Positions 1 to 52,769 of a stretch of 52,769 bases of DNA are shown here, piece after piece. Numbering within the stretch: position 1 is the first letter of the stretch; every line of letters begins with the position of its first letter. This stretch comes from Legionellaceae bacterium (lineage in GTDB: Bacteria; Pseudomonadota; Gammaproteobacteria; UBA12402): assembly GCA_002707695.1 (NCBI GenBank), contig PANR01000047.1, positions 1 through 52,769 of the forward strand, read 5' to 3'. Made by a program: the position numbers and the translations under genes. The notes below the pieces were generated by a model. That model saw nothing but the letters and a program-made list of their open reading frames with translations, was not told the origin of the DNA and searched no databases.

Positions 1-9940: not shown

Positions 9941-10417
9941 ATGAATATAAATGCGACACTCATTGGTCAGATCATAACATTTGCCATTTTTATTTGGTTC
10001 ACCATGCGCTATGTGTGGCCACCAATTAAAAAAGCGATGCGTGATCGCGAAAAAAACATTGCCAATGGGTTGCAAGCTGCAGAGCAAGGCCGCCGAGATT
10101 TAGAGCTGGCTCAGCGTAAATCAAAGCAAATTATTGCTGATGCTAAGCTCGAAGCCTCGCATGTGCTTGAGCGTGCGAACGAACGTGCGCTTCAAGTGGT
10201 TGAAGAAGCAAAAGAAGAAGCTCGAGTTGAAGGCCAACGTTTATTGGATAATGCGAAAACTGAGGTCGAACAGCAGTTTAATCAGGCGCGGGATCAGTTG
10301 CGTCATGAAGTGGTAGACATTGCGCTTAGTGGTGCAGAGAAAATTTTGGAAAAAGAAGTCGATAAAGCTTCTCATAAAAAATTTCTTCAAGAATTAGCGG
10401 GTGATCTAGAAAAATGA
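9941..10417 (+). CDS. atpF: F0F1 ATP synthase subunit b
   Basis: N-terminal TM segment plus a long charged helix. Position in the operon. Confidence 0.9.
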   Translation: MNINATLIGQIITFAIFIWFTMRYVWPPIKKAMRDREKNIANGLQAAEQGRRDLELAQRKSKQIIADAKLEASHVLERANERALQVVEEAKEEARVEGQRLLDNAKTEVEQQFNQARDQLRHEVVDIALSGAEKILEKEVDKASHKKFLQELAGDLEK

Positions 10418-10959
10418 TGATGACGAGCACAGCAAAACCTTACGCAACAGCTGCATTTGATGTGGCTATTGAAGATAAGCGTTTAGAGCCGTGGGCGCGC
10501 ATGTTGTCAAAAGCAGCATTGATTGTAGAAAATGAAGATATGCATCGGTTGTTGTGCGATCCACGTGTATCCGAAGAATCATTGCTTGACGTTTTCTTTG
10601 ATGTGTTAAAAAAAGATCTCGACGAGAAAGCTAAAAATTTTCTAGCATTGTTGATGGAGTATGAGCGTTTAGATAGCTTGCCAGTCATTGCTGTTGAATA
10701 TCAGCGCTTGTTGGCTGAACATCAAAACACGATAAATGCTCATGTGTTATCAGCCATTAAACTCGATTCATCCGAGCAGAAACAGCTTGAAGCAGCGTTG
10801 TCTCAAAAATTTAATGCAAAAATTACACTTGAATGTGAAGTAGATAAAAATTTATTGGCTGGCGCGGTTATACGTGTTGGCGATACAGTCATCGATGGTT
10901 CGATGCGCGGTCGTTTAGAACGATTCGGCGAAACTTTGTTAACAGAACAAGCAGTTTAA
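10414..10959 (+). CDS. atpH: F0F1 ATP synthase subunit delta
   Basis: OSCP-like sequence and operon position. 4-nt overlap with atpF. Confidence 0.9.
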   Translation: MMMTSTAKPYATAAFDVAIEDKRLEPWARMLSKAALIVENEDMHRLLCDPRVSEESLLDVFFDVLKKDLDEKAKNFLALLMEYERLDSLPVIAVEYQRLLAEHQNTINAHVLSAIKLDSSEQKQLEAALSQKFNAKITLECEVDKNLLAGAVIRVGDTVIDGSMRGRLERFGETLLTEQAV

Positions 10960-10971
10960 CTGGAGAATACC

Positions 10972-12516
10972 ATGCAAACAATCAGCCCTGCTGAAATCAG
11001 CGAAGTCATTAAAAAACGGATCGCAGGTTTTAAGGATACCACTGACGTCCATACAGAAGGTTCCGTGCTTAGCGTCAAAGACGGCGTTGTTCGTGTTTAC
11101 GGCTTAGAAAAAGCAATGTATGGCGAAATGTTGGCGTTTGAAAATAATGTTTTTGGCATTGCGCTAAATCTTGAGACTGATTTTGTTGGCGCGGTGGTGC
11201 TTGGCGATTATAGTCATATACGCGAAGGCCAAACGGTAAAGTGCACGGGTAAAATTGTTGAGGTGCCAACAGGCGAAGCATTGCTAGGTCGTGTGGTGAA
11301 TGCGCTTGGCCAGCCCATCGACGGGAAAGGCGCGCTTGAAAAAACTGAATTGTCTCCTATCGAAAAAGTTGCTCCAGGCGTTATTCATCGCCAATCGGTG
11401 GATCAGCCTGTACAAACAGGAATTAAAGCCATCGATACCATGACGCCGATCGGTCGTGGTCAGCGTGAGTTGATTATTGGTGATCGTCAAATTGGTAAAA
11501 CAGCGATTGCTATCGATACGATCATTAATCAAAAAGACAGCGGCATTAAATGTATTTATGTGGCTATCGGTCAAAAGGCTTCATCTGTCGCCGCGGTGGT
11601 GCGCAAATTAGAAGAGCACGGCGCGATGAAAAATACGATTGTGGTGGCTGCAACAGCGGCTGATCCAGCGGCAATGCAATTTATCGCACCTTATGCGGGT
11701 TGTACGATGGGCGAGTATTTCCGTGATCGAGGTGAAGACGCATTAATTATTTATGATGATTTAACAAAACAAGCGTGGGCATATCGTCAAATTTCACTAT
11801 TATTACGTCGTCCACCAGGCCGCGAAGCTTATCCTGGTGATGTATTTTATTTGCACTCTCGTCTATTAGAGCGCGCAGCGCGGGTGAATGCTGAATATGT
11901 CGAAAAATTTACTGATGGTAAAGTGACTGGCAAAACAGGTTCACTCACGGCATTACCTATTATCGAAACACAAGGTGGTGACGTTTCAGCGTTTGTACCG
12001 ACCAACGTTATTTCAATTACCGATGGCCAGATTTATTTAGAGACTGATTTATTTAATGCGGGTATTCGTCCTGCAGTTAACTCAGGCTTGTCGGTATCTC
12101 GTGTCGGTGGTGCAGCGCAAACTAAAATTATTAAAAAGCTTACAGGCGGTATACGTATTGCATTGGCGCAATATCGTGAGCTGGCAGCGTTTGCACAATT
12201 TGCTTCAGATTTAGATGATGCAACGCGCAAACAGCTCGAGCGAGGCAAGCGTTATGTTGAAGTGATGAAACAAAAACAATATCACCCGCTCAGTGTCGCT
12301 GATATGGCTGTTTCTTTTTACGCCGTTGAGAACGGTTTTGTTGAAGATGTCGAAGTTGATCGCATTGTGCCGTTTATGGAAGAGTTGTTGGCGTTTATGC
12401 ACAGTGAACATGGCGATTATATGAAAGGAATCAACGAAAAGCCACGTTACGACGATGAAGTGATCGAGACTTTCAAGAAAGCGGTAACTGATTTTAAAAA
12501 GACTTGGGTAGAATAG
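10972..12516 (+). CDS. atpA: F0F1 ATP synthase subunit alpha
   Basis: Walker [16 protein letters not shown], 514 aa. Confidence 0.97.
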
Positions 12517-12519
12517 TTA

Positions 12520-13404
12520 ATGGCTGGTTCGCGCGAAATTAAAACGAAAATCAATACGGTGAAAAACACCCAAAAAATTACGCGCGCGATGGAAATGGTT
12601 GCGGCAAGTAAAATGCGAAAAGCACAGCAGCGCATGCAAGCAACCCGACCTTATGCAGAAAAAATTCGTCAGGTGATCAAGCATATTGCTAGAGCGCAGC
12701 CTGAGTACAAACACCCTTTTCTGGTGCAGCGCGAAGAAAAACGCATTGGCTACATTATTGTATCGAGCGATGGCGGTTTGTGTGGCGGATTAAATAATAA
12801 TTTATTTAGAGACGCCATTAAACATATGAAGCATAAATCTGAAGCAGGCATTAAAAACGATTTATGTTTGATTGGCGCCAAAGCCGAAGTGTTTTTCAAG
12901 CGATTTGGCGGTCATGTAGTTGCTAAAGCAGCGCATTTGGGCGAAAAGCCTAAATTGATTGACTTGGTAGGTATTGTGAAAACACTTTTAGATAGTTATC
13001 GCGAAGAAAAGCTTGACGCGATTTATTTATGTTTTAATACCTTTGTCAACACGATGGTACAAAAGCCAACGATTACACGTTTGTTGCCGAGCTTATCCGA
13101 GGAAGAGGTCTCCAAAGCATCGGATGAGACAAAAAAAGAAAAACATCACTGGGACTACATTTACGAACCCGAAGCAAAGCAGTTGTTGGATTTAACCTTG
13201 ACACGCTATGTTGAGTCACAGGTTTATCAGGCCGTGGTGGAAAACGTTGCTTGTAAGCAAGCGGCGCAGATGATAGCAATGAAAAATGCAACCGATAATG
13301 CGGGTGAAATTATCGATCAACTAAAATTGGTGTACAACAAAGCAAGACAAGCAGCTATTACGCAAGAATTAGCAGAAATTGTTGCGGGTGCAGAGGCGGT
13401 TTAA
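12520..13404 (+). CDS. atpG: F0F1 ATP synthase subunit gamma
   Basis: [26 protein letters not shown]-terminus and ITQEL.EIV C-terminus. Confidence 0.95.
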
Positions 13405-13481
13405 ACAAATACCTTTTCTGAATAAAAAGGAAAGGACAATTGACGCTTACCTTCTAACAAAAGGTGAACGAACTGTAACTA

Positions 13482-13562
13482 CTTCCCCTCCTGACAAGGG
13501 GGGAGCGAGGGGGGTTAACAATTAAAAAACCCACCCCAACCCTCCCTTCACAGGGAGGGAGA
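13482..13562 (+). repeat. ~80-bp G/C-tract multi-hairpin repeat, copy 1 (in the atpG-atpD spacer)
   Basis: TCCCC..GGGGA stem, GGGGGGTT..AACCCACCCC stem and a perfect CCCTCCCT-TCAC-AGGGAGGG stem. The reverse complement of 40741-40822 aligns to it (3 mismatches in the 31-nt 3' core). Confidence 0.6.
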
Positions 13563-13576
13563 CATAAAAGAGGTGA

Positions 13577-14989
<1,413 letters not shown>

Positions 14990-15003
14990 CGAGGCAAACA
15001 TTA

Positions 15004-15444
15004 GTGGAAACCTTAAACACAACAAAAACCATGCAATTGCATGTTGTGAGCGCTGAAGAAGAACTTTTTTCAGGCAAGGTCACGCAAGTGTTTGCAACGG
15101 GCGAAACGGGCGAAATGGGTATTTTCCCCGGTCATTTGCAATTACTTACTTCACTTAAACCCGGCCAAGTACGTTACGTGCCAAAAGAAGGTGAGCAAGA
15201 CGTTATTTTTGTATCGGGCGGTATTTTAGAAGTGCAACCAACGGTTGTGACAGTGCTGGCTGACACCGCCATGCGCGCCGCCGATATTGATGAAAACGCT
15301 GCAGAAGAAGCCAAACGCCGCGCCGAAGAACTCATTGCTGATAAATCCCGCAGCGAAGTTGATTACCAAAAAGCACTCATCCAAATCGCCGAAGCCTCAG
15401 CCAAACTCCGCGCGATTAAAGATTTGCATAAATATATTAAGTAG
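15004..15444 (+). CDS. atpC: F0F1 ATP synthase subunit epsilon
   Basis: L.VVSAE..LFSG.V N-terminal beta-sandwich plus C-terminal helices. GTG start. Confidence 0.9.
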   Translation: METLNTTKTMQLHVVSAEEELFSGKVTQVFATGETGEMGIFPGHLQLLTSLKPGQVRYVPKEGEQDVIFVSGGILEVQPTVVTVLADTAMRAADIDENAAEEAKRRAEELIADKSRSEVDYQKALIQIAEASAKLRAIKDLHKYIK

Positions 15445-15447
15445 CCG

Positions 15448-15825
15448 CTAAAACCTCGGCGCTTGAGGTTGATGACTGGCATCAACCTGTTGCGCGCGGC
15501 TGCAAGGGAAAAAATGACTCATAAAACTACTAAACCTTTCTGAAAGTGTGCTGCGTGACTGAGGGGCGTGCGTCAATATAGGTGATAATCTGCCGTTTGT
15601 CGGAGATTTTGGCCTATTTGGTTTACTACCATACGTTTCGTGAAATCGGCTCATGATACTGCTCGTGCTCCCTGGCTTTTCACCAGCAATTTCTAATCCG
15701 GCGGCGCCTCGTGCTTTAAGATGTTCAGGCTTGTCTTGTTGCCCGATGATATACTTAACTTCCTCAGCAAAACGCCCTAACCAGTTAAAGAGGCGTTGAA
15801 AAAACCATTCTCGCTTTGCAGCCAT
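15448..15825 (-). CDS. Hypothetical small protein, predicted largely disordered (Ser/Pro/Arg-rich)
   Basis: It is the only ORF in a 490-bp gap. I recognise no family. Its 3' end overlaps the post-atpC hairpins, so coding status is uncertain. Confidence 0.35.
   Translation of the reverse strand: MAAKREWFFQRLFNWLGRFAEEVKYIIGQQDKPEHLKARGAAGLEIAGEKPGSTSSIMSRFHETYGSKPNRPKSPTNGRLSPILTHAPQSRSTLSERFSSFMSHFFPCSRAQQVDASHQPQAPRF
15452..15486. terminator. Two adjacent stem-loops after atpC (candidate terminator, no U-tract)
   Basis: AACCTC-7 nt-GAGGTT (15452-15470) and GTTGATG-5 nt-CATCAAC (15468-15486). They lie between or over the ends of convergent genes. Confidence 0.3.
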
Positions 15826-15937
15826 ATTTCTCTACCTTATTGTTCTTGATATGGCTTCATCTTACGGCTTGTAAGTAACTCAATTATGCCGAGAATGTAT
15901 CGGTTTGTAACAAGTGGCTGCCGAATGGTGAAAATGA

Positions 15938-17116
15938 TTAAAGTGTTTCAATTTTCAAGAGCATTTTGTGCAAATTTTTTGCATTAATGAGGTTCACGCC
16001 GTTCACTTGCTGCTCCTCACCATTGTAAACCAAGAAAGCAATAAGCGCCCTTTCACCGACGAGCTTTTGGAAATGTTTAATGCCTTTCAGCAAGGCAGGC
16101 GTAAAGGTGGACGCTGATTTAATCTCTATCGGAATAAGCTTGTCATGGGTTTTAAAAATGACATCCACTTCATTTTGGTTGCTATCCCGATAAAAATATA
16201 AGTTGGCTTCTTTGCCTTGGTTGAATCGATATTTGAGTAATTCAAGAATGACAAAGTTTTCAAACAATGCGCCCCTCGAACGATCTGATTGTATTTGTTG
16301 CCAAGATTCAAACGCGCATAAGCTGCTGGCGATACCAACATCGGTAAAATAAAGTTTGGGCGTTTTGATAATCCGCTTTCCAAAATTTTCAAAATAAGGT
16401 GGTAGTTGAAAGGTTAAATAGGAGGCGCTGAGTATTGACATCCAATTTCTAATAGTGCCTTGCGAAACACCCACATCATTGCTCAAGCTTTCTCGGTTAA
16501 TCACACTACTAATTCTGCCAGCACAAAGACGAATAAAGCCCCGAAACCGATCTAAATCCTTAATATTCACAAGTTGTCGGACATCTCTTTCCACATACGT
16601 TTTGAGATAATTGCGGGCATGTGTTTTAGGATCGAGATGGTGTTGGTAAATGGCGGGATAAAAACCGTTAAATAAATATTCATCAATTGAGAGTTCAACG
16701 TCATTATTGTTGAGTTCGGCCATTGATACTGGGAGCAATTCGAGTATTGCGGTTCGCCCAGCTAACGATTGTGAGATAGCTTCGGTGAGCTGTAGTTGAT
16801 GGCTGCCAGTTAATATGAATGAACCAGGCACGCGGTTTTCGTCCACAGCTGTCTGTATGTAAGAAAGCAATTCTGGTGATCGCTGAATTTCATCAAGTAT
16901 TACGCCCTTTTGTAAATCAAGCGAGTCAAAAAAGGCGCGAGGATCGGCCTCAATAAGTGCGCGAGTGTCTGGGTTTTCAAGATTGTAATAGGGTCGGTTG
17001 GGGTAAGCCGAGCGAGCCAGCGTTGTTTTGCCTGCCTGCCTGGGTCCCATGATGGTGACAATGGGATATTGCGACATGAGGCGCTCAAATTCTGTTTGGA
17101 TTGATCGCTGAAACAT
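15938..17116 (-). CDS. AAA_14-type ATPase with C-terminal DUF4143 (PD-(D/E)xK-like) domain, paralogue A
   Basis: Walker A GPRQAGKTT, Walker B VILDEIQR, C-terminal EVDVIF...IPIEIKS nuclease-like motif. Confidence 0.85.
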   Translation of the reverse strand: MFQRSIQTEFERLMSQYPIVTIMGPRQAGKTTLARSAYPNRPYYNLENPDTRALIEADPRAFFDSLDLQKGVILDEIQRSPELLSYIQTAVDENRVPGSFILTGSHQLQLTEAISQSLAGRTAILELLPVSMAELNNNDVELSIDEYLFNGFYPAIYQHHLDPKTHARNYLKTYVERDVRQLVNIKDLDRFRGFIRLCAGRISSVINRESLSNDVGVSQGTIRNWMSILSASYLTFQLPPYFENFGKRIIKTPKLYFTDVGIASSLCAFESWQQIQSDRSRGALFENFVILELLKYRFNQGKEANLYFYRDSNQNEVDVIFKTHDKLIPIEIKSASTFTPALLKGIKHFQKLVGERALIAFLVYNGEEQQVNGVNLINAKNLHKMLLKIETL

Positions 17117-17117
17117 T

Positions 17118-17222
17118 ATGTAAATCCTTATTTCAATTGCTGATTTTCATAAATTATACCCATTTTTGATAAAAAATCAAGATTTTTATATGTAAATATG
17201 CATTTCAATTGTGGATTTACAT
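17118..17222. promoter_or_regulatory. Two 33-bp imperfect palindromic sites in the divergent AAA-A/uvrD intergenic region
   Basis: ATGTAAATCCTTATTTCAATTGCTGATTTTCAT (17118-17150) and ATGTAAATATGCATTTCAATTGTGGATTTACAT (17190-17222). Outer arms are ATGTAAAT/ATTTACAT and the shared core is ATTTCAATTG. Centres are 72 bp apart. Confidence 0.5.
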
Positions 17223-17272
17223 AAAAATTTGTCCCCTTACCCCTCCTCGATGGCTATGTTACACTGCCGCGC

Positions 17273-19471
17273 ATGGAACATTTGCTTAAGTCACTTAACG
17301 CGGCTCAGCGCGACGCCGTATCAGCCCCCCGAGGTAACTTCTTGATCTTAGCCGGCGCAGGGAGCGGTAAAACGCGCGTGCTGGTTCACCGGATTGCTTG
17401 GTTGATTGAACCCGAACAAATTTCACCTCACGCTATTTTAGCAGTGACCTTTACCAACAAGGCGGCCAATGAAATGCGTGGGCGGATTGAAGCGTTGGTC
17501 GGTGGTGTTGCGCGTGGTATGTGGGTTGGTACTTTTCACGGCTTGGCGCACCGTTTGTTGCGCCTGCATTGGCGCGAGGCAAAGTTGCCGGAAGCCTTTC
17601 AAATTTTGGATTCTGAAGATCAGCATCGGCTTGTTCGCCGTGTAATGAAAAATTTAGAGATTGATGAAGATCGCTGGCCACCTAAACAAGTGCAGTGGTT
17701 TATCAATGCCAAAAAAGATGAAGGCTTGCGACCACATCAAGTGCCTGAAAGTCGTGATCTTTTTCAGCAAACGCTGTTGCGCATTTATCAAAGTTATGAG
17801 GAAACATGCTTACGCGGAGGCCTGGTTGATTTTGCTGAATTGTTGTTGCGTAGCTTAGAAGTATTGCGCGATAACAAAAGCTTGCTTGAGCATTATCAAA
17901 ACCGTTTCCAAGAAATTTTAGTCGACGAGTTTCAAGACACGAATGCCATACAATATGCGTGGCTATCTTTGATTGCTGGCAAAAAAAGCCATGTGATGAT
18001 TGTTGGAGATGATGATCAATCTATTTATTCTTGGCGTGGTGCTAAAGTAGAAAATATCCGACGTTTTCAAAAAGAATTTCCTGATACACGTACCATTGTT
18101 CTTGAACAAAACTATCGATCAACCGGTAATATTTTGCGTGCTGCGAATTCATTAATTACTAACAATGATGATAGGTTAGGTAAAAATTTATGGACAGAGG
18201 TTGGTGAAGGCGAGCCGATTTCTATTTATTCAGCGTTTAATGAATTAGATGAAGCGCGTTTTATTGTTGAAACGATTAAAAACTGGATTAACCAAGGCAA
18301 CTTACGCCGCGAATCAGCTATTTTATACCGTTCTAATGCGCAATCTCGTGTGCTTGAGGAAGCGTTGATTCAAGCAGGCATTCCTTATCGTGTTTACGGC
18401 GGTATGCGATTTTTTGAACGTGCGGAAATTAAAGACGCGCTTGCTTATTTGCGTTTAATTTCGAATCCACATGATGATCCCGCGTTTGAACGTGTGGTGA
18501 ATTTACCCGCGCGCGGCATTGGCGAGCGTAGCTTGCAAGCGGTGCGTGATTTGGCTAGGCAAAACGGTGTATCACTTTGGCGTGCAGCGGAGCAAGTTGT
18601 TTTAAAACAATTGCTCACCACACGTGGTTGCACAGCGCTTCAAGCGTTTCTTGATTTGGTCAAAACACTTGAAGAGTCAACCGTCAGCTTATCGTTATCT
18701 GAAATGACTGAGCATGTTATCGAGCATAGCGGGTTGCTTGAGCATTATCGTCAAATGAAAGGTGAAAAAGGCCAGGCAAAGGTCGAAAACTTGGGTGAAT
18801 TAGTGTCTGCAACGCGTGAGTTTGTGCCCGACGAGGAGCATGAAGATTTAACACCACTCACTGCATTTTTATCACATGCGGCTTTAGAGGCCGGCGAAGG
18901 CCAAGCGGGTGCGAGTGAAGATTGCGTGCAATTGATGACATTGCATTCTGCGAAAGGGCTAGAGTTTCCACTCGTGTTTATCGCCGGTGTTGAAGAAGGA
19001 TTATTTCCCCATCAAATGTCGCTAGAAGAGCCGGGACGTTTAGAAGAAGAGCGTCGCTTATGTTATGTGGGCATTACACGCGCTATGCAGCAGCTTTATC
19101 TTTGTCATGCAGAAACACGTCGCATGTACGGCAAAGAATTATTTCACCCCCCTTCTCGTTTTATTTTGGAATTACCTCAGGTGTGTTTGCAAGAAGTGCG
19201 CGCACGCGGCACCATCAGCCGGCCAACGGGCTATAACAAAAACTACCAACAGCGCCAAAACAGCGCGGTGAAAAAACACTATGTGTTCGATGCGGCTCCA
19301 ACCAGCCTGAATGGGTTGACCATGGGCCAACACGTCAAGCATGCTAAATTCGGCGAAGGGATTATCATCAATTTTGAGGGCAAAGGTGATCAGGCGCGCG
19401 TGCAGGTCCAGTTTGCTCGCGAAGGCACCAAGTGGCTGATGCTTGCCTATGCCAAGCTTGAGCCAGCTTAG
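17273..19471 (+). CDS. uvrD: DNA helicase II UvrD
   Basis: SF1 helicase motifs (AGAGSGKT, VDEFQDTN, QNYRS, VGITRA) and a UvrD-type C-terminal Tudor-like tail. 732 aa. Confidence 0.92.
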   Translation: MEHLLKSLNAAQRDAVSAPRGNFLILAGAGSGKTRVLVHRIAWLIEPEQISPHAILAVTFTNKAANEMRGRIEALVGGVARGMWVGTFHGLAHRLLRLHWREAKLPEAFQILDSEDQHRLVRRVMKNLEIDEDRWPPKQVQWFINAKKDEGLRPHQVPESRDLFQQTLLRIYQSYEETCLRGGLVDFAELLLRSLEVLRDNKSLLEHYQNRFQEILVDEFQDTNAIQYAWLSLIAGKKSHVMIVGDDDQSIYSWRGAKVENIRRFQKEFPDTRTIVLEQNYRSTGNILRAANSLITNNDDRLGKNLWTEVGEGEPISIYSAFNELDEARFIVETIKNWINQGNLRRESAILYRSNAQSRVLEEALIQAGIPYRVYGGMRFFERAEIKDALAYLRLISNPHDDPAFERVVNLPARGIGERSLQAVRDLARQNGVSLWRAAEQVVLKQLLTTRGCTALQAFLDLVKTLEESTVSLSLSEMTEHVIEHSGLLEHYRQMKGEKGQAKVENLGELVSATREFVPDEEHEDLTPLTAFLSHAALEAGEGQAGASEDCVQLMTLHSAKGLEFPLVFIAGVEEGLFPHQMSLEEPGRLEEERRLCYVGITRAMQQLYLCHAETRRMYGKELFHPPSRFILELPQVCLQEVRARGTISRPTGYNKNYQQRQNSAVKKHYVFDAAPTSLNGLTMGQHVKHAKFGEGIIINFEGKGDQARVQVQFAREGTKWLMLAYAKLEPA

Positions 19472-19510
19472 TAGTTTTGCATGAAAAATCGCACAATGCC
19501 GCTATTATTA

Positions 19511-20665
19511 CTAAGCGCTTTGATTAATTGAGCCGTAACTTAAAACAGCAAAGCCGTCTTCATCGTCTTCATTTACAACGTTACAGCCAAGCAGTGCTTC
19601 GTTATCATAAGCCGATCCATTTTCTTTATTAAACCCAGCCATTTCATCCAGTGCTTCTTTTCCTTCACGCACTTCGGAGAGATATACACCCAATGCAACA
19701 CAACAAAAAACTGCGCTGGCAAGCGTAGCGCTCATTATTTCATTATCATCCCACAGGGCAAAATAAACAGATATGGCTGAGGCAATGCCGTGCAAAGGCG
19801 CCATTAAATTAGTGGCAACTTTCAATGTGCCCGCGCGGCAAGGCGTGAGTTTGAAATTGTCGTTAAAGCTATCTTGCTCGCCAATTAAATTAGCCAAATG
19901 ATCACGCGAGTGTTTGCCTTCAAATAAATAAACTTGCATTAACAGGATAGTTGTCAGCGGCAAACCGACAGTAATACCTGCTGCTATAGCAATCATTTTT
20001 GCCATGAAATGCTTGGCAAGATAGTGAATGGCCTTTTTAGGCATGAGTAATGCTAAACCTAATAAGTCATCAATCAAAACATGTTCAATTGATCCGATTA
20101 ACGTAAAAATTTCTCTTGCGCGTTTTGTGGCAACAGGATAATACATGGATGCATAAAATGGTGTTTTGTAACCAGCATTGTTAGCAATGATTTCATAGGC
20201 TTCATAAATTTCATTACTCATCGCAAAACTTTGTTTAATAAATAAGTCGACAGCTAAAATGCTCCAAAAGTAAGTGCGGCTGAGTTCAAGTTCATATAAG
20301 TTTTGCGTGGCCACTAATAAAAAATAGCGGTTAATAAAGGTGGTTAGCATGTTGCATAAGAAATAAATCGATTGAAAAACACCCGCTCGACATGGCTTTT
20401 TTTCATCAGCAATCTCATCGCTCTCTTCAGCATCAGTGCTCATCCCGCGTATAATAGATTGACCCTGAAAAGCGTAGCTTTCATAAAATTCAATGCAGCC
20501 TGTGATGGCAACAGCGGTTGCCCTTTCCCATAATTCGAAGTGCTGCCGTGTGCTGTAAAGCGTGTCGCAGGCCGTAGATAAAGCTTGGCCGAAGCTATAA
20601 AGAGGTGGCAGTAGCGCGTAGCAACACCATTGACTAGTGTTTTTTCTCATTATTATTCTCCCCAC
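19511..20665 (-). CDS. Orphan multi-pass membrane protein (candidate effector or vacuolar membrane protein)
   Basis: Several hydrophobic segments, an internal PCRAG duplication and an acidic C-terminal EDDED block. I recognise no family. The start may be the second Met (20650). Confidence 0.55.
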   Translation of the reverse strand: MGRIIMRKNTSQWCCYALLPPLYSFGQALSTACDTLYSTRQHFELWERATAVAITGCIEFYESYAFQGQSIIRGMSTDAEESDEIADEKKPCRAGVFQSIYFLCNMLTTFINRYFLLVATQNLYELELSRTYFWSILAVDLFIKQSFAMSNEIYEAYEIIANNAGYKTPFYASMYYPVATKRAREIFTLIGSIEHVLIDDLLGLALLMPKKAIHYLAKHFMAKMIAIAAGITVGLPLTTILLMQVYLFEGKHSRDHLANLIGEQDSFNDNFKLTPCRAGTLKVATNLMAPLHGIASAISVYFALWDDNEIMSATLASAVFCCVALGVYLSEVREGKEALDEMAGFNKENGSAYDNEALLGCNVVNEDDEDGFAVLSYGSINQSA

Positions 20666-20841
20666 TGGGCTGGGGACGCATGCTATCGTAAATGCATATG
20701 ATGATCAACAAGAAAGGGCTATTAATTGACCGATTTTTGACGGAAAAAGGGCCATGGAAGAATCGAGTGCAACAGTGCTATACTGCGAATGCGTTGTTTT
20801 TAAATGATTTTTAGTCGAATTAGCTTAATCTAGGAGGAAGT

Positions 20842-21294
20842 ATGAACTACTGGCTCATGAAATCTGAACCGGAAACTTTCAGCATTGATGATCTTAAAAA
20901 AATGAAACGTGAGCACTGGGATGGTATTCGCAATTATCAAGCGCGCAACATGATGCGTGATGACATGAAAAAAGGTGACCTCGCCCTCTTCTATCATTCC
21001 AATACCACTCCGCCGGGTATTGTGGGCGTGATGGAAATTGTGAAAGAATCCTACCCTGACTTCACCGCGTTTGATCCCGAGAGCAAATACTATGATCCCA
21101 AAAGCACAGAAGATAAACCCCGCTGGTTCATGGTGGATGTGAAGTTTAAAGAAAAATTCAAACGCATGATCACCCTCTCTGATTTAAGAGCCAATGCGGC
21201 ACTTAAAGACATGTTAATTTTGCGCAAAGGCAATCGTTTGTCGATCACGCCAGTGACCAAAAAGCAGTGGGATGCAGTATTTAAAATGGTATAA
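20842..21294 (+). CDS. EVE (PUA-like) domain protein
   Basis: MNYWLMKSEPE.FSIDDL....WDGIRNYQARN.M.D.MK.GD.ALFYHSN is the canonical EVE N-terminus. GGAGG RBS. Confidence 0.85.
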   Translation: MNYWLMKSEPETFSIDDLKKMKREHWDGIRNYQARNMMRDDMKKGDLALFYHSNTTPPGIVGVMEIVKESYPDFTAFDPESKYYDPKSTEDKPRWFMVDVKFKEKFKRMITLSDLRANAALKDMLILRKGNRLSITPVTKKQWDAVFKMV

Positions 21295-21323
21295 ATTTCG
21301 TCATTATACCTCAGGTATTATAC

Positions 21324-22610
21324 TTAAGGTATATTGCTAGTTTTTTTTAAATTTAGCATCCATTTCCATGTTGGGAGTATATGAATGGTAAAATGTTCGT
21401 TTGTTATTGTCTCTGTTTCATCTTCTGTTAATAAATAAACGTTTTTTAATTTGTATTTTTCGGCGGCTTCAACGACCCCATTTAGCTCTCGCTCTTTGTT
21501 ACCATCATGGATATGTTGGCAGACCTGAATGGCGCTGGTAATGGTTTTGCCTTGTCTCGTAATAAAGTCGCATTCATATTTGTCACGATGAAAATAAATT
21601 TCCGTGTGCTCTTGCCTGGACAGTTCTAGAAAGACGCTGTTTTCTAGAAATCGACCATAATCGTCACTAAATCTAAAACCAATAGCTTGTGACAGACCAG
21701 AGTCAATAAAATAAGCTTTCTTAGATGAGGCGAGCTGTTTTTTTAATGAATAATCATAGCGGTTAATGAAAAAGCATAAAAAGCTATTGCTTAAATATTC
21801 ACAATATTCTGAAACAGTTGTTGTGCTTCCCAGACCTAACATCTTTTTAAGTTTGTTGTAACTGACATCTTTCCCAACGTTGCTTGATAGATAAAGAGAA
21901 AGTTCGCGCAGTGCTTTTTCATTGTTTATTTTGTATCTTGTAATGATGTCTCTATAAATAATGTTGTTATAGAGCGAGATAAGATATTCCTGGCTGTTAT
22001 TAGTAATATATTCAGGAAAACCACCTTGGGAGATGTATTCGTTGAATAATGTTTTGAAGTATACGTTTTCAGTGGTTGTTAAATCATCGCTTATTTCAAT
22101 GCTGTTCTTGCCAGTTTTTGACAAGACAAATTCTTTGAAAGAGAACGGATGCATGCGTAGAGTAACGTGTCTTCCCGTTAGGCGTGTTCCAAGTTCGCTG
22201 CTGAACATACTGGCGTTCGATCCAGTAATAAAAACTTTATTGCCCTGGTCGTGAAGTCGGCGAATGAACCGCTCCCAATCAGGGACGTTTTGTATTTCAT
22301 CAAAATAGAATGTCTGTTGCTCGCCATATAATTCGATGAAAACTTCGTATAAAATCTGAAAATCTTCAACTTTAAAACTAAGCAAACGTTCATCATCAAA
22401 ATTAAGGTAATAATTTTTCTCAGGAAGCTGCTCTCTTATTAGCTGAAGCTCGGTGGACTTTCCACATCGCCTAATTCCTGTAATGATGACAACCTGGTTG
22501 ATTTTAGTCAGTTCAAGAAGCTTGTTGTGCACGTCTCTTGGGATCGCACGTTTCTGAAAAACTTGTCTTTGTTGGTCAATGATGATTTGTCTTAGGCTGG
22601 ACTTGTCCAT
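21324..22610 (-). CDS. AAA_14-type ATPase with DUF4143 domain, paralogue B (nuclease-like motif degenerate)
   Basis: Walker A GIRRCGKST and Walker B FYFDEIQNV. C-terminal ECDFIT...SAIQVCQ stands where paralogues A and C have ExK (IEIK). Visibly more AT-rich than its neighbours. Confidence 0.85.
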   Translation of the reverse strand: MDKSSLRQIIIDQQRQVFQKRAIPRDVHNKLLELTKINQVVIITGIRRCGKSTELQLIREQLPEKNYYLNFDDERLLSFKVEDFQILYEVFIELYGEQQTFYFDEIQNVPDWERFIRRLHDQGNKVFITGSNASMFSSELGTRLTGRHVTLRMHPFSFKEFVLSKTGKNSIEISDDLTTTENVYFKTLFNEYISQGGFPEYITNNSQEYLISLYNNIIYRDIITRYKINNEKALRELSLYLSSNVGKDVSYNKLKKMLGLGSTTTVSEYCEYLSNSFLCFFINRYDYSLKKQLASSKKAYFIDSGLSQAIGFRFSDDYGRFLENSVFLELSRQEHTEIYFHRDKYECDFITRQGKTITSAIQVCQHIHDGNKERELNGVVEAAEKYKLKNVYLLTEDETETITNEHFTIHILPTWKWMLNLKKTSNIP

Positions 22611-22635
22611 ATTTCACGCTATTTGTTAACAAGGG

Positions 22636-22721
22636 TTTCCATTAGTAATGGAAAGTATAGCTAAAATATTTCCATTGTCAATGGAGGGTTTTAACGAAAA
22701 GTTTCCATTGACAATGGAAAC
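22636..22721. promoter_or_regulatory. Three phased palindromes TTTCCATT-N3-AATGGAAA upstream of AAA paralogue B
   Basis: TTTCCATTAGTAATGGAAA (22636-22654), TTTCCATTGTCAATGGAG (22669-22686), GTTTCCATTGACAATGGAAAC (22701-22721, perfect 21-mer). Centres are about 33 bp apart. Confidence 0.6.
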
Positions 22722-22727
22722 TATGGC

Positions 22728-23459
22728 CTAGCTGTTAATTAACGACGGTGGGATATGCTGATCACCGAAAACGTAGGTTAATCCGAGTTGGATTTGATTA
22801 GCGCTGAGTTCATCGTTGCCCACTTGATAGGTTGGGTTGTTGCCCCAGGGGCCCCAAGTTAATTTGCCCAGATCTTGGTGATAGGCGGCAAGATCAAACA
22901 ATAAGTTATCCGTTAATTTCACGTGCGTGCCTAAGCCTAGCTGCCAGGCTTCGCGGAAGGTGTTTTGCGAGTGCTCAGATTGTTGAGCATAAGTCATGTC
23001 AGTAGTATTCATGGCAGCGCCGATGCCGCCTGTGATAAATGGTATGACGGGGTAACCAAAGTTCCCATTCAGCGTGACGTTCGCAAATAGTGCTCGCGAG
23101 GTGATTGTGCTGCTAAGCTTGCTTGAGCCGCCAGTAAATAAAGGGCTGGTGTCATAATTAAAATCGAGCAGTTGTTGGTAGGATAAATCGAGTTGAACGG
23201 GTAATCGTTTAAATGCATATCCGAATTTAATAACGGCGCCGGGCTGATGGGTGTTGCTGGGCTTTTCATCCTTTAGGCTGCCCGCACCTTTTTGAAGGTT
23301 TAGTGTGCCCAGATCAATCGAAGCGTAGCCAAGCCCGCCGCCAAGATAGTAGCCGTTTGGGTAGAAGGCGTTTGGCAGGTAAAACTGCGCCGAGGCAGCG
23401 CCCGCCACCGTGAGGAGGCTGGCGCTCAAGGCTAGGGTGGATAATATCTTCGTCCTCAT
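22728..23459 (-). CDS. Outer-membrane beta-barrel protein (OmpA-TM/OmpW-like small porin family)
   Basis: Signal peptide MRTKILSTLALSASLLTVAGAASAQ. Alternating aromatic beta-strand pattern ending ...LGLTYVF. I set the start at Met20 of the track ORF. Confidence 0.75.
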   Translation of the reverse strand: MRTKILSTLALSASLLTVAGAASAQFYLPNAFYPNGYYLGGGLGYASIDLGTLNLQKGAGSLKDEKPSNTHQPGAVIKFGYAFKRLPVQLDLSYQQLLDFNYDTSPLFTGGSSKLSSTITSRALFANVTLNGNFGYPVIPFITGGIGAAMNTTDMTYAQQSEHSQNTFREAWQLGLGTHVKLTDNLLFDLAAYHQDLGKLTWGPWGNNPTYQVGNDELSANQIQLGLTYVFGDQHIPPSLINS

Positions 23460-23543
23460 TGTGTCTCTCGTTATATTTATATTGAGTCTAGCATGGATTA
23501 CACGCTTTGCAAGCATTTTCTTACAAAAATGAAGGAAATAGCC

Positions 23544-24911
23544 TTAATCGTCTTTCTTAGGCCGTCGCCACCCTTTGATAGTGACTTGCTTGGCTCTGGC
23601 CACGGTGAGGGCGTCTTTAGGCGCGTTTTTGCTGATGGTTGAGCCTGATCCTGTCGTTGCGCCTTTTTCTATGGTCACCGGCGCAACCAAATTATTATTA
23701 GAGCCGATGAAAGCATCGTCTTCGATAATAGTTTGGTGTTTGTTAGCGCCATCGTAATTGCAAGTGATGGTGCCGGCACCGATATTTACGTGATTACCCA
23801 TTTGCGTATCACCAATATAAGAGAGGTGATTTACTTTACTATTTTCGCCGATGTCGCTTTTTTTAATTTCAACAAAATTACCAATTTTAGCGCGTGGGTG
23901 TAAATGTGTGCCGGGCCGCAATCGCGCGAAGGGCCCCACTTGGCAACCGTTATCAATGTCGGTTTCTTCAATGACGCAATTGGCCAGGATAGTGACATCG
24001 TCACCGATTGTCACATCACGCAGCAATACGTTGGGGCCGATATGACAATTGTTGCCAATAGTCACACGCCCTTCGACAATCACATTGATATCAATAGTGA
24101 CATCTTTGCCAGCCGTGAGTTGGCCACGCAAATCAAAACGTGCAGGATCCATTAATGTTACCCCGCTTTGCATGAGTTTTTTTGCTTGTTCCATTTGATA
24201 GACCCTCTCTAATGCAGCGAGTTGTTCTCGCGTGTTAACACCACATATTTCAAATTCATCGTGAGTTACGATGGTTTCTAAATGAATGTGATCGCTAATG
24301 GCGATCGCAAATAAATCAGTTAAGTAAAATTCTTTTTGTGAGTTATTGTTATCAATGGTGGGTAAATGTTTTTTTAAAAAACTCACAGGGAATAAACACA
24401 CGCCTGAGTTCACTTCGCTAATTTGTTTTTGTGCATCATCGGCATCTTTTTCCTCAACCATCGCAAGAGGATTGCCATCGTTATCCCGCACGACGCGCCC
24501 CAAACCATGAGGATTAGGCAAAATGGCGGTGAGCCACGCAATGCTGTCGCTGGGGGTGGCGAGTAATTTTTTCAGCGTTGCTGATTTAATTAATGGTACG
24601 TCACCATAAATGACAAGCGCGCGGTGATCATCTGGCAGCTTGGGTAGGGCGGTCGCAACGGCGTCGGCTGTGCCGCGCTGTTCATGTTGAATTGCCCAGC
24701 GTACACCAGAATCCATATCGATCAGATTGTTCTCAACTTCAGGGCGTTCGGCCGCAGTGACGACTATAATCTGATCAACGCCTGATTGTTGAGCTGAGTT
24801 AATAACATGCTCGAGCAAGGGTTTGCCCGCAAGCTTATGGAGTACTTTGGGCACAGCGGATCGCATCCGTGTTCCGGAGCCGGCAGCTAAGATGACAGCG
24901 CTTGTTGGCAC
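23544..24911 (-). CDS. glmU: Bifunctional GlcNAc-1-P uridyltransferase / GlcN-1-P acetyltransferase GlmU
   Basis: LAAGSGTRM nucleotidyltransferase motif plus C-terminal left-handed beta-helix hexapeptide repeats. GTG start. Confidence 0.95.
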   Translation of the reverse strand: MPTSAVILAAGSGTRMRSAVPKVLHKLAGKPLLEHVINSAQQSGVDQIIVVTAAERPEVENNLIDMDSGVRWAIQHEQRGTADAVATALPKLPDDHRALVIYGDVPLIKSATLKKLLATPSDSIAWLTAILPNPHGLGRVVRDNDGNPLAMVEEKDADDAQKQISEVNSGVCLFPVSFLKKHLPTIDNNNSQKEFYLTDLFAIAISDHIHLETIVTHDEFEICGVNTREQLAALERVYQMEQAKKLMQSGVTLMDPARFDLRGQLTAGKDVTIDINVIVEGRVTIGNNCHIGPNVLLRDVTIGDDVTILANCVIEETDIDNGCQVGPFARLRPGTHLHPRAKIGNFVEIKKSDIGENSKVNHLSYIGDTQMGNHVNIGAGTITCNYDGANKHQTIIEDDAFIGSNNNLVAPVTIEKGATTGSGSTISKNAPKDALTVARAKQVTIKGWRRPKKDD

Positions 24912-25040
24912 GACCCACTTCCTTCAATTAATTTCGCGAGTATATCATAAGCTTGGTTGGCAAATCCAAACACAAAAACCATTGATTTGCTGACAATTTG
25001 TGTATAATGAAGTCATAGGCCGACTCAATGATGCATAAGG

Positions 25041-26255
25041 ATGTTGCTCATGTATAAACAAAGATTTTTTGCCACGCTTTCTTTTCTCGCCATATTAATC
25101 CCCGCCTATGCGTGGTCTCAGTCTTCTCCAGTTTCCTTAATTGCTACGACCAATCAAGGCACTTACAGAACAGCGGATAACGGGCGTAGTTGGCAATCAG
25201 TTTCTCAGGATACCCCCAAAATCTGCATGGTAATGCCCGTGATGACAAAGCATGGCAAGCAGGCAAATGATTTAAGAAAGCGCGCTTCTCATCAAACACG
25301 TGCGTTTTTTCCTGAGGCGAGCTGTCAGAATCAGGTGATCGCAGGCGGCGCTGCTCGGGCGCTATCTGACCAATCGATGTATGTCAAAACAGGCACAGGA
25401 TATTCCAAAATTCCGTTGAAGCAGGTCGTGGGCGCGCCCGTCGCGTCAGTTAAAATGGCTCAGTTGTCGCCCAGCGCTAAAACGCTCGCCATTGTTTTCA
25501 AAAATCAACAGGGCGCCGATCAACTCGGTGTTGTAAACGCACAGACAATGACACCTCGGTATCACCCCGTAACATTGAAAGTGAATCTTGGAGAGCCTCA
25601 ACAGTTTATTTTTTCCCACTCTCAAGACTCGATGCCCAGTCCTTCAACAGTGATGTTAGCAAGTGCAGCACCAGCACCAACGAATGCATTTAGCGCGCCT
25701 GCTAGTGTCGGTGCATTGGTGGGTAGTAATGCTACGGCAGCAGTTGTGGTCAGTGGCCAAACGTTGAAAGTTATTCCTAAATCTGGGGGTGGTAGGCATG
25801 CTTCACAAGGCCACAATACGCAGCCTTATCTTACTCGCTTCCATCGTTATCATTCGCAGGGCAACGCTGCTCAACCAAACGTTTACATCCCTTATGATCC
25901 CTATAGCAACTATTCTCATGACAGAGTGTTAGCGGCGACAAGGAGTGATGATGGACAGAGGCTCATCACAATTGAGCGCAGGTATGGTAGGGGCAGGCGG
26001 TCTTCACAACATCATTATGATGTTGTTACCAGGCATTATAACGCTGAAAACCATCAAACGAGCGTGCATAGAGAGTATGTGGCCGCGGGAGCTTTGCAGC
26101 GTGGGGTGGGGGTTAGGTTTGGCGATGGTCGACCTGCAGTCGTTCGTTATGATGGCAAACACCCTGTCCGAGTCAATCAGCCTGGGTATCAACCTGTTTA
26201 TCTTCCAAATAGCATGATGGTTAAATATATGCAGTTTGATACGGTTTCTCATTAG
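25041..26255 (+). CDS. Secreted hypothetical protein with one Asp-box (BNR) motif and a His/Tyr/Arg-rich C-terminus
   Basis: Signal-peptide-like N-terminus (FFATLSFLAILIPAYAWSQ). TADNGRSW fits SxDxGxTW. I recognise no other family. Confidence 0.55.
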   Translation: MLLMYKQRFFATLSFLAILIPAYAWSQSSPVSLIATTNQGTYRTADNGRSWQSVSQDTPKICMVMPVMTKHGKQANDLRKRASHQTRAFFPEASCQNQVIAGGAARALSDQSMYVKTGTGYSKIPLKQVVGAPVASVKMAQLSPSAKTLAIVFKNQQGADQLGVVNAQTMTPRYHPVTLKVNLGEPQQFIFSHSQDSMPSPSTVMLASAAPAPTNAFSAPASVGALVGSNATAAVVVSGQTLKVIPKSGGGRHASQGHNTQPYLTRFHRYHSQGNAAQPNVYIPYDPYSNYSHDRVLAATRSDDGQRLITIERRYGRGRRSSQHHYDVVTRHYNAENHQTSVHREYVAAGALQRGVGVRFGDGRPAVVRYDGKHPVRVNQPGYQPVYLPNSMMVKYMQFDTVSH

Positions 26256-26344
26256 CTATCCAATCGCATGGATGGCTCAAAATTTGAGCAGATTGGCCGC
26301 GTTTTTCTCGCTATTTTCACTTAAATGAGGGTATACTGCTGCTC

Positions 26345-27097
26345 ATGAAAAGTGAGCATGATAAAAAAACGCATTTTGGTTTTCAAAACGTCGCTTGGGG
26401 AGAAAAAGCAGCCAGCGTCGCCAAAGTCTTCCACTCAGTAGCCAGCAAATATGACATCATGAATGACTTCATGTCATTTGGCCTGCATCGGCTGTGGAAG
26501 CAAAAAACCTTAAGTGAAAGTGGTGTGCAGCCAGGCAATAACGTATTGGATTTGGCGGGCGGCACGGGTGATTTGGCTAAAGTGTTTGCTAAACGTGTCG
26601 GTCGTGAAGGCCGAGTAGTGCTGTGTGATATTAACGAGAGCATGTTAATAAGTGGTCGTGAGCGCTTGGTTAATGCTAATGTTGTCGCTAATGTTGATTA
26701 TGTTCAAGCCGATGCTGAAGCCTTACCTTTTCCCGATAATTATTTTGACTGCATCACCATAGCATTTGGTTTGCGCAATGTGACTGACAAAGCTGCAGCG
26801 CTTCGATCGATGCATCGCGTTTTAAAACCAGATGGCCAGCTGTTAATTTTGGAGTTTTCTAAAGTGCCAGATGGCATGATGAAAAAAATTTATGATTGGT
26901 ATTCGTTTAATGTTATTCCTCGCATAGGAAAAGTTGTTGCTAACGATCATGATAGCTACCAATATCTTGTAGAGTCGATTCGTATGCACCCTGATCAAGA
27001 AACATTGTTAGGAATGATGCGCGAGGCTGGGTTTCAATCACCGAGCTATACCAATTTAACCAACGGAGTGGTGGCATTGCATCGAGGGTTTAAATGA
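26345..27097 (+). CDS. ubiE: Ubiquinone/menaquinone C-methyltransferase UbiE
   Basis: VASKYD.MND.MS.G.HR.WK and the [12 protein letters not shown] motif. Confidence 0.93.
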
Positions 27098-27699
27098 TTA
27101 AAGACGTGGCATTAGCAGGCTTGGAAAAAGCAATTAATCTTGCTTTAAAGCTAGATGAAAACAGTAATAATAATTTAGCCGGTTTAAAAAACCACACCAT
27201 CAAGATAACGTTATCTGATTTGTCGCTCGATTTTTATTTATCCTTTACAGATGATCATGTTTATGTGCAGCAACATTGCTTGGGCGAGCCACAGCTAACC
27301 ATTTCAGGCAGCACAACCGCTTTTATAAAAATGGCAACAAAAAAACACGGGTCCTCATTACCTAAAGAAATGGAGGTCATGGGCAGTGCGCATTTAGCTC
27401 AACAGCTACAACAGTTTATAGCTACAATTAATATTGACTGGGAAGAACACTTATCGCGGTTAACAGGTGACACGTTTGCTACGCAGTTTACGCAATTTGT
27501 CAAAAAAAGCGCGCGTTTATTTAAACGGCAATCTCGCGAGTTTGGCCTGAACTTGAAAGAGTATCTTGAAGAAGAGTCACGTTTGGTGGTGCGTCAAGAC
27601 GAGGTTGAACAGTTTTGCCAAGAGGTTGATGAGCTTCGACATGGCGTGGCACGGCTATCTGCCCGCATTCAACACATTGAGGATACCAATCAAGCATGA
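27094..27699 (+). CDS. ubiJ: Ubiquinone biosynthesis accessory factor UbiJ (SCP2 domain)
   Basis: About 200 aa, lying between and overlapping ubiE and ubiB as in other gammaproteobacteria. SCP2-like N-terminal half and coiled-coil C-terminus. Confidence 0.7.
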
Positions 27700-29309
27700 A
27701 AATTTTTCGTTTAATTCACATTGGGTTGGTTTTCGCGCGTTATCGCATTGATGGTATTGTGCTAACCACCCCATGGTTTTATCCGTTTCGATTTTTGCGA
27801 TTGCTCAATCCTTTTCAATATATTCCAGGTCAAAAACTTTCTCGTGGTGAGCGAATTCGCATTGCTTTAGAAAAACTGGGGCCTATTTTTGTTAAGTTTG
27901 GGCAAGTGTTGTCGACACGTCGCGATTGGTTGCCAGACGATATTGCTAGTGAATTGGAAAAGCTGCAAGATAATGTTAAGCCTTTTCCAGGCAAAAAAGC
28001 ACGTGAAATCATCCGCAAGAGTTTAAAAAAACCCACTCATCAATTGTTTAAACATTTTTCTGATACCGCACTTGCTTCAGCCAGCATTGCGCAAGTACAC
28101 GCGGCAGAATTAATGGACGGCACGCCCATTGTTGTTAAGGTGCTCCGCCCAAAAGTTGAAAAACAAGTTCAGCGTGACATGAGCCTGCTTAAACTTGCTG
28201 CCAGATTTTGTCAGGCAGTATTGCCCAATGGGCAAAATGCTCGTCCAATGGCCGTAGTAGCTGAGTTTGAGCGGCATTTAAAAAATGAACTCGATTTGAC
28301 ATTAGAAGCAGCTAACGCTGCCCAGCTTGCACGTAACCTAGAAAAAGACGATTTGGTTGGCATTCCGGCGGTGTACTGGGATTACTGTGCGAAAAACGTG
28401 TTGGCGTTAGAGCGCGTTGACGGCATCCCCATTTCACATATGAAACAATTAAAATCATCGGATATCGATTTAAAACAATTAGCTTCAAGTGCTATTGATA
28501 TGTTTTTTACACAGGTGTTTCGAGATAACTTCTTTCACGCTGATTTGCACCCGGGTAATATTTTTGTGGCCAAGCGCGCGTCGGGCAAACCCAAATTTTT
28601 ATTAGTTGATTTTGGTGTCGCTGGCACATTAAGCGCAACCGATCAGCGTTACATCGCTGAAAATTTATTGGCTTTTTTCAAACGTGACTATCAACGCGTT
28701 GCTGATTTGCATGTTGCTTCAGGTTGGCTGCCGCCTGATACTCGTGCTCATGAATTTGCCATCCAAATACGCGCTATCTCAGAACCTTTTTTCGAGAAAC
28801 CACTTAAAGATATTTCGATTGGCTTACTATTGCTGCGTTTGTTTCAAACTGCCAGACGGTTTAATATTATTATTCAGCCGCAATTAATTTTGCTTCAGAA
28901 AAATTTATTGCATATCGAAAGTATTAGTCGCCAACTCGATCCGGATCTTGATTTATGGCAGACTGCAAAACCATTTTTAGAACGTTGGCTCAAGACACAA
29001 GTGGGTCCGCGAGCTGTGCTTCGTAAAGTCTGTCAGCAATTACCTTATTGGGGCGAAAAGCTACCCGAACTGCCCGAGTTGGTTTACCAGTTTTTACAAC
29101 AATCTACATCGCCAACCCCTTCGCATGCTCCACAAACACAATATAGTAAAGCGCCTGCTGCACGCGGTGGTTTAATTGCTGGCATTATGTTTCTTTTTGC
29201 TAGCACGCTTGTGTTTGCAACTGCGCCCCAGGCTCACATTGCTGGTTGGGTGCTCTTTGGTGTCGGCGTGGGTAGTGCGGTGCTGAGTTTTTTAAAGCGG
29301 CTTGCTTAA
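27696..29309 (+). CDS. ubiB: Ubiquinone biosynthesis protein kinase-like UbiB
   Basis: ABC1/UbiB signature (LGPIFVKFGQVLSTRRD, ASIAQVH, HADLHPGNIF) and C-terminal TM segments. Confidence 0.93.
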   Translation: MKIFRLIHIGLVFARYRIDGIVLTTPWFYPFRFLRLLNPFQYIPGQKLSRGERIRIALEKLGPIFVKFGQVLSTRRDWLPDDIASELEKLQDNVKPFPGKKAREIIRKSLKKPTHQLFKHFSDTALASASIAQVHAAELMDGTPIVVKVLRPKVEKQVQRDMSLLKLAARFCQAVLPNGQNARPMAVVAEFERHLKNELDLTLEAANAAQLARNLEKDDLVGIPAVYWDYCAKNVLALERVDGIPISHMKQLKSSDIDLKQLASSAIDMFFTQVFRDNFFHADLHPGNIFVAKRASGKPKFLLVDFGVAGTLSATDQRYIAENLLAFFKRDYQRVADLHVASGWLPPDTRAHEFAIQIRAISEPFFEKPLKDISIGLLLLRLFQTARRFNIIIQPQLILLQKNLLHIESISRQLDPDLDLWQTAKPFLERWLKTQVGPRAVLRKVCQQLPYWGEKLPELPELVYQFLQQSTSPTPSHAPQTQYSKAPAARGGLIAGIMFLFASTLVFATAPQAHIAGWVLFGVGVGSAVLSFLKRLA

Positions 29310-29342
29310 TCCTTGTTCTAAAATTTCTCTTGTTAAGAAACA

Positions 29343-29362
29343 CTTAATAATTCCTTAATTTT
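29343..29362 (+). promoter_or_regulatory. Tandem CTTAAT box (PmrA-type) upstream of the GDSL lipase gene
   Basis: CTTAATAAT-TC-CTTAATTTT. It is 19/20 identical to 31842-31861 and fits cTTAATatT-N2-cTTAATatT / TTAA-N7-TTAA. Confidence 0.6.
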
Positions 29363-29421
29363 CATCATATACACTCGAGAACATTAACATCACGTCCAGC
29401 CAGAATAAAAGGAGGTCTGTC

Positions 29422-52769: not shown

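Follow-up and report, generated by a model that had tools for sequence, protein, structure and literature searches.

DUF4143 (COG1373) is a PD-(D/E)XK family of unknown function (PMC3424549). PDC-S01 (COG1373; PF13173 + PF13635) is the fourth most common defence candidate in prokaryotes, is enriched in archaea and awaits validation (PMC12988326). One study screened candidates for protection of E. coli B against T4, T5 or T7, and the PDC-S01 gene in it gave none (10.1101/2024.09.26.614923). On whether PDC-S01 has cognate DNA sites, contains a winged helix or regulates itself, the searchable literature yielded nothing. Here we consider a PDC-S01 gene, which we call paralogue B, and the palindromes upstream of it in a window of 52,769 nucleotides (the whole stretch of DNA that was analysed). 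Paralogue B has both Pfam domains and matches the PADLOC model PDLC04787. Its clade reads D...Q-V-C in place of the canonical motif D...E-x-K.

Three other systems resemble this locus. Archaeal Orc1/Cdc6 sits on origin recognition boxes (PDB 2qby, 1fnn). The likeness is an AAA+-lid-winged-helix layout (modelled in paralogue B) together with repeated dyad-symmetric sites. The differences are that paralogue B is only 12-15% identical, that its sites are on its own promoter rather than an origin, and that it has an extra C-terminal PD-(D/E)XK-like domain. AAA+ proteins of the TyrR/NtrC type bind as dimers to palindromic boxes about three turns apart and form hexamers, and TyrR represses promoters including its own. 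Here too an AAA+ domain is combined with a DNA-reading domain, phased palindromic boxes lie on a promoter, and self-control is probable. The AAA+ clade is a different one, however, the winged helix is in the middle of the protein whereas TyrR/NtrC proteins have a C-terminal HTH, and there is no sigma-54 promoter. The third group comprises restriction-modification systems with their C-protein operators, along with further defence or toxin cassettes that are autoregulated. These also have paired or multiple palindromic operators, which lie on the promoter of a mobile and potentially harmful gene and are carried along with it. In this group a small dedicated HTH protein binds the operators, whereas here the reader domain seems to be part of the large effector-like ATPase, and no separate regulator gene travels with it.

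We argue that the array may be a variation on the theme of autoregulatory phased operators read by an AAA+ protein. On the sequence comparisons given below, the three palindromes are likely to be a self-operator array that belongs to a single-gene PDC-S01 cassette, with ATPase dimers binding and repressing their own promoter.

The palindrome array

The features of the locus are given in Table 1.

Table 1. Coordinates of the array, its promoter and the surrounding genes. Positions are those of the window unless a relative is named.
Feature	Position	Strand	Remarks
Proximal palindrome TTTCCATT-AGT-AATGGAAA	22636-22654, centre 22645		exact match; spans the predicted +1 of the ATPase gene
Middle palindrome CCTCCATT-GAC-AATGGAAA (minus-strand reading)	22669-22687, centre 22678		match with 2 mismatches; -35 hexamer at its centre
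Distal palindrome AGTTTCCATTGACAATGGAAACT	22700-22722, centre 22711		perfect 23-mer; terminator-like hairpin; outer end of the cassette
Predicted sigma-70-type promoter, TTGACA (22681-22676), 16-nt spacer, TATACT (22659-22654)	22654-22681	minus	consensus match 11/12
AAA_14 + DUF4143 ATPase gene (paralogue B, PADLOC PDC-S01), 428 aa	21324-22610	minus	Pfam and PADLOC matches
OMP beta-barrel gene	22728-23516	minus	upstream of the ATPase gene; stop codon 5 nt before the distal palindrome
EVE-domain gene	20842-21294	plus	convergent with the ATPase gene
Presence/absence cassette, 1,433 bp	21290-22722	minus	terminator-like palindromes, ATPase gene and three-palindrome promoter
ATGG 4-bp direct repeats	21286-21289 and 22723-22726		flank the cassette
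Adjacent palindromes ATACCTCAGGTAT and ATACTTAAGGTAT	21306-21318 and 21320-21332		3' end of the ATPase gene; sole copies in the window
Paralogue A	15938-17116		23% identical to paralogue B
Region upstream of paralogue A	17117-17272		pair of ~35-bp palindromes
EVE-OMP slot in relatives	L214:3415-3490; L216:3915-3990; L215:1075-2480		

The word TTTCCATTNNNAATGGAAA, that is TTTCCATT-N3-AATGGAAA, is matched exactly by the proximal palindrome and again at 22702-22720 within the distal one. The middle copy has 2 mismatches to it and a AATGGAGG arm. The start-to-start spacings are 33 + 33 bp exactly. Shuffled windows gave a mean of 0.10 matches at up to 2 mismatches, and none of 100 shuffles reached 3. 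No further copy with up to 2 mismatches was found within the 52.8-kb window.

A preliminary description of this DNA had reported three copies of one palindrome with centres about 33 bp apart. This is confirmed, and the spacing is exact. Some of its other statements need adjusting. It took the distal copy for a perfect 21-mer. The copy is a perfect palindrome, but it extends to 23 bp. The palindromes were also said to fill the whole 117-bp gap (22611-22727) that separates the stop codon of the OMP gene from the start codon of the ATPase gene. The sites cover 87 bp, which is most of the gap but not the whole of it. Finally, the spacing was read as three helical turns with all sites on the same face. 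At 10.5 bp per turn 33 bp is 3.14 turns, so the palindromes are near the same helix face, but not exactly on it.

The sites and the promoter

By consensus match only, the three palindromes occupy the predicted minus-strand promoter of the AAA_14 + DUF4143 ATPase gene. The predicted promoter sits among the sites. Its -35 TTGACA is the centre of the middle palindrome, and its -10 falls between the middle and proximal palindromes. The proximal palindrome abuts the -10, so that on the minus strand its first base is the last base of that hexamer. The predicted start is near 22647. The earlier reading of the array as a repressor assembly fits with this, since the sites overlap both the -35 hexamer and the predicted start site.

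A TTGACA-like site centre with a -10 located 16-18 nt downstream is present in 13 of 52 arrays (consensus matches only). Loci of the Bacteroidota type have a TAnnTTTG box directly after the proximal site, which is likewise only a consensus match. Across lineages with differing promoter types the sites overlap -35/+1 or -33/-7 elements. This overlap with the core promoter in lineages that use different promoters fits promoter occlusion. It should be noted that in one subclade (L024, L031, L032, L036, L046, L057, L067) the half-site ends in GGAG(G/A), and the right arm of the proximal site is about 10-14 nt before the start codon. This arm could double as a Shine-Dalgarno sequence, in which case occupancy of the site or a hairpin might affect translation too.

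The distal palindrome is followed by TTTTCGTT and passed a terminator scan, with a 10-pair stem that has 3 G-C pairs and a folding energy of -10.7 kcal/mol. It probably doubles as the predicted terminator of the OMP transcript. The whole spacer folds better than its shuffles too (z = -5.4). One can imagine from this that all the palindromes are RNA or DNA hairpins that serve as OMP terminators, as structures in the 5'-UTR of the ATPase gene, or as both. We consider this very improbable. Mismatches between the arms are A/C in 58 cases vs G/T in 47, so there is no G-U bias on the sense strand, which argues against selection on RNA hairpins. The RNA-hairpin reading of the whole array was rejected on this ground. 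Hairpins also give no rationale for a spacing of exactly 33 bp. The -35 falls inside the middle site, which is itself upstream of the predicted start, and the stems are weak and rich in A-T pairs (-5.9 and -7.2 kcal/mol). Among homologues the array is kept irrespective of the gene that precedes it. Under the self-operator reading the distal copy by itself could still act as a terminator.

Arrays upstream of homologues

A metagenome scan gave 80 loci with homologues of ~47-54% identity. The samples include groundwater, sediment and gut, among others. The dereplicated set has 65 upstream regions including the window, and each was re-scanned with its own best palindrome. Nearly all of the homologue upstream regions hold palindromes of a shared design, x5-CATT-N3-AATG-x5. 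It is present in 61 of the 65 regions, and at least two copies are present in 53. Four regions have no copy of their own palindrome, 8 have one, 42 have two, 10 have three and one has four. Neighbouring copies are exactly 33 bp apart in 55 of 65 spacings, and in 52 of 65 loci two or more sites keep the exact 33-bp register. Strict palindromes have a density of 6.7 per kb in the 150 nt upstream of the gene vs 0.9 per kb in the rest of the loci. The array never departs from the promoter side in the homologue regions, and its distance to the start codon is constant.

The window's own word is used by 38 of the 65 regions, with a consensus of AAAnTTTCCATT-N3-AATGGAAAnnTTT. Its proximal 19-mer is also found upstream of homologues in L041, L044 and L213. 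L213 and L211 (61% identity) are the closest homologues that were compared as DNA. Each has two sites 33 bp apart, and the upstream site of L213 has the 19-mer along with TTGACA. Distant homologues on plasmids (28-40% identity; Sulfuricurvum, L. gasseri, Methanomethylovorans, Acinetobacter and others) have neither the window's word nor its spacing, and other repeats or palindromes are found upstream of them. Viral contigs are nearly devoid of these genes (2 loci).

The word was also sought by exact match of its 16 specified bases in one genome per species, which covered 185k genomes and 596 Gb and gave at least 120 matches. Among the matches listed, 6 are within 200 nt upstream of a homologous ATPase gene, and 93 of the 114 others are inside long open reading frames and have no in-register partner. 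The isolated single matches are about as many as chance would give for an AT-rich 16-mer in 596 Gb. As a test, matches to a single site are dominated by chance hits in coding sequence, and they are informative only with a second copy in register. Among the matches listed, 8 have a good second copy 23 or 32-33 bp away, and 6 of these 8 are beside a homologous ATPase gene. The exceptions among them are L137 and L181, the latter a coding repeat. In L137 the TTTCCATT-N3-AATGGAAA word occurs twice, also with spacing of the 23-bp type, and tblastn found no ATPase gene there. A distant subclade of the ATPase (39-49% identity; L112, L151 and L153, from Micrarchaeota and Bacteroidales) has the same word with a spacing of 23 bp, one turn less.

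These counts bear on another possibility. The sites could belong to a transcription factor that the host encodes elsewhere, or they could be a generic repeat of the REP or MITE kind. In its favour, exact single copies of the word do occur in many genomes. Many unrelated copies had been named beforehand as the result that would speak against the array. There is no other copy in the 52.8-kb window, and across genomes the matches listed are only isolated ones at about the chance number, mostly in coding sequence. The paired matches are a different matter, given that most of those listed are beside the ATPase gene. The same word also occurs beside homologues in a Micrarchaeota archaeon, Microgenomates (CPR), a deltaproteobacterium and Bacteroidales MAGs. 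A shared host regulator for homologues in archaea and such diverse bacteria is implausible. Of all the explanations treated here, a host factor or generic repeat is the one to which we give the least credence, and we regard it as extremely improbable.

The inserted cassette

The array and the ATPase gene sit between the EVE gene and the OMP gene, and related strains show this junction in other states. In the contigs of a related strain (run X4) the end of the OMP gene at 22723 is joined directly to the end of the EVE gene near 21290. In L214 (EVE 95% identical) and L216 (EVE 83%) the two genes abut, and their stop codons overlap by 4 nt (...AAAATGG followed by TCTAGC...). The slot is filled by a different ATPase of 368 aa (AAA; ATPase_2 / AAA_14-like) in L215 (EVE 89%). 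The contig P0002 (EVE 86%) has an 81%-identical PDC-S01 gene in the slot with the same synteny, and this is the closest homologue.

The empty site in related strains means that the array and the gene are a single 1.43-kb insert. The edge of the insert is exactly the outer edge of the distal 23-mer. At the other end the EVE gene takes its five terminal bases, TATAA, from the insert, and these finish the last codon and provide the stop codon. The overlapping stop codons are common to both empty alleles, so the empty EVE-OMP state is probably ancestral. From these comparisons the EVE-OMP junction is an insertion hotspot for ATPase cassettes. Where related cassettes are found in different contexts, DNA similarity begins 55-146 nt before the start codon and ends ~0-70 nt past the stop codon.

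A unit of this kind invites the idea that the palindromes are recombination or transposition sites, either terminal repeats or res-like subsites, and that the ATPase-nuclease is a mobility enzyme. In its favour are the 1,433-bp insert with ATGG direct repeats of 4 bp and its edge at the distal palindrome, the slot that is empty in two relatives and holds another ATPase cassette in a third, and the PD-(D/E)XK-like domain of the ATPase. We nevertheless find this very hard to believe. A transposon-like element should have a matching site at its other end, and there is none past the ATPase stop codon here or in 42 relatives. No site was enriched there, and own-word scores equalled those of the cross-controls (42 loci). 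The reading as terminal repeats is thus unsupported. It was also considered for the insert's left end, which is weakly half-site-like, and dropped since the 42 loci had no own-word enrichment downstream. The nuclease motif of the clade does not have the canonical E-x-K. The array always keeps to the promoter side and to one distance from the start codon, and a 4-bp repeat can arise by microhomology.

Several further observations concern this neighbourhood. The two adjacent palindromes at the 3' end of the ATPase gene have the same word as four copies just upstream of the unrelated ATPase in L215 (~2235-2305). Possible readings of these copies are an operator left as a relic, a terminator that works in both directions, or a signal of the hotspot. 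A PhdYeFM / YoeB toxin-antitoxin pair is located a few kb from the EVE gene in L214 (1142-1655) and L216 (358-871), and it is absent from that place in the window. L216 also has an amino-acid permease there, and the window has no permease at that position. These differences in toxin-antitoxin and permease genes imply that the neighbourhood between atpC and glmU is variable.

The ATPase

Paralogue B matches AAA_14 (PF13173, 1.6e-37) and DUF4143 (PF13635, 8.4e-23) in Pfam. The DUF4143 domain is C-terminal. Paralogue B matches the PADLOC model PDLC04787 (PDC-S01) at 8.9e-116. No NCBIfam model matches it, and no relative in the PDB was found by sequence or profile. The Walker motifs are intact, with GxxxxGKS and D104-E105 invariant in an alignment of 55 sequences.

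An AlphaFold model built with 55 homologues is confident, with a pLDDT of 91.6 and a pTM of 0.90. The modelled domains are an AAA+ core (1-170), a helical lid (179-226), a winged helix (~231-301) and an alpha/beta domain (304-413), which is the PD-(D/E)XK-like DUF4143 domain. The winged helix has helices at 231-243, 251-258 and 263-275 and strands at 279-284 and 297-301. The Foldseek matches to this model, with identities of 12-15%, include STAND proteins, RFC clamp-loader subunits, Orc1/Cdc6 and RuvB. The Orc1/Cdc6 matches are 2qby_B (E = 8e-6) and 1fnn_A (5.8e-5), at 12-14% identity. As modelled, the core of paralogue B has the AAA+-lid-winged-helix layout of Orc1, RFC and RuvB. The winged helix and this arrangement of domains make paralogue B a credible candidate for the protein that reads the sites, in line with the preliminary description.

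Since Orc1/Cdc6 reads origin boxes, it is worth stating that the palindromes were also considered as replication-origin boxes. This was rejected. The cumulative GC skew rises steadily through the window with no turn at 22.6 kb, and relatives do not have the 1.43-kb insert of which the sites are part.

The motif E-C-D348...Q362-V363-C replaces D...E-x-K in the nuclease domain. It is invariant or nearly so in the 55 homologues, and this clade does not have the catalytic D...(D/E)-x-K of PD-(D/E)XK enzymes. Thousands of PDC-S01 proteins may therefore carry the PD-(D/E)XK-like domain as a module that is non-catalytic or has an altered chemistry.

The fold leads to a further alternative. The array could be mainly a platform for assembly or loading, where the AAA+ oligomer docks in the manner of Orc1 and is stored or activated for a function that may be defence, and the overlap with the promoter would be secondary. 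There is something to be said for this. The strict 33-bp spacing is kept across ~50% protein divergence (23 bp in the distant subclade), which is tighter than simple repression needs. The ATPase has an Orc1/RFC/RuvB-like fold, the array is the physical end of the inserted cassette, and the altered motif D...Q-V-C is nonetheless conserved in the clade. On the other hand, the overlap with core promoter elements recurs in lineages with differing promoter types, which points to selection for occlusion, and no second array was found at the other end of the gene. We think it unlikely that a platform is the main role of these sites, and we prefer to regard them as operators of the ATPase gene.

The window also has a second ATPase, paralogue A, which keeps a canonical EVDV / IEIK motif. 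Upstream of it is its own different pair of palindromes, TATG(T/A)AAAT-N17-ATTTACATA, built around a CAATTG core. A TATAAT box lies between the two, and the start codon of paralogue A is inside one of them. The recognition-helix region reads GV-SQGTIRNW in paralogue A and GLGSTTTVSEY in paralogue B. Different recognition-helix regions together with different palindromes fit the idea of private operators for each paralogue.

Which protein reads the sites

No conserved neighbour gene was found to travel with the array in ~50 loci. The most recurrent neighbouring family occurs in 8 of these and consists of further ATPase paralogues, and the next occurs in 4. The half-site itself tracks well-supported clades of the protein (CCATT, CTATT, TATATT, GTGCATT and CTCATT). 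The preliminary description had tied the sites to an oligomeric AAA+ protein of this locus. That connection has gained from the comparison, in that the array recurs at ~50%-identical homologues in unrelated contexts and in both prokaryotic domains, its half-site co-varies with the clade of the protein, and no other gene accompanies it.

Residue 264 is at the start of the predicted recognition helix and changes with the half-site. S-x-T264-T-V goes with CCATT, N264 with TAT(A/G)TT in two separate clades, and S264 with CT(A/T)TT in four lineages. P-H/N in the 264 region goes with GCATT, and T-E (E264) with the gut CTCATT clade. Phylogeny confounds this correlation, which is suggestive only. When all protein columns were ranked by mutual information with half-site class the top columns were scattered, and the winged helix was not singled out.

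How the array might work

The gene-linked layout of the array across bacteria and archaea makes the palindromes likely to be the protein's own sites for binding and self-control. ATPase dimers would bind each palindrome through the winged helix, with the recognition helix at ~263-275. Neighbouring dimers 33 bp apart would be bridged through their AAA+ domains. Three dimers would amount to six subunits, and six is the usual number in an AAA+ ring. Such an assembly would block RNA polymerase, so the ATPase gene would be held low in a self-limited way. The distal site would terminate transcription from the OMP gene and thereby insulate the cassette.

Two points must be weighed against the finer details of this mechanism. 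A hexamer spread over three sites cannot hold for the family in general, because two sites are the rule among relatives. The spacing of 33 bp is not an integral number of helical turns either.

One can go further than this. PDC-S01 proteins might be sequence-specific machines similar to Orc1, with the array at the own gene as their native DNA partner. Dimers on sites 33 bp apart (23 bp in the sister clade) would then seed the growth of an oligomer that depends on ATP and follows the promoter as a wrap or spiral. Specificity could be reprogrammable through one or two residues of the recognition helix (264), and the whole would be a self-contained insertable cassette. More than a repressor, the oligomer on the promoter would represent an immune or addiction switch at rest. 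We offer this as a speculation that is unlikely in its full form.

Significance for the family

A conserved site that co-varies with the protein is the first concrete biochemical handle for the PDC-S01 / DUF4143 family. The handle consists of a defined fragment of 117 bp, together with predictions of which helix reads the sites and which residue sets the specificity. What this window contributes is a clean three-site case with the -35 inside a site, the tests of G-U bias and of neighbouring genes, the link to residue 264, and a series of filled and empty slots. The empty-site series at the EVE-OMP junction places the array within the inserted unit. A cassette with its own operators would explain how single-gene cassettes can be expressed safely when they land in unrelated hosts. 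If the 33-bp spacing does reflect an ATP-dependent oligomer on DNA, these proteins would be a new AAA+ reader of phased sites, alongside DnaA, Orc1 and TyrR/NtrC.

Follow-up and report, generated by a model that had tools for sequence, protein, structure and literature searches.

Two PmrA-type promoter modules precede a lipase gene and an orphan gene, both candidate effectors, in an uncultured marine gammaproteobacterium

Few sequence signals allow Dot/Icm substrates to be predicted in Legionella and Coxiella, and PmrA elements are one of them. The element itself was reportedly described both for Legionella pneumophila and for Coxiella burnetii by Zusman and co-workers in 2007. As a matrix for L. 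pneumophila PmrA (Burstein et al., 2009, PMC2701608; supplementary file 6, labelled Table S5) it consists of 9 nt, 2 free positions, 9 nt, 7 free positions and a TAtAAT hexamer. Such a box predicts a translocated effector but does not prove one: among the C. burnetii genes that have the element, some are not translocated (PMC9934583). The enterobacterial pmra-box consists of two XTTAAY hexamers with 5 nt between them and overlaps the -35 element (PMC10570014); the half-site preferred by PmrA is CTTAAT (PMC3973317). In a structure obtained by cryo-EM for the PmrA dimer with the sigma-70 holoenzyme, the head-to-tail DNA-binding domains touch region 4 of sigma-70 and beta', and the same paper discusses the comparison with PhoB pho-box promoters such as pstS, where a direct-repeat box bound by an OmpR/PhoB-family dimer replaces the -35 element (PMC10570014).

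Here we describe two modules of this kind in a 52.8-kb stretch of DNA (the window, meaning the whole stretch that was analysed), whose host is an uncultured marine gammaproteobacterium. The modules are 33 nt each, at 29343-29375 and 31842-31874, 2.5 kb apart. Both are intergenic, lie on the strand of the downstream gene and belong to the share of the window, about 10%, that long ORFs leave uncovered. With the Legionella/Coxiella element they share the tandem cTTAATatT with its 2-nt gap, the 7 nt to the -10 hexamer, the orientation on the gene strand and the position before effector-like genes, which here have the status of candidates. They differ from it in their host, in the -10 hexamer (TACACT and CACACT, where the matrix has TAtAAT), in a third in-phase distal half-site at each site, and in positions 7-11 (AATTC), which are identical in the two copies. 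With the enterobacterial pmra-box (Salmonella, E. coli and Klebsiella pbgP, ugd and pmrCAB) they share CTTAAT-N5-CTTAAT at both sites and a box that overlaps or replaces the -35 element, relative to a putative -10 position. However, both half-sites are perfect CTTAAT here, whereas the pbgP box combines CTTAAT with CCTAAG, and the enterobacterial targets are LPS-modification and envelope genes (pbgP/arn, ugd, eptA), unlike the boxed genes of the window. Pho-box promoters have the same general architecture but a different signal and a different half-site, of the CTGTCAT type. Judged by sequence, the modules thus appear to extend a known regulatory signal to an uncultured bacterium, with three phased half-sites and a (T/C)ACACT -10 as minor variations.

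Table 1. Coordinates (window positions) of the features in and around the two modules.
Feature	Position	Strand	Remark
Distal degenerate half-site, site 1: GTTAAGAAA	29332-29340	+	in-phase TTAA-N7-TTAA, 11 bp 5' of half-site 1
Half-site 1, site 1: CTTAATAAT	29343-29351	+	matrix positions 1-9
Gap of site 1 box: TC	29352-29353	+	
Half-site 2, site 1: CTTAATTTT	29354-29362	+	matrix match; box at about -39 to -20 (predicted), in place of a -35 element
Putative -10 hexamer, site 1: TACACT	29370-29375	+	7 nt 3' of box; matrix positions 28-33
Shine-Dalgarno sequence AGGAGG	29410-29415	+	6 nt 5' of lipase ATG
GDSL/SGNH lipase, 529 aa	29422-31011	+	PF00657, E 4e-16
Sigma-70 promoter of toxin-antitoxin pair, TTGACC-16-TATAAT with TG	31041-31068	+	near-consensus, extended -10
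phd/yefM antitoxin	31104-31355	+	between the two boxed promoters
PIN/VapC toxin	31355-31783	+	between the two boxed promoters
Distal third half-site, site 2: ATTAATAAA	31831-31839	+	11 bp upstream of box, in phase
Site 2 box: CTTAATAAT-TC-CTTAATGTT, whole CTTAATAATTCCTTAATGTT	31842-31861	+	
Putative -10 hexamer, site 2: CACACT	31869-31874	+	register as in site 1
Orphan protein, 1212 aa	31940-35578	+	Ser/Glu-rich disordered C-terminus; gene call agrees in L007
Ankyrin-repeat protein, 239 aa	35587-36306	+	own AGGAGG; start 8 nt past stop of 1212-aa gene

The first-pass annotation had pointed to a tandem CTTAAT box at 29343, about 60 nt upstream of a GDSL lipase gene. Its coordinates (29343-29362 for the whole site 1 box) are exact, and the distance from the box to the lipase ATG is 59 nt, with 47 nt from the -10 hexamer to the same ATG. 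It had also described a conserved ACACTC 9 nt downstream, as at the second site. ACACTC is indeed found at 29371-29376, after an 8-nt gap (29363-29370) and hence at offset 9 from the end of the box, and at 31870-31875 with equal spacing at site 2. The equal spacing stands, but as a separate conserved motif ACACTC was rejected, since it coincides with the 3' portion of the -10 hexamer that occupies matrix positions 28-33.

The two hexamers are weak, matching TATAAT at four of six positions (TACACT) and at three of six (CACACT); both retain A at position 2 and T at position 6. No -35 element is found at either box, and a generic sigma-70 consensus scan calls no -35/-10 pair there. Transcription is predicted to start at about 29381-29383 for site 1 and about 31880-31883 for site 2, where the -10 hexamer lies 66 nt from the ATG of the 1212-aa ORF. 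Because a third, more degenerate half-site stands exactly 11 bp 5' at both sites, there are three phased repeats per promoter. At site 1 this distal half-site scores 14.8 bits as a shifted box with the PmrA matrix and forms the start of a 44-nt repeat (D1); it could provide an alternative register or a place for a further protomer. An overlapping AT-rich palindrome (TTAGCTAAAATTTT / AAAATTTTTGCTAA, 31774-31799) covers the vapC stop, approximately 40 nt 5' of the distal half-site of site 2. A search of the window for structured RNAs and tRNAs gave none, which excludes the box as part of a known RNA element.

How unusual the two modules are can be judged from their scores. When the window is scanned on both strands with the full L. 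pneumophila matrix, which comes from a different genus than the host, the sites score 24.5 bits (site 1) and 21.9 bits (site 2), compared with 12.8 bits for the next independent match and a window mean of -23 (sd 8). The box alone scores 21.3 bits at site 1 and 21.75 bits at site 2 out of a maximum of 25.3 for this matrix, and each site keeps 18 of the 20 consensus positions of cTTAATatT-N2-cTTAATatT. Both repeats, the 2-nt gap and the 7 nt to the -10 hexamer fit the matrix, and at the level of sequence the PmrA-type identity given to the box at the outset is borne out. Simpler patterns tell the same story: TTAAT-N6-TTAAT has three matches in the window against 0.44 expected, all of them at the two sites, and the 20-nt consensus with up to three mismatches has two matches against 0.13 expected. 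No further sites are present in the window, the other matrix matches scoring at most 13.5 bits and the other TTAA-N7-TTAA matches lying inside genes. First-order Markov simulations of the window (n = 1000) reached a best score of at least 21.9 bits in three cases and of at least 24.5 bits in one, and the second-best simulated score was 17.2 bits or lower in all 1000.

The two sites are also related to each other. The modules form a 44-nt direct repeat with 35 of 44 nucleotides identical (80%), and because the copies are just 2.5 kb apart, a common origin is possible and they are not fully independent observations. Within the 33-nt frame, five of the seven mismatches fall in the nine matrix-neutral positions (P approximately 0.009), a distribution that would be expected from constraint on the contact positions.

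The explanation that in our view accounts best for these data, and that we consider quite probable, is a site for a PmrA-family regulator that activates both promoters. The box-to-(-10) geometry is the same as for enterobacterial PmrA, so both modules can be read as activator-dependent sigma-70 promoters. Specifically, a phosphorylated dimer of a PmrA-family protein (OmpR/PhoB class, winged helix) would bind the two CTTAAT half-sites head-to-tail with a spacing of 11 bp, on a box that stands where the -35 hexamer would normally be, and would bring RNA polymerase to the weak -10 hexamer 7 nt downstream. From site 1 this would drive the GDSL lipase gene, and from site 2 the 1212-aa orphan gene and the ankyrin gene, which is probably co-transcribed with it. 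In a further step, the host would be a marine Legionellales-like bacterium, the regulator the counterpart of Legionella and Coxiella PmrA, and the lipase, orphan and ankyrin proteins candidate Dot/Icm substrates in a virulence regulon. We infer binding, activation and the transcription starts, and likewise that the host has PmrA and Dot/Icm. For the full reading, i.e., a PmrA-family site that is activating and part of a Dot/Icm-linked regulon, our confidence is more limited, though on balance we lean towards it.

The lipase gives sub-threshold NCBIfam matches to the models for Legionella PlaA/PlaC and Salmonella SseJ and matches the PDB entry 8a24, 'Lysophospholipase A', with E 1.8e-13. It has no N-terminal signal peptide: the GDSL block begins at residue 22 and there is no hydrophobic leader. 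At the C-terminus it carries a low-complexity tail of approximately 130 residues, rich in Ala, Gln, Glu and Gly. Its homologues are few and at most 35% identical, and of the three named, two come from Legionella; the box is absent upstream of the homologue at all four loci that were looked at, two of which are Legionella. The 1212-aa protein belongs to no Pfam or NCBIfam family and has neither a PDB relative nor a homologue among 5.8 billion proteins. We treat the lipase as a candidate secreted effector and the orphan as a candidate effector. Lying between the two boxed promoters, the toxin-antitoxin pair has its own promoter (Table 1) and is outside the boxed regulon.

Two side observations concern these genes. 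In the last SGNH block of the lipase, residues 378-384 (30553-30573) read FWNPVHP; the Asn takes the place of an Asp in L. pneumophila PlaA (FFDLVHP). The PDB 'Thermolabile hemolysin' chains (6jl2 and related entries) likewise have Asn (FWNVTHP), and the Asn may be a normal variant of the subfamily. The window also holds a second type II toxin-antitoxin pair, MazE-like/PIN, at 1692-2332 (+).

The layout of the window sites can be used as a probe. The pattern derived from them, CTTAAT-NNT-NN-CTTAAT-NNT-N8-ACACT, was scanned against metagenomes and gave 55 loci with 30 distinct 33-mers in 28 families, two of which are the window's own sites. About five of the 28 families lie inside long ORFs and the rest are non-coding; in 16 families outside the window a same-strand ORF starts 13-130 nt downstream. 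Positions that the pattern leaves unspecified echo the L. pneumophila matrix: a T precedes ACACT in 17/28 families, position 7 is A or G in 21/28 and position 8 is T in 16/28.

One of these loci is in an uncultured bacterium with a GC content of 0.49 (L062), where CTTAATGCTCCCTTAATGTT-N7-TACACT stands 23 nt before icmT (region 1080-1240, minus strand). The icmT gene (848-1105; NF038220, 93 bits with a cut-off of 40) is followed directly by icmS (503-847; PDB 5x90, E 1e-30). Here a Dot/Icm operon that belongs to neither cultured Legionella nor cultured Coxiella has a PmrA-type box, and the occurrence of the 33-nt layout before an icmT-icmS operon in another uncultured bacterium gives independent support to the PmrA-type identity proposed for the window's box. 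A tblastn search with DotM, DotL, IcmT and IcmS against the other scan loci returned self matches only, and the neighbour genes on three of the contigs (L026, L050 and L064) are housekeeping genes.

Other genes downstream of scan sites include an OmpR-family response-regulator gene (L029/L057), the UDP-glucose dehydrogenase gene ugd (L037/L059), a YceI gene and, on the Tara scaffold L064, the gene for an ankyrin protein; seven of the downstream genes are orphans. The box also precedes an HlyD-ABC-FtsX (MacAB-like) efflux operon in three unrelated contigs (L033, L038 and L044). Its proteins share approximately 50% identity with those of the OEP-HlyD-ABC-MacB operon that the window itself contains (42792-47424) and at which the box is absent. 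In a group of ten human-gut contigs with identical sites (L013 and nine others), the box at 5387-5419 is followed by a 30-aa hydrophobic ORF, MQKLTNREYLAIATAFVIVVAFLHQWVLTF, at 5447-5539, convergent with the genes for a 365-aa protein and for BasR/PmrA, the latter a near-perfect K. pneumoniae match (E 1e-132). By its BasR protein the locus is a Klebsiella-type basRS; an E. coli match for it was not found. The short ORF may presumably be a PmrR-like small membrane peptide. At one further site (L015, 933-965, the same in L021) three phased half-sites, ATTAAG, CTTAAT and CTTAAT, precede a CACACT -10, resembling site 2. No ORF of at least 50 aa starts within 400 nt downstream of the L015 site, and it could drive a small protein or RNA.

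Because the scan sites are mostly non-coding and gene-proximal and their targets include icmTS and PmrA/BasR genes, the layout is best taken as a genuine and widespread promoter type of the PmrA family. At least one uncultured bacterium has it before Dot/Icm genes, and elsewhere it stands before classical PmrA/BasR targets.

We now turn to the genomic setting. Upstream of site 1, a ubiE-ubiJ-ubiB run closes with ubiB, which ends at 29309. One relative (L074, 1655-2947) has a UbiB in the same 90%-identity cluster, and after its ubiB come a CsbD-like gene and an unrelated gene of 245 aa; lipase and box are absent there, and homology to window positions 29300-36306 ends at the ubiB stop codon. 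Since a close relative has other genes after ubiB, the boxed genes sit in a variable segment. From 29300 to 36306 (lipase, phd/vapC, 1212-aa orphan and ankyrin gene) it looks like an island-like insertion, and effector genes are often located in variable regions. Marine metagenome assemblies, one from a Tara Oceans run among them, contain the lipase gene and its neighbours in identical form; all assemblies of the population are identical over both sites, and among those that contain the contig none reaches past the window. The ENA assemblies ERZ908547 (run ERR599005), ERZ27286431 and ERZ837273 contain it.

The affiliation of the host is less clear-cut. UbiB relatives in a scan of contigs from GTDB representative genomes reach 54% identity at most. 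The best named relatives of its UvrD, at approximately 63%, are unclassified Gammaproteobacteria, Chromatiales and Ectothiorhodospira, and not Legionellales. In an unbootstrapped neighbour-joining tree of the top 120 UvrD matches, two proteins (P0013 and P0014) pair with the UvrD of the window and with that of its 89% sister; P0013 is on a contig (L010) that also encodes dotM (E 4e-90) and dotL (E 1e-123), as compared with L. pneumophila IcmP and IcmO. The UvrD of this dotLM contig is 68% identical to that of the window, and no strong box was found on the contig. A type IVB system is present in almost all Legionellales, and Tara Oceans MAGs fall within the Legionellaceae (Hugoson et al., 2022, PMC8896642). 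The 52.8-kb window itself contains no pmrA/pmrB, no response-regulator gene of any kind and no dot/icm genes. The named UvrD relatives and the dot/icm-free window weigh against the full reading. The leaderless lipase, the total orphan, the ankyrin protein, a eukaryotic-type kinase in the window and the UvrD clade with the dotL/dotM contig are host-association signals that would count for it.

What, then, do the boxes report on? They might be real sites of the PmrA/BasR/QseB family in a regulon unrelated to Dot/Icm, serving envelope, metal or stress responses with the boxed genes as ordinary members. The hexamer repeat and the -35 overlap are identical to those of the enterobacterial pmra-box, and the scan layout precedes ugd, a response-regulator gene, HlyD-MacB operons, a YceI gene and a Klebsiella-type basRS. 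Because the box is common to enterobacterial PmrA/BasR and to the basRS, ugd and regulator loci of the scan, it indicates a PmrA-family regulator and not Dot/Icm as such. Named UvrD relatives outside the Legionellales and a window without a dot/icm gene point in the same direction. However, the targets in the window are not envelope-modification genes: one is a lipase that has no leader and ends in a long disordered tail, one a 1212-aa orphan and one an ankyrin protein, and a eukaryotic-type kinase is found in the same window. In addition, dotL and dotM are found in the nearest UvrD clade for which there is genomic context, and the identical layout stands before icmTS elsewhere. On this evidence we think a regulon without Dot/Icm unlikely, but it is a serious contender. 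A part in a Dot/Icm-linked regulon is the reading that we retain, with the reservation already made.

Could the likeness to PmrA sites itself be misleading? A duplicated AT-rich promoter fragment, or chance, might have produced two plain constitutive promoters with no dedicated regulator: the copies are 2.5 kb apart in a 44-nt block at 80% identity, the intergenic DNA is AT-rich, the top score was reached in one of the 1000 simulations, and footprinting has no orthologous promoters to work with, as the population assemblies are identical and the close relative does not have the region. Yet both sites keep the exact box-N7-hexamer register, which no simulated second-best score (17.2 bits or less) approaches, and the mismatches gather in the neutral spacer. 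There is also no -35 element for activator-independent initiation, and the derived pattern retrieves mostly non-coding, gene-proximal sites, known PmrA targets among them; we regard duplication or chance as very unlikely. The consensus sites of PhoB, OmpR and PhoP differ from the CTTAAT half-site. Another binder, either a different regulator of the OmpR/PhoB class with sites phased at 11 bp or an AT-preferring nucleoid protein, possibly repressing and not activating, would fit the fact that many regulators of this class use 11-bp phased direct repeats. The three phased half-sites per promoter, which differ from the described two-repeat PmrA element, also speak for it. Against it, the half-site is exactly the CTTAAT that PmrA prefers and differs from the CpxR matrix in the same supplement (PMC2701608), and a box that lies over the -35 position, followed by a -10 at the right distance, has the geometry of activation (PMC10570014). 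Such a binder seems to us highly improbable, and a PmrA-family activator is what we assume in the following.

If the signal works in uncultured marine relatives as it does in Legionella and Coxiella, it would offer a cheap route to orphan-protein effector repertoires that homology searches miss, and the 1212-aa protein without homologues would have been flagged by its promoter alone. The coupling between regulator and secretion system would then seem to be old within the group. Since the hexamer repeat alone is common to enterobacterial PmrA/BasR regulons, effector prediction from it needs genomic context. The finding should be useful for effector discovery in uncultured relatives, and to a specialist it will be unsurprising. 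We also put forward, as a tentative idea that we would sooner bet against than for, that coupling of a PmrA-family regulator to Dot/Icm genes and their substrates reaches far past cultured Legionella and Coxiella into uncultured marine lineages, and that a 33-44-nt cassette connects lineage-specific genes of new acquisition to the virulence regulon, its unit being three phased half-sites and a (T/C)ACACT -10. If that coupling held, Dot/Icm operons and orphan effectors could be retrieved directly from metagenomes with a short DNA pattern, as the icmTS locus illustrates.

Some further features of the window are recorded here. The eukaryotic-type Ser/Thr kinase at 211-1479 (minus strand; Pkinase E 6e-36) has a coiled-coil tail and is effector-like; no PmrA-type box was found upstream of it, and all assemblies break just beyond it. 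Two ORFs have no Pfam or NCBIfam family: one of 384 aa at 19511-20665 (minus strand), and one of approximately 401 aa at 25041-26255 (plus strand), which has glmU on one side and ubiE on the other and for which other assemblies have a gene call. AAA_14/DUF4143 ATPases are encoded by three paralogous genes, at 15938-17116 (minus), 21324-22610 (minus) and 47527-48714 (plus), and related AAA_14/DUF4143 genes flank uvrD both in the dotLM contig and in the 89% sister contig.
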